Shown here piece by piece: positions 1 through 64,000 of a DNA stretch of 64,000 nt. Both the position numbers and the translations under genes were made by a program. Each line of letters begins with the position of its first letter. Within the stretch, counting starts at the first letter, position 1. A model generated the notes under the pieces. That model searched no databases. It was not told the origin of the DNA and was given only the letters and a program-made list of their open reading frames with translations. The stretch spans positions 27,083 to 91,082 of the forward strand of contig VGBH01000001.1 in the NCBI GenBank assembly GCA_016870575.1, read 5' to 3'. The stretch comes from Actinomycetota bacterium. Lineage in GTDB: Bacteria > Actinomycetota > Actinomycetes > S36-B12 > UBA5976.

Positions 1-350
1 ATGAAGGTGCTGTTAAAGAACCAATGCAAATGCAACCAAAACAGGAGTTACTGCAGGCTCTACTATCTGGTTCAGCAAATCAATTAGCAACTCAGTTAAC
101 CAATGATCTACAACCAGCAGCACTTGCAATTGCACCTAAACTTCAACGAGTAATTGATGCCGCAATGGATGATGGTGCGCTAGCCGCGTTGGTTGCTGGA
201 TCTGGACCAACCTGCGTTGCGCTAGTAAAAGATTATGAACACGCACTTGATGTTGCAGCTCGCATTTCTGGCCAAAATGTTGCTAGCCGAGTATTGATAA
301 GTCGAGCTCCAGCATCTGGAGCAGAGATTGTCTCTATTGAAAGAGGCTAA
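1..350 (+). CDS. ispE: 4-diphosphocytidyl-2-C-methyl-D-erythritol kinase, C-terminal fragment (5' end lies outside the window)
   Basis: The frame is open from the window edge to TAA at 348-350. It has a GHMP-kinase C-terminal pattern (...LVAGSGPTCVALV...). It sits upstream of the TetR/tRNA-Gln/glmU/prs block, as in other actinobacteria. Confidence 0.7.
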   Translation, partial: EGAVKEPMQMQPKQELLQALLSGSANQLATQLTNDLQPAALAIAPKLQRVIDAAMDDGALAALVAGSGPTCVALVKDYEHALDVAARISGQNVASRVLISRAPASGAEIVSIERG

Positions 351-832
351 TCATTAAATTGTTTTGTCAATGCTCTAAGTATTCTTGCAAGTTCAGTTCG
401 TTGAGACGTTGATAAATCATCTAACAAATCTGCTTCGATCTTGAGCAATTCCTGAAAGGCAGTATCAACTAAAGATTTACCTTCTTCAGTAATTGACACG
501 ATGATGCTCCTACCATCTTTAACATCAGGTTTACGAGATACCAAGCCACGTTTTTCTAGTTGGTCAATTCGGTTTGTCATTGTGCCTGATGTAACTAGAT
601 TTTCTTTGATTAACTGTCTTGGTGGTAAAGAATAAGGTTTACCTGAGCGACGCAATGATGCCAAAACATCAAACTCCCAAGGTTCAAGTTTGGCTTTTGA
701 AAAGGCAAGCTTTTTCACTGAATCTAAGTGATGTGCAAGTCTTGAAACCCGAGATAAAACTTGCAGTGCAGATAAATCTAGGTCTGGCCGTTCCCGTTGC
801 CAGGCGGCGACGATTTGATCAACCTCATCCAT
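347..832 (-). CDS. MarR-family transcriptional regulator
   Basis: 161-aa ORF with a winged-helix MarR pattern (...LVTSGTMTNRIDQLEKRGLVSRKPDVKDGRSIIVSITEEG...). Confidence 0.8.
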   Translation of the reverse strand: MDEVDQIVAAWQRERPDLDLSALQVLSRVSRLAHHLDSVKKLAFSKAKLEPWEFDVLASLRRSGKPYSLPPRQLIKENLVTSGTMTNRIDQLEKRGLVSRKPDVKDGRSIIVSITEEGKSLVDTAFQELLKIEADLLDDLSTSQRTELARILRALTKQFND

Positions 833-833
833 C

Positions 834-1481
834 TCAGTACTTAGGTTTAGGTTCTAAGTTTCGTAACCCATTCCAAGCAAGATTCACTAGATGCGCAACA
901 ACTAACTCTCTCTTTGGTCGCTTTGGTGCATCTAACCACCACTGCCCAGTTAGTGAAACCATTCCCACTAAGGCATGCGCATATAACGGCGCTGTGCCTT
1001 TATCAAATCCATTCTTAGTTAACTCAACCGCTAAAAGTGTTTCTGCCTGTGCTGCAAAATCTCTAATCAATCCAGCGAACCGAGATTCATCAATTGTTCT
1101 AGGTGCGTCACGAACTAAAATCCGAAACCCATCTTCTGATTCTTCAATATATTGAAAAAATGCTTCAGCTGCGTGTTGTACAACTTTTCGAGCACCACCA
1201 CCGTCAAATGCGGCAGATACTAAATTGATTAATCGATTTAACTCTCGATCAACAATCACCGCATATACGCCATCTTTACCACCGAAATGTTCATATATGA
1301 CGGGTTTTGTGACACCAGCGCTGAGCGCTATTTCTTCCACTGAAACTGCTTCATACCCTTTTTCCGCAAATAATTTTCGAGCGATACCAATGAGTTGTTC
1401 GCGGCGCGAAGCCGCTGTCATTCGTGATTTTGCCCCAATTTTGCTGTGATTGATTGGGTCAGATTCGGTGGTTGCCATCAT
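834..1481 (-). CDS. TetR-family transcriptional regulator
   Basis: 215-aa ORF with an N-terminal TetR helix-turn-helix (...FAEKGYEAVSVEEIALSAGVTKPVIYEHFGGKDGVY...). A TACCTT hexamer lies 5 nt upstream of the ATG, a leaderless-type arrangement. Confidence 0.85.
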   Translation of the reverse strand: MMATTESDPINHSKIGAKSRMTAASRREQLIGIARKLFAEKGYEAVSVEEIALSAGVTKPVIYEHFGGKDGVYAVIVDRELNRLINLVSAAFDGGGARKVVQHAAEAFFQYIEESEDGFRILVRDAPRTIDESRFAGLIRDFAAQAETLLAVELTKNGFDKGTAPLYAHALVGMVSLTGQWWLDAPKRPKRELVVAHLVNLAWNGLRNLEPKPKY

Positions 1482-1572
1482 CTCCGAAGGTAGTGCAACT
1501 ACGGGGCACGGGTTGATTGGAGCGGTTGGCTAACCTTACCCCTTGGGTTTGGTTCAGAATGAACTAACCAAT

Positions 1573-1643
1573 TCCGGGATAGTGTAATGGCAGCACTCAG
1601 GTCTTTGGATCCTGCTGTGAAGGTTCGAGTCCTTCTCCCGGAG
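1573..1643 (+). tRNA. tRNA-Gln (anticodon UUG)
   Basis: Hand-folded cloverleaf: acceptor TCCGGGA/TCCCGGA, T-arm GAAGG-TTCGAGT-CCTTC, anticodon loop CTTTGGA, 71 nt. CCA is not encoded. Confidence 0.85.
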
Positions 1644-1686
1644 CGCACTAGAGTTCTACCCAGCAAGCCAGAGTGATTGGGGCTTA

Positions 1687-3138
1687 GTGGCAACAGTTGT
1701 AATAGTGCTAGCAGCCGGAGCCGGCACGCGAATGCAATCTAATCTGGCGAAAGTGCTGCACCCAATTGCCGGTTTATCAATCATTAGTCACGTTCTCAAT
1801 GCAGCTTCATCACTAAATGCAGATCACACTGTTGTTGTGGTAGGGCATCAACGTGCAGCCGTAATGGAGTATTTAGCAACATCGCATCCAAATGTAATTA
1901 CTGCCGTTCAAGAGAAGCAAAATGGCACTGGTGATGCCACATCGGTGGGACTTACTGCATTAGCTGCAACTGGGGTAGCGCTGAAAGACCAGGACAATGT
2001 AATTGTGCTCGCTGGGGATATTCCGCTTATTCGTCCCGAAACTTTGCAGCCACTACACAATTTAGATCGTGATGCAGTTGTAGTTACCGCAATCGAGGAC
2101 AATCCAACAGGATATGGTCGAATAATTCGCAGTGGCGATTTAGTAATTCAAATAGTGGAAGAAAAAGATGCAAGTTCTCAGCAGCGAGATATCTTGGAGA
2201 TTAATTCCGGTATTTATGCAATCAAGCATCAACACTTAGTTAATCATCTCTCAAATCTGTCCACAAACAATGCGTCTACTGAAAAATATCTAACTGATGT
2301 TGTAAAGGCTATTGCAGATAGTGGCGGCAAAGTTCTTGCTTCATTAGTTGATGCAGATGATGTAATGGGTGTTAATGACAAAGAGCAATTAGCCCAAGCA
2401 AATGGATTGCTTTCTGATCGCATTGCGCAATATTGGCTACATCAAGGCGTCACAATGCTAGATCCAAGTTCCACCTGGATTGATGTACAGGTAAATCTGG
2501 CTGCAGACGTTGTGCTTTATCCAAATGTATACCTCGAAGGCACTACTAGTGTTGAATCTGGAGCAGTTATTGGCCCAGATACGGTTTTGCGAAATTGCAA
2601 AGTTGGTGCCGGAGCAAAAGTAATTAGCAGTAGGTGTATTGGTTCAACAATTGCAGCGCAAGCATCAGTTGGTCCATTTAGTTATTTAAGGGCAGAAACG
2701 TCACTTGCTGAACATTCTAAAGTTGGTGCATTTGTTGAGGTAAAGAAAAGTAGAATTGGTCGAGGTAGCAAAGTGCTGCATTTAACATATGTTGGTGATG
2801 CCCAAATTGGTGAAGAATCAAATATTGGTGCGTCAACAGTTTTTGTAAATTATGACGGCGAACAGAAACACAACACAATTGTTGGTGATCACGTTCGGAT
2901 TGGCTCAGACAATATGCTGGTAGCACCAGTTGAGATAGGCGATGGTGCATATACGGCAGCAGGTTCAGTAATTACTGAGAACGTTCCCCCAGGCGCAATG
3001 GCTATTGGTCGCTCTCGGCAACGAAACATTTTTGGTTGGGTGTTAAAAAAACGTGCTGGAAGTAAGAGTGCCGCTGCAGCCGAAAAGCATTCGCAATCAG
3101 ATATCTTCCCACCAACAAACAACTCGGAGGAAGCATGA
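1687..3138 (+). CDS. glmU: bifunctional UDP-N-acetylglucosamine pyrophosphorylase / glucosamine-1-phosphate N-acetyltransferase
   Basis: 483 aa with an N-terminal LAAGAGTRM nucleotidyltransferase motif and C-terminal hexapeptide-repeat beta-helix. GTG start. It overlaps prs by 4 nt. Confidence 0.95.
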   Translation: MATVVIVLAAGAGTRMQSNLAKVLHPIAGLSIISHVLNAASSLNADHTVVVVGHQRAAVMEYLATSHPNVITAVQEKQNGTGDATSVGLTALAATGVALKDQDNVIVLAGDIPLIRPETLQPLHNLDRDAVVVTAIEDNPTGYGRIIRSGDLVIQIVEEKDASSQQRDILEINSGIYAIKHQHLVNHLSNLSTNNASTEKYLTDVVKAIADSGGKVLASLVDADDVMGVNDKEQLAQANGLLSDRIAQYWLHQGVTMLDPSSTWIDVQVNLAADVVLYPNVYLEGTTSVESGAVIGPDTVLRNCKVGAGAKVISSRCIGSTIAAQASVGPFSYLRAETSLAEHSKVGAFVEVKKSRIGRGSKVLHLTYVGDAQIGEESNIGASTVFVNYDGEQKHNTIVGDHVRIGSDNMLVAPVEIGDGAYTAAGSVITENVPPGAMAIGRSRQRNIFGWVLKKRAGSKSAAAAEKHSQSDIFPPTNNSEEA

Positions 3139-4127
3139 CGCTAACGCATAACAACAATAAGAAATTAATGTTGTTTGCTGGAAGATCACATCCAGAGTTG
3201 GCTCAACGGGTTGCCAATGAACTTGGCGAAGAGCTCGTACCAACAACCGCATATGACTTTGCTAATGGTGAGATCTTTGTTCGGTTTGAAGAGTCAGTGC
3301 GCGGTGCTGATGCGTTTGTAATGCAAGCACACACTGAACCCATTAACAAATGGATTATGGAGCATTTAATTATGATTGATGCGCTTCGTCGCGCATCAGC
3401 GAAGCGAATTAGTGTGATTATGCCATTTTATGGATATGCGCGGCAGGATAAAAAGCATCGGGGCAGAGAACCAATTACCGCTCGTCTGCTAGCAGATCTA
3501 TATCAAACAGCTGGTGCAGATAGATTAATAGTTGTTGATCTACATACATCGCAGATTCAAGGATTTTTTGACGGTCCCGTTGACCATTTGTTTGCATTGA
3601 ATTTATTAGCTTCACATGTTCGTTCCAAAGCTGATCCAAAAAAGATTACGGTTGTTTCGCCTGATGCAGGTCGTGTACGCGTCGCAGAGCGCTGGACTGA
3701 TGTCTTGGGCAGTCCGTTAGCAATCATTCATAAGCGAAGAGATCCAAATGTGCCAAATCAAGTCAAGATGTTTGAAGTTGTTGGAGATGTTAAAGATCGC
3801 ATTTGTGTTGTAGTTGATGACATGATTGATACCGGTGGAACTATTGCAACTGCTGCTGAAACTTTAATGGAAAATGGTGCTGCCAGCGTTATGGTTGCTG
3901 CAACTCATGGAATTTTGAGTTCGCCAGCTGCTGAACGTCTTGCAAATGCGCCAATTAGTGACGTTATTGTCACTGACACACTTCCAATAATTCCAGAAAA
4001 GCGTTTTGACAAACTAACAGTGCTTTCAATAGCACCACTTCTGGCTGAGGCAGTTAGAGAAGTGTTTTCTGAGGGTTCGGTTACTCGATTAGTGGAAGAT
4101 CAACCGATGCTGTTTAAGAATCACTAG
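3135..4127 (+). CDS. prs: ribose-phosphate pyrophosphokinase
   Basis: 330 aa with the PRPP-binding loop VVDDMIDTGGT and DLHTSQIQGFF. Confidence 0.95.
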   Translation: MTLTHNNNKKLMLFAGRSHPELAQRVANELGEELVPTTAYDFANGEIFVRFEESVRGADAFVMQAHTEPINKWIMEHLIMIDALRRASAKRISVIMPFYGYARQDKKHRGREPITARLLADLYQTAGADRLIVVDLHTSQIQGFFDGPVDHLFALNLLASHVRSKADPKKITVVSPDAGRVRVAERWTDVLGSPLAIIHKRRDPNVPNQVKMFEVVGDVKDRICVVVDDMIDTGGTIATAAETLMENGAASVMVAATHGILSSPAAERLANAPISDVIVTDTLPIIPEKRFDKLTVLSIAPLLAEAVREVFSEGSVTRLVEDQPMLFKNH

Positions 4128-4215
4128 CCCAAGTCCAGACAAATTTGGTTGTTCGCTATTCTTCATCCAGCTTCGGCGAGGGTGCAAACCGTCATCGACG
4201 TGGCGTTTTAGTTGC

Positions 4216-4244
4216 CTCCTGAAGCCAAAATCAATATTCAGGAG
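4216..4244 (+). promoter_or_regulatory. hairpin that sequesters the rplY Shine-Dalgarno sequence
   Basis: CTCCTGAA (4216-4223) pairs perfectly with TTCAGGAG (4237-4244) across a 13-nt loop. The 3' arm contains the AGGAG located 5 nt before the ATG at 4250. Confidence 0.3.
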
Positions 4245-4249
4245 TTGAA

Positions 4250-4558
4250 ATGTCAGTAGTTAAGTTAACCGCCAATGAGCGAAAAGAATTCGGTAAAGGT
4301 GCATCACGTCGATTGCGAAGCGCTGGACAGGTACCGGTAGTTGTTTATGGTCAGGGTGGGGCAGCAGCTCACTATTCAGTCGATGCGCATGACTTAGGTT
4401 TAGCTTTACGTAATCCAAAAAATATTATTGAGTTAGATATCGCTGGCAAGAGCGTCTCAACTGCAGCAAGGGATATACAAAAAGATTATATTCACAACTC
4501 GGTAAAGCATGTGGATTTAGTTTTGTTAACTCCTGCTGAAGTTGCTGCTCGTTCATAA
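4250..4558 (+). CDS. rplY: 50S ribosomal protein L25, short single-domain form
   Basis: 102 aa with an L25 N-terminal domain pattern (...ERKEFGKGASRRLRSAGQVPVVVYG...). It sits between prs and pth. Confidence 0.85.
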   Translation: MSVVKLTANERKEFGKGASRRLRSAGQVPVVVYGQGGAAAHYSVDAHDLGLALRNPKNIIELDIAGKSVSTAARDIQKDYIHNSVKHVDLVLLTPAEVAARS

Positions 4559-4564
4559 TTTCAC

Positions 4565-5152
4565 GTGAACTTAAAAAAAACTTGGCTGATAGTTGGATTA
4601 GGAAATCCTGGATCAAAATATTCAGGAACTAGACATAATATTGGTGCAAGTGCAGTAGCTTCGATTGCAAACGCTTTGAGTGAAAAGTCAAGCAAACATA
4701 AAAGAGTTCTCGCAGATGTTTGCGAAACACGAATTGCTGAGCATCGAGTTGTATTGGCAGTCCCACATTCATATATGAATGAATCGGGAGGAGCTGTTGC
4801 TGCGTTGCTAAATTATTACAACTTAAGTTTAGAGACGTTAATAGTGCTTCATGATGAGTTAGATATTCCAGCATTGAGTTTAAGGGTGAAATTTGGTGGT
4901 GGCGATAATGGACATAATGGCTTGAAGAGCATTCGTTCCTCAATTAATTCTGGCGATTTCTATCGAGTCAGAATGGGTATTGGACGACCGCAGGCAAACC
5001 AGGATCCAGCCGATTATGTGTTGCAAAATTTTTCATCAGTAGAAAAAGTAGAATTAAGTAAAACTTTTAATCGCGCTCACCAACTGATTGAAAGTTTAAT
5101 AGTAAACGGATTGGCTCAGACCCAAAATGAGTTTCATCGGGGGGAAGATTAA
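4565..5152 (+). CDS. pth: peptidyl-tRNA hydrolase
   Basis: 195 aa with GLGNPG...YSGTRHNIG and HDELD motifs. Confidence 0.95.
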   Translation: MNLKKTWLIVGLGNPGSKYSGTRHNIGASAVASIANALSEKSSKHKRVLADVCETRIAEHRVVLAVPHSYMNESGGAVAALLNYYNLSLETLIVLHDELDIPALSLRVKFGGGDNGHNGLKSIRSSINSGDFYRVRMGIGRPQANQDPADYVLQNFSSVEKVELSKTFNRAHQLIESLIVNGLAQTQNEFHRGED

Positions 5153-5155
5153 TAA

Positions 5156-5923
5156 ATGCTGACTGATGCTGAGCTAGCTAAAAATATTGCAAAATCAGCT
5201 GGTGATTTGCTTATGAGTTTAAGAGCGAATTTTTCCGGCGATTTAGATGACTTGCGCGATACAGGAGATGCTCAAGCACAAACACTAATCTCCGGTTTGA
5301 TATCTGAGAATCGACCTGATGATGCAATCCTGAGTGAAGAAGCGGTTGATGATCTTGCAAGGTTAAATGCAGACCGTGTTTGGATTATTGATCCGTTAGA
5401 TGGCACTTGGGAATATGGCGAGGGAAGATGGGATTGGGCGGTGCACATTGCACTGTGGCAGCGAAGCGCTGATGACATAACTGATGCAGCAATATATTTG
5501 CCAGCAACAGGACAATTGTTTTCTACCGATGTTCCGCCAGTATTACCGAAGTGGCCCTTAGATTCGGCAAAGATAGTAGTAAGTAGGACACGTCCACCAA
5601 AGCGGCTAACTGAAATACAAAGTCAGATCAGTGAGTTACTTCGAAAAGAAAAGTTAGCCCAATCATTAGAGTTGCTAGAAGTTGGTTCAGCCGGTGCTAA
5701 AACGGCAGCTCTTATAACTGGAGAAGCACAGCTTTATATTCATGATGGAGGACTAAGTGAATGGGATGCGGCAGCTCCATTTGCTATCGCTAAAGCGGCT
5801 GGATTAGTTGTAAAGCATTTTGATGGAAGTGAATTAAAGTACAATAAAGCTCAAGTTAAATTAGCGGCAATTTACCTCGCTACGCCAAAAATGGCTGACT
5901 TATTGAACCAAATTGAGTTGTGA
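5156..5923 (+). CDS. inositol monophosphatase / 3'(2'),5'-bisphosphate nucleotidase (CysQ-like) family protein
   Basis: 255 aa with IMPase-family metal motifs (...LSEE..., WIIDPLDGTWEY). Confidence 0.75.
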   Translation: MLTDAELAKNIAKSAGDLLMSLRANFSGDLDDLRDTGDAQAQTLISGLISENRPDDAILSEEAVDDLARLNADRVWIIDPLDGTWEYGEGRWDWAVHIALWQRSADDITDAAIYLPATGQLFSTDVPPVLPKWPLDSAKIVVSRTRPPKRLTEIQSQISELLRKEKLAQSLELLEVGSAGAKTAALITGEAQLYIHDGGLSEWDAAAPFAIAKAAGLVVKHFDGSELKYNKAQVKLAAIYLATPKMADLLNQIEL

Positions 5924-5929
5924 TCTAAC

Positions 5930-8900
5930 GTGTCACTAGCTGGCTTGCTTAAATACAGTTCTAAATCACCAGGATTGATTGAGCTATCAAATAATGGCTT
6001 TCAAAATGACCAGATAGTTAACGCCGCAAAGGCCTTGCACCCATTTGTGATTGCAAATGCAGCTTCAAATTCACAAACTATTATCGCGGTAACATCAACT
6101 AGTCGGGAAAGTGAAGACCTAGCAGCTGCAATATCTGATCTTGATTCAGATTTGACGGTTCGGGTTTTTCCAGCTTGGGAAACATTACCCCACGAAAAGT
6201 TAAGTCCTAGCAGAGAAGTTGTTGGAAAAAGAATTGCGCTCATTCATGAAATTAGGTCAGGCCAAAAATTAGATGTCATATGTGTTCCGCTGAGATCAAT
6301 GTTGCAACCATTCCCAAGTAACGTAGGTGAGCAAGCTCCATTATCACTTCAAGTGGGCGACAACATCGCCATAGAAGACTTGTCTAAAAGTTTAGTTCGA
6401 TTAGGTTATGAGCGTGTTGATTTAGTTGAACGTCGCGGACAAATTGCGATTAGAGGCGGCATAGTTGATGTCTTTTCGCCATTAGATAATCATCCTATTC
6501 GAATTGAATTTTGGGATGAGACCATAGATCAGCTAAGAAAGTTTAATGTTGCTGATCAACGCAGCATTAATGAAAAAGTTGAAAAAATCATTGCCCCAGG
6601 ATGTAGGGAAATATTACTCACTGAAGAAGTTAAGGAACGAGCAGCCCAGTTAGCATTAACCCAGCCTCTTTTTGCAGAATCCCTAACCGCAGTTGCTGAT
6701 GGCCGGTTGATTGACGGAATTGAATCCCTAGTCCCATTGCTAGTAGATGAGTTAAGCGTATTGGTAGAACTTTTGCCAAAAAATTCAAGCGTAGTGCTTT
6801 TAGAACCAGAGCGGATCAGATCTCGGGCTGAAGACTTAATTGAAACATCAGCAGAGTTTCTGCAGGCAGCCTGGTCAGTTGCAGCAAGTGGCGGATCTTC
6901 CCCGTTAAATTTAGATGCTTCTTCCTTTCGGTCATTAGGTGAACTACACGCAATTGCATTACAACATCAAGTTAATTGGAGCTCAGTTACTGCGTTAACA
7001 AGAGATGCCGAAGTTTCCAATTCAAGAATAATTGCAATTACAACAAATGAAGTATCTGGGTACAAATCAGATTTAGACAAAGTTGCAAATGATCTAAGTT
7101 CAGCAATTGATGCTGGTGCAGCAGTTGTAGTTGTGGCAGCAGGTGCAGGTTCAGCTCAAAGATATGCTGAATCTCTAACTGAACGCGGATTTAAGTTATC
7201 GAACACGATTTCATCGGGAAAAGTTTGGGTTACAAGTGGACAACTTACTTCTGGCTTTGAAATGCCTGAGTTATTTTTGCTCACTGAATCAGAGATAACT
7301 GGATTACCAAGCGCAATTTCAAGTCAAAACAAATTACCAACTAAGCGCAAAAGGCAAATTGACCCACTGTCACTTACTCCTGGCGATTACATCGTTCACG
7401 ATAATCACGGTATCGGTAAATTTCTGGAATTAATTGAACGAACAACAGCAGGTGCTACTAGAGAATATCTGGTTGTCGAATATGCGCCAAGTAAACGTGG
7501 GCAACCGGGAGATCGACTTTATCTGCCAACTGATCAGTTAGATCAGGTTAGCAAGTACGTTGGTGGTGAAACCCCAGAACTGAGCAAGATGGGTGGATCT
7601 GACTGGCAGCGAGCAAAAAGTCGAGCGCGAAAAGCAGTTAAAGAAATTGCAAGTGAGTTGATTCGACTTTATGCAGCTCGGCAAGCAGCACCCGGCTTTC
7701 AATTCTCTCCCGATACACCGTGGCAACATGAATTAGAAGATGCTTTTCCTTATCAAGAAACACCAGATCAGCTAGCAACAATTGAAGAAGTAAAGGCTGA
7801 TATGGAACGACCCATTCCAATGGATCGCGTAGTTTGTGGCGATGTGGGATTTGGAAAAACTGAGATTGCTCTAAGAGCTGCGTTCAAGGCGACTCAAGAT
7901 GGCAAACAGGTAGCAGTGCTAGCGCCAACCACGTTGTTGGTTCAACAACACCTTCAAACATTTACCCAAAGATTTGCACCATTTCCAGTTAAAGTCGCGG
8001 CTCTTTCAAGATTTCAGTCAGATAAAGAAGCAAAACAGGTAGTTGCAGATCTTGCGACTGGGAAAATTGATGTAGTTATTGGAACTCATCGCTTGTTGGG
8101 TAATGAAGTAGTTTTTAGAGACTTAGGTTTGGTGGTTATCGATGAGGAGCAACGTTTTGGTGTTGAGCACAAAGAACATCTGAAAGCACTTAGAGCACAT
8201 GTTGATGTTTTGGCTATGTCAGCAACACCGATACCTCGTACGTTAGAAATGTCAATTACGGGAATCCGAGATATGTCAGTGATGCAAACTCCACCTGAAG
8301 AAAGATTACCCGTGCTTACTTATGTCGGTCCATATGATTTGGGGCAAGTTACCGCAGCTATAAAACGTGAACTGATTCGTGATGGACAAATATTTTTTGT
8401 TCACAATAGAGTTGAATCAATCGACCGAGTTGCTGAAGAACTGCAAGTCGTATTGCCGCAAGCAAGAGTCGCTGTTGCACACGGGCAGATGAGTGAAACA
8501 TCTCTTGAGCAAACTGTAATTAAGTTTTGGCAGCGAGAAATTGATGTTTTGGTTTGTACCACAATTGTGGAATCAGGATTAGATATTCCAAATGCAAACA
8601 CATTAATTGTTGATCGAGCCGAGATGCTTGGACTATCGCAATTACATCAACTTCGTGGCAGAGTTGGCCGCAGTCGTGAGCGCGGATATGCCTATTTTTT
8701 CCATAGTGCCGATCGTGCACTTTCAGATACTGCACATGAACGGTTGGTAACAATCGCCCAGCAAAATACTTTAGGTGCAGGAATGGCTGTTGCGCTTAAG
8801 GATTTAGAAATCCGAGGAGCTGGGAATTTACTAGGTGGAGAGCAAAGTGGACATATTGCTGAGGTTGGTTTTGATTTGTATGTTCGAATGGTTGGAGAGG

Positions 8901-9385
8901 CATTAAACGACTTTCGTGGTCTATCGAGTGAAATAGGTACAGAAATGCGCCTGGAGTTACCTATCAACGCCTATATCCCGCATGACTGGATTATGGAAGA
9001 GCGATTGAGGTTAGAAGCCTATCGACGAATCAGTCAGGCAGATTCGCCCGAGATATTAGAAGATGTTCGAGTCGAACTATCCGACCGATATGGACAGCTT
9101 CCAGGAAGTGTTTCAGCCCTATTTTTGGTTGCGCTATTGCGCATTTATGCAAAAGGTCTTGGCTTAACTGAGATTGTTTTACAGGGCAACAATGTTCGAT
9201 TCGCTCCAATTCTGTTGCCAGATTCGATGCGGATGCGTTTAACTAGACTGTATCCAGGCACGATAGTTAAACCAACAACTCGAACCATTCTGGTACCTTT
9301 GCCTAAACCGACTCCAGAATTACTTACTTGGGTACGAGAACTGCTAGAAACTACAATTGAGCAGCCCATGATTCCGAAGGGATGA
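5930..9385 (+). CDS. mfd: transcription-repair coupling factor
   Basis: 1151 aa with a CarD-like RNAP-interaction region (GDYIVHDNHGIGKF) and superfamily-2 helicase motifs GDVGFGKTE and DEEQRFG. Confidence 0.95.
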   Translation: MSLAGLLKYSSKSPGLIELSNNGFQNDQIVNAAKALHPFVIANAASNSQTIIAVTSTSRESEDLAAAISDLDSDLTVRVFPAWETLPHEKLSPSREVVGKRIALIHEIRSGQKLDVICVPLRSMLQPFPSNVGEQAPLSLQVGDNIAIEDLSKSLVRLGYERVDLVERRGQIAIRGGIVDVFSPLDNHPIRIEFWDETIDQLRKFNVADQRSINEKVEKIIAPGCREILLTEEVKERAAQLALTQPLFAESLTAVADGRLIDGIESLVPLLVDELSVLVELLPKNSSVVLLEPERIRSRAEDLIETSAEFLQAAWSVAASGGSSPLNLDASSFRSLGELHAIALQHQVNWSSVTALTRDAEVSNSRIIAITTNEVSGYKSDLDKVANDLSSAIDAGAAVVVVAAGAGSAQRYAESLTERGFKLSNTISSGKVWVTSGQLTSGFEMPELFLLTESEITGLPSAISSQNKLPTKRKRQIDPLSLTPGDYIVHDNHGIGKFLELIERTTAGATREYLVVEYAPSKRGQPGDRLYLPTDQLDQVSKYVGGETPELSKMGGSDWQRAKSRARKAVKEIASELIRLYAARQAAPGFQFSPDTPWQHELEDAFPYQETPDQLATIEEVKADMERPIPMDRVVCGDVGFGKTEIALRAAFKATQDGKQVAVLAPTTLLVQQHLQTFTQRFAPFPVKVAALSRFQSDKEAKQVVADLATGKIDVVIGTHRLLGNEVVFRDLGLVVIDEEQRFGVEHKEHLKALRAHVDVLAMSATPIPRTLEMSITGIRDMSVMQTPPEERLPVLTYVGPYDLGQVTAAIKRELIRDGQIFFVHNRVESIDRVAEELQVVLPQARVAVAHGQMSETSLEQTVIKFWQREIDVLVCTTIVESGLDIPNANTLIVDRAEMLGLSQLHQLRGRVGRSRERGYAYFFHSADRALSDTAHERLVTIAQQNTLGAGMAVALKDLEIRGAGNLLGGEQSGHIAEVGFDLYVRMVGEALNDFRGLSSEIGTEMRLELPINAYIPHDWIMEERLRLEAYRRISQADSPEILEDVRVELSDRYGQLPGSVSALFLVALLRIYAKGLGLTEIVLQGNNVRFAPILLPDSMRMRLTRLYPGTIVKPTTRTILVPLPKPTPELLTWVRELLETTIEQPMIPKG

Positions 9386-9386
9386 A

Positions 9387-9980
9387 ATGAGATTTCGTAA
9401 GTTTGCACTAGTTGCTGTGATTGCATTACTACTTTCTGGCTGTGGTGCTAGTAATTCGGGTAATGCAGCGCGAGTTGCGGGCACCAATATCTCTGAATCA
9501 GCATTATCTGTAGCAGTGCAAGATCTAGCATCACAAGTAACTGCAAGTGAATTGGGAATATCTGATGCTGAACTTACCATTGAAGTACTAAATAGATTAG
9601 TGATTACTGAATTTATTCGTAAACTTGGGGCGGAAGCAGGAGTTACGGTCACATCAAGCGATGTTGCTGCAGAGCGCTCTCGAGTGCTGGCCGAGTTTGA
9701 GTCAGTGCAAGCAATGGAAGAAGCTGGTCTACAGCAAGCAATTGCACCTTCATTATTAAACAGTGTTTTTGAAATTTCTCTTTTTGTTAACGGAATTGGT
9801 GAAAAACTAGAACCAACTGGGGATGCAGCTGCGCAACAGAGTGCTTTTGAGTCTTTCCTTTCCGCATTTGTTGATAGTGCCGTAATTGAAGTTTCACCGA
9901 AATATGGACAATGGAATGCTGCATCAGCGTCAGTTATCGCTACAACTAATCCTTTAGTGATAGCTCCTGAGGAAAAATAG
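9387..9980 (+). CDS. lipoprotein of unknown function (SurA N-terminal-like)
   Basis: 197 aa with a signal peptide and lipobox LLLSGC. It is packed between mfd (1-nt gap) and mazG (0-nt gap). Confidence 0.6.
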   Translation: MRFRKFALVAVIALLLSGCGASNSGNAARVAGTNISESALSVAVQDLASQVTASELGISDAELTIEVLNRLVITEFIRKLGAEAGVTVTSSDVAAERSRVLAEFESVQAMEEAGLQQAIAPSLLNSVFEISLFVNGIGEKLEPTGDAAAQQSAFESFLSAFVDSAVIEVSPKYGQWNAASASVIATTNPLVIAPEEK

Positions 9981-10661
9981 ATGCCGCAACCGCTATCCAA
10001 CTTAAGTGGTGTAGCAAAGTTAGTCGCGGTGATGGATATTTTGCGATCACCTGGTGGTTGCCCTTGGGATGCAGAACAGACTCATAACTCTCTTTTGGAA
10101 TATTTGATTGAAGAATCTCACGAGCTTATTGAAGCAATTGAAACAGGAAATCGGATAGATCTAAGGGAAGAGCTAGGAGATGTATTACTGCAAGTAGTGT
10201 TTCACGCTCGAATTGCAATGGAAGATGAAAGCGATCCATTTAATTTAGATGAAGTTGCAGAGATAACTGCAGACAAACTTATGTCAAGACATCCACATGT
10301 ATTTGCAGATCAGTTAGCCAACACTGCGCAAGACGTTGAAGCAATTTGGCATCAACAGAAGATGCAAGAAAAGGGCAGAAAGTCGCTATTGGATGGGATT
10401 CCACGCACGTTACCAGCATTAATGCTGGCAACTAAAATGCTAAAGCGCACAAAGCAATATCAGATTGATATCCATTCAATTATCTCTTCTGAAACAAAAG
10501 TGAAAATTAAAACCAGTGATGAAATTGGAAAAGCTCTTTTTGATTTAGTCAAAATCGCCCGCGAGCACAAGATTGATCCAGAAGCAGCATTAAGACAAGC
10601 AATAAGGGAATACGAAGATAAAGTATTAGAAATTGAAGTTACAAACCAAGACGAGTCTTAG
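9981..10661 (+). CDS. mazG: nucleoside triphosphate pyrophosphohydrolase MazG
   Basis: 226 aa with the MazG EExxE/ELGD motifs (EESHELIEAIE...ELGDVLLQVVFHA). Confidence 0.85.
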   Translation: MPQPLSNLSGVAKLVAVMDILRSPGGCPWDAEQTHNSLLEYLIEESHELIEAIETGNRIDLREELGDVLLQVVFHARIAMEDESDPFNLDEVAEITADKLMSRHPHVFADQLANTAQDVEAIWHQQKMQEKGRKSLLDGIPRTLPALMLATKMLKRTKQYQIDIHSIISSETKVKIKTSDEIGKALFDLVKIAREHKIDPEAALRQAIREYEDKVLEIEVTNQDES

Positions 10662-11490
10662 CCGCTGATACTTGCGGACTTGCCAAAAGTTGCGGTGGCA
10701 AAAATCCAACAGCTTTTCGCCAAGCTTTGAGGGCAAAAGTACCTTGTTCATCTAGCATCGGAAGTGCTAATGCTGGCCCAAACAAGCCACCACCATAAAG
10801 TTGCCGCGCCCAAGGTTCTAATAGTGAAAACGCGGTTGCCGCAACTGAAGCCCAAGCTGGAGCAGCTGGCGTTAAGAGTCTAGTTGCAAGTGGCATTGGC
10901 GGAAAAGCAATAAATCGAGCTGCATCTTTTGCTTCTTTAGAGGCTGTAAGTATTGGCTTATATTCTTCAATTGCAGTAACTAATTCTGATTCAGACTCAG
11001 GGGCATCTGGCGCACCGAGTAATTGGGCTGCCGTCACTTGTTCTTTGACATATTGATCTGCAACATCTTTATTGTTTGCTAATCCAGCACGTTGTGCTGC
11101 TCGCAGAAGTGAATCCACAAATCCTAAATGTACCCATAGCAGTAGGTCTGGTCGATCAACTCCTAGCTTTTGATGAACCATTCGAACGCGTGCTGCTGCA
11201 TTTTCTGCTTCTGATGTTGTGCCAAAAGTTATAACTGCGATGTATTCCGCAGTTCGAGTTAATCTTCCCCAGGGGTCGGATTTATAGCTGGAGTGTTTTG
11301 CCACACCTGCCATAGCTTCTGGATGGAGTGCCTGCATTAATAAAGCCCTTACACCACCAATTCCACTTGCTGCATCGGCATGCAGTTGCCACGAGACACT
11401 AGCAGGTCCAAATAGACCAGGGTCGGGAGTAGTTTGGTCTGGTTCACCATAAACTGAATTAAAGTTAATTGGGGAGGATTGATTAACCAT
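10639..11490 (-). CDS. DUF2236 / MpaB-type oxygenase family protein
   Basis: 283 aa with the pattern ...RALLMQALHPEAMAGVAKHS... typical of the family. Its 3' end overlaps mazG convergently. Confidence 0.6.
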   Translation of the reverse strand: MVNQSSPINFNSVYGEPDQTTPDPGLFGPASVSWQLHADAASGIGGVRALLMQALHPEAMAGVAKHSSYKSDPWGRLTRTAEYIAVITFGTTSEAENAAARVRMVHQKLGVDRPDLLLWVHLGFVDSLLRAAQRAGLANNKDVADQYVKEQVTAAQLLGAPDAPESESELVTAIEEYKPILTASKEAKDAARFIAFPPMPLATRLLTPAAPAWASVAATAFSLLEPWARQLYGGGLFGPALALPMLDEQGTFALKAWRKAVGFLPPQLLASPQVSAAKTRLGL

Positions 11491-11588
11491 AGGCGGAGCG
11501 TCGCACTTTTATCGTTTATCTGCATCTTTTAACTAGACTTTGGAAATAGCCACTACTCTTGGGCATAAATAAGTGTTAAGGAGCATGA

Positions 11589-12866
<1,278 letters not shown>

Positions 12867-12868
12867 TT

Positions 12869-13339
12869 GTGAAAGACAATCAACGACCCAGCATTAGTCA
12901 GTTGGCCAATTTGCCAACTGGTCGTGGTGCACTTTTAGCAATCACATTAATTGTTATTGCGATGAGTATGGCACTTCCAGCAAGGACCCTATTACAACAA
13001 CGTCTGGAAATCGCCCAGCTAGAGCGGGAGAACGCCCAAATGCAAGCTGAAGTTGACGCTTTGCGAGCTCAAGTTGTTAGATGGTCTGATCAAGCATATG
13101 TGATTGCGCAAGCACGTGAAAGATTTAATTTAGTAATGCCAGGTGAAATTGCATACGTTGTATTAGATCCAGAAGAAGTTGGGGAAGATGCGATTAAAAC
13201 CCAGTTTGTTGCTGCTGATGCCATCACAACTAATCCCTGGTATGCAAATATCTGGCAATCAGTTGTTATTGCTGGTCTAGGCGATGCTTTACCTGGAGAG
13301 AAATTACCAATTACCATGCCAGCTGAAAGTGATGAATAG
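12869..13339 (+). CDS. septum formation initiator (FtsB/DivIC family)
   Basis: 156 aa with one transmembrane helix followed by a coiled coil (...LEIAQLERENAQMQAEVDALRAQV...). The position after eno is conserved. Confidence 0.75.
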   Translation: MKDNQRPSISQLANLPTGRGALLAITLIVIAMSMALPARTLLQQRLEIAQLERENAQMQAEVDALRAQVVRWSDQAYVIAQARERFNLVMPGEIAYVVLDPEEVGEDAIKTQFVAADAITTNPWYANIWQSVVIAGLGDALPGEKLPITMPAESDE

Positions 13340-13341
13340 TC

Positions 13342-13833
13342 GTGCCAATTTCCGAAGAAGATTTGATTGACGTTGAACATCAACTAGGTCGAAGTCCACG
13401 AGCTGCATTATCAGTTGCCTATCGTTGTCCATGCGGAAGGCCTGCGGTCATTGAAAACGCACCCAGATTGCCAGATGGTGAACCATTTCCAACTTTGTTT
13501 TACTCAACCTGCCCACGGCTCAATTCCGCTATTGGTCAACTTGAAGGAAGCGGCCTGATGAAAGAACTTGAAAATCAATTATCTGAAGACCAAGAGTTAG
13601 CAAGAAAATATGAACTAGCCCATCAAGATTATCTGGCCAGACGTAATGACATTGAAGTTTTACCCGAAAAGCTACACTTTTCTGCTGGCGGTATGCCAGA
13701 TCGAGTCAAATGCTTACACGCTTTAATTGCCCATTCGCTTGCAGTTGGGACTGGAGTTAATCCAATAGGGGATATCGCATTAAAAGTTTTACCAAAATGG
13801 TGGGAGTCTGGAGCGTGCAACAATGACAAATGA
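13342..13833 (+). CDS. DUF501 domain protein
   Basis: 163 aa. The position between ftsB and ppx is conserved in actinobacteria, and the protein has a Cys-rich N-terminus (YRCPCGRP...). Confidence 0.7.
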   Translation: MPISEEDLIDVEHQLGRSPRAALSVAYRCPCGRPAVIENAPRLPDGEPFPTLFYSTCPRLNSAIGQLEGSGLMKELENQLSEDQELARKYELAHQDYLARRNDIEVLPEKLHFSAGGMPDRVKCLHALIAHSLAVGTGVNPIGDIALKVLPKWWESGACNNDK

Positions 13834-14758
13834 AGTTGTTGCAGCAATTGATTGTGGTACAAATTCGATCAGATCATTAGTTGCAGAAGTGCTTCCCGAT
13901 GGATCACTAAGAGAATTGCATCGGCAGCTTGAAATCGTTCGACTGGGCGAAGGTGTTGATCAAACTGGTGAATTCTCTATTGACGCAATAGAGCGAACAA
14001 TCAGAGTTGCAGCGCAGTATTCAGACATAGCTGGAAAATTAGGAGCTAGCAAAATCAGATTTGCAGCTACCAGTGCAACTCGAGATGCCAAGAATCGACA
14101 CTTGTTTACAATTCCAATTGAACAAATCTTTGGAATATCACCTGAAGTACTTTCTGGTTCAGAAGAAGCTGAACTTTCTTTTATTGGCGCAACCAAGTCT
14201 TTAATCAAACGAGACAGGATAAATAAATCTCCTTATTTAGTCATTGATATTGGAGGAGGATCAACTGAGTTTGTACTTGGCGTTGACAAACCATTGCAAT
14301 CAATTTCAGTTGATATTGGATGTGTTCGGATGGCTGAACGACATAATCTGCAGGAAGTTTTTACCAAAAATCAACTAATGGAAGCATCAGCCGACATTAA
14401 GGCAGCTATTACCGTAGCGGCGGCAAATGTTGATTTAAAATCTGCAGAGTGTTTAATCGGAGTTGCAGGAACTGTCACAACAGTTGCGGCAATTTCACTT
14501 GGGCACCAGAGTTATCAAAGTGAGTTACTGCACGGTGCTGTAATCAGTAAAGAACAAATTGCAGACGTAGCCTCAAAGTTGCGAAGTATGACAAGGTTAC
14601 AAAAAGCGGCTTTACCAGTTATGCATCCTGGTCGGGTTGATGTAATTGCTGCTGGTGCATTAGTTTTGGAATTGATTATGGACGAAATTGGTTTACCAGA
14701 GTTGGTAGTAAGTGAACATGATATTTTAGATGGTTTAGCTTTGAGTTTGGTTCGTTAA
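13823..14758 (+). CDS. ppx: exopolyphosphatase / guanosine pentaphosphate phosphohydrolase family protein
   Basis: 311 aa with ASKHA-fold motifs AAIDCGTNSIRSLV and DIGGGSTEF. Confidence 0.85.
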   Translation: MTNEVVAAIDCGTNSIRSLVAEVLPDGSLRELHRQLEIVRLGEGVDQTGEFSIDAIERTIRVAAQYSDIAGKLGASKIRFAATSATRDAKNRHLFTIPIEQIFGISPEVLSGSEEAELSFIGATKSLIKRDRINKSPYLVIDIGGGSTEFVLGVDKPLQSISVDIGCVRMAERHNLQEVFTKNQLMEASADIKAAITVAAANVDLKSAECLIGVAGTVTTVAAISLGHQSYQSELLHGAVISKEQIADVASKLRSMTRLQKAALPVMHPGRVDVIAAGALVLELIMDEIGLPELVVSEHDILDGLALSLVR

Positions 14759-14761
14759 TTG

Positions 14762-15592
14762 ATGAAACTACCTCATCCAATTACTCAAACTAATTTTGAT
14801 TCACCGGTTAAACCGGGAACTGGCTGGCCACTTGATTTAGCTACTAGCAAAACACCAATTGCAAAGAATGTAACTCAGGTAAGAAAACTTGCTCGCGGAG
14901 TTAAAACATTAACTGAACTCTCTGCTGTAATTTCAACTTGCAGCGCTTGTCCTAGGTTGGTTAAGTGGCGTACTGACGTTGCTGTTGAAAAACGTAAGTC
15001 TTTTGAGAGTGAGCCATATTGGGGAAGGCCTGCAACTGGATTTGGTGTATCTGATCCAGCACTTCTAGTAGTGGGATTAGCGCCGGCAGCAAATGGCGCT
15101 AATCGAACAGGCCGAATTTTTACGGGCGATCGAAGTGGTGACTGGTTGTATCGAGCTATGTATAAAGCAGGATTTGCAAATCAACCAACAAGCGTGCATT
15201 CAGGAGATGGATTAAGTTTGATTAATGCAAGAGTGCTAGCCGCTGTGCGCTGTGCACCACCTGGAAACAAACCAACTCCAATTGAGCGCGATACCTGTGC
15301 AAATTGGCTCACTGCTGAATTTCAGTTACTTTCCGCAACACTTAAAGTAATAGTTGCATTAGGTGGATTTGCATGGGATCGGACAATATCAACTTTATTG
15401 AAAGACGGATTTATTGGAAGAAAAATCAAATTTGGCCATAATGCAAAAATAGAGTTTGTACGAGCTGATTACAGGATTTTGCTACTTGGAAGTTATCATG
15501 TTAGTCAACAAAACACCTTTACTGGTCGGCTAACTGAAAAGATGTTAGATGAAATTTTTCGCCAGGCAAATCAGCGGATTTCTAGCAGTTAG
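14762..15592 (+). CDS. uracil-DNA glycosylase superfamily protein (family 4/5, Fe-S type)
   Basis: It has CSACPRL and GLAPAANGANRTGRIFTGD motifs. An alternative TTG start lies at 14759. Confidence 0.8.
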   Translation: MKLPHPITQTNFDSPVKPGTGWPLDLATSKTPIAKNVTQVRKLARGVKTLTELSAVISTCSACPRLVKWRTDVAVEKRKSFESEPYWGRPATGFGVSDPALLVVGLAPAANGANRTGRIFTGDRSGDWLYRAMYKAGFANQPTSVHSGDGLSLINARVLAAVRCAPPGNKPTPIERDTCANWLTAEFQLLSATLKVIVALGGFAWDRTISTLLKDGFIGRKIKFGHNAKIEFVRADYRILLLGSYHVSQQNTFTGRLTEKMLDEIFRQANQRISSS

Positions 15593-15656
15593 ATTGCGCG
15601 AATAGGTCCTTAATGCCGATGATTCCTCGGCCTATCTAGAGTATGCCCTTGGAATT

Positions 15657-15732
15657 GCCCTCGTAGCCCAATGGCAGAGGCAAGCGGCTTAAACCCGCTC
15701 CAGTATGGGTTCGAGTCCCATCGAGGGCACCA
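15657..15732 (+). tRNA. 76-nt class-I tRNA with anticodon UAA (nominally Leu), CCA encoded
   Basis: Hand fold: acceptor GCCCTCG/CGAGGGC, discriminator A, D-arm GCCC-AATGGCAG-AGGC, anticodon arm AGCGG-CTTAAAC-CCGCT, 5-nt variable loop CCAGT, T-arm ATGGG-TTCGAGT-CCCAT. The isotype is uncertain (see findings). Confidence 0.7.
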
Positions 15733-16368
15733 CTAAATGCAGCGCACTCCAGTGCCTTTTAGGGCGCAATACCCATTTGGAACTCGATCTAAATACTGTT
15801 GATGATATTCCTCAGCAAAATAAAATATTGGAGCTAATTTAATCTCGGTTGTGATTGAACCTAAACCACTATCACTTAACGATGATTGGAATTGGATTTT
15901 GGACTGTTCGGCAAGTGCTAATTGATTTTCATTAGTCGGATAAATAGTTGATCGATACTGCGTGCCAACATCATTTCCTTGTCGCATACCAGAAGTCGGA
16001 TCATGCTCTTCCCAGAATTTAACCAGTAAGTCTGCATAGCTAATTTTAGACGGATTAAAAACCACTAACACTGTTTCGGCATGCCCGGTCATCCCAGTAC
16101 AAACTTCTTCATAAGTTGGATACGGGGTAATGCCACCTTGATATCCAGCAGCAGTGGTGTGAATACCTGGGAGTTGCCAAAACAACCTTTCCACTCCCCA
16201 AAAACATCCCATTCCAAAGTAAGTCACTTCACAATTCTCTGGGTAATCCCCTTGCAAATTTGTGCCAAGCACACGATGCGTCTTTGGTACCGAATAGGCA
16301 TAGTTTTTTCGCCCAGGTAGTGCATTACTAAAAGATGGCATTGTCACGGGACGACTGAAGATACTCAC
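15733..16368 (-). CDS. msrA: peptide-methionine (S)-S-oxide reductase
   Basis: 211 aa with the GMGCFWGVE active-site motif. Its stop codon abuts the tRNA 3' end. Confidence 0.95.
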   Translation of the reverse strand: MSIFSRPVTMPSFSNALPGRKNYAYSVPKTHRVLGTNLQGDYPENCEVTYFGMGCFWGVERLFWQLPGIHTTAAGYQGGITPYPTYEEVCTGMTGHAETVLVVFNPSKISYADLLVKFWEEHDPTSGMRQGNDVGTQYRSTIYPTNENQLALAEQSKIQFQSSLSDSGLGSITTEIKLAPIFYFAEEYHQQYLDRVPNGYCALKGTGVRCI

Positions 16369-16392
16369 CTACTAACTCTGCTACGAGATTGG

Positions 16393-17475
16393 TTATTGTG
16401 CAACTTCGGTTGGCTTGTATTTCTTGGGAATCATCAATGTAACTATAAGGGTAATCAAGGTGGCCACCACCGCAATCCCGAAAGTTTCAGTAAAACCGTA
16501 GCCATCAATAGTTAAACCAGCAATTAGCGAACCGACAATTACACCAATATCGGCAGCCATCTGAAACGCTGCAAGTAATGGACCTCTTCTTCGCCCTTCC
16601 ACCACGTCACCAACAATGGCAGCGGGTGCTGAGCCTAAAAATGCACCAGCCAAACCACTGAAGATCATACTTAAAAAGAATCCTAAAGTTGATTGCCAAG
16701 CCATTAAGAATATTGACGATATCAAGGCAAGCGAAGAGCCAATTACCATCGCACCTCGCCTGCCCTTGGTGTCGGCATATTTACCTGCTGGCAACAGAAT
16801 AAAAATTTGCGATGCCGATGCAGTAAAGAACCCATAAGCAACCAAGCTTGCTGATTCTTTTAACTCTTCAGTGACATAAATTGGAACTGCAGTTTGTCGT
16901 ATTCCGAGAAAAGCGAACCCAATCAATAATGAAACAGTAAATGCAGCTCGATAACCGGCATGTCTAAATCCATCAATAAGACGCAAATGGGATTTAACGT
17001 TAGAAGTTGAATCTGGCTGATCCTCCGGCGTTGTTCTTTTGCTTGATAAAAACAAAATAGAGATAACTGCAGCAATTGAAACTGTTATTGAATAAAGGAA
17101 AAAGGGTGCTCTAATTGAAATACCGAGCACGGCTGCTCCAAGAGCTGGGCCGAAGAGAGTGCCAACCAAAAACCCACCATTTGAAACACTGGAAGCTCGT
17201 GCTCGCAGATGTCTTGGTGCCATGCGCACAACTAATGATGTTGCGGAAACAGTAAACATTGCTGAACCAAATCCACCAATACCTCTAAGCAGTAATAAAT
17301 GAAAGAAGTCATTAGCTGTACCGGCAAGTCCAGTTGTAACTGCAACAAGAATTAAGCCAGCAGATAAAACAAATCGCTCATCAACTTTTTCAATTAATAT
17401 TACTGAAACTGGTGCTGAGATAATTCTGGTAAGACCAAAAATAGAAATAACAGTGCTAGCGGCGAATACACTCAC
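16393..17475 (-). CDS. MFS transporter (N-terminally truncated as called; the frame continues upstream across an in-frame TAG)
   Basis: 360-aa polytopic membrane ORF. The same frame upstream encodes TM1 (VVSVISFSVALGFGILAPVIPLFARSFG). It is preceded by TAG at 17560-17562 and 18 more codons running back to a TTG at 17616. Confidence 0.7.
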   Translation of the reverse strand: MSVFAASTVISIFGLTRIISAPVSVILIEKVDERFVLSAGLILVAVTTGLAGTANDFFHLLLLRGIGGFGSAMFTVSATSLVVRMAPRHLRARASSVSNGGFLVGTLFGPALGAAVLGISIRAPFFLYSITVSIAAVISILFLSSKRTTPEDQPDSTSNVKSHLRLIDGFRHAGYRAAFTVSLLIGFAFLGIRQTAVPIYVTEELKESASLVAYGFFTASASQIFILLPAGKYADTKGRRGAMVIGSSLALISSIFLMAWQSTLGFFLSMIFSGLAGAFLGSAPAAIVGDVVEGRRRGPLLAAFQMAADIGVIVGSLIAGLTIDGYGFTETFGIAVVATLITLIVTLMIPKKYKPTEVAQ

Positions 17476-17622
17476 ACCAAATGACCGCGCAAATAGTGGA
17501 ATAACTGGCGCTAGAATTCCAAAACCAAGTGCAACTGAGAATGAGATTACTGAAACTACCTAAATTGCTGGAGGCAGATCTCTGATACTGCCTGACTCTT
17601 TAGATTTCGTGGACAAGAACGA

Positions 17623-17642
17623 CTTTCGTTAGATGGCGAAAG
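17623..17642 (-). terminator. hairpin downstream of greA
   Basis: CTTTCG (17623-17628) pairs with CGAAAG (17637-17642) across an 8-nt loop. It lies 14 nt after the greA stop and is followed on the minus strand by TCGTTCTTG. Confidence 0.35.
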
Positions 17643-17655
17643 CCTACGCCATTAC

Positions 17656-18135
17656 CTAAGAGTAAGGACGCACCTCAGTAATTGTTACAGAAATTAATTT
17701 GCCATTTGGTAATTGATAACTTATTTTCGCTCCAACCTCTTGATTTAAAACTGCAGCACCAAGAGGTGATGTTGGCGATAACACATCCAGGGATGAGTGC
17801 GCGGCCTCTTCCCTAGACCCCAAAAGGAATGTCTCGCTATCACCATCCGCAAATTCCACGGTTATCACTTGGCCAATATGAGCAACCCCCTCACCAACAT
17901 CTGGTGTGCCAATTTGCGCGTGATCAAGTAGGTGGCGAATTTGCCGAATTCGAGCTTCATTCTTTCCTTGCTCATCTTTAGCCGCGTGATATCCCGCATT
18001 TTCTTTGAGATCTCCCTCTTCACGAGCTAATTCGATTCGCTTAGTGAGTTCAACCCGTCCAGCACCTTCACGCTCGGCAAGTTCTGCCTGTAAGCGGTCA
18101 AAGGCTTCTTGGGTTAACCAATGAACTTCATTCAT
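17656..18135 (-). CDS. greA: transcription elongation factor GreA
   Basis: 159 aa with an N-terminal coiled coil containing the acidic tip (...REEGDLKENAGYHAAKDEQ...). Confidence 0.95.
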   Translation of the reverse strand: MNEVHWLTQEAFDRLQAELAEREGAGRVELTKRIELAREEGDLKENAGYHAAKDEQGKNEARIRQIRHLLDHAQIGTPDVGEGVAHIGQVITVEFADGDSETFLLGSREEAAHSSLDVLSPTSPLGAAVLNQEVGAKISYQLPNGKLISVTITEVRPYS

Positions 18136-18146
18136 ATGACTCTAGA

Positions 18147-18647
18147 TTACAAGTTAGGTGGTATACGTCCCGGTGCAGGTTGCTCAGGTAACTGAGTACC
18201 AGGTTCAACCTGAGGCACTGGCACACCCGATACTTCGCTGCCGACACTGCAGCCTAAAACTTCAACCAATACTGCAAGTTTTCGTGTTGCCAGTGGATAA
18301 CTAACAGCTGTTACCCGCTGCTCACTTGGTGAAATCTCTACCCAGGCATATCCAACATCGATTCTGCGGTCATCTTGCGCGCGTAAAGCACAAGTTATTG
18401 TCGATCCCGGATCTCGATTAACTTCAAAGTCAGTTTGTACTCTTGAATCATCAACAATTTCAAAGCCTGTTAACTTACTATCGGCTGGGAGAGCAACAAA
18501 GCGATTGAATCCAAAACCAACAAAACTTGCAATTACTAGTGCAGCGGAAATACCAACTAACCACAACCCAAGATCAGAGCCAGGTTTTGGGTAGCGGACT
18601 TTGACATCTGGTGGGAGTTGCTCCCATTGTGCTTTTGAAAAACCCAC
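18147..18647 (-). CDS. DUF4307 membrane protein
   Basis: 166 aa with a single transmembrane helix. The position between greA and mca is conserved. AAGGA lies 5 nt before the GTG. Confidence 0.6.
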   Translation of the reverse strand: MGFSKAQWEQLPPDVKVRYPKPGSDLGLWLVGISAALVIASFVGFGFNRFVALPADSKLTGFEIVDDSRVQTDFEVNRDPGSTITCALRAQDDRRIDVGYAWVEISPSEQRVTAVSYPLATRKLAVLVEVLGCSVGSEVSGVPVPQVEPGTQLPEQPAPGRIPPNL

Positions 18648-18694
18648 TGGTGTCCTTTGTTTGTTATGCCAAGATTACTGCCAAACTACGTTCT

Positions 18695-19546
18695 GTGAAT
18701 AATGAGTTACGACTACTAGCCGTGCGCGCTCACCCAGATGATGAAGCAAGCAAAGGCGCAGCAACAATTGCGAAGTATGTTGCTGAAGGGATAAAAGTTT
18801 TGATTGTTACCGCAACAGGCGGAGAGCGTGGTGATTTATTGAATAAGAGTTTGGAGATTTCACCAAATGCAGATATAGCTCAGATTCGAAAGCAAGAGAT
18901 GGCAAATGCAATCAAGATTCTTGGATGCCAACACCGCTGGCTGGGTTTTGTTGATAGCGGATATCCGGAAGGTGATCTAAAGCCGCCATTACCTGATGGT
19001 TGTTTTGCTGCTATAGATCCAGAAAAAGCGGCAGCACCGCTGGTTGAGATTTTTCGTGAGTTTAAGCCACACGTAGTAACGACATATGATGAAAATGGAG
19101 GCTATCCGCATCCAGATCACATTCGCACGCATGAAATAACAATACGCGCCTATCAAAACGCAGCGGACCCCAGTTATCCAAGTGATTTATCTGTATGGCA
19201 AGTACCCAAGATTTATTACCATCAAACATTTAGTTATGACAAAGTAGTCACAATGCATCAAGCCGCATTGACAGCAAACTTGATTAGCCCATTGGCAGAA
19301 TGGTTAACGGATTGGGAACCAGAGCCATCTCGAGTGACGACTCAATTTCATTGCGCGGAGTATTTTTCGGTTAGAGATAATGTACTCAAGGCTCACGCGA
19401 CTCAGGTAGATCCAACTGGAATGTGGTTTGCTTTTCCAAGAGAATTAGAGCGGGAAATTTGGCCAACAGAAGATTATGAATTAGCAATTGATAATGTCGG
19501 AGTTAAATTACCAGAAACAGATTTGTTTAATGGATTGCGAGGCTAG
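18695..19546 (+). CDS. mca: mycothiol S-conjugate amidase
   Basis: It has the LmbE/PIG-L motif AHPDDE plus YDENGGYPHPDHIRTHE and HATQVDP, and from memory it aligns along its whole length with mycobacterial Mca. The GTG at 18695 was chosen because the longer ORF (from 18611) overlaps the divergent gene. Confidence 0.88.
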   Translation: MNNELRLLAVRAHPDDEASKGAATIAKYVAEGIKVLIVTATGGERGDLLNKSLEISPNADIAQIRKQEMANAIKILGCQHRWLGFVDSGYPEGDLKPPLPDGCFAAIDPEKAAAPLVEIFREFKPHVVTTYDENGGYPHPDHIRTHEITIRAYQNAADPSYPSDLSVWQVPKIYYHQTFSYDKVVTMHQAALTANLISPLAEWLTDWEPEPSRVTTQFHCAEYFSVRDNVLKAHATQVDPTGMWFAFPRELEREIWPTEDYELAIDNVGVKLPETDLFNGLRG

Positions 19547-19548
19547 GG

Positions 19549-19698
19549 TTGGACGTTTTAACTGAAGCAGATAAAGCAGCAACACCCAGTTGGTATTGGG
19601 CGGCAATTATGGTCGGCTTGACGGTAGCAGTTTTTATTATTGGCAGATCTTTGATTAGAAGATTAAAGAATCTAGAAGATCGAAATCGACCTGAATAA
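19549..19698 (+). CDS. small single-pass membrane protein (49 aa), below the 60-aa size of the smallest ORF in the supplied track
   Basis: The TTG start is preceded by GAGG at a 6-nt spacing. Translation: MDVLTEADKAATPSWYWAAIMVGLTVAVFIIGRSLIRRLKNLEDRNRPE. It fills the otherwise empty mca-uppS gap. Confidence 0.35.
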   Translation: MDVLTEADKAATPSWYWAAIMVGLTVAVFIIGRSLIRRLKNLEDRNRPE

Positions 19699-19702
19699 TT
19701 AA

Positions 19703-20467
19703 ATGCCTTTAAAAAATTTACTCTATCGGGTGTATGAGCGTCAGTTATTAAATGAATTGAAGGGTAAGCAATTGCCCAAACATGTTGGCGTTATCTTGGA
19801 TGGCAACCGTCGTTGGGCAACTGGAAAAGGATCAACTTCTAGATCAGGACATGCTGCTGGTGCTAAGAAGATTGTTGAATTTCTCCTATGGTGTGATGAG
19901 TTAGATATTCCAGTTCGCACACTTTGGTTGTTATCTACCGAAAATCTCCAACGAGATGAATCAGAACTGAAAAATTTGCTTGAAGTCATTGAAAGTTCGG
20001 TAAATGAGCTGGCAGCAACTCAACGCTGGCGAATAAATTTAGTTGGCGCTAAAGGTGCAATTCCACAACCGCTAGCAAGCTCGATAGCCCAAGCAGTATC
20101 TGATACCCAAAATCTAATTGACAAACCTTTAATTAATGTTGCAATTGCTTATGGCGGTAGACGCGAAGTGGTTGATGCCGTTAAGTCTTGGATTAGATTG
20201 CAGAGCGATAAAGGTTTATCTGCTAACCAGTTAATTGACGAGTTGAATGATGCCGAGATTTCAGCACACCTGTATACCAAAGGTCAGCCAGATCCAGATC
20301 TTGTAATTCGCACTTCAGGTGAGCAACGCTTATCTGGATTTTTGCTCTGGCAATCAGCACACAGTGAGTTTTATTTCTGTGAAGCCTACTGGCCAGCCTT
20401 TAGGCGAATAGATTTCCTGCGAGCACTCCGAGCATTTACCCAGCGCCAACGTCGATATGGATTATGA
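19703..20467 (+). CDS. uppS: isoprenyl/undecaprenyl diphosphate synthase family (cis-prenyltransferase)
   Basis: 254 aa with the GVILDGNRRWA motif and a C-terminal RxG. Confidence 0.9.
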   Translation: MPLKNLLYRVYERQLLNELKGKQLPKHVGVILDGNRRWATGKGSTSRSGHAAGAKKIVEFLLWCDELDIPVRTLWLLSTENLQRDESELKNLLEVIESSVNELAATQRWRINLVGAKGAIPQPLASSIAQAVSDTQNLIDKPLINVAIAYGGRREVVDAVKSWIRLQSDKGLSANQLIDELNDAEISAHLYTKGQPDPDLVIRTSGEQRLSGFLLWQSAHSEFYFCEAYWPAFRRIDFLRALRAFTQRQRRYGL

Positions 20468-20481
20468 ACACTTGATATCAC

Positions 20482-21951
20482 TTGGGCGTGTCTCAACTAG
20501 CAGTTGAGGTTTGTGTGGAAATCTCCCGCCAACAACATAATTCGGGAGGTCGGGTGCCCGCTGCTCGCAAGGCATCTAGCGCAAAAGCTGCTCGCGCTCC
20601 ACGAACTAAATCCGCTAATTTAAAAGTTGCAAATCACAAACCAGCAAAAGTTGCTGAGCTTAAACGCACCTATATTTTAGATACCAGTGTTTTGCTATCT
20701 GATCCGCGAGCACTTCTACGATTTGCGGAGCATGATGTGGTTTTGCCAGTGGTAGTAATTACTGAGTTAGAAGCTAAGCGCTCACATCCTGAGCTTGGCT
20801 ATTTTGCCCGTCAGGCACTCCGCCTATTGGATGATTTAAGAGTTGAATTTGGTCGATTAGATCAAGCAATTCCAATTGGCAATCTTGGTGGCACTTTACG
20901 AGTGGAGTTGAATCACACAAGTGGTGCAGCACTCCCATCTGGATTACGCCTTGGAGATAATGACACGCGAATACTTTCAGTTGCTGCATCACTGGCAAGT
21001 GAAGGCGCAGAGGTAGTAATTGTTAGTAAAGACTTACCGATGCGAGTTAAGGCATCATCCGTTGGGTTGACAGCAGAAGAATATAAAGCCGAATTTGTTG
21101 TTACTACCGGATGGAATGGCGTTGCTGAAATAACTGTTGGATCAAAAGTACTTGATGAGTTGTACAAAAATGGGACTACCACAATTGCGACTACTCAAGA
21201 TTTACCTGTTCATACTGGACTGGTTTTGCAAAGTGAGAAAAACTCAGCACTCGGTCGGGTTTTACCTGATCGCTCTGTTCAGTTGATTCGCGGTGATATT
21301 GAAGCATTTGGTATTCGCGGCCGAAGTGCTGAGCAAAGAATTGCGCTTGATTTATTGCTAGATGAAGAAGTTGGCATAGTTTCTCTTGGCGGAAGAGCTG
21401 GCACTGGCAAAAGTGCGCTGGCTTTGTGCGCTGGATTAGAGCAAACCCTTGAACGTCGTAAACATCGTTCTATCATGGTTTTTCGACCACTATATGCAGT
21501 TGGCGGACAAGAGTTGGGTTATTTACCTGGCAGTGAAGGCGAGAAGATGTCGCCTTGGGCGCAGGCCGTTTTTGATACCTTAGGTTCGGTCACATCACGT
21601 GAAGTAATCGAAGAAGTGGTCTCGCGCGGAATGCTCGAAGTGCTACCTCTTACCCATATTCGAGGTCGCTCACTGCATGACGCTTTTGTTATTGTTGATG
21701 AGGCCCAGTCACTTGAACGTAATGTCTTGTTAACGGTTCTATCCAGAATTGGTAGAGGATCGAAAGTTGTGCTTACTCACGATGTTGCGCAACGAGATAA
21801 TTTACGTGTCGGTCGATATGACGGAATTGCTGCAGTCATCGAAAAGTTAAAGGGGCACCCACTTTTCGCCCATATCACCCTCACTCGATCCGAGCGTTCC
21901 CCAATTGCAGCTATGGTCACTGAGATGCTGGAGGAGATTCCAGGTTTGTGA
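20482..21951 (+). CDS. PhoH-like ATPase with N-terminal PIN domain (PhoH2)
   Basis: 489 aa with a PIN region ([12 protein letters not shown]...), Walker A GRAGTGKS and Walker B VIVDEAQ. The start codon is uncertain. Confidence 0.85.
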
Positions 21952-22069
21952 CCTAGCTCACAGAAATTTGGGTCAAATGTCCGATTTAGCGAAAAATATC
22001 TATAAATTTCCCACTTTGTAGGGGTGGATAACAGGCCCTAGTTCGCCAAATCTGTGGCACGCTGTTGCT

Positions 22070-22630
22070 ATGACAAGTGCCATCAAGCCTTGGGCACTTC
22101 CCCTTACCGCCCTGCTGCTGCTTTTCTCCATCCTGCCAGCAAACGCAACTCCTGAACAACAAACCTGCGTGGATGGTTCTATTGGCTGTGACACTTCAGG
22201 TATCTCAGATCCCGCTCGAGATTCAGCTCAAGCAGCCGCAGCAACCGAACAGCAGGCAGTTCCTGCTGCAAAATCAAGATTTCTGGCAACTGCGCGCGAG
22301 CGCTCGCCGCATCATTTTGCTTCAAAGTCATACAACCGCTGGTATGCGCATCTATATATCAAGCGAATATATGGCTGGAACAACTATCACTGGAAATGCT
22401 TAGACAAATTGTGGCAGATGGAAAGTGGCTGGAATGAGCTAGCTAAGAACAGACGAAGTGGTGCCTATGGGATTCCGCAAGCACTACCTGGACACAAAAT
22501 GGGAACTGCTGGGAAAGGCTGGAAAAAGAACCCAGAAGTGCAGATTAAGTGGGGAGCGTCATATATAAAGAGTCGCTACAAGTCCCCCTGTAAAGCACTT
22601 GATTTTATGAACCGTCGGGGTTGGTACTAA
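22070..22630 (+). CDS. secreted lytic-transglycosylase-like cell-wall protein
   Basis: 186 aa with a signal peptide. The C-terminal domain has ...[31 protein letters not shown]...[16 protein letters not shown]...GWY. Confidence 0.6.
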
Positions 22631-24294
22631 CTCTTTACTGGAATCGTAAGGGCGATAGGTCGCAATGTATCAGCGTAAAAATCATTACCTTTATCATCAA
22701 TCACAATAAATGCAGGAAAGTTTTTCACTTCAATTTTCCAGATAGCTTCCATTCCAAGTTCAGGAAAATCCAAAACCGCGACATCAGTAATGTTGTCATG
22801 CGCTAATCGAGCTGCTGGACCACCAATTGAGCCAAGATAAAAACCGCCATACTTTTTACATGCGTTAGCAACTTCAACGCTTCGATTGCCTTTAGCTAAC
22901 ATCACAAAAGATCCCCCAGCCGCTTGGAATCGTTCAACATAACTATCCATTCGACCTGCGGTTGTTGGACCAAATGACCCACTTGGCATTCCTGTAGGAG
23001 TTTTTGCAGGTCCAGCATAATAAACTGCATAATCTTTAAAATACTCCGGTAATTTTTCACCTCGATCTAGCATCTCAGCAATCTTTGCATGCGCTAAATC
23101 GCGAGCAACAATCATTGTGCCAATAAGGCTCAACCGAGTTTTAACTGGATGCTGACTTAACTGATAACGAATTTCTTGCATTGGTCGAGATAAATCAATT
23201 TGTACTACATTGCTGTCATCGCTTTGCGTAACTTCGGGCAAATATTTGGCCGGATCAGTTTCTAGCTGCTCAAGATAAACACCATCTTTAGTTATTTTTC
23301 CAAGAATTTGGCGATCCGCCGAACAAGAAACAGCTATTGCAACGGGACATGAAGCACCATGTCTTGGCAATCGCACTACTCGAACATCATGACAGAAATA
23401 TTTCCCACCAAACTGTGCACCAATTCCAAAACCTTGAGTTAATTTGAGAATCTCTTGCTCGAGTTCTAGATCCCGAAAAGCATGACCTAACTCACTTCCT
23501 GATGTTGGTAGTGAATCTAGATACCTAGCAGATGCAAGTTTTGCTGTTTTTAGTGTGTGCTCAGCAGATGTTCCGCCGACAACAATTGCTAAGTGATATG
23601 GCGGGCAGGCAGAGGTTCCAATTGTTCGCAATTTTTCATCAAGCCAACTCATTAACCGCGTTGGATTTAGTAGTGCTTTTGTTTCTTGAAACAACAAAGA
23701 TTTGTTAGCCGATCCACCACCTTTAGCGATAAACAAGAACTGATATTCGGTTGCTTCATCAGGATTTGTATTAGCGCCAATCTCAATTTGAGCAGGCATA
23801 TTTGTACCAGTGTTCTTTTCATTAAACACAGTTATTGGTGCTAATTGAGAGTAGCGCAAATTTAGTTTTTGATATGCATCAAACATTCCTTTGCTGATAG
23901 CAACTTCATCATTACCCTCAGTCAAAACAAACATTCCACGTTCTGCTTTAACAATTGCAGTTCCAGTATCTTGGCACATTGGCAAAATTCCACCAGCAGA
24001 TATGTTTGCATTTTTCAGCAAATCCAGTGCAACAAAGCGATCATTTGGACTTGCTTCAGGATCATCAATGATTTTACGTAACTGGGCTAGATGTGATGAA
24101 CGCAGTAGATGCTGGGAATCTTTGATGGCTTCAAAACTCAATTGCTCAATTGCCTCAGTGCTCACTTGTAAAAACTCTTTGCCATTTACATTTACTGTAC
24201 TAACACCTGATGTTGAAATTAATCGATATTCAGTGTGATCATCTCCAAGCGGAAGTAATGGGGTGTACTGAAATTCAGTCATTAGATTCTTCAT
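22627..24294 (-). CDS. fumA: class I (Fe-S) fumarate hydratase, fused alpha/beta type
   Basis: 555 aa, colinear with FumA-type hydratases (...[10 protein letters not shown]..., ...GGTSAE..., C-terminal beta domain). Confidence 0.92.
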
Positions 24295-24505
24295 CCTCCA
24301 AGGCAGAGAGTTTGGCTTGAGCCTTAGTTAGGAAATCGTCACAAAGCCGCGCTAGAAGTTCGCCGCGCTCCCAGAGCGCAATGGATTGCTCCAGCTCTAA
24401 TTCACCAGATTCCATAAGTTCAACAACTTCAGTGAGAGCGGTTCGAGCTTGCTCATAACTTAGTTTTTCTGGGCTGTTTCCACCCGGCAGTTGGATCTTG
24501 CTCAC
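24275..24505 (-). CDS. xseB: exodeoxyribonuclease VII small subunit
   Basis: It has an XseB helical pattern ([34 protein letters not shown]). The start was set at the second GTG (24505) because TAAAGT lies exactly 6 nt upstream. The longest ORF starts at 24511. Confidence 0.85.
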
Positions 24506-24511
24506 GCGCAC

Positions 24512-24536
24512 ACTTTACGCGCCTTAGGCTTAGTGG
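24512..24536. promoter_or_regulatory. back-to-back leaderless-type promoters for xseB (minus) and xseA (plus)
   Basis: The minus strand has TAAAGT (24512-24517) 6 nt before the GTG at 24505. The plus strand has TAGGCT (24525-24530) 6 nt before the GTG at 24537. Neither start has a Shine-Dalgarno sequence. Confidence 0.35.
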
Positions 24537-25745
24537 GTGAGTTTTGGCGCAGAACCGCAACAAGCAGTCCAGGTGCACGAGGTTTTATCGCGGCTTAAAG
24601 ATGTGATTAAGAACCTACCTGCCGTATGGGTCGAAGGACAGCTTTCGGAAGTAAACGAGCGTTCAAATGTCACATTTGCCAAATTTAGAGATCTAAATGC
24701 TGAAGCCTCAATTTCCATAATGTCACCACGAAGTGCGTTAGGTGAAGACATTAAGTATTTGGTCGAAGGCAGTCACGTTTTGTTAAAAGTTCTACCTGAG
24801 ATTTGGCCTCGACGAGGCGAGCTTCAGTGGCGAGTGCAAGCTATTCGACCAGTTGGATTAGGAGAACTATTAGCTCGTCTAGAAGCACTTAAGCAACTAC
24901 TTGCTGCCGAGGGATTGTTTGATGCAAAGCGAAAGAAATCTTTGCCATTCTTGCCAAGAAAAGTTGGTTTGATTTGCGGTCGTGATAGTGATGCTAAACA
25001 TGACGTAATAGTTAATGCGCAATCACGCTGGCCATTGATCGAGTTTGCTGTGAAAGAAGTTGCGGTGCAAGGCGCAAATGCTGTGAAAGAAGTTGCAGCT
25101 GCAATTAAAGAACTTGCAGCAGATGATGAAGTTGACGTAATCGTGATCGCACGAGGTGGGGGATCACTTGAAGATTTACTCCCTTTTTCTGATGAAGGTC
25201 TGATTCGATTAGTTGCGAGCATTAACAAACCAATTGTTAGTGCAATTGGCCATGAGCAGGACAACCCACTCTTAGATTATGTCGCAGACGTGCGTGCATC
25301 TACTCCAACTGATGCTGCGAGAAAAATTGTACCGAGCTTGATTGAAGAGATAGATTTGATTAAAAATTTACAACGTCGATTAAGTCGAGAGATCTTCTCA
25401 ATTATCAGAGATGAGCAAGCTAGTTTGTTTGAACTACAGCATAATCTGCTACCGTTGCATCCAAAGACTCAGTTATTACAAGCAAAACAATGGTTAAATG
25501 ATCAACGCTATTTAGTAAGAAGCTTTATCAAACAAGAACTTTCAGATGCGCGAACTTTCATTTCAACTTCTACTGCCACAATAAAAGCACTATCACCACA
25601 AGGAACCTTGGATCGGGGATACGCAATTGTTCGCACGAAATCTGACCAGCTCGTAACTAAACCACCAAAATCTGGTACGGGACTAAGTATTCGAGTTGCT
25701 GGTGGCGAATTCCCAGCAGTTTCTGGCAAACAGGCAGACTCCTAA
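24537..25745 (+). CDS. xseA: exodeoxyribonuclease VII large subunit
   Basis: 402 aa with an OB-fold N-terminus (VWVEGQLSE) and a catalytic core (VIARGGGSLEDL...AIGHEQD). Confidence 0.9.
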   Translation: MSFGAEPQQAVQVHEVLSRLKDVIKNLPAVWVEGQLSEVNERSNVTFAKFRDLNAEASISIMSPRSALGEDIKYLVEGSHVLLKVLPEIWPRRGELQWRVQAIRPVGLGELLARLEALKQLLAAEGLFDAKRKKSLPFLPRKVGLICGRDSDAKHDVIVNAQSRWPLIEFAVKEVAVQGANAVKEVAAAIKELAADDEVDVIVIARGGGSLEDLLPFSDEGLIRLVASINKPIVSAIGHEQDNPLLDYVADVRASTPTDAARKIVPSLIEEIDLIKNLQRRLSREIFSIIRDEQASLFELQHNLLPLHPKTQLLQAKQWLNDQRYLVRSFIKQELSDARTFISTSTATIKALSPQGTLDRGYAIVRTKSDQLVTKPPKSGTGLSIRVAGGEFPAVSGKQADS

Positions 25746-25766
25746 TACCCCCTCTATTCTTAGGGC

Positions 25767-26720
25767 ATGGCAAAGAAAGTCCTGATTGCAGCTCCTCGTG
25801 GCTATTGTGCTGGTGTTGATCGAGCAGTAATTACAGTTGAGCAAACTTTAGATTTGTATGGTGCGCCTGTATATGTGCGTAAACAGATTGTGCATAACAA
25901 ACATGTAGTAGAGGACTTAGAAGCTAGAGGCGCGATTTTTGTTGAAGAACTAGATGAAGTGCCGCCAGGCAGTACAGTTGTTTTTTCAGCCCACGGAGTA
26001 TCTCCAGCAGTGCACGCGCAAGCGGCCGATCTAAACTTAAAAACAATTGATGCAACCTGTCCACTTGTTACTAAAGTTCATCAAGAAGCAAAACGCTTTG
26101 CTGCTGAGGATTATCAGATTTTGTTAATCGGACATGAGGGCCATGAAGAGGTTGAAGGAACTGCGGGTGAAGCACCAGAGCATATTCAGCTCGTTGATGG
26201 ATTAGATGCTGCTGACAATGTGAAAATTGATCCAAATCGACCAGTAGCTTGGTTATCACAAACTACATTATCTGTTGATGAGACTTTAGAAACAGTTGAT
26301 CGCTTACGAGCCAGATTGCCGTTATTGATAGATCCGCCAAGTGATGACATTTGTTATGCAACTCAGAATCGACAAGGTGCCGTTAAGGCAATTGCTCCCC
26401 AGGTTGAGTTGTTAATAGTTGTTGGCTCGGGCAATTCAAGTAATAGTGTGCGCTTGGTTGAAGTTGGACTTGAAGCTGGCGCTGATGCTGCATATCGAGT
26501 TGATAACTTCACTGAGTGCAAAGATGAATGGCTGACTGGTGTTGAGACTGTTGGACTGACCTCTGGTGCTTCAGTTCCTGAATCACTAGTTGACGGAGTT
26601 CTAACTTGGTTAGCCCAACGCGGATTTGCTGATGTTGAGGAAGTTAAAACTGCTGAAGAGCGACTTGTGTTTGCAACCCCTCCTGAATTGCGAAAAGCAC
26701 AAAAGGCTGCAGCAAAGTAA
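25767..26720 (+). CDS. ispH: 4-hydroxy-3-methylbut-2-enyl diphosphate reductase
   Basis: 317 aa with [22 protein letters not shown] and HEGHEEV motifs. TATTCT lies 6 nt before the ATG. Confidence 0.95.
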
Positions 26721-27218
26721 TCATTTTCGATTTGCAATTTTGTAAAGCAAGAAACTCAAAACAAATGCAGATAAAACAAACGGAGCTAAATTAGATAACC
26801 TGGTAATCACTGTTGCGCCCAATTGATTGATTGGATTTGCAGATTGAATGATGCCAATTAAATCAGGCAAAGTAACAGCAATTAAAAATGCTGCAGGTGG
26901 CGTGGCAACCAAATAGGCTAAATCCGATTTGTTTAAAACAATTCGACCAAATATCACTAATCCAATACCGATACTTCCGGTAATCAAGCCAATTTCACCA
27001 CGCAGCCAATCTTCAATTGCAGCGGAGAGACAAAGGGCGAAAAAAGTTACCCAGATAAATCTCGTAGTTTTTGGCCGATCAACTATTTCTGGCAACTCAG
27101 GCAATATGCGTTTTCTTGTTGCAACAGCAGGTCTAGCGTTATCAGCCATCTCACCAACTGCGCCGATTGCACGGTACAGCTGCCCTGGTTGTTGCGCCAT
27201 ATTGCTCATCGTAATCAA
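26721..27218 (-). CDS. integral membrane protein of unknown function
   Basis: 165 aa with about 4 predicted transmembrane helices. The position between ispH and ychF is conserved. Confidence 0.5.
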   Translation of the reverse strand: MITMSNMAQQPGQLYRAIGAVGEMADNARPAVATRKRILPELPEIVDRPKTTRFIWVTFFALCLSAAIEDWLRGEIGLITGSIGIGLVIFGRIVLNKSDLAYLVATPPAAFLIAVTLPDLIGIIQSANPINQLGATVITRLSNLAPFVLSAFVLSFLLYKIANRK

Positions 27219-27271
27219 ATATCGTTGCAGGGACTCATCTTTTACACCAGGGTGTCTCTAGGATTGCGACT

Positions 27272-28345
27272 ATGGCGCTCACGATTGGAATAGTTGGTCT
27301 ACCCAATGTGGGTAAATCAACGCTTTTTAATGCACTCACGCGCAGCAATGTTTTAGCTGCCAACTATCCATTTGCAACGATTGAACCAAATGTTGGGGTA
27401 GTTGGTGTACCGGATTCTAGACTCGATGTGCTCGCAAAAATGTTTGGATCTGAGCGAACTCTGCCAGCCACAGTTTCATTTGTGGACATCGCGGGAATTG
27501 TTAAGGGAGCAAGTGAAGGTGCAGGCTTAGGTAACAAATTCTTGGCCAACATTAGCGAGGCAGATGCTATTTGTCAGGTTATTCGTGGATTTGCAGATCC
27601 AGATGTAATACATGTTGATGGAAAGATTTCGCCTAAAGATGATATTGAAACCATAAATACTGAGTTAATTTTGGCAGATTTACAGACATTAGAAAAAGCA
27701 ATTCCACGTTTACAAAAAGAAGCTAGAAATGATAAAACTAAACAAGCCGCTTTAATAGCGGCAGAATCTGCGCAAGAAATTTTGAATGGTGGTAAGACTA
27801 TTTTTGCCTCTGGGATTGATCGAGAACCTTTACGTGAACTGTTCTTATTGACTGCAAAACCATTTTTATATGTATTTAACGTTGATGATGCAGGATTAGT
27901 TGATGAAAACGCAAAGTCACAAATGCAAGCTATCGTCGCCCCAGCAGAAGCAATTTTCCTTGATGCCAGATTGGAAACGGAATTACTTGAGTTGCCTGAT
28001 GATGAGGCAATGGAACTGCTCAGAAGTGTTGGTCAGCAAGAGTCTGGCTTAAGCACACTGGCTCGTGTTGGTTTTGCCACGCTTGGACTGCAAACTTATT
28101 TGACAGCAGGTCCAAAAGAAGCGCGTGCTTGGACTATTCCAAAAGGTGCAACCACCCCTGAGGCAGCCGGCGTTATCCATACCGATTTTCAGCGCGGATT
28201 TATTAAGGCGGAAATCGTTAGTTTTGATGATCTTGTTAAATCTGGATCAATGGCAGAAGCGAAAGCTAAAGGTCTCGTTCGCACTGAAGGCAAGGAATAC
28301 ATAATGGCCGATGGCGATGTAGTTGAATTTCGTTTTAATGTTTAG
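27272..28345 (+). CDS. ychF: redox-regulated ribosome-binding ATPase YchF
   Basis: 357 aa with the GLPNVGKST P-loop and a TGS-like C-terminus. Confidence 0.95.
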   Translation: MALTIGIVGLPNVGKSTLFNALTRSNVLAANYPFATIEPNVGVVGVPDSRLDVLAKMFGSERTLPATVSFVDIAGIVKGASEGAGLGNKFLANISEADAICQVIRGFADPDVIHVDGKISPKDDIETINTELILADLQTLEKAIPRLQKEARNDKTKQAALIAAESAQEILNGGKTIFASGIDREPLRELFLLTAKPFLYVFNVDDAGLVDENAKSQMQAIVAPAEAIFLDARLETELLELPDDEAMELLRSVGQQESGLSTLARVGFATLGLQTYLTAGPKEARAWTIPKGATTPEAAGVIHTDFQRGFIKAEIVSFDDLVKSGSMAEAKAKGLVRTEGKEYIMADGDVVEFRFNV

Positions 28346-30387
28346 AGCTGTTTAAACATTGCTAACTCAGTTTTAAGTAGTGTTTCAGTAACTGAAACTT
28401 GCGGAGTCATATGCGTAACATTCGACAGTGGCAAGAACTGGTGCTGTAATCCCAAGTTAATTAAATGCGCTGACAGTTGCAGGCTGTGCGCAGCGAGCAC
28501 ATTATCATCGGCCAGCCCATGCACAATTAACAATTTACCTATTTTGGTTGGATACAACTTTAAAAGTGAATTTCGATCATATGTTTCTGAATCTATTTCA
28601 GGATGTCCCAAATACCTTTCCGTGTAACCAGAGTCATACAGTCGCCATTCTGTAACGGGAGCTCCAGCAACGGCAACTTTGAAAATGTCGGGATAAGTCA
28701 TAGTTGCAAGAGCACTCAGATATCCGCCAAATGACCATCCACGAATACCAACTCGTTCTAGATCTATGACACCAGGAAGTTCCCTTGAAGCTTGTTCGAG
28801 TGCGGCAATTTGGCAATCAAGTGAAGCAACAAAATTCTTTGTAATGGCATGTTCCCAATGAGTATTAACACCTGGAGAGCCAAGTCCGTCAGAAACAATT
28901 ACCGCAAATCCTTGATCTGCAAACCATTGATCAAGGGCATACTTTCGCTTAGTTGCTAAAACCAATTGAGCATGCGGGCCGCCGTATGGCGACATAATCA
29001 CTGGTAGCGAACTGGAAAACTCTTTTGGCAGTAAAACGACAGTGCGATTTGTTTGTGTCTCATTAAGACGTTTGATGTTAATTGAAATATTTGGGGTAAA
29101 GGATAAATCTGGAATAGTAAAATGATTATCCAACGTTTTCGCAATATATATTGGATCTTGATCAAAGTCAGTAGTCATTGCAATAAGTATTGATTCATTT
29201 GCTGCAAATGCGCTGCTATATTTGTTTGTAGGTGTAAGTTCAGTTATGCCAGATTGCTCGATTTTTATAATTTGATTATAAGCAGAGCTTGAGGTTGCTT
29301 CTATTATGGCTAACTCTGAACTGCTAAAAACAATTGAACGAACATACAAGTTAGTAGGCGTAACCGCTTCGCCATTTCTATACAGTCTTCGCTGGTTACC
29401 CATGAAATCATCTCGTATATCCCATCTGGTTGCACTATTGACTCGATGAAGTTTTGGTGAGCTCTCAACCCAAGTTTGCTGCTGCACAACTTCAACAATT
29501 TGTGCACCTAAAGCTAAATCAAATTTAAGGTGATGAAGTTGTTTTTGATCTCTATCTAAAACCACTGCAAAAATACTGTTGTCATCGCACCAGCCGGCCT
29601 GTGATAAATATGGAAAGTTCTCGGTATCCCAAGAGAGGGCTTGTGATCCAGTGCGAGCAGAAAAAACTCTCAAGCCAACTTTAAGATTTGCCGTTCCAGC
29701 AAATGGAAACTTGTGCGGTGCAATTGGTTTGGTCGGTTGCGCTAAATCTGCGATTGCGATGTTAGTGACCATACTGTCATCAAAATACTGGGCCAGAATT
29801 TGTTCTCCATTTGGCGAGAACCAAAAGCCAGTTGATCTACCAAACTCTTCAGCGCTCAGAAAATCAGCTAATCCCCACGTGTTTTGGTCTATTGGCGTAA
29901 TTTGATAACCCAGATGCAATGCTTCGGTAGGAATAACCCATACCGATCCATTTCTTACGCAAGCAATCGTGGCACCATCAGAACTAATTTGGGGATCAAA
30001 CACATCCGAATATGGCGCTGTTTCTATTTTTGTTTCTGGTTTTGTGCGAATCAAGATAATGGTGCCATTAAGTGCAAACACTATTTCAGTGCCTGACTTT
30101 GAAACCGAGTATGCAGTGATTCCTGTACCAGATTCGCGTAAGCGCTCTCGTCGAGCTTTTTCAGCCTTAGGTAAATCGGAATCAACAGTTACTTCTGCTG
30201 GATTGAAAATTATATTTATCTCGCCAGTTTGTAAATCAATTCGTTTAAGTTGCAAAATTGAATCAGTTGGACCCGTACTTTGCAAGTAATAAGCTCCAGA
30301 ATCGGTAATTGAAAATGAGCGCGGCGCTCCATTGCGAAATCGACCCGACGCTGCATATTGACTGATGAAGGATTCTTGGTTGCCCAC
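28342..30387 (-). CDS. S9-family serine peptidase (dipeptidyl aminopeptidase / prolyl oligopeptidase type)
   Basis: 681 aa with an N-terminal beta-propeller region and a C-terminal alpha/beta hydrolase carrying GWSFGGY, plus downstream Asp and His. Confidence 0.85.
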   Translation of the reverse strand: MGNQESFISQYAASGRFRNGAPRSFSITDSGAYYLQSTGPTDSILQLKRIDLQTGEINIIFNPAEVTVDSDLPKAEKARRERLRESGTGITAYSVSKSGTEIVFALNGTIILIRTKPETKIETAPYSDVFDPQISSDGATIACVRNGSVWVIPTEALHLGYQITPIDQNTWGLADFLSAEEFGRSTGFWFSPNGEQILAQYFDDSMVTNIAIADLAQPTKPIAPHKFPFAGTANLKVGLRVFSARTGSQALSWDTENFPYLSQAGWCDDNSIFAVVLDRDQKQLHHLKFDLALGAQIVEVVQQQTWVESSPKLHRVNSATRWDIRDDFMGNQRRLYRNGEAVTPTNLYVRSIVFSSSELAIIEATSSSAYNQIIKIEQSGITELTPTNKYSSAFAANESILIAMTTDFDQDPIYIAKTLDNHFTIPDLSFTPNISINIKRLNETQTNRTVVLLPKEFSSSLPVIMSPYGGPHAQLVLATKRKYALDQWFADQGFAVIVSDGLGSPGVNTHWEHAITKNFVASLDCQIAALEQASRELPGVIDLERVGIRGWSFGGYLSALATMTYPDIFKVAVAGAPVTEWRLYDSGYTERYLGHPEIDSETYDRNSLLKLYPTKIGKLLIVHGLADDNVLAAHSLQLSAHLINLGLQHQFLPLSNVTHMTPQVSVTETLLKTELAMFKQL

Positions 30388-30404
30388 CCGCGTAAGGTAG
30401 CGGC
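30388..30404. promoter_or_regulatory. 17-nt palindromic divergent intergenic region with overlapping -10-like hexamers
   Basis: The sequence is CCGCGTAAGGTAGCGGC. The plus strand has TAAGGT (30393-30398) 6 nt before the ATG at 30405. The minus strand has TACCTT (30399-30394) 6 nt before the GTG at 30387. Confidence 0.35.
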
Positions 30405-31214
30405 ATGGTTGCGAGATTGCTGCTGCTGCACGCTCACCCAGATGATGAAGCCATTACTACTGGTGGCCTTATTCATTCCGCAATATTTCAAGGTGCGCAA
30501 GTAATGGTGGTTACCGCTACCGCAGGCGAATGTGGCGAGGTGCTTAACTCTCAAACCCCAATTAGTGCGGGCGCACTCGCTAAATTAAGATCATCAGAGC
30601 TCGCACAATCCTTAATTGAATTAGGGCGACCGCAACACAGATGGCTGGGAGGATTTGGTAAACACCTTGACTCTGGCATGAAGGGTGATTCTAGAAATGA
30701 CAATCCTAGAGCACTAATAAATCAAGATTTAAATGTTTTAACGAAGGATTTAATTGAGATTTTTAATGAGTTTCAACCTGATTTGATTGTTACCTATGAA
30801 CCTGGTGGTGGTTATGGACATCCAGATCACATAAAGTGTAATCAAATTGTATTGGCTGCATTAGAAGAAACTAAATTAAGTATCCCACTTTTATATCCAG
30901 TTTTTCCGCAATCAGAAAGTGCTAAATTGGCTGAGTTAGCGAGCAGTGGAACAGCATTTTTTGGGGAAGTTGATTTGACCAAAATGAGTTTCATTGTGAC
31001 TGATGATGAAATAGATTTCATTGTTCCAGCTACAGCAGCAAAATTGTCAGCTCTACTTTGTTATCGAAGTCAAATAGATCCAGCCGGAAGCTTTTATCTA
31101 CGACCAGCAAATTTTGATCTAAGCGGAATTGAGTTAGAGTATTTCAAAATTGCATCAGGTAGGCAGTGCTATCAAGTGTTTGATCGTACAAATCCACTTT
31201 TCGGATTAGAGTAA
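30405..31214 (+). CDS. mshB: N-acetyl-1-D-myo-inositol-2-amino-2-deoxy-alpha-D-glucopyranoside deacetylase (PIG-L/LmbE family)
   Basis: 269 aa with HAHPDDE and YEPGGGYGHPDH motifs. From memory it is colinear with mycobacterial MshB. Confidence 0.75.
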   Translation: MVARLLLLHAHPDDEAITTGGLIHSAIFQGAQVMVVTATAGECGEVLNSQTPISAGALAKLRSSELAQSLIELGRPQHRWLGGFGKHLDSGMKGDSRNDNPRALINQDLNVLTKDLIEIFNEFQPDLIVTYEPGGGYGHPDHIKCNQIVLAALEETKLSIPLLYPVFPQSESAKLAELASSGTAFFGEVDLTKMSFIVTDDEIDFIVPATAAKLSALLCYRSQIDPAGSFYLRPANFDLSGIELEYFKIASGRQCYQVFDRTNPLFGLE

Positions 31215-31218
31215 TCCT

Positions 31219-31593
31219 ATGAACAAATTGGACTGGCCACTCTCCTTATCACTTGCCCTTGCTGTTAGTGCAGTTTCAGTATTGCTAAGTTCATTGGTTT
31301 ATCGTGACATCCCGATAGGCTCAATTGTTGCAGCTGCTTTAATTATTCTGACTACTAGATACATTAGAGTCAAACAGAAATCATTTTGGCAATCAACTTT
31401 AGTAATAATTATCTGGGGTTTGATTACCTATCGAGCCGCCACACCAACTGCTGTCGGAGACTTAATCTTGATAGGGGACAAATTAACTTATTGGTATATC
31501 GGAATTACTGGTATTGCTGCGCTAATGTCGTTAGTTCTGCCCACTAGATCTTTGGCGGCAGAATCGCACGACGAAGCATCGTTCCCGAACTAG
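31219..31593 (+). CDS. small integral membrane protein
   Basis: 124 aa with 4 hydrophobic segments. Its 3' end overlaps cysS convergently by 50 nt. Confidence 0.45.
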   Translation: MNKLDWPLSLSLALAVSAVSVLLSSLVYRDIPIGSIVAAALIILTTRYIRVKQKSFWQSTLVIIIWGLITYRAATPTAVGDLILIGDKLTYWYIGITGIAALMSLVLPTRSLAAESHDEASFPN

Positions 31594-32935
31594 CATCATT
31601 TACTTCATAACCCATCGATATAAGTTGATCACGCAAAGAATCACTTTGTTGCCAATCACGTTCTAACCGAGCTTGGTCTCGCGCTTGCACTAGTCGTTTT
31701 GCATCTTCGGATATCGCCACAGGTTCGATAGCTAAATTTATTTTTAGTAAGTCCGTACCAGTTGCAATTACGTCTGCACGTGCAGATGGTGATTTTGCCA
31801 GTTCTTTTTCAGCAGATCTTATAGATATCACAGCATCTGCTGTGTTTAAATTATTTAACAATTGAGCAGATATTTTTGATTTGAGTTCTTGGTTAATTGC
31901 TTTAGCTCCATCAACTAAATCACTCCATCTGCGAATCGTTTGCTCAGCGGCAACTAAAGTTTCCCAGGTTAGATTTAACTGGGAGCGATAATGGTTTTCT
32001 AGAAAAACTAGTCGCACTGCTGCTGGCGAGATACCTGCTGAAACTACATCCGATAAGAGCACCACATTGTTTGTGCTCTTTGACATTTTTCTGCCTTCAA
32101 ATAGTAAATGTTCAGCATGTACCCATGCATTAACTACTTCTTTACCTGAAACACAATTTGATTGTGCACGTTCGTTTTCATGATGTGGAAATCGCAGATC
32201 AATTCCACCAGTATGGATGTCAATCTGGTCACCAAATGCTGACAAAGACATTGCCGTGCATTCAATATGCCAACCGGGAAAACCTTGGCCCCAAGGAGTG
32301 TCCCAAGTGAGTTGTGTTCTGCGCTGATCAGAGATTTTCCATAGCGCCCAATCACCATGAAATCTTTTGTTGGAGTCAATCTCACCCTCAAACCGGTGTC
32401 CAGGCTTAAGTTGATCAAGAGTGTTCCCACTAATAGCGCCATAACTGGGGAATTTTTGTGCACTGAAAAATACTGAACCATCATCACCTTGATATGCAAA
32501 ATCAAGATAAATGAGTTTTTCTATAACTGCAATCATTTCATTAATAGTTTCGCTAGCGCGCGGAGTTTGGTCTGGCAATTGAACATTTAGTGCAGATAAA
32601 TCCGCTAAGTACTTAGATTCATACTTGCGAGCAATATCCAACGCAGAGACTTTCTCAGCGGCTGCTTGCTGCAACATTTTGTCTTGATTGGGATCAACAG
32701 ATTCAATGCCAGTGTCATCAACCATATGACCAACATCAGTTATATTTTGCACAACAAAAGAATCAATGCCAGCACTACTTAAAGCAGTTCTGAGCAAGTC
32801 TGGTAGTAAGAAACTGCGCAAGTTACCCAAGTGCACATCTCGATAGACTGTGGGGCCGCAGGCATATATTTTTACTGGAGTTTTAGTCGAAATAACCGCT
32901 AAATCCCGAGATTTGGTGTCATATATCTGCAGCAT
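31544..32935 (-). CDS. cysS: cysteine--tRNA ligase
   Basis: 463 aa with the class-I motifs HLGN and KMSKS, and Zn ligands in ACGPT, HIECTAM and HTGG...[10 protein letters not shown]. The CysRS-type C-terminal domain is present. Confidence 0.85.
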
Positions 32936-33029
32936 TGGTTAAGCCTATGAGCAAATGCTCAGTAGTGCTGCATTTGCATCTAAAGATAGAGGCGATAATC
33001 TGCGCCCTAGTTAACTTAGGAGCGACACA

Positions 33030-33350
33030 ATGACTTATGTAATTACGGAAGCCTGTATTGATACTCAGGACAGGTCGTGCATTGAAGAGTGCCCAGTTGA
33101 CTGTATTTATGAGGGCGATCGGATGCTGTACATCCATCCAGATGAGTGTGTGGATTGTGGTGCCTGCGAGCCAGTGTGCCCTGTTGAAGCAATTTTCTAT
33201 GAAGATGATGTGCCAGCAGAATTAGCAAACTACACCCAATACAACCGAGATTTCTTCAATGAAATCGGATCCCCTGGTGGAGCAAGCAAAGTTGGTCGGG
33301 TTGGCAAAGATGTAGATGTGGTTGCGGCAAAACCTCCGAAAGCTAGTTAG
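33030..33350 (+). CDS. fdxA: 7Fe ferredoxin (FdxA type)
   Basis: 106 aa with the pattern CIDTQDRSCIEECPVDCIYEG...CVDCGACEPVCP. Confidence 0.9.
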   Translation: MTYVITEACIDTQDRSCIEECPVDCIYEGDRMLYIHPDECVDCGACEPVCPVEAIFYEDDVPAELANYTQYNRDFFNEIGSPGGASKVGRVGKDVDVVAAKPPKAS

Positions 33351-33353
33351 TTC

Positions 33354-34436
33354 TTGCTTGCAAGTAATCTGCCAGATGTCCCATGGGACTTATTGCAACC
33401 TGCAGCTGACCTAGCAGCCGCTCATCCTGATGGAAAAATAGATTTGTCTATTGGTACACCGGTTGATTCAGTTGCACAGGTAATTCAATCTGCTGCAGCT
33501 GCTGCACTGAATGCGCCAGGTTACCCATTAACTGCCGGCAGTAAAGAATTAGTTTGTGCTCAAGAAACTTGGTTAGCAAAAGTTGCTGGTGCTGATGTCT
33601 CACAATTGAGCACAATTCCTTCTGTTGGATCAAAAGAAGCGGTTGCACTATTACCGTTTCTGCTGGGTTTAGACGCAAGCAGCACAGTTGCAATTCCAAC
33701 TTTGGCGTATCCAAGTTATGCTGTAGGTGCACAAGCCGTAAAAGCTAAAGTAGTTTTAGCAGATTTACCAAATCAGTTAGCCGAGAAAGTTGATTTAGTT
33801 TGGTTAAATTCACCGGCTAATCCATCAGGTAAAGTTTTAACGAAATCAGAATTAACCTCGTGGATTGAGTTTTCTCGAGATACCAACACGCTGATTGCAA
33901 GTGATGAGTGCTATTTAACTTTGGGATGGGAGGTAAAGCCCACTTCAATTCTGACAACTGAACTAACAAATGGAAGGTATCAGAATTTAATTGCTTTGCA
34001 TTCACTATCCAAACGCTCATCACTAGCTGGTTATCGTGCAGCGGCTATATCTGGAGATAAAACAATAATTGCTGCTTTATTGCAAGCTCGAAAACATTTA
34101 GGTTTATTGATGCCAACACCTTCGCAGGCTGCAGCAACTGCGGCTTGGCTTGATGAAGGACATGCCCTAGCGCAACGAGAGGTTTATTTGCAGAGACGAC
34201 AAGTTATGCAAAATGCATTTACTAGTGCAGGATTTCGTATTGAGGAGTCAGGTGCTGGCCTATACCTGTGGCTCACCCGCGATGAAGACTGTTGGCAAAG
34301 TGTGAACTGGTTAGCTGAACGGGGAGTGCTTGTTGCACCTGGATCTTTTTATGGAACTGCTGGCAATAGTTTCATTAGAGCTGCACTTACTGAAACAGAT
34401 GAGCGTATTGCCAAACTGGCAAATCGATTAGTGTAA
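33354..34436 (+). CDS. dapC: succinyldiaminopimelate aminotransferase-type class I aminotransferase
   Basis: 360 aa with a PLP-lysine region (HSLSKRSSLAGYR). The fdx-dapC-dapD neighbourhood is conserved in actinobacteria. Confidence 0.75.
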   Translation: MLASNLPDVPWDLLQPAADLAAAHPDGKIDLSIGTPVDSVAQVIQSAAAAALNAPGYPLTAGSKELVCAQETWLAKVAGADVSQLSTIPSVGSKEAVALLPFLLGLDASSTVAIPTLAYPSYAVGAQAVKAKVVLADLPNQLAEKVDLVWLNSPANPSGKVLTKSELTSWIEFSRDTNTLIASDECYLTLGWEVKPTSILTTELTNGRYQNLIALHSLSKRSSLAGYRAAAISGDKTIIAALLQARKHLGLLMPTPSQAAATAAWLDEGHALAQREVYLQRRQVMQNAFTSAGFRIEESGAGLYLWLTRDEDCWQSVNWLAERGVLVAPGSFYGTAGNSFIRAALTETDERIAKLANRLV

Positions 34437-35336
34437 AGATTGATTTAATCCGCTCCAGTTACCCGATTTTGCAATAGCTTCAATCGCACCGGTTTGACTA
34501 TTTCTTCGATACAACAAATCTGATTCTCCAGAGAGTGCTGTTGCTTTAACAATCTTTCCATCAGGTAGTAGCACTTTGCTACCAGCTGTTAAATACAAAC
34601 CTGCTTCAATAATACAGTTGTTACCAAGTGAAATACCAACTCCTGCATTAGCACCGACTAAACAGTTTTCACCTATTCGGATAACTTCTTTGCCACCACC
34701 AGATAATGTGCCCATAATTGATGCGCCACCACCAATATCACTTCCAGCACCAACTGTTACACCTGCACTTATTCGACCTTCAACCATAGATTTTCCAAGC
34801 GTGCCCGCATTAAAGTTCACAAATCCTTCATGCATGACTACCGTACCTTCAGCAAGGTACGCGCCTAATCGAACTCGATCACCATCAGCAATCCGAACTC
34901 CACTTGGCACTACATAATCAATCATTCTAGGAAAACGATCAACACCTAAAATTGTGCTTGCAGTTCCGCTAGTGCGCTGTTGCTGCAGAAAAGTTGAGGC
35001 GTGTTCTACCGGGATGGGACCGTTAGTGGTCCAGGCAACATTGGCTAATAAACCAAAGATGCCAGCTAAATTTATGCTGTGTGGAGTAACTAATCTGTGC
35101 GAAAGCAGGTGTAATCGAAGATATACATCCAATGCGTCAGTTGGAGTTGCCGATAAGTCCTCGATGCTAACTGTTACAACGCGCTTAGTTACAAATTCAC
35201 TGGCATTATTAGGTTCTGAAATCTCAGTTGCTGCTGGCTTTTGAGCTAGTTGGGGAGTTGGAAAAAAGACATCCAGCACACTGTCACCAGCAAATGTGGC
35301 AACACCAATGGCTGCAGCGCTTAGTTTGTTTTCCAT
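34428..35336 (-). CDS. dapD: 2,3,4,5-tetrahydropyridine-2,6-dicarboxylate N-succinyltransferase
   Basis: It has hexapeptide repeats and a DapD N-terminal domain. The start was set at ATG 35336 (MENKLSAAA...). The longest ORF, from 35423, would overlap the divergent LOG gene. Confidence 0.85.
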   Translation of the reverse strand: MENKLSAAAIGVATFAGDSVLDVFFPTPQLAQKPAATEISEPNNASEFVTKRVVTVSIEDLSATPTDALDVYLRLHLLSHRLVTPHSINLAGIFGLLANVAWTTNGPIPVEHASTFLQQQRTSGTASTILGVDRFPRMIDYVVPSGVRIADGDRVRLGAYLAEGTVVMHEGFVNFNAGTLGKSMVEGRISAGVTVGAGSDIGGGASIMGTLSGGGKEVIRIGENCLVGANAGVGISLGNNCIIEAGLYLTAGSKVLLPDGKIVKATALSGESDLLYRRNSQTGAIEAIAKSGNWSGLNQSLH

Positions 35337-35352
35337 ACCCTTACCGTAAGGG
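35337..35352. promoter_or_regulatory. 16-nt near-palindromic divergent intergenic region with overlapping -10-like hexamers
   Basis: The sequence is ACCCTTACCGTAAGGG. The plus strand has TACCGT (35342-35347) 5 nt before the ATG at 35353. The minus strand has TACGGT (35348-35343) 6 nt before the ATG at 35336. Confidence 0.35.
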
Positions 35353-35970
35353 ATGGCAAGAAGTGAAGGACTTATGACCGCAGTATGTGTGTTTTGTGCC
35401 GCTAACCAACAAATCGACCCCATTCATATTGAGCATGCATTTGATGTTGGCGTGGCCATCGCAAGACGGGGTTGGCGGTTAGTCTCCGGCGGCGGATCTC
35501 TTTCTTCAATGGGAGCTGTCACTAAAGGTGCTCGCAGCGTTGGTGGCGAAACAATTGGAGTTGTACCTGAAGTGTTATTTGAGCGAGAAGTTGCAGATCA
35601 TGAATCAACTGAATTAATTTCAGTGCCAGATATGCGAACCAGAAAAGCTACAATGGAGAATTTGTCTGATGCATTTATCATCTTGCCAGGCGGGATTGGC
35701 ACTTTGGAAGAATTTTTTGAAATCTGGGTTGCAAAGTCATTGGGGATACACCATAAACCAATAGTTGTGTTAGACCCAGATGCGATGTATGAACAAATGC
35801 GAAATTGGCTAACTGAGATAACTTCAGCTGGATTTGTAACTTATGAAGCAACATCATGTATTCATTGGGCAACTGAAATAGAACAAGCTTTAGATTTAAT
35901 AGAAGTTGAACTGGCTAATCCATATGATGCAGTTGCAACTGATGCAGATATTGCTGAATCGGAGATTTAA
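35353..35970 (+). CDS. LOG-family nucleotide 5'-monophosphate nucleosidase (TIGR00730 type)
   Basis: It has PGGIGTLEE and GGGSLSSMG motifs. An alternative ATG lies at 35374. Confidence 0.85.
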   Translation: MARSEGLMTAVCVFCAANQQIDPIHIEHAFDVGVAIARRGWRLVSGGGSLSSMGAVTKGARSVGGETIGVVPEVLFEREVADHESTELISVPDMRTRKATMENLSDAFIILPGGIGTLEEFFEIWVAKSLGIHHKPIVVLDPDAMYEQMRNWLTEITSAGFVTYEATSCIHWATEIEQALDLIEVELANPYDAVATDADIAESEI

Positions 35971-36408
35971 ATGCGCACTAGAGATGTTAAGTTAAAAGTT
36001 ATGCTGCCAACTGATATCGATTCAGCTTATGCAGCTATCACTAATTGGAGTAAGCAATCAGATTGGATGCTAAGTACAAGAGTTTGGCTTTCCGCTGGCG
36101 ATGGCAAAACAGTCGGATCGGAGATAGCTGCTTTCACTGGTGTTTGGAAATTGGGCTTTTTGGATACGATGACAATCACCAAACTTGCGCCTCCAGCACT
36201 TGTTGAGGTGCTGCATACTGGAAAAATGCTCCGCGGAGAAGGTAAGTTTGCGTTGACCCAAGTATCAGTCAACCAAACTCAGTTTGATTGGTTTGAGCGA
36301 GTAGAAATCCCCTTTGGCTATCTTGGACTTGCCGTTTGGTGGCTGATTCGTCCGGGCTTCACCTTGGGAGTGTGGTATTCGCTGCGGAAGTTAGCAAAAA
36401 CCCTCTAG
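35971..36408 (+). CDS. SRPBCC (polyketide cyclase/dehydrase-like) family protein
   Basis: 145 aa. The call rests on size and hydrophobic-pocket pattern only, so the family assignment is weak. Confidence 0.5.
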   Translation: MRTRDVKLKVMLPTDIDSAYAAITNWSKQSDWMLSTRVWLSAGDGKTVGSEIAAFTGVWKLGFLDTMTITKLAPPALVEVLHTGKMLRGEGKFALTQVSVNQTQFDWFERVEIPFGYLGLAVWWLIRPGFTLGVWYSLRKLAKTL

Positions 36409-36498
36409 TTGGGGACTGATCGCCCTTAGTCAAGCCTGCTGCGAGATAATAAGGCACTTGTTCAGTGTATTTCAGGCTGACTCAGAGAGGTGGGACCT

Positions 36499-36675
36499 AT
36501 GGCGGCGCAAAAGCCAAGAACTGGCGAGGGTCCAATGGAATGCGTTCAAGAAGCGCGCCATTTTGTGGTTCGCATCCCAGCAGAAGGTGGCGGTCGAGTT
36601 GTGATTGCTCTAAATGCTGCTGAAGTTAAAGAGCTAAGCGAAATTTTGATTGCCGCTCTTGCACCTAAAGCCTAG
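36499..36675 (+). CDS. DUF3117 small conserved actinobacterial protein
   Basis: MAAQKPRTGEGPMECVQEARHFVVRIPAEGGGRVVIALNAAE... matches the DUF3117 pattern as I remember it. GAGAGG lies 8 nt before the ATG at 36499. Confidence 0.7.
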   Translation: MAAQKPRTGEGPMECVQEARHFVVRIPAEGGGRVVIALNAAEVKELSEILIAALAPKA

Positions 36676-37297
36676 TTGCAACAACTAAACCTAGGCCAAG
36701 CGGAACTAACGCGGCTGCGAACTCATCATTTTCACCAATCAAGCCCGCTAATTCATTTGCAGCGGTGTCGGTACCGATTAAAGCGCCATTCAGCACCAAT
36801 ATCCCACCCTGCATAAGCAATCTGGCTGCATCATCAAGCAGCGCTGGGGCATCAAATTGAGAAATATCTACAAAGATAAAGTCATAGCCGGCATCGGTTA
36901 GCTTAGGTAACACCTGATTTGCTCTGCCTGCCAATAATCGCAACCTTGGAGCTGCTAAATCCAGATCGTGCAGTATTTCTTTTGCTGTTTGCTGATACTC
37001 CGACTCTAGGTCAATTGAAGTAATTGTTCCTGCCTCACCAAGCCCAAGTGAAAGCCAACCTGCACTAACTCCAACGCCAGTGCCAACATCAATAATATGC
37101 TTGGCTTTAATTGCGCAAACCAGAGTGCGTAACAAATTACCAACCCCAGCAGAAATTGCAGTTGCACCAAGTTCAGCGGCAACTTCTCGCGCAGAGGTTA
37201 GGGCAGCTGGTTCATCTGCAAAGTTTTCAATCTTTAGTTTCACAGGATTTTCTGAACTGCGGAAGAAATCATCTTCCCCGGAGGTCCGGTCGGCCAT
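36665..37297 (-). CDS. class I SAM-dependent O-methyltransferase (family 3)
   Basis: It has the SAM motif IDVGTGVGVS. The start at ATG 37297 is preceded by the strong Shine-Dalgarno AAGGAGGG. The 306-aa longest ORF is an artefactual extension. Confidence 0.8.
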   Translation of the reverse strand: MADRTSGEDDFFRSSENPVKLKIENFADEPAALTSAREVAAELGATAISAGVGNLLRTLVCAIKAKHIIDVGTGVGVSAGWLSLGLGEAGTITSIDLESEYQQTAKEILHDLDLAAPRLRLLAGRANQVLPKLTDAGYDFIFVDISQFDAPALLDDAARLLMQGGILVLNGALIGTDTAANELAGLIGENDEFAAALVPLGLGLVVATRL

Positions 37298-37376
37298 AGT
37301 CCCTCCTTGGGGCGGCTTGAGCAGGTGAGATCTCCCACCTAATGGAAAGATACTCGACAAGATTAGCGGAGGAAAG

Positions 37377-38519
37377 ATGAGTACAGATCTGCGCTCGCCC
37401 TGGCTCAGAGAAGAGTCAGTGCTACCACCGTTGTATCTAAATGCCACCCCAACTGCGCCAGCTAAATCACAACCCGGCAGACGCATAGTGGTTATCGCTC
37501 TGTTAGCCGGTTTGTTAGGCGGAGTCATAGGCAGTGTTGGCAGTGATTTGTTAGATGGAAATCCAGGGATGTCAAATACCGTCACATTACCTACATTTGT
37601 AACTGAAGACCAAGTGATTAATCAAGATTCCGTTGCAGCTATTGCGCAAACTGTTTTACCTGCGGTTGTTTCGCTTGAAGTTACTGGTGATGTGAGTGCA
37701 TCAGGTTCAGGATTTGTAATTGATTCTTCAGGATACATTCTTACAAATAACCACGTGATTGCACCAGCAGCAAATGGTGGTGAAGTTAAAGTTTATTTTC
37801 AAGATGGCACAAATTATGATGGAAAAGTAGTTGGTCGAAATTCAGGTTTTGATTTAGCAGTAATTAAGATTAACGCGCAGAATTTACCAACATTGCCACT
37901 TGGTGATTCTGACAAAGTAGTGGTTGGCGAGCAAGTAATTGCAATTGGTGCTCCACTTGGCCTAACTGGCACAGTGACATCTGGAATCATCTCGGCATTT
38001 AATCGACCAGTTACCGCAGGTGGCTCGGGTGATACGGCATTCATTAATGCAATTCAAACTGATGCTGCCATTAATCCTGGAAATTCGGGAGGCCCATTAG
38101 TAGATAGCAATGGCTTTGCAATTGGAGTAAACAGTGCAATTGCAACTTTAGGAGTAGCGTCATCTGGATCAATTGGATTAGGTTTCGCGATTCCAATAAA
38201 TGCTGCGCGAAGAATTGCACAAGAAATCATTCAAACTGGAACGAGTTCAACTCCAATTCTGGGGGTAATGGTGGATATGAGCTACGACGGACCAGGCGCA
38301 TTGCTTACTGATGTAACGCCAGGTGGTCCTGCTGACCTGGCTGGCATTGTTGCTGGCGATTTAGTACTGAGCATTAATGGTCGAACGATTAATGGGTCAA
38401 CTGAATTGGTGGTTGCGATTAGAGCAAATGCACCAGGAGAGATAATTGAATTACGAATTCAGAAACCAAATGGACAGCAACGTACGGTTAATGCAACGTT
38501 ATCGAAACAGGTGAATTAA
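37377..38519 (+). CDS. htrA: HtrA/DegP-family trypsin-like serine protease with C-terminal PDZ domain
   Basis: 380 aa with a transmembrane anchor, catalytic motifs TNNHV, DLAV and GNSGGPL, and a PDZ domain. A GGAGG Shine-Dalgarno is present. Confidence 0.9.
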   Translation: MSTDLRSPWLREESVLPPLYLNATPTAPAKSQPGRRIVVIALLAGLLGGVIGSVGSDLLDGNPGMSNTVTLPTFVTEDQVINQDSVAAIAQTVLPAVVSLEVTGDVSASGSGFVIDSSGYILTNNHVIAPAANGGEVKVYFQDGTNYDGKVVGRNSGFDLAVIKINAQNLPTLPLGDSDKVVVGEQVIAIGAPLGLTGTVTSGIISAFNRPVTAGGSGDTAFINAIQTDAAINPGNSGGPLVDSNGFAIGVNSAIATLGVASSGSIGLGFAIPINAARRIAQEIIQTGTSSTPILGVMVDMSYDGPGALLTDVTPGGPADLAGIVAGDLVLSINGRTINGSTELVVAIRANAPGEIIELRIQKPNGQQRTVNATLSKQVN

Positions 38520-38777
38520 ATGTTTGATATTGGACTTGGTGAAATGCTAGCTATCGCTGTTATTGGATTGCTAGTAATTGGTCCAGATCGACTTCCATAT
38601 TATGCTGCAAAAGCGGCTAGAGGAGCGCGTGACTTAAAGCGATATGTTGATAAGGCTCGAACGGAAATAAAAGAATCAGTTAATTTATCTGATTTGGGAT
38701 TGGAAGAAGTAAAAGAGATTTCAAGACTAACTGAATTAGATGATAAGAAAGGTCGTCGCACTGACGATATTACTTAG
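38520..38777 (+). CDS. tatB: Sec-independent protein translocase subunit TatB (TatA/B family)
   Basis: 85 aa with MFDIGLGEMLAIAVIGLLVIGPDRLP. Confidence 0.8.
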   Translation: MFDIGLGEMLAIAVIGLLVIGPDRLPYYAAKAARGARDLKRYVDKARTEIKESVNLSDLGLEEVKEISRLTELDDKKGRRTDDIT

Positions 38778-39898
38778 ATTGGCGAGACATTTAGTGGTTT
38801 ACCAACTAAACCTCTAGGGGTACTGGCTAAATGTTGAGCAATGTTGACAATAATTCTTGCACTTGGTGATTTTTCATCTGCCAACATTATTGGAACACCA
38901 TTGTCGCCAGCTTGACGTATTTTTGGATCAATTGGTATCTCGCCTAATACTGGAATCTTGGTATTTGTTTGCTCAGACAGCTGATTTGCAAGTTCTTTTC
39001 CAGCACCCATTCCAAAAATATCAATAATCTCATTGCAGTTTGGGCATAGCAAGCCACTTAAATTCTCTATCACGCCAATTACTCGCTGATTTAAGTGATG
39101 GGCTAAAACTCCTGCACGAACGGCAACTTCTGCTGCTGCAGCGTGACCGCTGGTAACTACAATAATTTCAGAACTAGGCACAAGATGTGCTGTTGAAATT
39201 GCTACATCACCGGTACCTGGTGGTAAATCAATTAGCAAGAAATCTAAATCGCCCCACCACACATCACATAAGAATTGGTCTAACATTTTGTGCAGCATCG
39301 GTCCCCTGAAAGCGACCGGCTCTGTCACTCCTCCTCGTTTAAAAGGCAAAGTTGAGATAACTTTGATGCCATAACCTTGTGGAGGCATCATCATTCCTTC
39401 AACCATAGTTGGTGAACCCTGGGCATTTAACAATCGCGGAATAGAATGGCCATAAATATCCGCATCAATCACACCAACGGTGCGACCTAATTTAGTTAGT
39501 GCAACGGCTAAATTGGCCGTAATGCTGGATTTACCAACGCCGCCTTTACCAGAAGCAATTCCAATTACTTTAGTCATTGAGTTTGGACTATTAAATGGGT
39601 TTTCCCGCTCAACACCACCTTTTAGTTGCTTCCTCAAATCTGCTCGCTCTTGGTCATTCATAACACTAAAAACAATTTCAGTACTCAATTCAGAATCCAA
39701 TTTAGAAATTGCGGTTTGAATTCTGGATGTGATCTCTTCCCTCATCGGGCAGCCAGCAACGGTGAGCTTGATATTGAGTTTGAGATTTTTCCCAGATAAA
39801 TCAACACCTGCAACCATGTTTAGTTCAGTCAGGGATCGATGTATCTCTGGATCTTGAACTTGGCTAAGTGCTGTTAAGACTTGATCAGTTGTGGGCAT
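38774..39898 (-). CDS. mrp: Mrp/ApbC-type Fe-S cluster carrier ATPase with N-terminal DUF59
   Basis: 374 aa with the deviant Walker A GKGGVGKSS and a CPNC motif. Confidence 0.9.
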   Translation of the reverse strand: MPTTDQVLTALSQVQDPEIHRSLTELNMVAGVDLSGKNLKLNIKLTVAGCPMREEITSRIQTAISKLDSELSTEIVFSVMNDQERADLRKQLKGGVERENPFNSPNSMTKVIGIASGKGGVGKSSITANLAVALTKLGRTVGVIDADIYGHSIPRLLNAQGSPTMVEGMMMPPQGYGIKVISTLPFKRGGVTEPVAFRGPMLHKMLDQFLCDVWWGDLDFLLIDLPPGTGDVAISTAHLVPSSEIIVVTSGHAAAAEVAVRAGVLAHHLNQRVIGVIENLSGLLCPNCNEIIDIFGMGAGKELANQLSEQTNTKIPVLGEIPIDPKIRQAGDNGVPIMLADEKSPSARIIVNIAQHLASTPRGLVGKPLNVSPI

Positions 39899-39963
39899 AG
39901 CGAAACTTTAGAGCAATTTTGAAATCTCGCGCACAGCAGACCGTATTTCCCTAGGCTAAGCCA

Positions 39964-40611
39964 ATGACCAATATTGAGTGTGTAATTCTGGATTGGGGCG
40001 GCGTGTTAACTCAGCCAGTTAACCAAGCAGTTTCGGCGTGGATGCGTGCAGATGGAATTGATGAGCATATTTTTGAAAGAGTAATGGGCAATTGGCTAGG
40101 ACCAGTAGCTGAACTTGAAGCACACCTAAATCCAGTGCACGCACTTGAACGCGGTGAATTAGAAGTGCCACATTTTGAAGAGCGACTAGCTGCTGAATTA
40201 ACAAAATATGCGCATCATGAGATAAATCATCAAGGACTATTGCAGCGAATGTTTGATCATTTCGTGCAATCAGAAGATATGCGTGGTTTGATTTATCGTC
40301 TGCGGAAACTTGGATATCGAACGGCTTTACTATCTAATTCCTGGGGAAATGAATATCCAAGATCAGGCTGGGATGAAATGTTTGATGTGGTGGTCATTTC
40401 AGGTGAGGTTGGTATGCGTAAACCCGAACGTAGAATCTATGAGTACACCTTAAATCAATTAGATTTGCAAGCAAATAACAGTGTCTTTATAGATGACATT
40501 AGAACCAATGTTTTGGCCGCAGTTGAATTAGGAATAACGGGAATTCATCATCAGTCATACCAAGAAACAAAATCTGAATTGTCAATTGTGTTAGGAAATA
40601 ACCTAGATTAG
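39964..40611 (+). CDS. HAD-superfamily hydrolase (subfamily IA)
   Basis: 215 aa with motif I ILDWGGV and motif IV FIDD. TAGGCT lies 6 nt before the ATG. Confidence 0.8.
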   Translation: MTNIECVILDWGGVLTQPVNQAVSAWMRADGIDEHIFERVMGNWLGPVAELEAHLNPVHALERGELEVPHFEERLAAELTKYAHHEINHQGLLQRMFDHFVQSEDMRGLIYRLRKLGYRTALLSNSWGNEYPRSGWDEMFDVVVISGEVGMRKPERRIYEYTLNQLDLQANNSVFIDDIRTNVLAAVELGITGIHHQSYQETKSELSIVLGNNLD

Positions 40612-40678
40612 TTCTCACCCATTGAGGGTAGTCAATGAATGGATATGGCAGAAATAGCGGCCTGGAGAAAGGCTGCTG

Positions 40679-41671
40679 ATGCTTACCAAAGAAATTTGGG
40701 CAGGGCGATTAATTAACTTACTGGAAGACAATGAGATCGATGAGATTTGGATTAATGATCCAGATCATGTTTTTGTCTCCAGGCGAGGAGTTACCCAATT
40801 AACGGATTTAGTACTTGAAAATGATGAGTTAATCACGATGATTGATTTACTTTTGCGGCACTCAGGTCGAAGAGTAGATCGCAGCCAACCCTTTGTAGAT
40901 GCTACGTTGCCTGATGGTTCGCGATTGCATATCGTGATTCCTGACATCACTAAAAAGTACCCGGCAATTAACATTCGAAAATATCCAGCTCTTCCTTTAA
41001 GGCTTTCTCAACTAGTTTCTTCATCAGCACTCACTCAGGCAGCTGCTGATTTCCTTGTGGAATGTGTCCGAGCAGGCGAGAACTTGCTTATTGCTGGCGG
41101 CACAGGTAGTGGCAAAACAACATTATTAAACGCGCTGTTGGAGGCTGCAGATCCAAACGAGCGAGTAATTGTTTGCGAAGAGGTGAGAGAAATCAATTTA
41201 ACTAGAGCCGATTGGGTATCTATGCAAACAAGAACTGCTTCAGTTGAAGGAGCTGGTGGGGTGGATTTGCGAGCATTAGTTGTTGAGAGTTTAAGAATGC
41301 GACCTGATCGAATTGTGGTTGGTGAAGTGAGGCAACGCGAGGCACTTGATCTCTTGATAGCTTTGAATTGTGGCACTCCTGGGATGGGAACAATACATGC
41401 AAACAGTGCGAAAGAAGCGATAACCAAAATTAGCACATTACCGCTGTTGGCAGGACAAAATGTTTCACTCGACTTTGTTATCCCAACTGTAGCTAGTGCT
41501 ATTGATGTTGTGATATTCGTGCAAAAACTCAACACAGGAAAGCGTAAGGTAAGTGAGATAGTTAGAGTAACTGGTGAAATTACTGATGGTGAAATTCAAT
41601 TAGAACTACAAAATTTTGTTACTCGAGCACGTGATTTAGATGCAATCGTGGAATTGGTAACTTCAATATGA
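40679..41671 (+). CDS. Tad/Flp pilus assembly ATPase (CpaF/TadA, VirB11 superfamily), short form
   Basis: 330 aa with Walker A GGTGSGKTT, a Walker B / Asp box, and a His box GTIHANS. Confidence 0.85.
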   Translation: MLTKEIWAGRLINLLEDNEIDEIWINDPDHVFVSRRGVTQLTDLVLENDELITMIDLLLRHSGRRVDRSQPFVDATLPDGSRLHIVIPDITKKYPAINIRKYPALPLRLSQLVSSSALTQAAADFLVECVRAGENLLIAGGTGSGKTTLLNALLEAADPNERVIVCEEVREINLTRADWVSMQTRTASVEGAGGVDLRALVVESLRMRPDRIVVGEVRQREALDLLIALNCGTPGMGTIHANSAKEAITKISTLPLLAGQNVSLDFVIPTVASAIDVVIFVQKLNTGKRKVSEIVRVTGEITDGEIQLELQNFVTRARDLDAIVELVTSI

Positions 41672-42345
41672 ATACCTACTTGATGTTCTTATCTTTAGCG
41701 ATTTTAATTTCACTTATGCCGGAAATTTGGGAGGCGACTAAAATAGTTTTTCGCCGAATACAAAGTAGCTTGTATCAATTCTTGAAACCAAGGCAAGTTG
41801 CACGTGCCCAACGGGCTTGGCCAGAATTAATGGACGACATTGCTGCAGCTGTGCGAAGCGGTGTTCCACTGGAGCAAGCAGTGTTTGAGGCAGCTAACAG
41901 ATCGCCACAAGATTTAAGGCGGGTTCTTCAAGGTTTTGTGCATCAGATTCGCACTGGTCATTCATTGCACGAGAGTTTAGATAATTTGTTGACGCAATCG
42001 ATTGATTCAGTAGGCAAACGTTTAATAACGGCACTAAAGATTGCCAGCTCAGCTGGCGGAAAAGATGTAGTGCTTACCTTACAAACTCTTGCCGAATCGA
42101 TTAGGAGAGATTTACAACTTTTAGATGAGTTAAAAGCGAAACAACGCTCAGCTACTACTGGAGCTAGGGTATCAGTATTTGCACCTTGGCTAGTTATTTT
42201 TTTAACCTCATTACAACCAACTGTGCGCGCTTCCTATCAATCGGAACTGGGCTTAATATTGATTTTTGGTATTGCGGTGATCTCAGTTATTGCCTATTTA
42301 TGGATGCTGCAAATTTCTAGATTAAAAATAGGTGAGTTAAAGTGA
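41668..42345 (+). CDS. TadB-like type II secretion system F-family membrane protein
   Basis: 225 aa. It overlaps the ATPase gene by 4 nt and has a T2SS-F-like cytoplasmic domain flanked by transmembrane helices. Confidence 0.7.
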   Translation: MNTYLMFLSLAILISLMPEIWEATKIVFRRIQSSLYQFLKPRQVARAQRAWPELMDDIAAAVRSGVPLEQAVFEAANRSPQDLRRVLQGFVHQIRTGHSLHESLDNLLTQSIDSVGKRLITALKIASSAGGKDVVLTLQTLAESIRRDLQLLDELKAKQRSATTGARVSVFAPWLVIFLTSLQPTVRASYQSELGLILIFGIAVISVIAYLWMLQISRLKIGELK

Positions 42346-43193
42346 CCCAAGTCCAATATGTTTCAACTCTGTTTGCTCTTACGGCAATATTCTTAATGAC
42401 AAATTCAAGTCTTAAGCAGAATAAATATCAGCGCCGCATAGGTAACTTCCTGTTTAAAGATGCTAAACAAGACCAGTTGAGTTTCCTCCATAACAAACTA
42501 ATGAATCATCTACCAAATCGAGAATTGATTCAAGCAAAACTCGATTTAACCCAAAGCAATCTGTCCGTTAGGAAGATAAGAATTACTCAGATTAGTTACG
42601 CAATAATAGGTTTTGTTACCGGCTTAGCTTTCAACTTGACTTCGCTGACTGAATCCATTCTATTGCCAAAATTCATCTGGCTAGGATTTGTTTGGTTTGG
42701 TTGGTATTTTCCAATGGCTAGTTTGAATTCAAGATTTCAGAAGTTGAAAGATGAATTGAACTTTGGCTTTGCAGAAGTTGTCGATTTAATTGCACTTTCA
42801 GTAACTGCAGGTAACTCACTTAGCACTTCCTTGATTGTTGTTTCTGAATTAGTAAAGCATCCTTGGCAAAATCAGTTGAGGCTTTTGCGTCAGGATCTTA
42901 TAAGTGGCTTAAGTGTTGCAACAAGCCTAGAGAGAGCAGCCTTGAGAATGCAGCATCCCACTTTTACTAAATTTGTTAACTCCATTTTAATTACTTTAGA
43001 CCGCGGTACACCATTAGCTGCTCATTTAAGAATTCAAGCAACTGAAGTTACTGAACAAATTAGAAGAGATCTTTTAGTGCGAGCTGGGAAGAAAGAGACA
43101 ACTATGTTGTTGCCAGTAGTTTTTCTTATTCTTCCTTCGATAGTAGTAGTAACCCTATTTCCTGGAGTTATGGCTCTAGGAAATCTAATCTGA
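42342..43193 (+). CDS. TadC-like type II secretion system F-family membrane protein
   Basis: 283 aa. It overlaps the previous gene by 4 nt and has the same architecture. Confidence 0.7.
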   Translation: MTQVQYVSTLFALTAIFLMTNSSLKQNKYQRRIGNFLFKDAKQDQLSFLHNKLMNHLPNRELIQAKLDLTQSNLSVRKIRITQISYAIIGFVTGLAFNLTSLTESILLPKFIWLGFVWFGWYFPMASLNSRFQKLKDELNFGFAEVVDLIALSVTAGNSLSTSLIVVSELVKHPWQNQLRLLRQDLISGLSVATSLERAALRMQHPTFTKFVNSILITLDRGTPLAAHLRIQATEVTEQIRRDLLVRAGKKETTMLLPVVFLILPSIVVVTLFPGVMALGNLI

Positions 43194-43203
43194 AAGGAAA
43201 AAT

Positions 43204-43371
43204 ATGCTCATCAAAATAGTCAGTCACTTGCGCGATAATCGAGGTGATATTCCAGCCTGGGTGCTCATCACCGTGATGACTGCAGGCTTGGTCACAGCAC
43301 TTTGGACTGTCGCTGATGATCAACTCACTGAGTTGTTTACTAGGGCAGTTTCCTCAATCACCAATCGATGA
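43204..43371 (+). CDS. Flp/DUF4244-like pilin (55 aa), below the 60-aa size of the smallest ORF in the supplied track
   Basis: The ATG is preceded by AAGGAAA. Translation: MLIKIVSHLRDNRGDIPAWVLITVMTAGLVTALWTVADDQLTELFTRAVSSITNR, a short charged leader followed by a hydrophobic helix. It shares an ATGA overlap with the next gene. Confidence 0.5.
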   Translation: MLIKIVSHLRDNRGDIPAWVLITVMTAGLVTALWTVADDQLTELFTRAVSSITNR

Positions 43372-43715
43372 ATCGGATTCTGAACCAACGTGGCTCAATT
43401 ATTGAATTTACTTTGATTGCTCCAATGATAATTTCTCTTGCGTTGGTGGTGATGCAGTTGATGTTGTTGTTTACTCAGCGGGAACAAAGCCGTGCTGCCG
43501 CAGATCGAATTGCATTTCTTGCTGCCACGTTGGATAAAAGTGCTGCTGCTTTTGAAGCCCAGAGAATAATGACTAGCTTTCCTGCCATAACGGATGTTGC
43601 AATTACTAACAATGCCGATTTGGTAAAAGTGGAGATAACTGCAACTGCAAAACTCTTTTTGCCAATTCCAGAGCTTACTTATCAAATAGAAACTGAGGCA
43701 GTGAAAGAGCCGTGA
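43368..43715 (+). CDS. TadE-like pseudopilin
   Basis: 115 aa with a TadE N-terminal pattern (RGSIIEFTLIAPMIISLALVV). Confidence 0.7.
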   Translation: MNRILNQRGSIIEFTLIAPMIISLALVVMQLMLLFTQREQSRAAADRIAFLAATLDKSAAAFEAQRIMTSFPAITDVAITNNADLVKVEITATAKLFLPIPELTYQIETEAVKEP

Positions 43716-44119
43716 AAAATCATCTAAGAGATTTAAGCGGCTTAATTATGGTTGAAGCCATAATGTTAATCGTTGGAGTTATCTTGCCAATTCTTTTAAC
43801 AACAACTGCGATTATTAATATTCTCTCTCAGCAAAGTAGTTTGTCCTTACTTACCAGGCAGGCAACACGTAGTTTTGCACTAGCCAATGACAATCAAACC
43901 GGGTTAGCAAGGTTGTCCGGACTGGCAACAAAGCAAACCAGATTTGATAACCCTGTTGATTTAAAGCTCTCTTGCTTAGCGCAATGTATGCCTGGGACTC
44001 ATTTTGAGGTATCGGGCAAAGTCAAATCGAATTTGATTGCTATCCCATTTCTACCTGATTTAGAAATTACACTGAGAAGTAAAGCTGTTGCCATTTTAGA
44101 CAGATTTGTGCAGCGATGA
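43712..44119 (+). CDS. TadE/TadG-like pilus assembly protein
   Basis: 135 aa with an N-terminal hydrophobic helix (GLIMVEAIMLIVGVILPILL). It overlaps its neighbours by 4 nt on each side. Confidence 0.5.
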   Translation: MKNHLRDLSGLIMVEAIMLIVGVILPILLTTTAIINILSQQSSLSLLTRQATRSFALANDNQTGLARLSGLATKQTRFDNPVDLKLSCLAQCMPGTHFEVSGKVKSNLIAIPFLPDLEITLRSKAVAILDRFVQR

Positions 44120-44547
44120 AGTATTTAAAGTCTAAATCAGGATCAATTCTTCCAATGGCTTCAGGTCTGATTACAATCTTGTTAATCGGCGTGCTAGGCA
44201 CTATTAACATTACTTATCTAGTCGGTAAGAGATTTCAACTACAGTCAGAACTTGATTTTTTGGCACTACAACTTGTTCAACAAATAGACTATTCAAACTA
44301 CTTTGAAATTGGCTTTAGTGATGACCTAGGCTTAGATTTAGATGCAATTGATCAGCAAATTGCGATATTGAGTCAAAGTGGTGATATTGCACGGTGTGAA
44401 AATGATATTAGAATGATCGTAATTGGTTTACAAGTTGATTTGCAACTTGAATGTGAAACTGAACTCCCAGCACCCATTCCAGGATTGCCGGCAACGGTAG
44501 TTTTCGATTTGGCAAGTTCGGCACGACTTGCGCAATCCAGTGGTTAA
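44116..44547 (+). CDS. TadG-like / Rv3654c-like pilus assembly protein
   Basis: 143 aa with an N-terminal hydrophobic helix. It is the last gene of the Tad operon. Confidence 0.45.
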
Positions 44548-44576
44548 GTCGTGGAATTCGAGCGATCGCCTACCCT

Positions 44577-45692
44577 GTGACAGTGGAAATAGATGAGATA
44601 TCAGCGGCCCTTGAGGAATTAGCCGAAAAATTAAGCGGGATTGAGCAAGTTACTGACGTTACTAAATTAACTACCCAGCTAACGGAACTAGAGAATCAAG
44701 CAGCTGACCCAAATTTGTGGCAGGACCAGAGCAATGCACAGAAAATTACCAGTCGATTAGCTGCAGTCCGAAATGAAATTTCAAAAGTGAGTCAATTACG
44801 CGCTCGATTAGATGACCTAAATACCCTATTCGATTTAGCAAAATCTGAATCAGATAAGTCCGTGATGAGTGAAGTAGAAGCAGAGATAGTCAGCTTAAAG
44901 CAGGAATTAGATGATTTGGAAGTTAAAACTTTACTTTCAGGTGAATATGATGCTCGAGAAGCACTAATAACACTGAGGTCTGAAGCTGGAGGTGTTGATG
45001 CAGCCGATTGGACTGAAATGTTAATGCGAATGTATTTACGTTATTGTGAACGCAAAGTTTGGAAGACCGAGGTTTACGAAACATCATATGCTGAGGAAGC
45101 GGGTATTAAATCCACAACCTTTGCAGTTAAAGCCCCTTACGCATACGGGATGTTGTCCGTTGAGCAAGGAACACACAGATTGGTTCGCATTTCTCCGTTT
45201 GATTCACAAGCTCGTCGGCACACATCATTTGCTGGTGTTGAAGTAGTTCCAGTTGTTGAGCAATCTGATGCAATCGTCATATCAGATGATGAAATTAGAG
45301 TAGATGTATATCGATCATCTGGGCCTGGTGGACAGGGAGTTAACACCACCGATTCTGCAGTTCGGTTAACGCACATACCTACCGGAATAGTCGTTTCCTG
45401 CCAGAATGAAAGATCACAATTACAAAACAAAGCAACAGCAATGGCATTACTTAGCTCAAAACTGTTAGAGCGAAAACGACAAGAAGAACAAGCAAAAATT
45501 GATGCATTAAAAGGCGATTCAGCTGGCTCCTGGGGAAATCAAATGCGCTCATATGTGCTCGCGCCTTACCAGATGGTTAAAGATTTACGCACTAATATGG
45601 AAACAGGTAATCCAGCAGCAGTATTAGATGGCGATCTTGATGATTTTATCTACAGCGGGATTCGTTGGCGCAAGAGTCAAGGAGCGAAGTGA
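44577..45692 (+). CDS. prfB: peptide chain release factor 2
   Basis: 371 aa with SPF and GGQ motifs ([17 protein letters not shown]). The reading frame is uninterrupted. An alternative GTG at 44583 sits 6 nt after a TACCCT hexamer. Confidence 0.95.
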
Positions 45693-46381
45693 TTAAATTT
45701 GAGTCGGTAACGAAGAATTATCGCAAAGATTTGGTGCCTGCGCTGAATAACATTGATCTATTGATTGAACCTGGTGAGTTTATTTTTTTAATTGGACCAT
45801 CTGGTTCTGGAAAGTCAACATTTCTCTCCCTGGTATTGCGCGAATATAAACCAACTTCTGGAACTATTACTGTCGATGGAATGCAGATTGAAAAACTAAA
45901 AGATAGCGCTGTACCAAAGTTGCGACGAAAAATTGGCGTAGTTTTTCAAGATTTCCGATTATTAAATAATCGCACGGTTAAGCAAAATGTTGGTTTTGCT
46001 CTTGATGTAATTGGGATACCTCGAAAAGATCAGCCAGAAAAAATAGATCAGATTCTGGAAACTGTAGGTTTAAGCGGATTAGCTGACCGTATGCCTTACC
46101 AGTTAAGTGGAGGAGAGCAACAACGGGTAGCGATAGCTCGCGCTTGCGTAAACCAGCCGACCGTTCTAATTGCTGATGAACCAACTGGGAACTTAGATCC
46201 AGATACCTCAGCTGAAATTATGCGAACCCTAGATCAGATTAATCGTTATGGCACAACTGTGATTGTGGCGACCCATGATGCTGCAATTGTGGATGGAATG
46301 CGAAGAAGAGTAATCGAACTAGCAAACGGTGAAGTCATTCGCGACCAAGAGCGTGGTGTGTACGGCATCGGGGCATACTAA
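45689..46381 (+). CDS. ftsE: cell division ATP-binding protein FtsE
   Basis: It has Walker [10 protein letters not shown], the ABC signature LSGGEQQR and Walker B LIADEP. The GTG start overlaps the prfB TGA. Confidence 0.93.
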
Positions 46382-47289
46382 TGAATTTACGATTCTTGCT
46401 TGGTGAAGTGGGCACTGGTTTGCGGCGAACATTTACTTTAACTCTTGCAATACTTGTCACCTCGACTATTGCATTATCGATGTTAGCTTTATCGCTATTG
46501 GTTCGAAACCAAGTTGTTTTGACTGAACAGTCGCTATATGAACGGGTTGAAATTACCGTTTTTCTATGTGCACCAATAAGTCCGGTTAATTTATGTCGAG
46601 AAGGATCTGCTACCACATCTCAGATAAATCAAATAGAAAAGAAATTGGAATCATTGCGTCCATTGGTAACGGAAATCAAGTTTGAGAATCAAGCAGAAGC
46701 ATTTGAGCGTTTCCAATCTCAATTTGCTGGTACCGCGGTTGCGGCTGAAGCAACAGTTGATCAAATGCCTGAATCGTTTCGAGTAAGCATGTCCAATCCA
46801 GAGCAATATGAGAAGGTAGTAAAGGCCGTCAGTAAATTGCCAGGAGTTGAATATGTGCAAGATCAACAGGCTGTGCTTGACTCGCTATTTGTCTCACTTA
46901 ATTATTTGCAAATAGGAGCAATCTCAATTGCAGCACTAATGCTGCTGGTTGTGATGGTACTAACAATAAACACAATGCGCATTGCTGCCTTTAGTAGACG
47001 TGATGAGATTGGAATTATGCGACTTGTCGGTGCATCAAAAAGTGCCATTCGACTACCGTTTGTGATGGAAGCAATGATTGCAGCATTCATTGGAGCGATG
47101 TTGGCTGCTGGATTAATTGCGGCTTTCCAATACTGGGTTGTTGATGGGTTACTAGTTCGGACAGTTGGGTTTCTTGACTTTGTGGTTTGGCGCGATGTGT
47201 TTATTTCAATTGGAATCAGTGCTGGAATTGGCTTACTTCTCACAATGTTGGTTGCTACCGTATCAATCCGCCGATATTTGAAGGTGTGA
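46381..47289 (+). CDS. ftsX: cell division permease-like protein FtsX
   Basis: 302 aa with 4 transmembrane helices and a large extracytoplasmic loop between TM1 and TM2. It directly follows ftsE. Confidence 0.9.
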   Translation: MNLRFLLGEVGTGLRRTFTLTLAILVTSTIALSMLALSLLVRNQVVLTEQSLYERVEITVFLCAPISPVNLCREGSATTSQINQIEKKLESLRPLVTEIKFENQAEAFERFQSQFAGTAVAAEATVDQMPESFRVSMSNPEQYEKVVKAVSKLPGVEYVQDQQAVLDSLFVSLNYLQIGAISIAALMLLVVMVLTINTMRIAAFSRRDEIGIMRLVGASKSAIRLPFVMEAMIAAFIGAMLAAGLIAAFQYWVVDGLLVRTVGFLDFVVWRDVFISIGISAGIGLLLTMLVATVSIRRYLKV

Positions 47290-48512
47290 TGAAACAGCGC
47301 AGAACAACCCGACTTGTTGGGTTATTGCTAGTTTTTAGTTCGTTGTTTGCTGGACTAGCTTTGCCCATTTTCGGAAAAGAACTTGAAGACGAATTAGAAG
47401 ATATTAAGGGTCAGGTCAAAGAACTTGAAGATGAGTTATTGGCAGCTAGCAAAATCGTGCAACGAGCAACAGCTGAACTGCGTAAAATTGAAGCCCAAAT
47501 TCCAGCAGCCCAGCGCAGATTACAAACAGCACAAGCAAATTTAAAGGCGGCCTTCAAGAGAGAATCTGATGCCGAAACAGAATTACGTAAAATAAATAGA
47601 GCTCAAGTTGTAGTTCGAGTGAGAATTGCAAAAGCAGAAGAGCGTGTTCGTGAGTTGCAGTTACAGGTTGGTCAAATTGCTAGACGACTTTATCAAGAGG
47701 GGCCACTTGCAGTAATTGGAATTTTGTTTCAAGCAGATTCGCTTGGCGAATTTATTGGGCGACTTGGAGCAGCTCAAGCACTCGCCCGTGCTCGCGGAGC
47801 ATCTGTTGATGAACTTCAAATTGTTCGAGCAGGTTTACTTGCTGACAAAGCTGAACTAGAAAAATTGTTTGAAAAAGCGAGAATTCAAGAAGAGAAAGCA
47901 GCAGCTGCGAGAAGAGAAGCACAAGATGCCAGGGCGGAAGCAAAAACTGCTCGCGATGCCTTAGCAAAATTACTGGCGCAGCGAAAAGCTGCATTAGATA
48001 GAGCACAGAAACAGCGAGCTGCAGTTAAGCGAGAATATGACAAAATTGTTGCTGAACAGCGAAGAATTGAAGCACTTATTCGTGGTGAAAAAAACCCTGG
48101 TGTTTTTGCAGGAACATTGATTTGGCCAACTCCAGGTCGAATCTCTTCTTACCCAGGTCCGCGTCGTCATCCTGTTTATGGATACCGCTCCTGCCACACT
48201 GGTTTAGATATTGCCGCGCCAACTGGAACACCGATAAAAGCTGCTGCTGCTGGACGATTAGTGACCGCTCGATCAACTGTTTATGGTTTATACGCAGTTA
48301 TTTATCACGGCTCTGATACCGCAACTATGTATGCACATATGAGTCGATTTGCAATTACGTCAGGACAGGTTAATCAGGGCCAGGTTATTGGCTATGTTGG
48401 TTCAACCGGCTACAGCACAGGCCCGCACCTGCATTTTGAGGTTCGAATTAAGGGAAAGGCCTATCACCCAATGGGATGGTTTGGATCATCTAAGAAAGCG
48501 GTTACTTGTTAG
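47289..48512 (+). CDS. M23-family peptidoglycan hydrolase with long N-terminal coiled coil (EnvC/PcsB-like)
   Basis: The ATG overlaps the ftsX TGA. The protein has a signal/transmembrane segment, about 250 aa of coiled coil, and an M23 domain (HTGLDIAAPTGTPI...GSTGYSTGPHLHFEV). Confidence 0.85.
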   Translation: MKQRRTTRLVGLLLVFSSLFAGLALPIFGKELEDELEDIKGQVKELEDELLAASKIVQRATAELRKIEAQIPAAQRRLQTAQANLKAAFKRESDAETELRKINRAQVVVRVRIAKAEERVRELQLQVGQIARRLYQEGPLAVIGILFQADSLGEFIGRLGAAQALARARGASVDELQIVRAGLLADKAELEKLFEKARIQEEKAAAARREAQDARAEAKTARDALAKLLAQRKAALDRAQKQRAAVKREYDKIVAEQRRIEALIRGEKNPGVFAGTLIWPTPGRISSYPGPRRHPVYGYRSCHTGLDIAAPTGTPIKAAAAGRLVTARSTVYGLYAVIYHGSDTATMYAHMSRFAITSGQVNQGQVIGYVGSTGYSTGPHLHFEVRIKGKAYHPMGWFGSSKKAVTC

Positions 48513-48568
48513 GCGTATTGCCCTAAGGGTGGGATTTTGCTGTTAAATCTGCGCTTACACTTGTCAAC

Positions 48569-49414
48569 GTGATTAAACGATCGACTGCCGCGATAACCGC
48601 TGTGCTTATGCTGCTTTTTGGTATGGCCATCGGGGATAGCGTGCTGCCCAATCGAAACTCAGATCGCGTGCTACCAACAATTGCTGAGTTGATCATTAAT
48701 GAAGGTTACGGAATAACCCAGCAGCAGACGCTAACCCGAGTTGCCGCCGATGCAATGCTAAGAGCATCTGGTGATCAATGGGGAAGCTATCAGCAAGGAG
48801 CATTAGCTACCGAGGAAGTTCAAGTCTTTACTGAACAAGTAAGTGTTACTCCACTAAAACGTGCAGTGGTAATCAAAGTTGCGCATTTCAATGTTGGCAC
48901 TGCAAAACAGATAAAAAGAGAGCTAAACAATTTAGATAAAAACTTAGGAGTGGTACTTGATTTGCGTAACAATCAAGGTGGTTTATTGGCTGAAGCAGTT
49001 GCTACCAGTTCTTTGTTCTTAGATACCGAACTAATCACAACTGTTACTTCAAGAGATGAAGCACCGGTTACCCTTTATGCAGACGGCACTGGTCGCAAAG
49101 ATTTTTCAGTCGTGGTTTTAGTAAATGCGGGAACTGCATCAAGTGCAGAAATTGTGGCCAGCGCACTTCAAGATCATGGCCGAGCAGTTGTTGTTGGATC
49201 TAGAAGTTTTGGTAAAGCGTCAGTGCAAGAGACTTTTGAGCTACCAGATAAGTCAAAGTTGCTCTTGACCGTGGGTCGATTTATTCGACCATCAGGAGCA
49301 GAAATAGATGGCCTGGGGATTGAGCCCGATGTGCCAGTTGCCAATACTGGAGATGCGTTGCGAATGGCAATCAATGTTGCGGTTGGCCTTAATGCTGCTG
49401 TTACGGGGCGATAG
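48569..49414 (+). CDS. S41-family C-terminal processing peptidase, short form without an obvious PDZ domain
   Basis: 281 aa with a transmembrane anchor and the motifs [19 protein letters not shown] and FGKASVQ (Ser/Lys dyad context). Confidence 0.8.
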
Positions 49415-49416
49415 TT

Positions 49417-49893
49417 ATGCCACGAGAACAAGGACGAAAGTTGATTGCGCAGAACAAGAAGGCTCGGCACGACTATCTTTTGGGTGACACTTATGAAGCA
49501 GGAATTCAACTAGTTGGAACTGAAGTTAAGTCACTACGAGCTGGCCGAGCATCTTTGGTGGATGGATTTGCTGAAGTGAGAAATGGCGAAGCTTGGCTTA
49601 GGAATGTCCATATCCCAGAATATGAACAGGGATCTTGGACTAACCATGAGCCTAGACGTGCTCGCAAATTGTTGCTCAAAAAAGAGCAACTGCGTAAACT
49701 GATTAAATCCACTAAAGAGAAAGGCACAACTATTGTGCCACTGTCTTTGTATTTTAAAGATGGCTTTGCCAAAGTTGAGATAGCGGTAGCGACGGGCAAG
49801 CAAGCTCACGATAAACGCCAGACAATCGCTGCTCGTGATGCTGCTAAAGAGGCTAGTCGAGCAATGGGTCGCCGACTCAAAGGTGATGAATAA
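49417..49893 (+). CDS. smpB: SsrA-binding protein
   Basis: 158 aa with the typical SmpB sequence (...[10 protein letters not shown]...GTEVKSLR...). Confidence 0.95.
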
Positions 49894-49971
49894 GTAAGAG
49901 TATCTCTATTTACCCTTAACCAGTTTAAGTAAAGCTAAATTCAGCGTTATTCTTGGCCCATAACTAAATAG

Positions 49972-50345
49972 GGGGGTGAACGGCTTCGACATCGTTCGAA
50001 ATGACAGTTGAAGCGGGCAGAGAATCAATGGTTATCTCTTAAACATTCCATTGAACCTAAAAATGCCAAACATAAGGCATCTGATTTCGCCCTTGCTGCT
50101 TAATAAGTAGTAAGCCCGAATCCGTCGACCCAGGGCCGCTTCCTTCCTGGATTTCGGCGTCGCTGCGGAAGCTAACAAAGTGTGGGGGTCACGACCACAT
50201 AATGGAAATCTCTTTGTGACTTGAGCCAAGTGTTGCGACGGGCCACGAGATGCGCAACGGCTGACTACTTGAAATTGTGGCTGCGCCCGGAGAATGCCTG
50301 AAGTTATGACGTTGGACGCGGGTTCGATTCCCGCCACCTCCACCA
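49972..50345 (+). ncRNA. ssrA: transfer-messenger RNA (tmRNA)
   Basis: The 5' GGGGGTG pairs with the 3' CACCTCC (including the G3:U pair), followed by ACCA. The T-arm is GCGGGTTCGATTCCCGC. An internal tag ORF at 50065-50100 encodes AKHKASDFALAA and ends in tandem TAA TAA stops at 50101-50106. It lies directly after smpB. Confidence 0.9.
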
Positions 50346-50475
50346 AGTGTTAAGGATCCTTAATTTAACTATGTTTAATTGCAATCGGTTTCAGTATTTT
50401 TAGAGATTGTTTGCTAGAAACAAGAAATTAATCGTGCTTTGACTCAAACCTAAGTAAAGCAATAAGGTCGTTGCT

Positions 50476-51582
50476 GTGGACAGAATTTCAAAGATTGAGA
50501 CATTTGAAGCTCGCGTGCCACTTCCAGCTCCACTCGCCGTTGGTTCAGCCAAGATAACGCATCGCACATATTCAATTGTCAAAATCACAACAACTGATGG
50601 TTTAGTGGGTATCGGTTACTGCTACAGCAGGGGCTTACCAATCGCAAAACTAATTGCAGATGCAATGGCACCTGTAGCATTAAATCAAACAGCAGAATCA
50701 CCAAAAGAAATTAGAGAAATAGTTTTAGGATTTAATTGGCAATCAGCTGAGCATGGCACGGTGTCTGCGGCTGCAAGTGCTATTGATATGGCTCTCTACG
50801 ATATTGCAGCAAAACGACAAAATAAGAGTGTTGCTGCTTTACTTGGTGCAAAGGTTGCTGAGATACCCATCTACACAGTTATTGGTTACCACTATGGACC
50901 AGATGATTCAGGTCTGGCAGATGAAGTTGAGTATGCCTTAAGTAAAGGTATTAATTCATTCAAGATGGTGATGGGTGCCGAGTCACCAGAGCGCGATGTT
51001 GCACGAGTTAAGTTAGTAAGAGAAATCGCTGGAGCTAATGCACCAATTGCATTAGATGCATTTAGAACTTTAAAGACACTTGAAAATGCAGTTAATCGAG
51101 TAAATTTGTTAAGGGAACTCAACATCGCATTTATTGAAGATCCCTTCCTGGAATCAGAAGGTCTTTTGGCAATTGCACTGCGCGAAGCAACCGGGGTACC
51201 AGCCTCATTTGGAGAATCGCTTGCCTCAGCCAAGATGGCAGAGCAAGTTCTACATTACAAGCAAACAGACATTTTGCGAGTGGACGCATTAGTTATTGGG
51301 GGAGTAGACCAATTTCTAGCGGCAGCATCTGCAGCAGGTAATTATGGAAAGACATATGCCACACATATACACACGGAAGTGCATTCACAGTTAGCAGCAG
51401 CAACTTCAAACTTATATGCTGGTGGACTTGAGTATTTAGATCCAAAGTATGAGATAGATCTGTTTCATCATTTGCTAATCGCGCCCATAAATATTCTTGA
51501 TGGTAAAGCAGTATTGAGTAAAGAACCTGGTTTTGGTATCAATTGGGATTGGGACGCAGTTATTAAGTTCTCTAAGATTTAA
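50476..51582 (+). CDS. mandelate racemase / muconate lactonizing enzyme family protein (enolase superfamily; probable acid-sugar dehydratase or epimerase)
   Basis: 368 aa with an N-terminal capping domain (...IVKITTTDGLVGIGYCY...). Barrel motifs are SFKM, ALDAF, FIEDP, FGES, RVDA and THIH, which are candidate metal ligands and a His/Asp dyad. Confidence 0.85.
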   Translation: MDRISKIETFEARVPLPAPLAVGSAKITHRTYSIVKITTTDGLVGIGYCYSRGLPIAKLIADAMAPVALNQTAESPKEIREIVLGFNWQSAEHGTVSAAASAIDMALYDIAAKRQNKSVAALLGAKVAEIPIYTVIGYHYGPDDSGLADEVEYALSKGINSFKMVMGAESPERDVARVKLVREIAGANAPIALDAFRTLKTLENAVNRVNLLRELNIAFIEDPFLESEGLLAIALREATGVPASFGESLASAKMAEQVLHYKQTDILRVDALVIGGVDQFLAAASAAGNYGKTYATHIHTEVHSQLAAATSNLYAGGLEYLDPKYEIDLFHHLLIAPINILDGKAVLSKEPGFGINWDWDAVIKFSKI

Positions 51583-51595
51583 TGAAAGGTTTTGC

Positions 51596-52576
51596 TTGAA
51601 ACTGCTTGATGAAAACACAGTTGTTGATTACTTGATTAATCAGAAATTACTTGATGCTTCTGAGCAAGTTACAGTTGAACAGTTAACTGGTGGAGTGTCA
51701 AATACCGTTTTAGCGATTAAGACAAAAGACTCTGATCTTGTATTGAAGCAGGCATTGCCGGTCCTAAAGGTAGCTCAACATTGGGAAGCAGATCCGCGAA
51801 GAGCGATAGTAGAAGCTAATGCAATTGGGCTGTACCACTCAATTACCCCAAGTCACGTGCCGAGATTGGCTTTTCTTGATGCAGAAGCGTTTGTGTTAAT
51901 TATGCAGCGAGTACCTCGGGATAGCAGTGTGTGGAAAACGAATCTGTTATCAGGGAAGTTTCAATTCAATGTGGCGGAGGTATTGGGACATACCTTAGCG
52001 CAGTGGCACCTTTATGGTGAATCAAATTTTTCTCAATTACAGCATTTTCGAGAAGATGAATTATTTGAACAATTAAGGGTAGATCCATTTTATAGATTTG
52101 TAGCAATTAAAAACCCAAAAATTCAAAGCGATATCCAATTACTTATTGATGAGTTAGAACAACAACGTATAACTTTAGTTCATGGTGACTTCTCGCCAAA
52201 AAACATTATGGCTTCAAATTCTGGTCCAGTTTACATATTGGATTATGAGGTAACACATTTAGGTAATCCAGTTTTTGATTTGGCATTCTTACTGGGACAT
52301 CTGGTATGTAAATTTTTTCGTGCTCCCAAAGATCAAGAGAAAGATATAGCTGAAATGGCATCTAGCTTTATTACCAGTTATAAGTCAAAGCGTGATTTAC
52401 CATTATCGCTCGCTCACCATACGGCTCTAATTGCACTTGCAAGAGTTGAAGGTAAATCACCGGTAGATTATCTAGGCTTATCCCAGCAGAATAAACTACA
52501 AATCTTTACCAAAGAGGTACTATCTAATCCCATTGGATTAGATACTCTCACACTATTTGATTCGGATGCCAAATGA
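51596..52576 (+). CDS. MtnK-like / aminoglycoside-phosphotransferase-fold kinase of unknown substrate
   Basis: The N-lobe has LTGGVSNTVLAI...LVLKQALPVLKV...W..DPRRAIVEANAI, which resembles methylthioribose kinase. The catalytic loop is HGDFSPKN and the metal site is ILDYE. The TTG start at 51596 was chosen; the longest ORF starts at 51533, inside the previous gene. Confidence 0.75.
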   Translation: MKLLDENTVVDYLINQKLLDASEQVTVEQLTGGVSNTVLAIKTKDSDLVLKQALPVLKVAQHWEADPRRAIVEANAIGLYHSITPSHVPRLAFLDAEAFVLIMQRVPRDSSVWKTNLLSGKFQFNVAEVLGHTLAQWHLYGESNFSQLQHFREDELFEQLRVDPFYRFVAIKNPKIQSDIQLLIDELEQQRITLVHGDFSPKNIMASNSGPVYILDYEVTHLGNPVFDLAFLLGHLVCKFFRAPKDQEKDIAEMASSFITSYKSKRDLPLSLAHHTALIALARVEGKSPVDYLGLSQQNKLQIFTKEVLSNPIGLDTLTLFDSDAK

Positions 52577-53844
52577 AAATTGTCGATCTACTCGGATATC
52601 AAGTTTTAGATTCCCGCGGACGGCCAACCGTTGCTGCTCGAATAACTTTGGCAGATGGCAGTTCGCATGTTGCCAAAGTGCCATCTGGAGCATCAACAGG
52701 GCAGCACGAAGCTGCAGAACTTCGTGATGGCAAAATTACTGGCACAAATTCCTATTATTCTGGACTATCTGTAACTAATGCAGTTTCGAATATAAACAAT
52801 AAAATTAAACCTGTAATTATTGGTTTAGATATTAATTTAAATCAAGTTGATAGCAAGCTAATTGAATTAGATAGCTCAGAGCGATTTACAAATATCGGTG
52901 CAAATTCAACCCTTGCGGTATCGCTGGCTTCTAGCTTGGCGCATGCACATAGTCAGCAGAAATCTCTTGTTCGATTCTTTCAACCAAATGGCAAGTTAAT
53001 GATTCCGATGCCGATGATTAACATCCTTTCTGGCGGAGCGCATGCTAACCGTGGGATGGATATTCAAGATGTTTTGATAATTCCAATTGGAGCTAAATCT
53101 TTCTCTGAAGCGATTGCATGGGCAGCTGGTATTCGAGAAGCTGCTGCCAAATTGGGACAAGCAAAAGGAATGCTTACTCATTTAGTTGCTGATGAAGGTG
53201 GATTAGGAATTGCTTTTAACTCGGTTAATGCGGCATGTGAATTTGTAATTGAAGCGATAGGTTCGGTTGGACTAAAAGTTGGTCAAGAAGTGAGTTTGGC
53301 ACTTGATATTGCAGCTACCCAATTCTTTTCAGAGAACAATTATGTGTTAGCAAGTGCAAACAAGAGTTATTCTGGAAAAGAATTTGTTCAATTTATAGTT
53401 AACTTAGTAAATGATTTTCCAATAGTTTCAATTGAAGACCCCTTTGCTGAAGATGATTGGCAATCTTGGATTGATTTTAATCAGATTGCTCCAAAACCAA
53501 TTCAAATCTTGGGAGATGATTTACTTACAACAAATCTATCTCGATTAGAACGGGCGATTTTAGATAAAGCGGCAAATGCTATTTTGATTAAACCAAATCA
53601 AAATGGTTTGGTAACCAATACTGAGCACGTTGTTCGCAAGGCCAAAGAAGCGCGGTTCCGCACAGTTGTTTCAGCTCGATCTGGCGAGACAGAGGATTCA
53701 TGGTTAGCTGATTTGGCTGTTGGTTGGGGTGCTGGACAAATCAAAGTTGGTTCAACCCACGGATCGGAGCGCACAAGCAAATGGAATAGGTTGTTGGAGT
53801 TAGAGCTAATTGAAGACTGTGAGTTTGTTAACCCGTTTGCCTAA
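52573..53844 (+). CDS. divergent enolase paralogue (second enolase-family protein in this window)
   Basis: 423 aa, colinear with eno at 11589-12866. It retains SGASTG, DEGG, ALDIAAT, SIEDP, GDDL, IKPNQ, RSGETED and QIKVG, but has QDVL in place of QEFM and SARSGE in place of SHRSGE. It shares an ATGA overlap with the kinase gene. Confidence 0.85.
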   Translation: MKIVDLLGYQVLDSRGRPTVAARITLADGSSHVAKVPSGASTGQHEAAELRDGKITGTNSYYSGLSVTNAVSNINNKIKPVIIGLDINLNQVDSKLIELDSSERFTNIGANSTLAVSLASSLAHAHSQQKSLVRFFQPNGKLMIPMPMINILSGGAHANRGMDIQDVLIIPIGAKSFSEAIAWAAGIREAAAKLGQAKGMLTHLVADEGGLGIAFNSVNAACEFVIEAIGSVGLKVGQEVSLALDIAATQFFSENNYVLASANKSYSGKEFVQFIVNLVNDFPIVSIEDPFAEDDWQSWIDFNQIAPKPIQILGDDLLTTNLSRLERAILDKAANAILIKPNQNGLVTNTEHVVRKAKEARFRTVVSARSGETEDSWLADLAVGWGAGQIKVGSTHGSERTSKWNRLLELELIEDCEFVNPFA

Positions 53845-53854
53845 AATTATTTGG

Positions 53855-54892
53855 TTAGCGAAACTCAGGAATCTCCACTTTATAGCGGTCAGCAACCTCA
53901 AGAATGTTTTTAATAACACCTGAAGAAATAGCTACCCCATTCTTGCTCCGGCTCATCTGAGTTTGATATTCAAACTCACCCGGCATTAGCACACTATTTG
54001 GTTCACCAGCATTATGCATAATTAACTCAAATTCTTTTCCCACCGATTTGAATGCTTCAACCGAAGCAAATCTAGAAACATCAACTCCAATTAGAACTGT
54101 GCCGTTACCAAAACCGCTTTGGGAAATTGCTGCCGGCATGTTTCCCGATAAAATTCCAGCAGCTAAATCAATCAATACTGAAACACCCGATCCTTTATGA
54201 CCACCAAAAGTAAGCAGCGCACCACCATTTGTTAAGTCATCTGCATTAGTAGTGGGTTGACCATCTTTATCAAGAAGCAGACCTGGTTCTAAAACTTCAC
54301 CACTCATCCCAGCCAAGATAATTTTGCCGGCTGCCACGATTGCCGTAGAGAAGTCCAAAACATAATTAAATGCACCACTTCCGGGCAGCGACCAAGCAAA
54401 TGGGTTAGTACCCAGAACTCGTCTGAATCCACCAAATGGGGCAACAACCGCACCGCCGGTATTGCAAAATGCTATTCCCATAAGACCAGCACTTGCCATC
54501 AAATCTGCGTATTCGCCTAAGCGACCAACGTGGTTAGTTTGCTTTAGCACGATAGTTGCGGTGCCATATTGCTTAGTAAGTTCAATGAGTTTTTCAGTTG
54601 CAAGAAATGAAGCTGTCTGACCCCAACCCCAAGCACCATCAATCTCTGCGGTTGTTTCTTTACTAAACGCAATTTGTGGATGTGCTGCTGGAATTAACTT
54701 TCCCTGCTCTACCCAGCCGGAATATTCAACCAGTCGGATGATTCCGTGGGAATCATGACCAACTAAGTTTGAGAGTACTAGTGATTTTGCAACTGTGTTT
54801 GCAGATTTCGTCGGCGCACCCATTGCACCAATTACGCGAGCAGTTATTTCAGTTAGCGTTTGTGCGCTAAATGTATTGATTTCATTAGACAA
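53855..54892 (-). CDS. Ldh_2-family (malate / L-lactate / L-sulfolactate type) NAD(P)H-dependent oxidoreductase
   Basis: 345 aa with the family pattern ...GHDSHGI...NHVGRLG...TNP....P....DFSTA...GGHKGSG... Confidence 0.85.
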   Translation of the reverse strand: MSNEINTFSAQTLTEITARVIGAMGAPTKSANTVAKSLVLSNLVGHDSHGIIRLVEYSGWVEQGKLIPAAHPQIAFSKETTAEIDGAWGWGQTASFLATEKLIELTKQYGTATIVLKQTNHVGRLGEYADLMASAGLMGIAFCNTGGAVVAPFGGFRRVLGTNPFAWSLPGSGAFNYVLDFSTAIVAAGKIILAGMSGEVLEPGLLLDKDGQPTTNADDLTNGGALLTFGGHKGSGVSVLIDLAAGILSGNMPAAISQSGFGNGTVLIGVDVSRFASVEAFKSVGKEFELIMHNAGEPNSVLMPGEFEYQTQMSRSKNGVAISSGVIKNILEVADRYKVEIPEFR

Positions 54893-55838
54893 ATTTTGCC
54901 TCTACTAAACCTAAATCTCCAAAATCTACGCTAACTAAATCTCCTACTTGAACAAAACAATGACCGGTGCAAGTTCCGGTGCTGATAAATTCTCCAGCCT
55001 TGACATATCGGCCTCGCTCACGAAGCCAATTGATCATCCAAGTTGCGCTAGTAATTGGGTGTCCCATTGCTTGGAACCCTTGACCAGATTTGATGTAATT
55101 GTCATTTACATATAAGTCTAGATTCGCATTAGGTAAATCAATATCTTGCCAGTCTTTAAACTTGTTGCCAACTACAAAAGCAGCACCACCAGCGTTGTCA
55201 TACATTCCACCGAAGTATCCACTTAGGCTGTACCAGTCTTCAAAGACAGAATCACCAATCTCAATTACTGGTGCAAGAAATTCAACGCCAGCTCGAACAT
55301 CTGCTTCGGTATAGGGATTTACTCTTACTGGAAAATCAACTCCAAATTGGAAGGCAAACTCACATTCACAAAGTCGATAGTTAACGAAAAAATCAGATGG
55401 CACGTCAGCGGGACTATGCATTACTGAGCGAGTAAATAGTCTGCCAGGTGAAGGCTCTGGAATATTCTCGGCTTTGCGCACATCTAAGCTTGCAGCTCCA
55501 ACTTTCCAACCTGCACCTTCCCAGCATAGGGAATATTCCAAATTTAGTACGACATGCGCCATCGAATTCCACGACCTTGCACGTAGTCGCTCTGGCATTA
55601 CAACAGGAGTTCTACTCTTACGTCCAGATGAAATTAACTCAATTACCTCATTTAATTCAGCAGGAGATAAATCAGACTCACGACTAGATGGCTTTGATCC
55701 ACCGGGCGGGGTTGGGCCATGAATCAACCTGCCTCTGTCACTTAAATAGTCGGCGCGTGGTTTGTTTCGATTCGCACGAATAGTTGCTAACCGCGTAGAT
55801 TGATAATCATTCATAAGTTTGCACTTTAGCAGAATCAA
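54885..55838 (-). CDS. 2-oxopent-4-enoate hydratase-like (MhpD/HpcG-type, FAH-superfamily) hydratase/decarboxylase
   Basis: The core is ...GWKVGAAS...EFAF...EIGDS...GEFISTGTCTG... An alternative ATG lies at 55814. It overlaps the Ldh_2 gene by 8 nt. Confidence 0.7.
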   Translation of the reverse strand: MILLKCKLMNDYQSTRLATIRANRNKPRADYLSDRGRLIHGPTPPGGSKPSSRESDLSPAELNEVIELISSGRKSRTPVVMPERLRARSWNSMAHVVLNLEYSLCWEGAGWKVGAASLDVRKAENIPEPSPGRLFTRSVMHSPADVPSDFFVNYRLCECEFAFQFGVDFPVRVNPYTEADVRAGVEFLAPVIEIGDSVFEDWYSLSGYFGGMYDNAGGAAFVVGNKFKDWQDIDLPNANLDLYVNDNYIKSGQGFQAMGHPITSATWMINWLRERGRYVKAGEFISTGTCTGHCFVQVGDLVSVDFGDLGLVEAKFV

Positions 55839-55844
55839 ACTAGA

Positions 55845-56546
55845 TTAAGTAGTGGGAGCGAGTTGCCAATTCTCTTTACGAGCCCATTTGACTGTGATAT
55901 CAACAGCGATAAATGCAGCAGCAATGCTCCAGCCAACAAAAGCACCAGTTGCTAGATCTGTAATCCAATGGTGTCCCAACATTAAAGATCCAAGGGACAT
56001 CGTCCCCGTGATTGCCAAAGCTGCAAAAGCGCCAAGTGCGCTTGCAGTGTGCGACCAAGCACCTTTGCGTGAAAGCAAATAAAGTAGCACCAGCCAACTA
56101 AAGGCTGCATTTGCAGCATGGCCGGATGGGAACAAACCGATTTCACCCAAGGTATCTGGATTTAGAAATCTTGGTTCACCAGAGATTGGTCGACTTCGCG
56201 CCATCACAAGTTTCATTGCAGCGACTACAACATTTAGTGCGATAGTACCCAGAACTACTAAACCAATTGGATGCCAAGACCCCGTGGCGCGAAAAAGCCA
56301 GATTGCAACTATGAGCAAAATTGCAACAACTAAGAATCGCTGTCCAGCAAGAATCATAATTTCAGCTAAAGCCCAAAGTGCGCTACCGCGCTCAACCTGA
56401 ATTGCTAGTCCTGATTTATCCAGTCGCAATATCCAAGCGCGCTCTAAAGCAACTTGATAAGTAGTCCAAGATGCTGCAAGTGCCGAAACAACAGCAATCG
56501 CAACTAACAGCAACCTTCGTCGATCAATATTTTTCACATTAGTCAA
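55845..56546 (-). CDS. PAP2-superfamily membrane phosphatase
   Basis: 233 aa and polytopic, with the motifs ...SRP..., PSGHA and HHWITD. Confidence 0.75.
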   Translation of the reverse strand: MTNVKNIDRRRLLLVAIAVVSALAASWTTYQVALERAWILRLDKSGLAIQVERGSALWALAEIMILAGQRFLVVAILLIVAIWLFRATGSWHPIGLVVLGTIALNVVVAAMKLVMARSRPISGEPRFLNPDTLGEIGLFPSGHAANAAFSWLVLLYLLSRKGAWSHTASALGAFAALAITGTMSLGSLMLGHHWITDLATGAFVGWSIAAAFIAVDITVKWARKENWQLAPTT

Positions 56547-56594
56547 TTTCTGTTTTGGTGCACTAATTATCTAAGGTCTTGCTGTGAAACAAGA

Positions 56595-57596
56595 CTACTC
56601 GCCTAGAATTGTGGCGATTAAAATTGCTTTAGTGGTGTGCAGCCGATTTTCCGCTTGATCAAAAGCGATGTTTGCGTTTGATTGAAATACATCATCTGTT
56701 ACTTCTAAACCACCGGAAATGCCGGCAAGTTGTGCTGCAGCCAGACCTACTTCCGTTTTCTCATCGTGAAAGGCAGGTAAACAATGCATAAATTTAGCAT
56801 CTTTAGCAGCGCTGTTCATTAGTTCTTTATTAACTTGATAGGGCAGTAATTTATCGATGCGTTCTTTCCAAACCGATTTAGGTTCACCCATTGAAACCCA
56901 AACATCAGTATGTACAAACTCCGCATCTTTTACTGCATCAGTTGGGGATTGAGTTAAATTTAATTTTGCTCCAGTTTTCTCGGCAATTTGGTTTGCCTGA
57001 GCAATAAGAGCATCATCTGGCCAAAGCGATTTTGGCGCGCCAATCGTAAAGGTTAAACCTAAAATTGCAGAGGTAATTAAAAAAGAATTACCCATATTGT
57101 TTCTAGCATCACCAAGATAGCAGAATTTTAAATCAGCAAGAGGCTTTTTTGCTGATTCTTGCATTGTTAATAAGTCTGCCAACATCTGAGTTGGGTGGAA
57201 TTGATCAGTTAGACCATTAATTACTGGTACGGTTGAATTAGCTGCTAGCTCCTCAACTGTTTCTTGAAGTGCACCTCGAAACATAATTGCGTCATACATT
57301 CTTGATAGAACTTTTGCGGTATCAGCAATTGACTCTTTATGGCCAAGCTGAGCTGAGGTTGAATCAAAAACTGTGCTGCTACCACCCTGCTGGGTCATTG
57401 CCACTTCAAAAGCAGCTCTAGTTCGAGTTGAGGTTTTTTCAAATATAAGTGCTACCGATTTGCCGACTAGACGTTGAAGTTCGCTGCCAGATTTAGTCTG
57501 TTTTTTGAGATCTATTGCTAACTTAAGTAAGTAATGGAATTCAGCTGCGGATAAATCAGTTTCTTTAGTAAATGATCTTCCTTGAAGCGTCTTCAT
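56595..57596 (-). CDS. argF: ornithine carbamoyltransferase (ArgI/ArcB-like long form)
   Basis: 333 aa with STRTR, HPTQ, DVWVSMG and HCLPAFHDEKT motifs. The C-terminus is FDQAENRLHTTKAILIATI. Confidence 0.92.
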   Translation of the reverse strand: MKTLQGRSFTKETDLSAAEFHYLLKLAIDLKKQTKSGSELQRLVGKSVALIFEKTSTRTRAAFEVAMTQQGGSSTVFDSTSAQLGHKESIADTAKVLSRMYDAIMFRGALQETVEELAANSTVPVINGLTDQFHPTQMLADLLTMQESAKKPLADLKFCYLGDARNNMGNSFLITSAILGLTFTIGAPKSLWPDDALIAQANQIAEKTGAKLNLTQSPTDAVKDAEFVHTDVWVSMGEPKSVWKERIDKLLPYQVNKELMNSAAKDAKFMHCLPAFHDEKTEVGLAAAQLAGISGGLEVTDDVFQSNANIAFDQAENRLHTTKAILIATILGE

Positions 57597-57644
57597 TAAG
57601 CAATTGTGGCAGAACGGTTGCGAGCTAAGTTTCGCTGGGTGGAA

Positions 57645-57998
57645 TTAACCAGCTTGGCCGAAAGGCGAAGGTTTGTTTGGAAGTTCGACTGCATGACTAA
57701 TTCTTGCCCCTGAACTTGCAGGAATTCTGGAATAGAGGGCTTCCCGCTCTTCTTCAGTTAATCCACCCCAAACGCCGTAAGGCTCTCGTGCCCTAATTGC
57801 GTAGTCGGCACATTCAGCCTTTACTGGACATCCGGCACAGATGGCTTTAGCTGCACGATCTCTTCTGAGTCGCGCCATTCCTCGCTCATTTTGCGGATGA
57901 AAAAAAGTATCTGGGTCGGCTGTTCGACAAGCGCCTCGCTCTTGCCAAGTCCAGACCACATCGTCTGGCACCTGAGATAGCGGTTGCTGCGGCATCAA
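57645..57998 (-). CDS. WhiB-family Fe-S transcriptional regulator
   Basis: 117 aa with four Cys (C...C..C.....C) and a GVWGG turn. An AAGGAG Shine-Dalgarno lies upstream. Confidence 0.9.
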   Translation of the reverse strand: MMPQQPLSQVPDDVVWTWQERGACRTADPDTFFHPQNERGMARLRRDRAAKAICAGCPVKAECADYAIRAREPYGVWGGLTEEEREALYSRIPASSGARISHAVELPNKPSPFGQAG

Positions 57999-58156
57999 AA
58001 CTCCTTGCTGAGTCCAGAGGTTTAATCCATTTCAGATGCCAAACATAGTTTGCTAGCCGCCAGAAATCTAGCCCCCCTCCTTAGTGGTTAATGAGAGTGC
58101 CTGTGCTATGCGAGCGCTGACGCCAGTTCTCAAACAAACACTCTAGACTTTTCAAG

Positions 58157-58390
58157 ATGAGCACCTCAATCGACCAAACTTTGCAACCGATTTCTGATTT
58201 AAAAATTGATGATGGCGATCATGAAAAGTTTTCGCACTATGTCAAGAAGGAAGATATTGTTGAAAGTGCAGTAACTGGTAAACCAGTAATTGCACTTTGT
58301 GGCAAAGTTTGGGTGCCAAATCGCGATCCGCAAAAGTTTCCTGTATGTCCACAATGTCAAGAGATCTTCAGCAAACTAAAGCCAGCATGA
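58157..58390 (+). CDS. DUF3039 small conserved actinobacterial protein
   Basis: 77 aa with GDHEKFSHYV...ALCGKVWVPNRDPQKFPVCPQC. Confidence 0.75.
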   Translation: MSTSIDQTLQPISDLKIDDGDHEKFSHYVKKEDIVESAVTGKPVIALCGKVWVPNRDPQKFPVCPQCQEIFSKLKPA

Positions 58391-60216
58391 AATTGTTGAA
58401 AATAGGGGTTGCAGCAATAACTGCCCTAGCTTTGGCTGGCAGTTTTCTGCTCCCATCGCTTGCCAGTGAAGAGAATACTTCGGTTCCAGTAAATGAAGTT
58501 GACCAATCAATCCCAGCTGTGCCAGTAATTACTGGCTGGCTGCCCTATTGGGATGATGCACCTGGAACCGCAACTGTGATTGCAAATGGTGACATCATTT
58601 CTGAGGCAATGCCGTTTTGGTGGAGCACAGTTGGCAATAGCCAAAGTGTTTCATTAAAAATAAAAAGCACTGGAACAACTCTGGCCAAGCGAACCAGATT
58701 AGTTGGCCAGATGCAGGCTGCTGGAATTAAAGTACTACCAACCATTACCGACTCAACTTGTGTAAATGCATCAACATCATCACTGCCAGCAATTTTTGCA
58801 TCAGATCAGAAGCGGGCAAATTATGTAAGTCAGATAACTCAGTTAGCGCTCACAGAGAATTACGATGGAATTGATTTGGATTTAGAGTGCTTTATGTATG
58901 AGTCCCGGCTTTGGAGTGGATATCAGGCCAATTGGGTTAAGTTTGTAACTGAGCTTGGTTCAGCCCTAAGGGCACAAGGGGATTTGCTGTCAGTTACCAC
59001 CCCACCAATCTATTCCGATACCTCTGGTTACTGGGTTTATGCCTGGAAGCAAATAGGTCCTCAGATTGATCGATTGCGCATTATGGCTTATGACTATTCC
59101 ACTGGTAATTCAAAATGGGATCCAAAAGCCAAGTCTCAAGGCGATGGTGCCATTGCTCCAATGGACTGGGTAAAGCGAATTGTGAACTATGCCGTAAGTG
59201 TGGTTGAGCCAGGCAAAATTTGGCTTGGGGTACCGGCATATGGTCGAAACTGGGTCATTGCTGTTGATGGCGTATGCCCAACACAAGGTGAAGTGCCAAA
59301 TTTAGATCGAGTGACTTGGACTAGCAAAGAAGTTATTCCTAAATTAACTGAGTTAGGTGTTACAACAACTGTTTCTAGATACCACTCGATTCATAAAGAA
59401 CAAAATCTCAGTTACAGTCGAACATTTACTGGCACGAATAATTCTGGCGCAGCTAGGACTTGCACAGTAACCAGAACGGTATGGTGGCAAGATGCCAGAA
59501 GTCACTTTGATCGATTAATGGTGGCAAAAGAAGCAGGTATGGCAGGTATTTCGGTTTGGCGATTAAATGGTGAAGAAGATGAAATGTGGGTTCGCACCAG
59601 ACCATTTGCGCAGTCCATTTCTGAGCAGCCATTAACTGTGGAGTTAAGGCCAGACGCGTTAGTTAAATTAGGTGAGCCAACAACTTTGTCAGCAGCAGTG
59701 CGACCAACAACTGCCGTAGGTGCATCAAGATCAGTTGCAAATGTGCCGGTGAGATTACAGCAACAGAATTCAGATAAATCCTGGAGCGATATTGCAGTTG
59801 CAACTACCGATGCTACGGGGAATGCAGTATTTACGATTAGTGCAATTTTAAGTCGGTTTCGAGTTAGCACTGACTTAGTAACCGGAACTTGGAAACCCGC
59901 TACTTCTAGTGAAGTGATCCCAGCAATTCAGCGAGTAATTGAATTGACCCAAATTTCAACAGCGCCAACAACCAAACGTGGATTAGTTGTTGGTGGGATT
60001 GTCGCCCCTGCCAGCTTAGATAATCCATTAGAACTACAACGCCGAGTGAATAAAAAGTGGGTTTTAATAGGCAGCGCTACATTGCAGGAAAATGGTGCGT
60101 TTAAGTTAAAGTGGGACAAACCTCCAGTGGGTACACATACGTTACGAATAGCGACACCAGCTACACCAAGTTATCCAGCGCTGATATTCAAACTTGGCAA
60201 GATTATGGTTAAGTAA
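58387..60216 (+). CDS. secreted glycoside hydrolase family 18 (chitinase-like) protein with C-terminal beta-rich domains
   Basis: The ATG at 58387 overlaps the DUF3039 stop. The protein has a signal peptide and the GH18 catalytic motif DGIDLDLE. About 190 C-terminal residues look Ig-like. Confidence 0.8.
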   Translation: MKLLKIGVAAITALALAGSFLLPSLASEENTSVPVNEVDQSIPAVPVITGWLPYWDDAPGTATVIANGDIISEAMPFWWSTVGNSQSVSLKIKSTGTTLAKRTRLVGQMQAAGIKVLPTITDSTCVNASTSSLPAIFASDQKRANYVSQITQLALTENYDGIDLDLECFMYESRLWSGYQANWVKFVTELGSALRAQGDLLSVTTPPIYSDTSGYWVYAWKQIGPQIDRLRIMAYDYSTGNSKWDPKAKSQGDGAIAPMDWVKRIVNYAVSVVEPGKIWLGVPAYGRNWVIAVDGVCPTQGEVPNLDRVTWTSKEVIPKLTELGVTTTVSRYHSIHKEQNLSYSRTFTGTNNSGAARTCTVTRTVWWQDARSHFDRLMVAKEAGMAGISVWRLNGEEDEMWVRTRPFAQSISEQPLTVELRPDALVKLGEPTTLSAAVRPTTAVGASRSVANVPVRLQQQNSDKSWSDIAVATTDATGNAVFTISAILSRFRVSTDLVTGTWKPATSSEVIPAIQRVIELTQISTAPTTKRGLVVGGIVAPASLDNPLELQRRVNKKWVLIGSATLQENGAFKLKWDKPPVGTHTLRIATPATPSYPALIFKLGKIMVK

Positions 60217-60265
60217 TTTCTGGTTTTCGGTAGTCAATTTGCAATTATTGTGTAAGTATCGCTAG

Positions 60266-60547
60266 GTGAGCCAGGCAGTAGTACTTCCGCAAGTCAGCGA
60301 TGAGGTTGAAACAACGCAGCCTTTTGCCTGTACGGTATGGAATGACCCAGTAAATTTAATGAGTTATGTAACTTATGTTTTTATGACTTACTTTAACTAT
60401 GCAAAACTCAAAGCAGAAGAACTAATGCTGCAGGTGCACCATAATGGAAAAGCTTATGTTTCATATGGCGATAAAGAGAAAATTGAAAAAGATGTGGCAG
60501 CAATGCATAGCTATGGGCTTTGGGCAACCATTGAGAAAGCAAGTTAA
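60266..60547 (+). CDS. clpS: ATP-dependent Clp protease adaptor ClpS
   Basis: 93 aa with WNDPVNLMSYVTYVF...VHHNGKA. Confidence 0.9.
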   Translation: MSQAVVLPQVSDEVETTQPFACTVWNDPVNLMSYVTYVFMTYFNYAKLKAEELMLQVHHNGKAYVSYGDKEKIEKDVAAMHSYGLWATIEKAS

Positions 60548-61098
60548 TGGCGCACGCATTTAACCGCACTATTACCGGAAAAATTATCGGGCGATTAGAT
60601 CCCGTTGAACAAGCATTGTTGCGTTCTTTGTTAATCCAGCTAGCCAGCCTGCTCCATAAAACAGATGAAAGTGAAAACGCTGATCCGATCGCACAGTTAG
60701 TAGGTATACAAGAACTGGCCGAACGCCCGGAAGATCCAGCTCTTTTACGCTTATTTCCAGACGCTTATCGAGATGATGAGTCAGCTGCAAATGATTTTCG
60801 TAGATATACCGAATCAGGATTGCGAAGTCAAAAAACAAATCGAGTTGATTCGGCAATTGCGATCTTGGATCGAGCAGATAACAAAATTGAGTTAACTTAC
60901 GAAGAAGCACAATTAATGCTCGGTGCGATGAATGACACCAGATTAGTATTAGCGAGCCGGCTGGGGTTAACTAATGAACTTAATCTGGATGGATTGCTAG
61001 CTAAGGAAAGTGAAAGTGGCGGACCTGCTCATATGTATGAGTGGCTTACCTGGCTACAAGAAACATTAGTGCGAGCTATCGCGGATGAAAAAAATTAG
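60547..61098 (+). CDS. DUF2017 domain protein
   Basis: 183 aa. It is a conserved partner immediately downstream of clpS in actinobacteria. Confidence 0.7.
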   Translation: MAHAFNRTITGKIIGRLDPVEQALLRSLLIQLASLLHKTDESENADPIAQLVGIQELAERPEDPALLRLFPDAYRDDESAANDFRRYTESGLRSQKTNRVDSAIAILDRADNKIELTYEEAQLMLGAMNDTRLVLASRLGLTNELNLDGLLAKESESGGPAHMYEWLTWLQETLVRAIADEKN

Positions 61099-61120
61099 GG
61101 CCGCCCATTTTGGACGGCCC
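61098..61120. terminator. GC-rich hairpin between convergent DUF2017 and rhodopsin genes
   Basis: GGGCCG (61098-61103) pairs with CGGCCC (61115-61120), extendable by CC/GG with one bulge. On the minus strand it is followed by TAATTTTTT, so it is a good intrinsic terminator for the rhodopsin gene. Confidence 0.55.
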
Positions 61121-61134
61121 TAATCAATTAGCAA

Positions 61135-61941
61135 TTAGAGCTTAGCTTCAACTTTAGCGAAGCTTGGATCATCTTCCATGCTCTTCAGTCGAGCAATCTT
61201 GAAGATAGTTAGACCAAATAGGCACTTCGCCAAGATGTCTGCAACGGTGTAACCGATCTGACGTGCAACGAAGCCATCCGCTCCAGTGAAGAACTCAGAA
61301 CCGGTCCAATCACCAATCATTGGGAATAGATAGGAGATTGGGTATACGCCCCAAGTTGCAATTAGCAAAAGACGTAGTCGACTAATTGTTGCTTTGACTG
61401 CAGCTGGCTGACCATCTAGTGACTTGGTGAGCTCGACAAACAATACATACAAGATGTAAACGAATGGCAAGGTTGATAGGAAGCCCCAGATTGCTTTTGG
61501 ACCAAGTTCAGATGTGATTTCACCTGGGTAGCCCAAAATAATCATCAATGCTGAAGCTGGAACTAACTTGGTTAGTAATGAAGAACGTCGTGCAGCTGGT
61601 AGCGATAGCACAGCAACTACCTCAACTAGAAGTAGTGGCACAGTTAACAGCCAGTCAACGTAGCGATATGCCTCATTGAAAACTTCAGTTCCTGCCGCAG
61701 CTTCTTTGAATGAATCAAAGATTCTCCAGTAATGATAAGCAGCGATGAAAGTCACCATTGCTGATGCAATTAGTGCCAATCGATACTGTGGCAATACTCG
61801 TGGCTGTGCCACCAGCATAAACACGGTTGTTGCCAACATTGACGCTAAGCCAAGTGACAACGCGTTATAAATTAGATCAAACTGAACTTCAGAAATTCCA
61901 AATTCCTGACCGCCAGTGATTTTGATTATTGCAAAATCCAC
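61135..61941 (-). CDS. actinorhodopsin (xantho/proteorhodopsin-clade light-driven proton pump)
   Basis: It has seven transmembrane helices. Helix C is RYVDWLLTVPLLLVE (DTE motif, Leu at the PR-105 tuning site). Helix G is VADILAK, with the DxxxK retinal lysine. The GTG at 61941 was chosen because GGAGG lies upstream; the longest ORF starts at a TTG at 61971. Confidence 0.9.
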   Translation of the reverse strand: MDFAIIKITGGQEFGISEVQFDLIYNALSLGLASMLATTVFMLVAQPRVLPQYRLALIASAMVTFIAAYHYWRIFDSFKEAAAGTEVFNEAYRYVDWLLTVPLLLVEVVAVLSLPAARRSSLLTKLVPASALMIILGYPGEITSELGPKAIWGFLSTLPFVYILYVLFVELTKSLDGQPAAVKATISRLRLLLIATWGVYPISYLFPMIGDWTGSEFFTGADGFVARQIGYTVADILAKCLFGLTIFKIARLKSMEDDPSFAKVEAKL

Positions 61942-62123
61942 TCTGCCTCCAGCAGATAGGGGTAAGCCCAATGCCTACCCAGTCGTGGCTTTTGGCCACG
62001 GCACAGACTAAATCTTGCACAGAGTCCCCAAGTTGGGCAACTTTTGAACTAGTTTTGCGAGTGAATTCTTTCGCCCCATCCAGCCTGAACGGGATGAACT
62101 CGCCAGCCCCCTACGCTTAAGCC

Positions 62124-62921
62124 GTGAATGACGCGCCGATAGGCATATTGGATTCCGGGGTTGGTGGCCTAACGGTCGCTAGATCCATCATCGATCAGTT
62201 GCCCCAAGAATCGGTCTATTACATCGGTGATACCGAGCACGGCCCATATGGGCCAAAGCCCCTAGCTGAAGTGCGTGAATATGCGCTTGCGGTGATGGAT
62301 CACCTAGTTGCCTCTGGGGTTAAAGCTCTAGTTATTGCTTGCAATACCGCCAGTGCTGCAGTCTTACACGACGCACGTGAGCGATATCAGATACCAGTAA
62401 TTGAAGTAGTTCGACCTGCCGTTAGAAGAGCAGTTGCTGTTACTCGCAACGGCAAAGTCGGAGTAATTGGCACAACGGCAACAATTAAGTCAGGTGCTTA
62501 TCCAGATGCTTTTGCTGCAGCTCCAAACATAGAAGTAATAACAAAAGCCTGCCCGCTGTTTGTTGAATTTGTAGAACGCGGTGAGACAACTGGTGATGAA
62601 GTGATTCAAATAGCACATGAATATTTAGATGATTTGGTTGCACAAGGAATTGACACACTAGTTTTGGGATGTACTCACTATCCATTGCTAACTGCAGTTA
62701 TCTCATATGTAGTAGGACCAAAAATTGCCTTAGTATCAAGTGCGGAAGAAACTGCCCAAGATTTGTTTCAAGCGCTGAAAGAGCGAAAACTATTGAGAAC
62801 AAGGAACACCACGCCACCAGAACATATTTTTGCTGCAACCAAAAATGCACCACAGTTTCAGGCATTGGCTAAAAGATTTCTAGGACCAGTTGTGCAAAAT
62901 GCTAATCAAGTATTAATCTGA
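62124..62921 (+). CDS. murI: glutamate racemase
   Basis: 265 aa with [15 protein letters not shown] and GCTHYP motifs. TACGCT lies 6 nt before the GTG. Confidence 0.95.
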
Positions 62922-62931
62922 AAGAGAATAA

Positions 62932-63657
62932 ATGACTAGAACTGACGGTAGAACTGCAAGTGAATTGCGTCCAGTAACATTCAACATTAACTGGACTAGT
63001 GCACCTGAAGGTTCTTGCTTAATTGATGTAGGAAATACCAGAGTCCTTTGTACAGCTTCAGTTTTTCCTGGGGTACCGAGGTTTAAAAAAGATTCTGGCG
63101 AAGGTTGGATAACCGCTGAATATTCAATGTTGCCGCGGGCAACTTCAACTAGAAGTGATCGAGAGAGCGTTAAGGGAAAACTGGGCGGAAGAACGCAAGA
63201 GATTTCCAGATTAATTGGCCGAAGTATCAGGTCAATTGTGGATATGAAAGCACTGGGCGAAAACACAATTGTGATTGACTGCGATGTCTTGCAAGCCGAT
63301 GGTGGAACGAGAACAGCCGCTATTACGGGTGCTTATGTAGCACTTGCATTAGGAATTAATACGGCAACAGAGAAAGGTTTATTGCCAAGTAGCAATTTAG
63401 TTTTAATTGATTCTGTTGCAGCAATTAGTGTTGGCATAGTTTCAGGAGAAGTGCGATTAGATCTGCATTATGACGATGATTCAGCAGCTGATGTTGATAT
63501 GAATGTTGTGATGACTGGCAATGGCAATTTGGTTGAAGTGCAAGGAACTGCAGAGGGAAAAGCGTTTGAAAGATCAGCTCTAGATCAAATGCTTGATTAT
63601 GCTGCTAAAGGCTGTGCAGACTTAACAAAAATGCAAATTGCGGCACTTAAAAAATGA
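62932..63657 (+). CDS. rph: ribonuclease PH
   Basis: 241 aa with [16 protein letters not shown] and [14 protein letters not shown] motifs. Confidence 0.95.
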
Positions 63658-64000
63658 AATACATAGTTGTTGCCAGCACTAATAGTCACAAAATAAGAGA
63701 AATCGAATCAATTATGTTGCCTTATGGGTATCAGATTTCTTCATTATTGGATTATCCAGACCTACCAGATGTGCAAGAAACTGGTGCAACGTTCGAAGAG
63801 AATGCACTGTTAAAAGCACAAACGATTGCTAGACTCATTGATCAACCAGTGCTCGCAGATGATTCTGGAATTGAAGTTGATGCACTTAACCAAATGCCAG
63901 GGGTGCTCTCTGCAAGATGGGCCGGATCGCAAAAGAATGATCAAGCAAATTTAGAATTGTTACTAAGTCAAATGTCTGATGTTCCAAAGGAGCGAAGAAC
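63654..64000 (+). CDS. rdgB: dITP/XTP pyrophosphatase (RdgB/HAM1 family), N-terminal fragment running off the window
   Basis: The ATG overlaps the rph TGA. Translation [18 protein letters not shown]...[14 protein letters not shown]...[10 protein letters not shown] is still open at nt 64000. Confidence 0.9.

Follow-up and report, generated by a model that had tools for sequence, protein, structure and literature searches.

The characterised kinases closest to the one considered here, MtnK and PsiK, act on an anomeric or a phenolic hydroxyl and not on the 2-hydroxyl of an acid. The glycolytic enolase converts 2-phosphoglycerate (2-PG) to phosphoenolpyruvate (PEP), and the C3 hydroxyl of 2-PG is flanked by Glu168 and His373 (yeast numbering here and throughout), residues whose mutation cripples the elimination step. 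No description of a module joining such a kinase to an enolase was found in family libraries, solved structures or the searchable literature, and the statement of an earlier sequence-only reading of this DNA, that no characterised pathway has the present set of five genes, was borne out by the family libraries and the literature. The window analysed here is the whole stretch of 64,000 nucleotides; the host is a freshwater actinobacterium.

Table 1. Genes of the cluster, with their positions in the window
Feature	Positions	Strand	Domains and remarks
MR/MLE (enolase-superfamily) enzyme	50476-51582	+	Pfam MR_MLE_N and MR_MLE_C; opens the plus-strand operon
APH-family kinase, MtnK fold	51596-52576	+	Pfam APH; 326 aa
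Paralogous enolase (enolase-2)	52573-53844	+	Enolase_N and Enolase_C; ATGA overlap with the kinase
Ldh_2-family 2-oxoacid/2-hydroxyacid dehydrogenase	53855-54892	-	Ldh_2, 281 bits; convergent on enolase-2
MhpD/HpaH/4-oxalocrotonate-decarboxylase-like FAH-superfamily gene	54885-55838	-	FAA_hydrolase, 24.5 bits

The five open reading frames, their coordinates and their families are those of the sequence-only reading, and only the start of the MhpD-like gene shifts, public gene calls and relatives placing it probably at 55814 (309 aa); its product is extended at the N-terminus by about 100 aa. The kinase begins at a TTG codon preceded by an AAAGG ribosome-binding site, and public gene calls use the identical start. 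The 4-nt overlap between the kinase stop and the enolase-2 start, the gap of exactly 10 nt between the stop codons of enolase-2 and the convergent Ldh_2 gene, and the 8-nt overlap between the Ldh_2 and MhpD-like genes were all as previously described. The housekeeping enolase was likewise found where it had been placed, at 11589-12866 and followed by DivIC/FtsB, DUF501 and Ppx-GppA, so that the copy in the cluster is an extra one.

The conserved unit is smaller than these five genes, being a two-gene module in which an MtnK-fold kinase is followed by a paralogous enolase. Among 159 loci with room for the second gene, gathered by kinase similarity alone and belonging to Actinomycetota and Planctomycetota, an enolase lay directly downstream of the kinase in 155, a recurrence which argues that the pairing is not due to chance. 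The overlap of kinase stop and enolase start was 4 nt long in 125 loci and 1 nt long in 10; the kinase also adjoined the enolase in Planctomycetota loci gathered by enolase similarity, a planctomycete kinase orthologue being 35% identical to that of the window over its full length; and APH and enolase are fused in two proteins, P0249 (745 aa) and P0274 (770 aa), both with Asp168. Because of this near-universal adjacency, the stop/start overlap, the fusions and the presence in at least two phyla, the view that the two enzymes act as a coupled pair, already put forward from the sequence, is supported. The co-occurrence that had been proposed as a check holds for the pair across phyla; neither the triad with the MR/MLE gene nor the set of five genes is universally kept together.

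Enolase-2 scores 417 bits against TIGR01060 (cut-off 300) and shares 42% identity with the window's housekeeping enolase. In 158 kinase-linked enolases the catalytic, metal and phosphate residues (Ser39, His159, Glu211, Asp246, Glu295, Asp320, Lys345, Arg374, Ser375 and Lys396) are invariant, and therefore enolase chemistry and the 2-phosphate site are kept. Elsewhere in the active site Glu168 is replaced by Asp in 146 of 146 proteins and His373 by Ala in 133 of 134; Glu251 is Gln in 131 of 143; Asn155, Met170 and Ala399 have become Ser, Leu and Ser in all members; Thr397 is Val or Ile, and Pro400 is Thr, Leu or Val. Asp168 and Ala373 go together (of the 150 nearest representatives of 50%-identity clusters, 34 have Asp/Ala and 104 Glu/His), and when the signature columns were left out of the tree, a single split still placed 38 of the 41 Asp168 proteins on one side. 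Judged from their sequences, the kinase-linked enolases are an old clade of their own ('Asp168/Ala373'), apart from the canonical enolases, and enolase-2 is an extra copy whose predicted pocket is altered on the C3 side of the substrate; the PDB holds no divergent enolase structure. Since every member swaps both residues that pack against the C3 hydroxyl, the natural substrate probably bears a larger C3 group than 2-PG does, an argument made from sequence alignment and known crystal structures and one that fits the modified 2-phosphoglycerate suggested earlier. Because enolase-2 passes the enolase cut-off and keeps the residues for 2-PG, it may nevertheless turn over plain 2-PG as well.

The best NCBIfam match of the kinase is the methylthioribose kinase family TIGR01767 (MTRK), which it hits with 87 bits where the cut-off is 275, and no NCBIfam equivalog covers it. 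Its AlphaFold model (pLDDT 88) is closest to MtnK structures (TM 0.77-0.80), MtnK is also its best match by sequence among solved structures, and in its N-lobe motifs and fold it is nearest to MtnK, a resemblance that had been seen from the letters; the catalytic-loop motifs HGDFSPKN and D-x-E, however, differ from those of MtnK and resemble those of APH and choline kinases. Its homologues number more than 3500, with source names that are generic or '5-methylthioribose kinase', the latter given by JGI to many members. The conclusion that this is not a methylthioribose kinase agrees with the low score, the differing motifs and the missing salvage context; that the window has no other methionine-salvage genes holds for the parts covered, about 45.6-60.2 kb and the neighbourhood of eno.

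The recurrent neighbours of the pair are carbohydrate and acid-sugar enzymes: an SMP-30 lactonase, a U32-like protein and an SDR in 38-39 of 109 loci, AraA with an ABC transporter in 11 of 109, and further an IlvD/EDD dehydratase, an XylX-like FAH enzyme, aldehyde dehydrogenases and UxuA. A D-2-hydroxyacid dehydrogenase or an Ldh_2 enzyme also recurs, 2-Hacid_dh being found in high-GC lineages, and one operon (L088) runs TIM barrel, SDR, lactonase, kinase, enolase, with no dehydratase. In Planctomycetota the pair stands almost alone, and neighbours vary widely across lineages; no third conserved gene that could handle a 3-substituted PEP was found in the module loci. The gene coupling, the clade-specific active-site pattern, the retained catalytic apparatus and these carbohydrate-related neighbours were all seen directly. 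Of the genes that accompany the pair in the window, the MR/MLE gene lies upstream of it in 23 of 109 loci, about a fifth (near it in 23-25), Ldh_2 and MhpD-like genes lie within 9 kb in 6 and 7 of 109, respectively, and the Ldh_2/MhpD-like pair accompanies the module in about 5% of loci, in three different arrangements. The MR/MLE enzyme matches L-talarate/galactarate dehydratase best (150 bits, NCBIfam cut-off 500), and in comparison with PDB 2pp0 its His-Asp dyad and all three ligands of the metal are in place, but it has Val for the catalytic Lys197; 31 orthologues show the same, with Val, Ile or Thr at this position. Lacking this second catalytic lysine, it is likelier to be a one-base acid-sugar dehydratase than an enzyme handling phospho-acids, and it is an accessory partner of the pair; the earlier proposal that it handles 2-oxo or 2-hydroxy acids of the pathway is not supported in that form. 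The Ldh_2 protein reaches none of the NCBIfam equivalog cut-offs (PRK10098, 214 where 336 is required; sulfolactate dehydrogenase, 179 where 500 is required), its nearest structures being the archaeal malate dehydrogenase 1v9n, 2g8y and ComC (2x06), and the MhpD-like protein scores 72-80 bits against HpaH, DmpH, DmpE and MhpD (cut-offs of about 350), with NahK (5d2i) and MhpD (1sv6) as its best PDB matches.

Our main reading, to which we give a probability of roughly one half, is that the kinase makes a 2-phospho-2,3-dihydroxy-acid which enolase-2 dehydrates to a phosphoenol-2-oxo-acid. With ATP, the kinase would phosphorylate a free 2,3-dihydroxy-carboxylic acid, derived from sugar or sugar-acid breakdown, at its 2-hydroxyl, and enolase-2 would remove the 3-hydroxyl by the two-Mg2+ chemistry of glycolytic enolase, the counterparts of Lys345 and Glu211 serving as base and acid, respectively. 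Glycerate would in this way yield PEP. A longer acid would give a 3-substituted PEP, from which a phosphatase or an enzyme of the pyruvate-kinase type would form a 2-keto-3-deoxy acid; which position is phosphorylated, what the substrate is and what becomes of the product are what we infer here, a tetronate- or pentonate-type acid sugar being the most likely substrate. The altered active site of enolase-2 suggests that this two-step route from hydroxy-acid to phosphoenol is an undescribed one, and if so an acid would be dehydrated without an Fe-S or MR/MLE dehydratase, the phosphoryl group ending in an energy-rich enol phosphate. The hydroxyls targeted by MtnK and PsiK count against phosphorylation of a 2-hydroxyl by this kinase.

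The varied neighbours and the near-solitary planctomycete pair are easier to reconcile with a substrate and a product in general use, such as glycerate and PEP, than with an exotic acid sugar, and a glycerate route would call for just such neighbours as the aldehyde dehydrogenases and hydroxypyruvate-reductase-like enzymes; both points count against the larger-acid reading. The kinase could belong to a new class of D-glycerate 2-kinases with the APH fold, enolase-2 being an isofunctional enolase that takes the resulting 2-PG to PEP, and the two would form the lower part of a non-phosphorylative pathway for sugars or sugar acids, comparable to the gar/glx routes of E. coli or the non-phosphorylative Entner-Doudoroff route of archaea. 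The score and conserved residues of enolase-2 agree with this, as do nearby producers of C3 units (the aldehyde dehydrogenases, a GhrB/PGDH-like D-2-hydroxyacid dehydrogenase, a KDPG aldolase and the L-talarate/galactarate-dehydratase-like enzyme); yet the Asp168 and Ala373 replacements, fixed in an old clade, are unexpected for a copy doing the same job, a canonical enolase is already present in streamlined genomes of about 1.3-1.5 Mb, and translational coupling and fusion suggest an intermediate kept from release, needless for 2-PG. To our knowledge the known glycerate operons have no enolase of their own, and we regard this alternative as a serious but unlikely one. Somewhat more doubtful is that all five genes form one pathway, with the MR/MLE enzyme, hydratase and Ldh_2 enzyme processing the matching 2-oxo or 2-hydroxy acids. 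The set is kept in the closest relatives (L001, L002, L007 and exact-match contigs), recurs rearranged with an epimerase-family gene in L028 and L068 (Ldh_2< FAH< epimerase-family< MR/MLE> kinase> enolase>), and has an MhpD-like orthologue (328 bits) near the pair in the high-GC metagenome contigs L086 and L090, and a 2-oxoacid reductase of another family (2-Hacid_dh) recurs beside the pair in high-GC lineages; against it, most pairs sit in other operons behind quite different genes, the three accessory genes being as infrequent as given above, the MR/MLE enzyme looks like a dehydratase in its own right, and no chemically continuous five-step route could be built.

An enlarged C3 pocket would also suit a sulfonate, and the kinase might phosphorylate 3-sulfolactate, with enolase-2 eliminating sulfite from 2-phospho-3-sulfolactate to give PEP. 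This would run the ComA step of coenzyme M biosynthesis backwards and complete sulfoquinovose breakdown. The Ldh_2 enzyme does match L-sulfolactate dehydrogenase and ComC, and the sulfo-Entner-Doudoroff pathway employs an SDR, a lactonase, an IlvD/EDD-type dehydratase, a KDPG-type aldolase and an aldehyde dehydrogenase, the families that make up the commonest Nanopelagicales context of the pair (its lactonase being of the SMP-30 type). That context, however, also has a PfkB kinase, an XylX-like FAH enzyme and, from sequence only, a FucU/RbsD-like mutarotase, which together fit ordinary Weimberg or fucose-type routes better; neither a sulfoquinovosidase nor a sulfite exporter was seen there, residues 168 and 211 are acidic in all members, which a hydroxyl leaving group requires and which is unfavourable beside a sulfonate, and a literature search gave no support, making desulfonation improbable. 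Slightly more improbable is an Fe-S-independent bypass of dihydroxy-acid dehydratase, by which 2,3-dihydroxy-isovalerate or 2,3-dihydroxy-3-methylvalerate would be turned into a 2-phospho ester and then into the enol phosphate of the corresponding 2-oxo acid: the natural (2R) intermediates share the C2 configuration of D-2-PG, their C3 alkyl groups need extra space, several replacements typical of the clade (Ala373, Val/Ile397 and Leu170) give the pocket smaller or more hydrophobic side chains, and a self-contained module with common substrate and product would explain stand-alone pairs, but no branched-chain amino-acid genes were seen beside the pair in any locus examined, its neighbours are carbohydrate enzymes, and a tetrasubstituted enol phosphate is without a known consumer. 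We give least credence to a variant methylthioribose or 5-deoxyribose salvage, in which the kinase acts like MtnK on a ribose derivative; its fold, N-lobe motifs and JGI labels point that way, but its score and catalytic-loop motifs do not, mtnA, mtnB, mtnC, mtnD or an aldolase is never a conserved neighbour, and enolase-family enzymes require a carboxylate substrate.

With the conversion of a dihydroxy-acid to a phosphoenol acid as our preferred reading, the window cluster is best read as a small islet for acid-sugar catabolism: the kinase and enolase-2 close an operon led by the gene of an MR/MLE acid-sugar dehydratase, and the genes of a 2-oxoacid reductase (Ldh_2) and a hydratase/decarboxylase (MhpD-like) converge on that operon. 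The five-gene cluster adjoins a tmRNA gene.

All five genes of the cluster were matched in the ORF table and by Pfam with the coordinates and families that the sequence-only reading had assigned to them, and the gene junctions it had described were each seen in the sequence as well, namely an overlap of 4 nt between the kinase stop and the start of enolase-2, a gap of 10 nt between the convergent stop codons of enolase-2 and the Ldh_2 gene, and an overlap of 8 nt between the Ldh_2 gene and the MhpD-like gene of the FAH superfamily. The kinase starts with a TTG downstream of an AAAGG ribosome-binding site, a start on which public gene calls agree, and these calls together with the closest relatives shorten the FAH gene by 24 nt at its 5' end, with a start at window position 55814. 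Enolase-2 is indeed an extra copy, as had been claimed, because the window also encodes a canonical enolase followed by its usual downstream genes; the two enolases are 42% identical. The tmRNA gene lies 131 nt before the cluster. The GC content over positions 52001-54000, which hold the kinase and enolase genes, falls to 0.389 versus approximately 0.43 for the window, and the GC skew becomes negative across the convergent minus-strand genes.

Genes of the cluster and its surroundings in the window, and selected neighbours of the kinase-enolase pair in retrieved loci (L-numbers)
Feature	Source	Position	Strand	Basis or context
MR/MLE enzyme	Window	50476-51582	+	ORF table; Pfam PF02746/PF13378
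APH-family kinase	Window	51596-52576	+	ORF table; Pfam PF01636
Enolase homologue (enolase-2)	Window	52573-53844	+	ORF table; Pfam family PF00113
Ldh_2 dehydrogenase	Window	53855-54892	-	ORF table; Pfam, 281 bits
FAH-superfamily MhpD-like gene	Window	54885-55838	-	ORF table; Pfam
Canonical enolase	Window	11589-12866		Followed by DivIC/FtsB, DUF501, Ppx-GppA
tmRNA gene	Window	49972-50345
PIG-L/NagB-like neighbours	L083	8065-9988
PIG-L/NagB-like neighbours	L087	7575-9004
PIG-L/NagB-like neighbours	L178	7365-9004
PIG-L/NagB-like neighbours	L172	5462-6406
310-aa protein	L044	8376-9308		Type-B upstream gene
224-aa SDR	L044	9312-9986		Type-B upstream gene

We chose the kinase, as the more specific protein, for the marker with which to search for related loci. 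A large protein collection contains over 3500 homologues of it, the nearest belonging to Candidatus Planktophila and Nanopelagicaceae, and the only names that the sources give them are aminoglycoside phosphotransferase family protein and 5-methylthioribose kinase. About 170 loci were gathered by scanning genome and metagenome collections and by direct look-ups; in these, adjacency was measured by tblastn instead of simple gene calling, since the latter dropped genes in high-GC loci. Of the 159 loci that extend far enough downstream, 155 have an enolase homologue directly 3' of the kinase; the overlap of the two genes is 4 nt long in 125 loci and 1 nt long in 10. The pair is present in Nanopelagicales, Microbacterium yannicii, M. 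murale, Acidimicrobiaceae, Gaiellales and Thermoleophilia, and a homologue of the kinase was also met on a 2-kb contig from Chloroflexota. Among the complete genomes with the pair are NZ_CP016774.1, CP015604.1, OZ254147, OZ254158, OZ254161, OZ254162 and OZ254174. The reciprocal search, conducted from the enolase side, added members of the Planctomycetota (Gemmataceae, Gimesia) with a kinase adjoining the enolase or at most 2.6 kb away; this kinase is 35% identical to that of the window over its full length, and in some planctomycetal loci the pair stands alone. Putative fusions of an N-terminal APH domain with a C-terminal enolase were found as three representatives in a library of 1.8 billion proteins (P0249, 745 aa; P0274, 770 aa; and P0262, 595 aa and truncated), with an enolase part of the Asp168 type described below.

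Alignment of 158 kinase-linked enolases to the numbering of yeast enolase showed Ser39, His159, Glu211, Asp246, Glu295, Asp320, Lys345, Arg374, Ser375 and Lys396 to be invariant. In enolase, Lys345 takes the C2 proton, Glu211 helps the C3 hydroxyl to leave, and the 2-phosphate is held by Arg374, Ser375 and the second Mg2+. Enolase-2 shares with the glycolytic enzyme (TIGR01060/PF00113) its fold, length, metal ligands, Lys345/Glu211 couple, Lys396 and 2-phosphate site, but differs from it in Glu168 being replaced by Asp (146/146), His373 by Ala (133/134) and Glu251 by Gln (131/143), and at five further positions changed in all members: Asn155 to Ser, Met170 to Leu, Ala399 to Ser, Thr397 to Val or Ile, and Pro400 to Thr, Leu or Val. 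Its gene is, moreover, nearly always coupled or putatively fused to a kinase and is additional to the canonical copy. Canonical enolases, including the one in the window, carry Glu168 and His373, residues located at the C3-OH side of 2-phosphoglycerate (2-PG) and whose mutants are severely slow in the elimination step. The conservation of the catalytic set together with the changes at the C3 side leads us to predict that enolase-2 performs the same chemistry on a 2-phospho-carboxylate substrate, with more room or other contacts around C3.

Asp168 and Ala373 occur together, as 34 Asp/Ala versus 104 Glu/His proteins with few intermediates were counted among the 150 closest cluster representatives. 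In a crude, unrooted neighbour-joining tree from which the signature columns had been left out, 38 of the 41 Asp168 proteins fell on one side of one split; the first such tree, midpoint-rooted, gave no clean Asp168 clade. Judged from their sequences, the kinase-linked enolases form a separate clade. Enolase-2 passes the curated cut-off of TIGR01060 (417 bits versus 300), and annotation pipelines therefore name it phosphopyruvate hydratase, the name also borne by the divergent enolase in NCBI records of Planctomycetes; all its matches among solved structures in the PDB are ordinary enolases.

The kinase passes the Pfam APH family (PF01636; 58.9 bits versus a gathering threshold of 23.2), and its motifs HGDFSPKN (HxDxxxxN) and D-x-E, of the general APH type, are invariant in both alignments of it (A1 and A2). 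Its AlphaFold model (pLDDT 88) matches best to 2olc, 2pun and 2pyw (TM 0.77-0.80, E about 1e-15), with MtnK ranking first among the fold matches, PsiK next, and LxmK also being found. MtnK (TIGR01767; PDB 2olc, 2pul, 2pyw) is thus its best match in sequence as well as in fold, and the two share the N-lobe motif KQALP followed by a conserved W and R further on. The window kinase is, however, about 60-70 residues shorter, scores 87 bits against the TIGR01767 cut-off of 275, despite which JGI names it 5-methylthioribose kinase, and has an enolase as its partner; its catalytic loop, HGDFSPKN, also departs from the form known for MtnK. None of the methionine-salvage genes mtnA, mtnB, mtnC/W/X and mtnD is among the conserved neighbours in the approximately 170 loci. 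The view that this protein is not a methylthioribose kinase, which had relied on the gene content of the window, is hence borne out by its score, its partner and its neighbours across loci.

The wider proposal that the five genes are conserved together stood for the kinase-enolase pair and not for the remaining three genes. Over the 109 loci whose sequence reaches 3.5 kb or more beyond the kinase on its upstream side, an MR/MLE gene precedes the pair in the same orientation in 23, and Ldh_2 and MhpD-like genes lie within 9 kb of it in 6 and 7, respectively. The nearest relatives keep the full set in the same layout, and two loci (L028 and L068) present it rearranged, with the Ldh_2, FAH and epimerase-family genes on one strand facing away from MR/MLE, kinase and enolase on the other. 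The MR/MLE, Ldh_2 and MhpD-like genes are accessory to the pair; because the set recurs, partly in rearranged form, their link to it is probably functional but optional. Other loci surround the pair with other genes. In one arrangement, called here type B (38-39/109), the pair is preceded by an SMP-30 lactonase, a U32-like protein and a small SDR, in this order, and faces an aldehyde dehydrogenase, an IlvD/EDD dehydratase and a XylX-like FAH enzyme. In 11/109 loci it comes after a bona fide L-arabinose isomerase and an ABC sugar transporter, and in Thermoleophilia-type contigs PIG-L, NagB-like, kinase and enolase genes form an overlapping four-gene operon; in Gimesia, a PIG-L gene (37% identical) lies divergently beside the pair. 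In the high-GC metagenome contig L088 the order is TIM-barrel protein, SDR, lactonase, kinase and enolase, an operon with dehydrogenase and lactonase but without a dehydratase. Two further contigs of this kind (L086 and L090) have an MhpD-like orthologue and an SDR near the pair, L086 also a UxuA, and in Microbacterium the enolase is followed by a D-2-hydroxyacid dehydrogenase.

In the mechanism that we propose, the kinase would phosphorylate a free 2,3-dihydroxy-acid on its 2-hydroxyl and enolase-2 would eliminate the 3-hydroxyl, the resulting product being a phosphoenol-2-oxo-acid; that these two steps operate on a substrate other than 2-PG is a proposition to which we give even odds. The full reading is that the Asp168/Ala373 enolases and their kinase may dehydrate a C3-substituted 2,3-dihydroxy-acid (a tetronate, pentonate or other acid sugar) to a phosphoenol-2-oxo-acid other than PEP, in a reaction that is primed by ATP, is independent of Fe-S clusters and conserves the phosphoryl bond, and that this would give the enolase family proper a second and widespread function. 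We assign to it a probability of roughly 0.45. To our knowledge, phosphoenol-2-oxo-acids other than PEP are not a known class of metabolites in primary metabolism, and the enolase family proper has been treated as having a single function, automatic annotation naming every member phosphopyruvate hydratase.

The intact catalytic set of enolase-2 would also suit an ordinary glycerate branch, in which the kinase acts on glycerate and enolase-2 on 2-PG. The heterogeneity of the contexts of the pair, its stand-alone occurrence in Planctomycetota, the lack of a conserved third gene that would consume a substituted PEP, and the aldehyde dehydrogenases and hydroxypyruvate-reductase-like enzymes found among the neighbours of the kinase point in the same direction. 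We nevertheless consider such a branch rather unlikely, because the changes in the pocket are fixed and a canonical enolase is already encoded in the same small genome, and because operons of the L088 type include no dehydratase. The tight coupling and putative fusion of the two genes also speak against plain glycerate, and would make sense if the intermediate were a 2-PG analogue whose release would inhibit glycolysis. Sulfolactate desulfonation, a bypass of dihydroxy-acid dehydratase and the salvage of a ribose derivative are further candidate roles to which we give only small weight.

A precedent for the order of the reactions is that of glycerate 2-kinase followed by enolase, as in the lower branch of the non-phosphorylative Entner-Doudoroff pathway and in the E. 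coli garK/glxK routes, where sugar-acid catabolism likewise ends with the conversion of a hydroxy-acid to a 2-phospho-acid and then to a phosphoenol acid. The product of glycerate 2-kinase is 2-PG (PMC4378991). The module of the window differs from this system in the fold of its kinase and in its dedicated and altered enolase paralogue, which is coupled or putatively fused to it. Known glycerate kinases have the folds of the GarK/GlxK and MOFRL families, and we know of none encoded with a dedicated enolase. Carboxyphosphonoenolpyruvate synthase, from phosphinothricin biosynthesis, is an enolase homologue working on a non-standard 2-substituted glycerate; it accepts an altered group at the 2-oxygen and belongs to secondary metabolism, whereas enolase-2 has an intact 2-phosphate site and a changed C3 side, and the kinase-enolase module is widespread and found in catabolic contexts. 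Pairs of the LxmK/LxmY type (PDB 9dk3) also combine an APH-fold kinase that activates a hydroxyl with a partner enzyme that eliminates; in these the phosphate itself leaves, whereas the conserved phosphate-binding site of enolase-2 implies that here it would stay on the product.

The module is not described in NCBIfam (June 2026 release), Pfam or the PDB, and a literature search, with subscription journals mostly outside it, found no description of the dyad, the divergent enolases or the candidate 2-phospho-acids, which agrees with the earlier statement that no characterised pathway has this combination of genes. Should the kinase-linked clade use another 2-phospho-acid, it would represent a widespread new enzyme activity together with a new kinase specificity, thousands of database annotations as enolase and 5-methylthioribose kinase would be corrected, and a gap would be filled in models of carbon use for Nanopelagicales (acI), which are among the most abundant freshwater bacteria and keep the pair in genomes of only about 1.3-1.5 Mb. 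Even with plain glycerate as the substrate, the kinase would add a new fold class to the glycerate kinases. These results concern enzymologists and freshwater microbial ecologists alike, and cultured carriers exist in Microbacterium yannicii DSM 23203, M. murale and Gimesia.

Judged by their scores or key residues, the kinase is not an MtnK and the three accessory proteins are not characterised members of the MR/MLE, Ldh_2 or MhpD families. The MR/MLE enzyme has both of its domains, and its metal ligands D194, E221 and E247 are invariant in 31 orthologues. Its best match, by family and by structure, is L-talarate/galactarate dehydratase (150 bits versus a cut-off of 500); aligned to PDB 2pp0, it shares with this enzyme and its MR-subgroup relatives the metal ligands and the His-Asp dyad (His328/Asp301) and differs in Lys197, which is Val in the window protein and Val, Ile or Thr in 31/31 orthologues. 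This pattern suggests an acid-sugar dehydratase with one base and not a racemase, and a 2-hydroxyacid racemase feeding the kinase is unlikely, the second base being missing in all orthologues. The Ldh_2 protein belongs to its family by Pfam and falls below every equivalog cut-off (214 bits versus 336, 179 versus 500, 132 versus 356 and 110 versus 316) in comparison with malate/lactate/ureidoglycolate, sulfolactate and diketogulonate dehydrogenases, its closest structures being archaeal malate dehydrogenase and ComC. The FAH-superfamily protein reaches 72-80 bits versus cut-offs of 350-409 for MhpD, DmpE, DmpH and HpaH, and its resemblance to MhpD, HpaH and 4-oxalocrotonate decarboxylase is confined to the C-terminal 210 residues. 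Its N-terminal region of about 100 aa is absent from the structures of MhpD, NahK and HpaH, and the length of this extension is conserved in the L086 orthologue (4639-5619). The Route III pentonate pathway was rejected as an explanation for the MR/MLE, Ldh_2 and FAH genes, since it employs different families, namely a UxaA/GarD dehydratase, an SDR and an acylpyruvate-type hydrolase (PMC6336799).

The 310-aa protein that, with the 224-aa SDR, precedes the pair in approximately 38 of the 109 loci shows a weak partial match to Peptidase_U32 with two cysteines only, and has no match in NCBIfam or the PDB. It was rejected as an equivalent of AP_endonuc_2 or of the NagB-like protein, having no detectable similarity to either, and the epimerase-family neighbours could not be taken as one orthologous partner across phyla, their identity being 22% or undetectable. 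In Microbacterium murale (L089, 5637-13566) the pair is flanked on one side by what seems to be a set for aromatic-ring cleavage, with TetR, FAH hydrolase, VOC/glyoxalase-fold protein and FAD monooxygenase, and on the other by a D-2-hydroxyacid dehydrogenase and a second FAD monooxygenase.

An ORF antisense to the tmRNA (50032-50346, minus strand; 104 aa in public calls, L175 460-774) is almost certainly spurious. A genomic island targeted to the tmRNA was discarded because no direct repeat of the 3' end of this RNA occurs in 49900-57000, nor any att-like repeat or integrase ORF. The stretch from smpB/tmRNA to PAP2 varies among close relatives (window 50346-55845 versus L001 4838-14787), L001 carrying an additional FAD/NAD(P)-binding oxidoreductase upstream of the MR/MLE gene, and a 125-aa gene and an acyltransferase_3/SGNH gene downstream of the FAH gene.

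Follow-up and report, generated by a model that had tools for sequence, protein, structure and literature searches.

Enolase-family paralogues with an altered leaving-group subsite are encoded beside an MtnK-like kinase and may act on a variant of 2-phosphoglycerate

As far as we know, members of the enolase family proper are generally assumed to share one function, and automated annotation gives all of them the name 'phosphopyruvate hydratase, glycolytic process'. The stretch of DNA analysed here (the window, 64 000 nucleotides from an Actinomycetota bacterium) raises the question of what a second enolase is for. It encodes both a canonical housekeeping enolase and a paralogue, which appears in public annotation as a glycolytic enolase; the genome thus does not depend on the paralogue as its sole enolase. 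The features discussed below are reported in table 1.

Table 1. Features of the window, with positions counted from its first nucleotide.
Feature	Position	Strand	Remarks
Canonical housekeeping enolase (Glu168/His373), comparator	11589..12866	+	TIGR01060 645.5 bits
MR/MLE-family gene, likely acid-sugar dehydratase	50476..51582	+	368 aa; first of three-gene cassette
MtnK-like APH-fold small-molecule kinase	51596..52576	+	326 aa; TTG start, AAGG before it
Enolase-family paralogue, Asp168/Ala373 clade	52573..53844	+	423 aa; Asp166 at 53068-53070, Ala368 at 53674-53676
Ldh_2-family (malate/L-lactate/L-sulfolactate-type) dehydrogenase	53855..54892	-	convergent with paralogue
FAH-superfamily protein, MhpD/HpaH/NahK type (hydratase or decarboxylase)	54885..55838	-	8-nt overlap with Ldh_2 gene

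The paralogue is encoded by an intact open reading frame with both enolase domains (PF03952, Enolase_N, 1.3e-36; PF00113, Enolase_C, 6.9e-76). It scores 416.7 bits against TIGR01060, above the cut-off of 300, and is 42 per cent identical to the housekeeping copy (BLASTP, E = 1e-104). The AF2 model of the protein (pLDDT 82, pTM 0.84) superimposes on bacterial enolases with TM scores of 0.88–0.91 (Foldseek). The top PDB matches are canonical enolases with at most 42 per cent identity, and none is a structure from the paralogue's own clade.

In canonical enolase, Glu168 and His373 (yeast numbering) line the leaving-group subsite, which holds the hydroxyl and its water. The first-pass annotation had proposed that these two residues become Asp and Ala in the paralogue, with the metal, phosphate and base residues retained, and both statements were confirmed by alignment. 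The motifs GMDIQDVLIIP and VVSARSGETED align with their housekeeping counterparts, gap-free nearby (BLASTP); in a MAFFT alignment with yeast Eno1, the Glu168 position is occupied by Asp166 (codon GAT) and the His373 position by Ala368 (GCT). Ser39, His159, Gln167, Glu211, Asp246, Glu295, Asp320, Lys345, Arg374, Ser375 and Lys396 are all kept. The invariant Glu168/His373 pair is thus the canonical feature that the paralogue lacks. Other clade-specific changes around the active site are N155S/G, M170L, N207L, G209A, T397V/I and A399S. An alignment artefact is ruled out by the gap-free invariant motifs, by the recurrence of the changes in every clade member and by the normal predicted enolase fold.

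Judged from the residues, only the subsite near the C3 leaving group is altered, and the 2-phospho-carboxylate machinery is fully conserved; the earlier suggestion of conserved chemistry with remodelling on the C3 side is to this extent supported. The Glu168 equivalent is required in canonical enolase, since the E163A variant of the Mycobacterium tuberculosis enzyme is non-functional (PMC10619443). In principle, an Asp and a water molecule could stand in for Glu168 and His373. The first-pass annotation also described a loop insertion. The insertion, after the motif RDG, is real (10 residues against five), but it is not a signature element. It is specific to the close homologues of the window paralogue: the 10-residue loop is found in all 120 closest homologues among the matches listed (at least 65% identity, acI-type), and the rest of the Asp/Ala clade has four to six residues there, as in canonical enolases.

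Whether the Asp/Ala pair defines a clade had been left to an alignment of homologues, and this shows that it does. Among 257 aligned enolases, 151 are Asp/Ala and 95 Glu/His; mixed and other states are rare. The Asp168/Ala373 combination occupies about 31 of about 135 clusters at 50 per cent identity, and Glu/His is found in all 93 canonical representative clusters, as well as in the yeast and housekeeping enzymes. In a neighbour-joining tree, calculated without support values, 40 of the 41 Asp168 sequences lie on one side of a single bipartition. On this sequence evidence, the Asp168/Ala373 enolases are a widespread, separate branch of the family. Full-text literature searches found no characterization of the clade or of any kinase–enolase pair. 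In cultured strains, Asp/Ala copies are carried on plasmids and chromids, and the plasmid-borne copies bear the standard glycolytic name ('phosphopyruvate hydratase, glycolytic process'). Such locations, like the canonical enolase in the window, suggest that the Asp/Ala enzymes are not redundant. Cultured carriers of the pair include Rhodococcus opacus PD630, Paracoccus seriniphilus, Methylobacterium nodulans, Cupriavidus necator and Haladaptatus.

The gene directly upstream of the paralogue encodes a kinase and ends in a TGA that shares nucleotides with the enolase ATG (ATGA). This gene and the operon context were overlooked in the first-pass annotation. The kinase matches PF01636 (9.6e-16) and has the G-rich loop, the ATP-binding Lys, the HGDxxxxN catalytic loop and the Mg-binding Asp; the motifs GGVSN, KQA and HGDFSPKN and residue D216 are invariant (alignments A1 and A2). 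Its nearest relative is MtnK (phmmer 1e-10 and 1e-7; Foldseek TM 0.77–0.79 with PDB 2olc and 2pyw), and the JGI label for the partner is '5-methylthioribose kinase'. A function as MtnK or as an aminoglycoside-resistance enzyme was rejected because of the low TIGR01767 (MtnK) score, 86.6 bits in two partial stretches against a cut-off of 275, and because of the sugar- and acid-catabolic neighbours, among which no annotated methionine-salvage gene was found. The partner kinase also differs from MtnK in being about 70 residues shorter, with 16–18% identity (Foldseek). No match was obtained to the known glycerate kinase classes (GlxK/GarK, MOFRL, GLYK), Pfam and NCBIfam giving only APH-type families; to our knowledge, none of these three classes has the MtnK/APH fold.

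The linkage was followed in both directions. A kinase-seeded genome search yielded 80 loci, to which four fetched earlier were added. An enolase adjoins the kinase in 75 of these 84 loci, in more than 10 phyla and including haloarchaea. All 75 kinase-adjacent enolases have Asp168, and all that reach position 373 have Ala (Gly in one case) and Glu211. The metal ligands, base Lys345, acid Glu211, Lys396 and phosphate site are present in these homologues wherever the sequence is complete (n = 75). Seven kinase homologues without an enolase, in unrelated contexts, were treated as a sister subfamily and left out. The reverse scan covered 120 metagenomic loci encoding V-S-A-R-S-G-E-T-E-D, with Asp168 in every alignable one. 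In 76 of the 83 loci that could be assessed for the kinase, it lies beside the Ala373 enolase or one gene away (immediately upstream of it in 65, immediately downstream in nine and one gene off in two); it is absent from the contig in six. Fusions of an APH kinase and an enolase also exist (P0129, 745 aa; P0154, 770 aa; P0142), and their enolase part is Asp/Ala or Asp/Gly, whereas canonical enolases are fused to partners other than an APH kinase. The dedicated kinase, upstream or fused, is independent support for a phosphorylated acid, produced in situ, as the substrate of these enolases.

In the window, the pair is preceded by an MR/MLE gene whose top matches are L-talarate/galactarate dehydratases, far under the family cut-off. 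This three-gene cassette is kept in loci L001–L005, L007 and L008. The MR/MLE gene was nevertheless rejected as an obligate third partner: it is found in about 19 of the 84 loci, with differing subfamilies, and is lineage-specific. The convergent Ldh_2 and FAH-superfamily genes are both conserved in L005, and an Ldh_2 homologue follows the pair in L047; each product is a possible pathway partner. The recurrent neighbours are SDR (40 loci), 2-hydroxyacid dehydrogenase (36) and FAH (26) genes, often translationally coupled. Others are IlvD or MR/MLE dehydratases, lactonase and ALDH, together with GntP, TRAP, TTT or ABC transporters and CdaR or LacI regulators. The FAH partners are closest to 2,4-didehydro-3-deoxy-L-rhamnonate hydrolase (266–289 bits). 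Rhizobium has a ppc–2-hydroxyacid dehydrogenase–kinase operon, Cupriavidus has ppc nearby, in anaerobes the pair is bordered by CdaR and GntP, and an HpcH aldolase adjoins it in Haladaptatus. Many high-GC pairs are solitary, without conserved neighbours. The invariance of the signature across such different contexts suggests one common substrate for the clade.

Taken as a whole, the data are best explained, by a modest balance of probability, if the paralogue supplies the lyase activity of an obligate kinase–lyase unit that converts a free acid, through a variant phospho-acid, into PEP or an analogue. The paralogue would then probably dehydrate the phospho-acid made by its paired kinase and not serve glycolysis. 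The kinase would transfer phosphate from ATP to the 2-hydroxyl group of a glycerate-type acid that is initially free and carries a leaving group at C3. The conserved residues suggest that the carboxylate and phosphate of the product would be bound on two Mg2+ ions by the equivalents of Asp246/Glu295/Asp320, Ser39, Arg374/Ser375 and His159. The Lys345 equivalent would remove the C2 proton and the C3 group would be expelled with the help of the Glu211 equivalent, giving an enol phosphate: PEP from a three-carbon acid, a 3-substituted PEP from a longer one. The changes Glu168 to Asp and His373 to Ala would widen the subsite for the leaving hydroxyl and water, and since this subsite would be enlarged, the kinase product is probably not ordinary D-2-phosphoglycerate; a stereo-, C3- or leaving-group variant of it is more likely. 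The remodelled pocket and the obligate pairing both argue against the ordinary compound. Such a unit may end oxidative, non-phosphorylative sugar or sugar-acid routes, with a dehydratase, an SDR or 2-hydroxyacid dehydrogenase and an FAH hydrolase upstream, by feeding a fragment into the PEP node.

Known systems resemble this unit in part. Canonical enolase (EC 4.2.1.11, TIGR01060) has the same two-domain fold, metal ligands, phosphate site, Lys345 and Glu211, but the paralogue has Asp168/Ala373 and about six more clade-specific changes near the site, and its clade is separate, has a kinase as obligate neighbour or fusion partner, and coexists with a canonical copy. The glycerate 2-kinase and enolase of the non-phosphorylative Entner–Doudoroff pathway and the glycerate/serine cycle also lead from a free acid through a 2-phospho acid to PEP, with sugar-acid dehydratase, 2-hydroxyacid dehydrogenase and ppc as neighbours; here, however, the kinase has the MtnK/APH fold and the enolase is a dedicated variant, not the housekeeping enzyme. 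An enolase homologue of phosphinothricin biosynthesis (carboxyphosphonoenolpyruvate synthase, PhpH type) has reportedly been assigned a substrate other than 2-phosphoglycerate. That enzyme differs on the phosphate side of its substrate and belongs to a phosphonate gene cluster, whereas the paralogue has an intact phosphate site and catabolic contexts; no phosphonate-cluster family (PEP mutase and others) was found among the annotated recurrent neighbour families.

The strongest competing explanation, to which we give rather less credence, is a self-contained glycerate-to-PEP module, in which a new type of D-glycerate 2-kinase would be paired with a true 2-phosphoglycerate enolase, the Asp/Ala pair only tuning kinetics. 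The serine cycle contains a comparable segment of hydroxypyruvate reductase, glycerate kinase, enolase and PEP carboxylase. The D-2-hydroxyacid dehydrogenase, which is among the commonest partners (36 loci) and often translationally coupled, the Rhizobium ppc and the CdaR and GntP genes of anaerobes are exactly the partners of a plain module from hydroxypyruvate through D-glycerate and 2-phosphoglycerate to PEP, and this counts against a variant substrate. The TIGR01060 score and the presence of every 2-phosphoglycerate catalytic residue point the same way, and SDR and FAH operons resembling 'Route III' would free glycerate from hexonates (background in PMC6336799). On the other side stand the invariance of Glu168/His373 in the 93 canonical clusters and the inactivity of the E163A equivalent. 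Furthermore, in these contexts the kinase hardly ever occurs apart from the Asp/Ala enzyme, even though an enolase is already present in every cell. Genomes of acI/Nanopelagicales are small, and a redundant enolase would be unexpected in a relative of this group that has a canonical copy in the same window.

A C3-extended or opposite-enantiomer substrate comes next, with slightly less weight still: L-glycerate, leading to PEP, or a C4 2,3-dihydroxy acid (tartrate, erythronate, threonate), whose 3-substituted PEP would be handled by pyruvate kinase, an FAH decarboxylase or an aldolase. The enlarged pocket, the diacid-type regulators and carriers (CdaR, TctC, TRAP) and the HpcH aldolase of Haladaptatus are consistent with it. 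The 6-hydroxy analogue of the substrate of the L-rhamnonate-type FAH partner would release L-glycerate, and a side activity of canonical enolase on phospho-erythronate is on record (PMC4192683). Nevertheless, the D-specific dehydrogenase partner speaks against L-glycerate, and a C4 acid would not end in PEP: its product would call for additional enzymes, of which the stand-alone pairs have none. Long, sugar-specific substrates are disfavoured by the invariance of the pocket over many sugar contexts. A paper on 2-phospho-L-glycerate (CpgD) proved to be unrelated.

Conversion of a 3-substituted (2R-like) lactate into PEP by beta-elimination of a group bulkier than hydroxyl is improbable. The example considered is sulfolactate: its conversion to 2-phospho-3-sulfolactate, and of this to PEP and sulfite, would run the ComA reaction backwards. 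A glycerate or lactate with an O- or S-substituent would fit too. The ComA-type reaction, a model for this reading (cited in PMC9457059), shares Mg-dependent chemistry and the 2-phospho-3-substituted lactate/PEP pair, but involves an unrelated protein family, runs in the direction of addition and has no kinase partner. Shrinking Glu168 and His373 frees space exactly at the leaving-group subsite, PEP as product agrees with ppc as a neighbour and with the solitary pairs, the SDR/FAH/dehydratase operons might give sulfolactate from sulfoquinovose, and the window has the L-sulfolactate-dehydrogenase-like Ldh_2 gene. However, two carboxylates (Asp168 and Glu211) would stay beside a negatively charged sulfonate. 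Ten nearby membrane proteins were tested and none is a TauE-type sulfite exporter; no sulfite-related family was found among the annotated conserved neighbour families, and the nearby sulfatases target sulfate esters, not sulfonates.

For the kinase substrate we propose only a rough ranking. D-glycerate, the variant-isozyme case, stands first as a tentative choice, ahead of tartrate or C4 sugar acids, which are unlikely; L-glycerate is more doubtful, 3-substituted lactates such as sulfolactate slightly more so, and some other compound takes the remainder. With L-glycerate, tartrate or tetronate and 3-substituted lactate (sulfolactate) as candidate acids, we lean narrowly towards regarding the clade as the first widespread branch of enolase proper with a substrate other than D-2-phosphoglycerate, working in an obligate kinase–lyase pair from a free acid to PEP or an analogue.

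If this is true, the isofunctional view of the enolase family would be overturned and thousands of annotations would be corrected. The large family of MtnK-like kinases, which at present carries the label 'aminoglycoside phosphotransferase' or '5-methylthioribose kinase', would gain a role. Little-understood non-phosphorylative sugar-acid pathways of freshwater, soil and gut microbes would receive their final steps, and a new entry to central metabolism would be defined in bacteria, among them the abundant acI lineage of fresh waters, and in haloarchaea. Because the pair occurs in cultured strains, the question of its substrate is directly testable.

The paralogue shares 42% identity with the housekeeping enolase. 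Against the NCBIfam enolase equivalog (cut-off 300) it reaches 416.7 bits and the housekeeping copy 645.5 bits. The paralogue has the domains and score of an enolase and lacks the Glu168/His373 feature (yeast numbering is used throughout). The first-pass annotation had proposed that these residues are replaced by Asp and Ala. Every motif that it quoted was found, aligned without gaps between the two enolases. The substitutions were located in a MAFFT alignment with yeast Eno1, whose numbering was verified at 13 known catalytic positions. They correspond to Asp166 (53068-53070) and Ala368 (53674-53676) of the paralogue. Ser39, His159, Gln167, Glu211, Asp246, Glu295, Asp320, Lys345, Arg374, Ser375 and Lys396 are unchanged. 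An AlphaFold2 model (pLDDT 82.3, pTM 0.84) matches bacterial enolase structures with TM 0.88-0.91 (identity to any structure at most 42%). The gap-free motifs, the alignment and the enolase-like model together show that the substitutions are genuine and not an alignment artefact. The PDB holds no entry from the Asp/Ala clade.

An insertion after the RDG motif had also been pointed out. The paralogue shares this loop (52729-52758, residues 53-62; 10 residues versus 4-6 in other enolases) with all 120 of the closest homologues listed, and the rest of the clade lacks it; AlphaFold2 confidence is low here (pLDDT <50, residues 53-65).

Coordinates of the window genes and gene order around the kinase-enolase pair in cultured strains (eno, Asp/Ala enolase)
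Feature or strain	Coordinates	Strand	Description
Housekeeping enolase	11589-12866	+	canonical copy; 645.5 bits on NCBIfam enolase equivalog
MR/MLE gene	50476-51582	+	13 nt ahead of kinase
APH-fold kinase	51596-52576	+	TTG start; 326 aa; AAGG before start; TGA overlaps enolase ATG
Enolase paralogue	52573-53844	+	423 aa; Enolase_N and Enolase_C domains
Rhodococcus opacus PD630			FAH-2HADH-eno-kinase-FAH
Paracoccus seriniphilus			LacI, then kinase-eno-FAH-SDR-SDR-sugar ABC-SDR
Sphingobium			2HADH-kinase-eno; adjoining cupin, extradiol-dioxygenase-like and ADH genes
Haladaptatus			HpcH aldolase, then kinase-eno-cupin; four MR/MLE genes around
Methylobacterium nodulans			eno-kinase pair alone
Rhizobium indicum			LysR-ppc-2HADH-kinase; eno 4.5 kb off

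HMMER was run against all 1.84 billion cluster representatives. Among the best 150 enolases, Asp168/Ala373 occurs in about 31 clusters (50% identity level), with identity to the window protein down to 37%; Glu/His occurs in 93 of 93 canonical clusters, and few sequences have a single change or a different one. One bipartition of a neighbour-joining tree, built from 140 sequences without positions 168 and 373, holds 40 of the 41 Asp168 sequences and only two others; the pair therefore defines a clade, as the first-pass annotation had suggested could be checked. Further clade-specific changes surround the active site: N155S/G, M170L, N207L, G209A, T397V/I and A399S. In a few side branches of the Asp168 group (proteins P0178, P0179, P0183, P0146 and P0229) the general acid Glu211 is gone as well, with 168/211/373 states D-D-G, D-T-Q, D-G-I and D-T-R. 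Such proteins may be enolase-family enzymes that have diverged further, or may not be enzymes at all.

The clade is linked to the kinase in both directions. Five kinases, two of them the N-terminal domains of fusion proteins, were aligned and used to scan one genome per species, which gave 80 loci from Actinomycetota, Chloroflexota, Acidobacteriota, Bacteroidota, Spirochaetota, Bacillota, Atribacterota, Pseudomonadota, other bacterial phyla and haloarchaea. With four loci fetched earlier, an enolase adjoins the kinase in 75 of 84; of the other nine, two stop at a contig edge and seven lie in unrelated contexts. All 75 adjoining enolases have Asp168, and those long enough to judge have Glu211, Lys345, Ala373 (one Gly), S/G155, A209, V/I397 and, with two exceptions, S399. 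Conversely, metagenome contigs were searched for V-S-A-R-S-G-E-T-E-D coding sequences; G/C wobble bases were specified so as to keep out the low-GC acI relatives sampled before. All alignable enolases carry Asp168; in the 83 loci with adequate flanks, the kinase is adjacent upstream (65), adjacent downstream (9), one gene off (2) or absent (6). One kinase-less locus, L114, is split as in Rhizobium, with enolase and kinase in neighbouring operons. Three representative proteins (745 aa, 770 aa and one fragment) are APH-enolase fusions, all with Asp168 and Ala or Gly at 373; canonical enolases are fused to other partners. The Asp/Ala substitution thus sets apart a clade of enolase-family enzymes that are coupled to a kinase.

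The closest characterised relatives of the kinase are 5-methylthioribose kinases, which are distant (86.6 bits versus a cut-off of 275; phmmer E-values of 1e-10 and 1e-7 against PDB entries; Foldseek TM 0.77-0.79 at 16-18% identity). Score and gene context rule out MtnK itself. The seven homologues without an adjoining enolase (loci L039, L048, L049, L051:6515-7561, L056, L060 and L066:7989-9059) probably form a sister subfamily with another substrate; the two from Dehalococcoidia (L051, L066) have two luciferase-like monooxygenases, a lumazine synthase, an AIM24 protein and an SDR as neighbours.

Recurrent neighbours of the pair include SDRs (40 loci), D-isomer 2-hydroxyacid dehydrogenases (36 loci, often overlapping the kinase start), FAH-family proteins (26 loci; best match 2,4-didehydro-3-deoxy-L-rhamnonate hydrolase, under its cut-off), MR/MLE (19 loci) and IlvD/Edd (9 loci) dehydratases, lactonase, ALDH, PfkB, LacI or CdaR regulators, and ABC, GntP, TRAP, TTT, SSF and MFS transporters; in high-GC soil lineages the pair lacks conserved neighbours. 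The MR/MLE gene of a Chloroflexota locus (L058:6844-7947) scores 625 bits as cis-3-hydroxy-L-proline dehydratase (NCBIfam cut-off 500), versus 49 bits for the window gene, whose best match is L-talarate/galactarate dehydratase (150 bits versus 500); the same pair has therefore acquired MR/MLE neighbours from different subfamilies. In anaerobes (Enterocloster and spirochaetes; L044:5466-6479, L057:10317-11345 and L069:4115-5200) the pair occurs with CdaR and a URO-D-family protein, whose nearest solved relative is the methylcobalamin:CoM methyltransferase MtaA (4ay7, 127 bits), and in two of the three (L044, L057, L069) with a GntP permease. In acI operons a conserved 307-aa gene precedes SDR-kinase-enolase (L010:1037-1960 and 12 other acI loci); it has a weak Peptidase_U32 match only (32.6 bits) and no sequence relative found in the PDB. 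In the window, the MR/MLE-kinase-enolase cassette is separated from smpB (49417-49893) by a tmRNA gene (49972-50345, tag peptide AKHKASDFALAA); integration often takes place at tRNA and tmRNA genes. GC content is 0.389 across 52-54 kb, versus about 0.43 elsewhere.

All six cultured-strain replicons encode Asp/Ala enolases, every one annotated as 'phosphopyruvate hydratase' or 'enolase'. On Rhizobium indicum plasmid pPR12A204 (L206, 4142-8972), a PEP carboxylase gene is first in the operon with the 2-hydroxyacid dehydrogenase and kinase; the operon next to it carries the enolase together with cupin, VOC-family and ABC-transporter genes. On a Cupriavidus necator plasmid (L208), the pair also has a ppc fragment about 7 kb away. 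Plasmid Asp168/Ala373 copies (L205, L207, L209-L211) are recorded as 'eno, phosphopyruvate hydratase' or 'enolase', with a GO term for glycolytic process in RefSeq, and the kinase as '5-methylthioribose kinase' (JGI) or 'aminoglycoside phosphotransferase'. The glycolytic enolase ('phosphopyruvate hydratase') and '5-methylthioribose kinase' names are probably over-annotations.

In yeast and human enolase structures, the leaving 3-hydroxyl and its water lie between Glu168 and His373. Both residues are replaced by smaller ones in the paralogue, which would open space at the leaving-group (C3) subsite; a larger leaving group, a substituent on C3 or a substrate of opposite configuration at C2 would each be compatible with this. 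None of the residues for phosphate, carboxylate, metal, base or acid function is altered, so the paralogue is predicted to act on a 2-phospho-carboxylate as before, taking the proton from C2 and expelling a C3 group; the dedicated, ATP-dependent kinase would supply this phospho-acid from the free acid. Since the pocket signature does not vary although the gene contexts differ widely, a single small substrate shared by all is more likely than many sugar-specific ones. PEP is the product suggested by the ppc neighbour, the stand-alone pairs and the minimal transporter-kinase-enolase modules. A plain module from D-glycerate through 2-PG to PEP fits, and matches the D-2-hydroxyacid dehydrogenase and ppc partners. 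It leaves unexplained the clade-wide replacement of two residues invariant in canonical enolases (mutating the equivalent of one of them abolishes activity of the Mycobacterium tuberculosis enolase; PMC10619443), the near-absence of the kinase without an Asp/Ala enolase in these contexts, and the retention of both enolases within 41 kb of a probably small, acI-type genome. In 'Route III', a 4-dehydrogenase and an FAH hydrolase cleave 2-keto-3-deoxy sugar acids to pyruvate and lactate or glycolate (PMC6336799); by analogy, glycerate might be released from hexonate by similar chemistry. Other substrates are weakened: sulfolactate because no sulfite-handling genes were found among the ten nearby membrane proteins tested or the conserved neighbour families annotated, L-glycerate because the partner dehydrogenase is D-specific, and C4 compounds because stand-alone pairs exist.

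Full-text literature searches brought up no characterisation of the clade or of the kinase-enolase pair. A kinase-coupled Asp/Ala clade would surprise specialists who hold enolases to be isofunctional, and the cultured hosts of the pair make its function directly testable.
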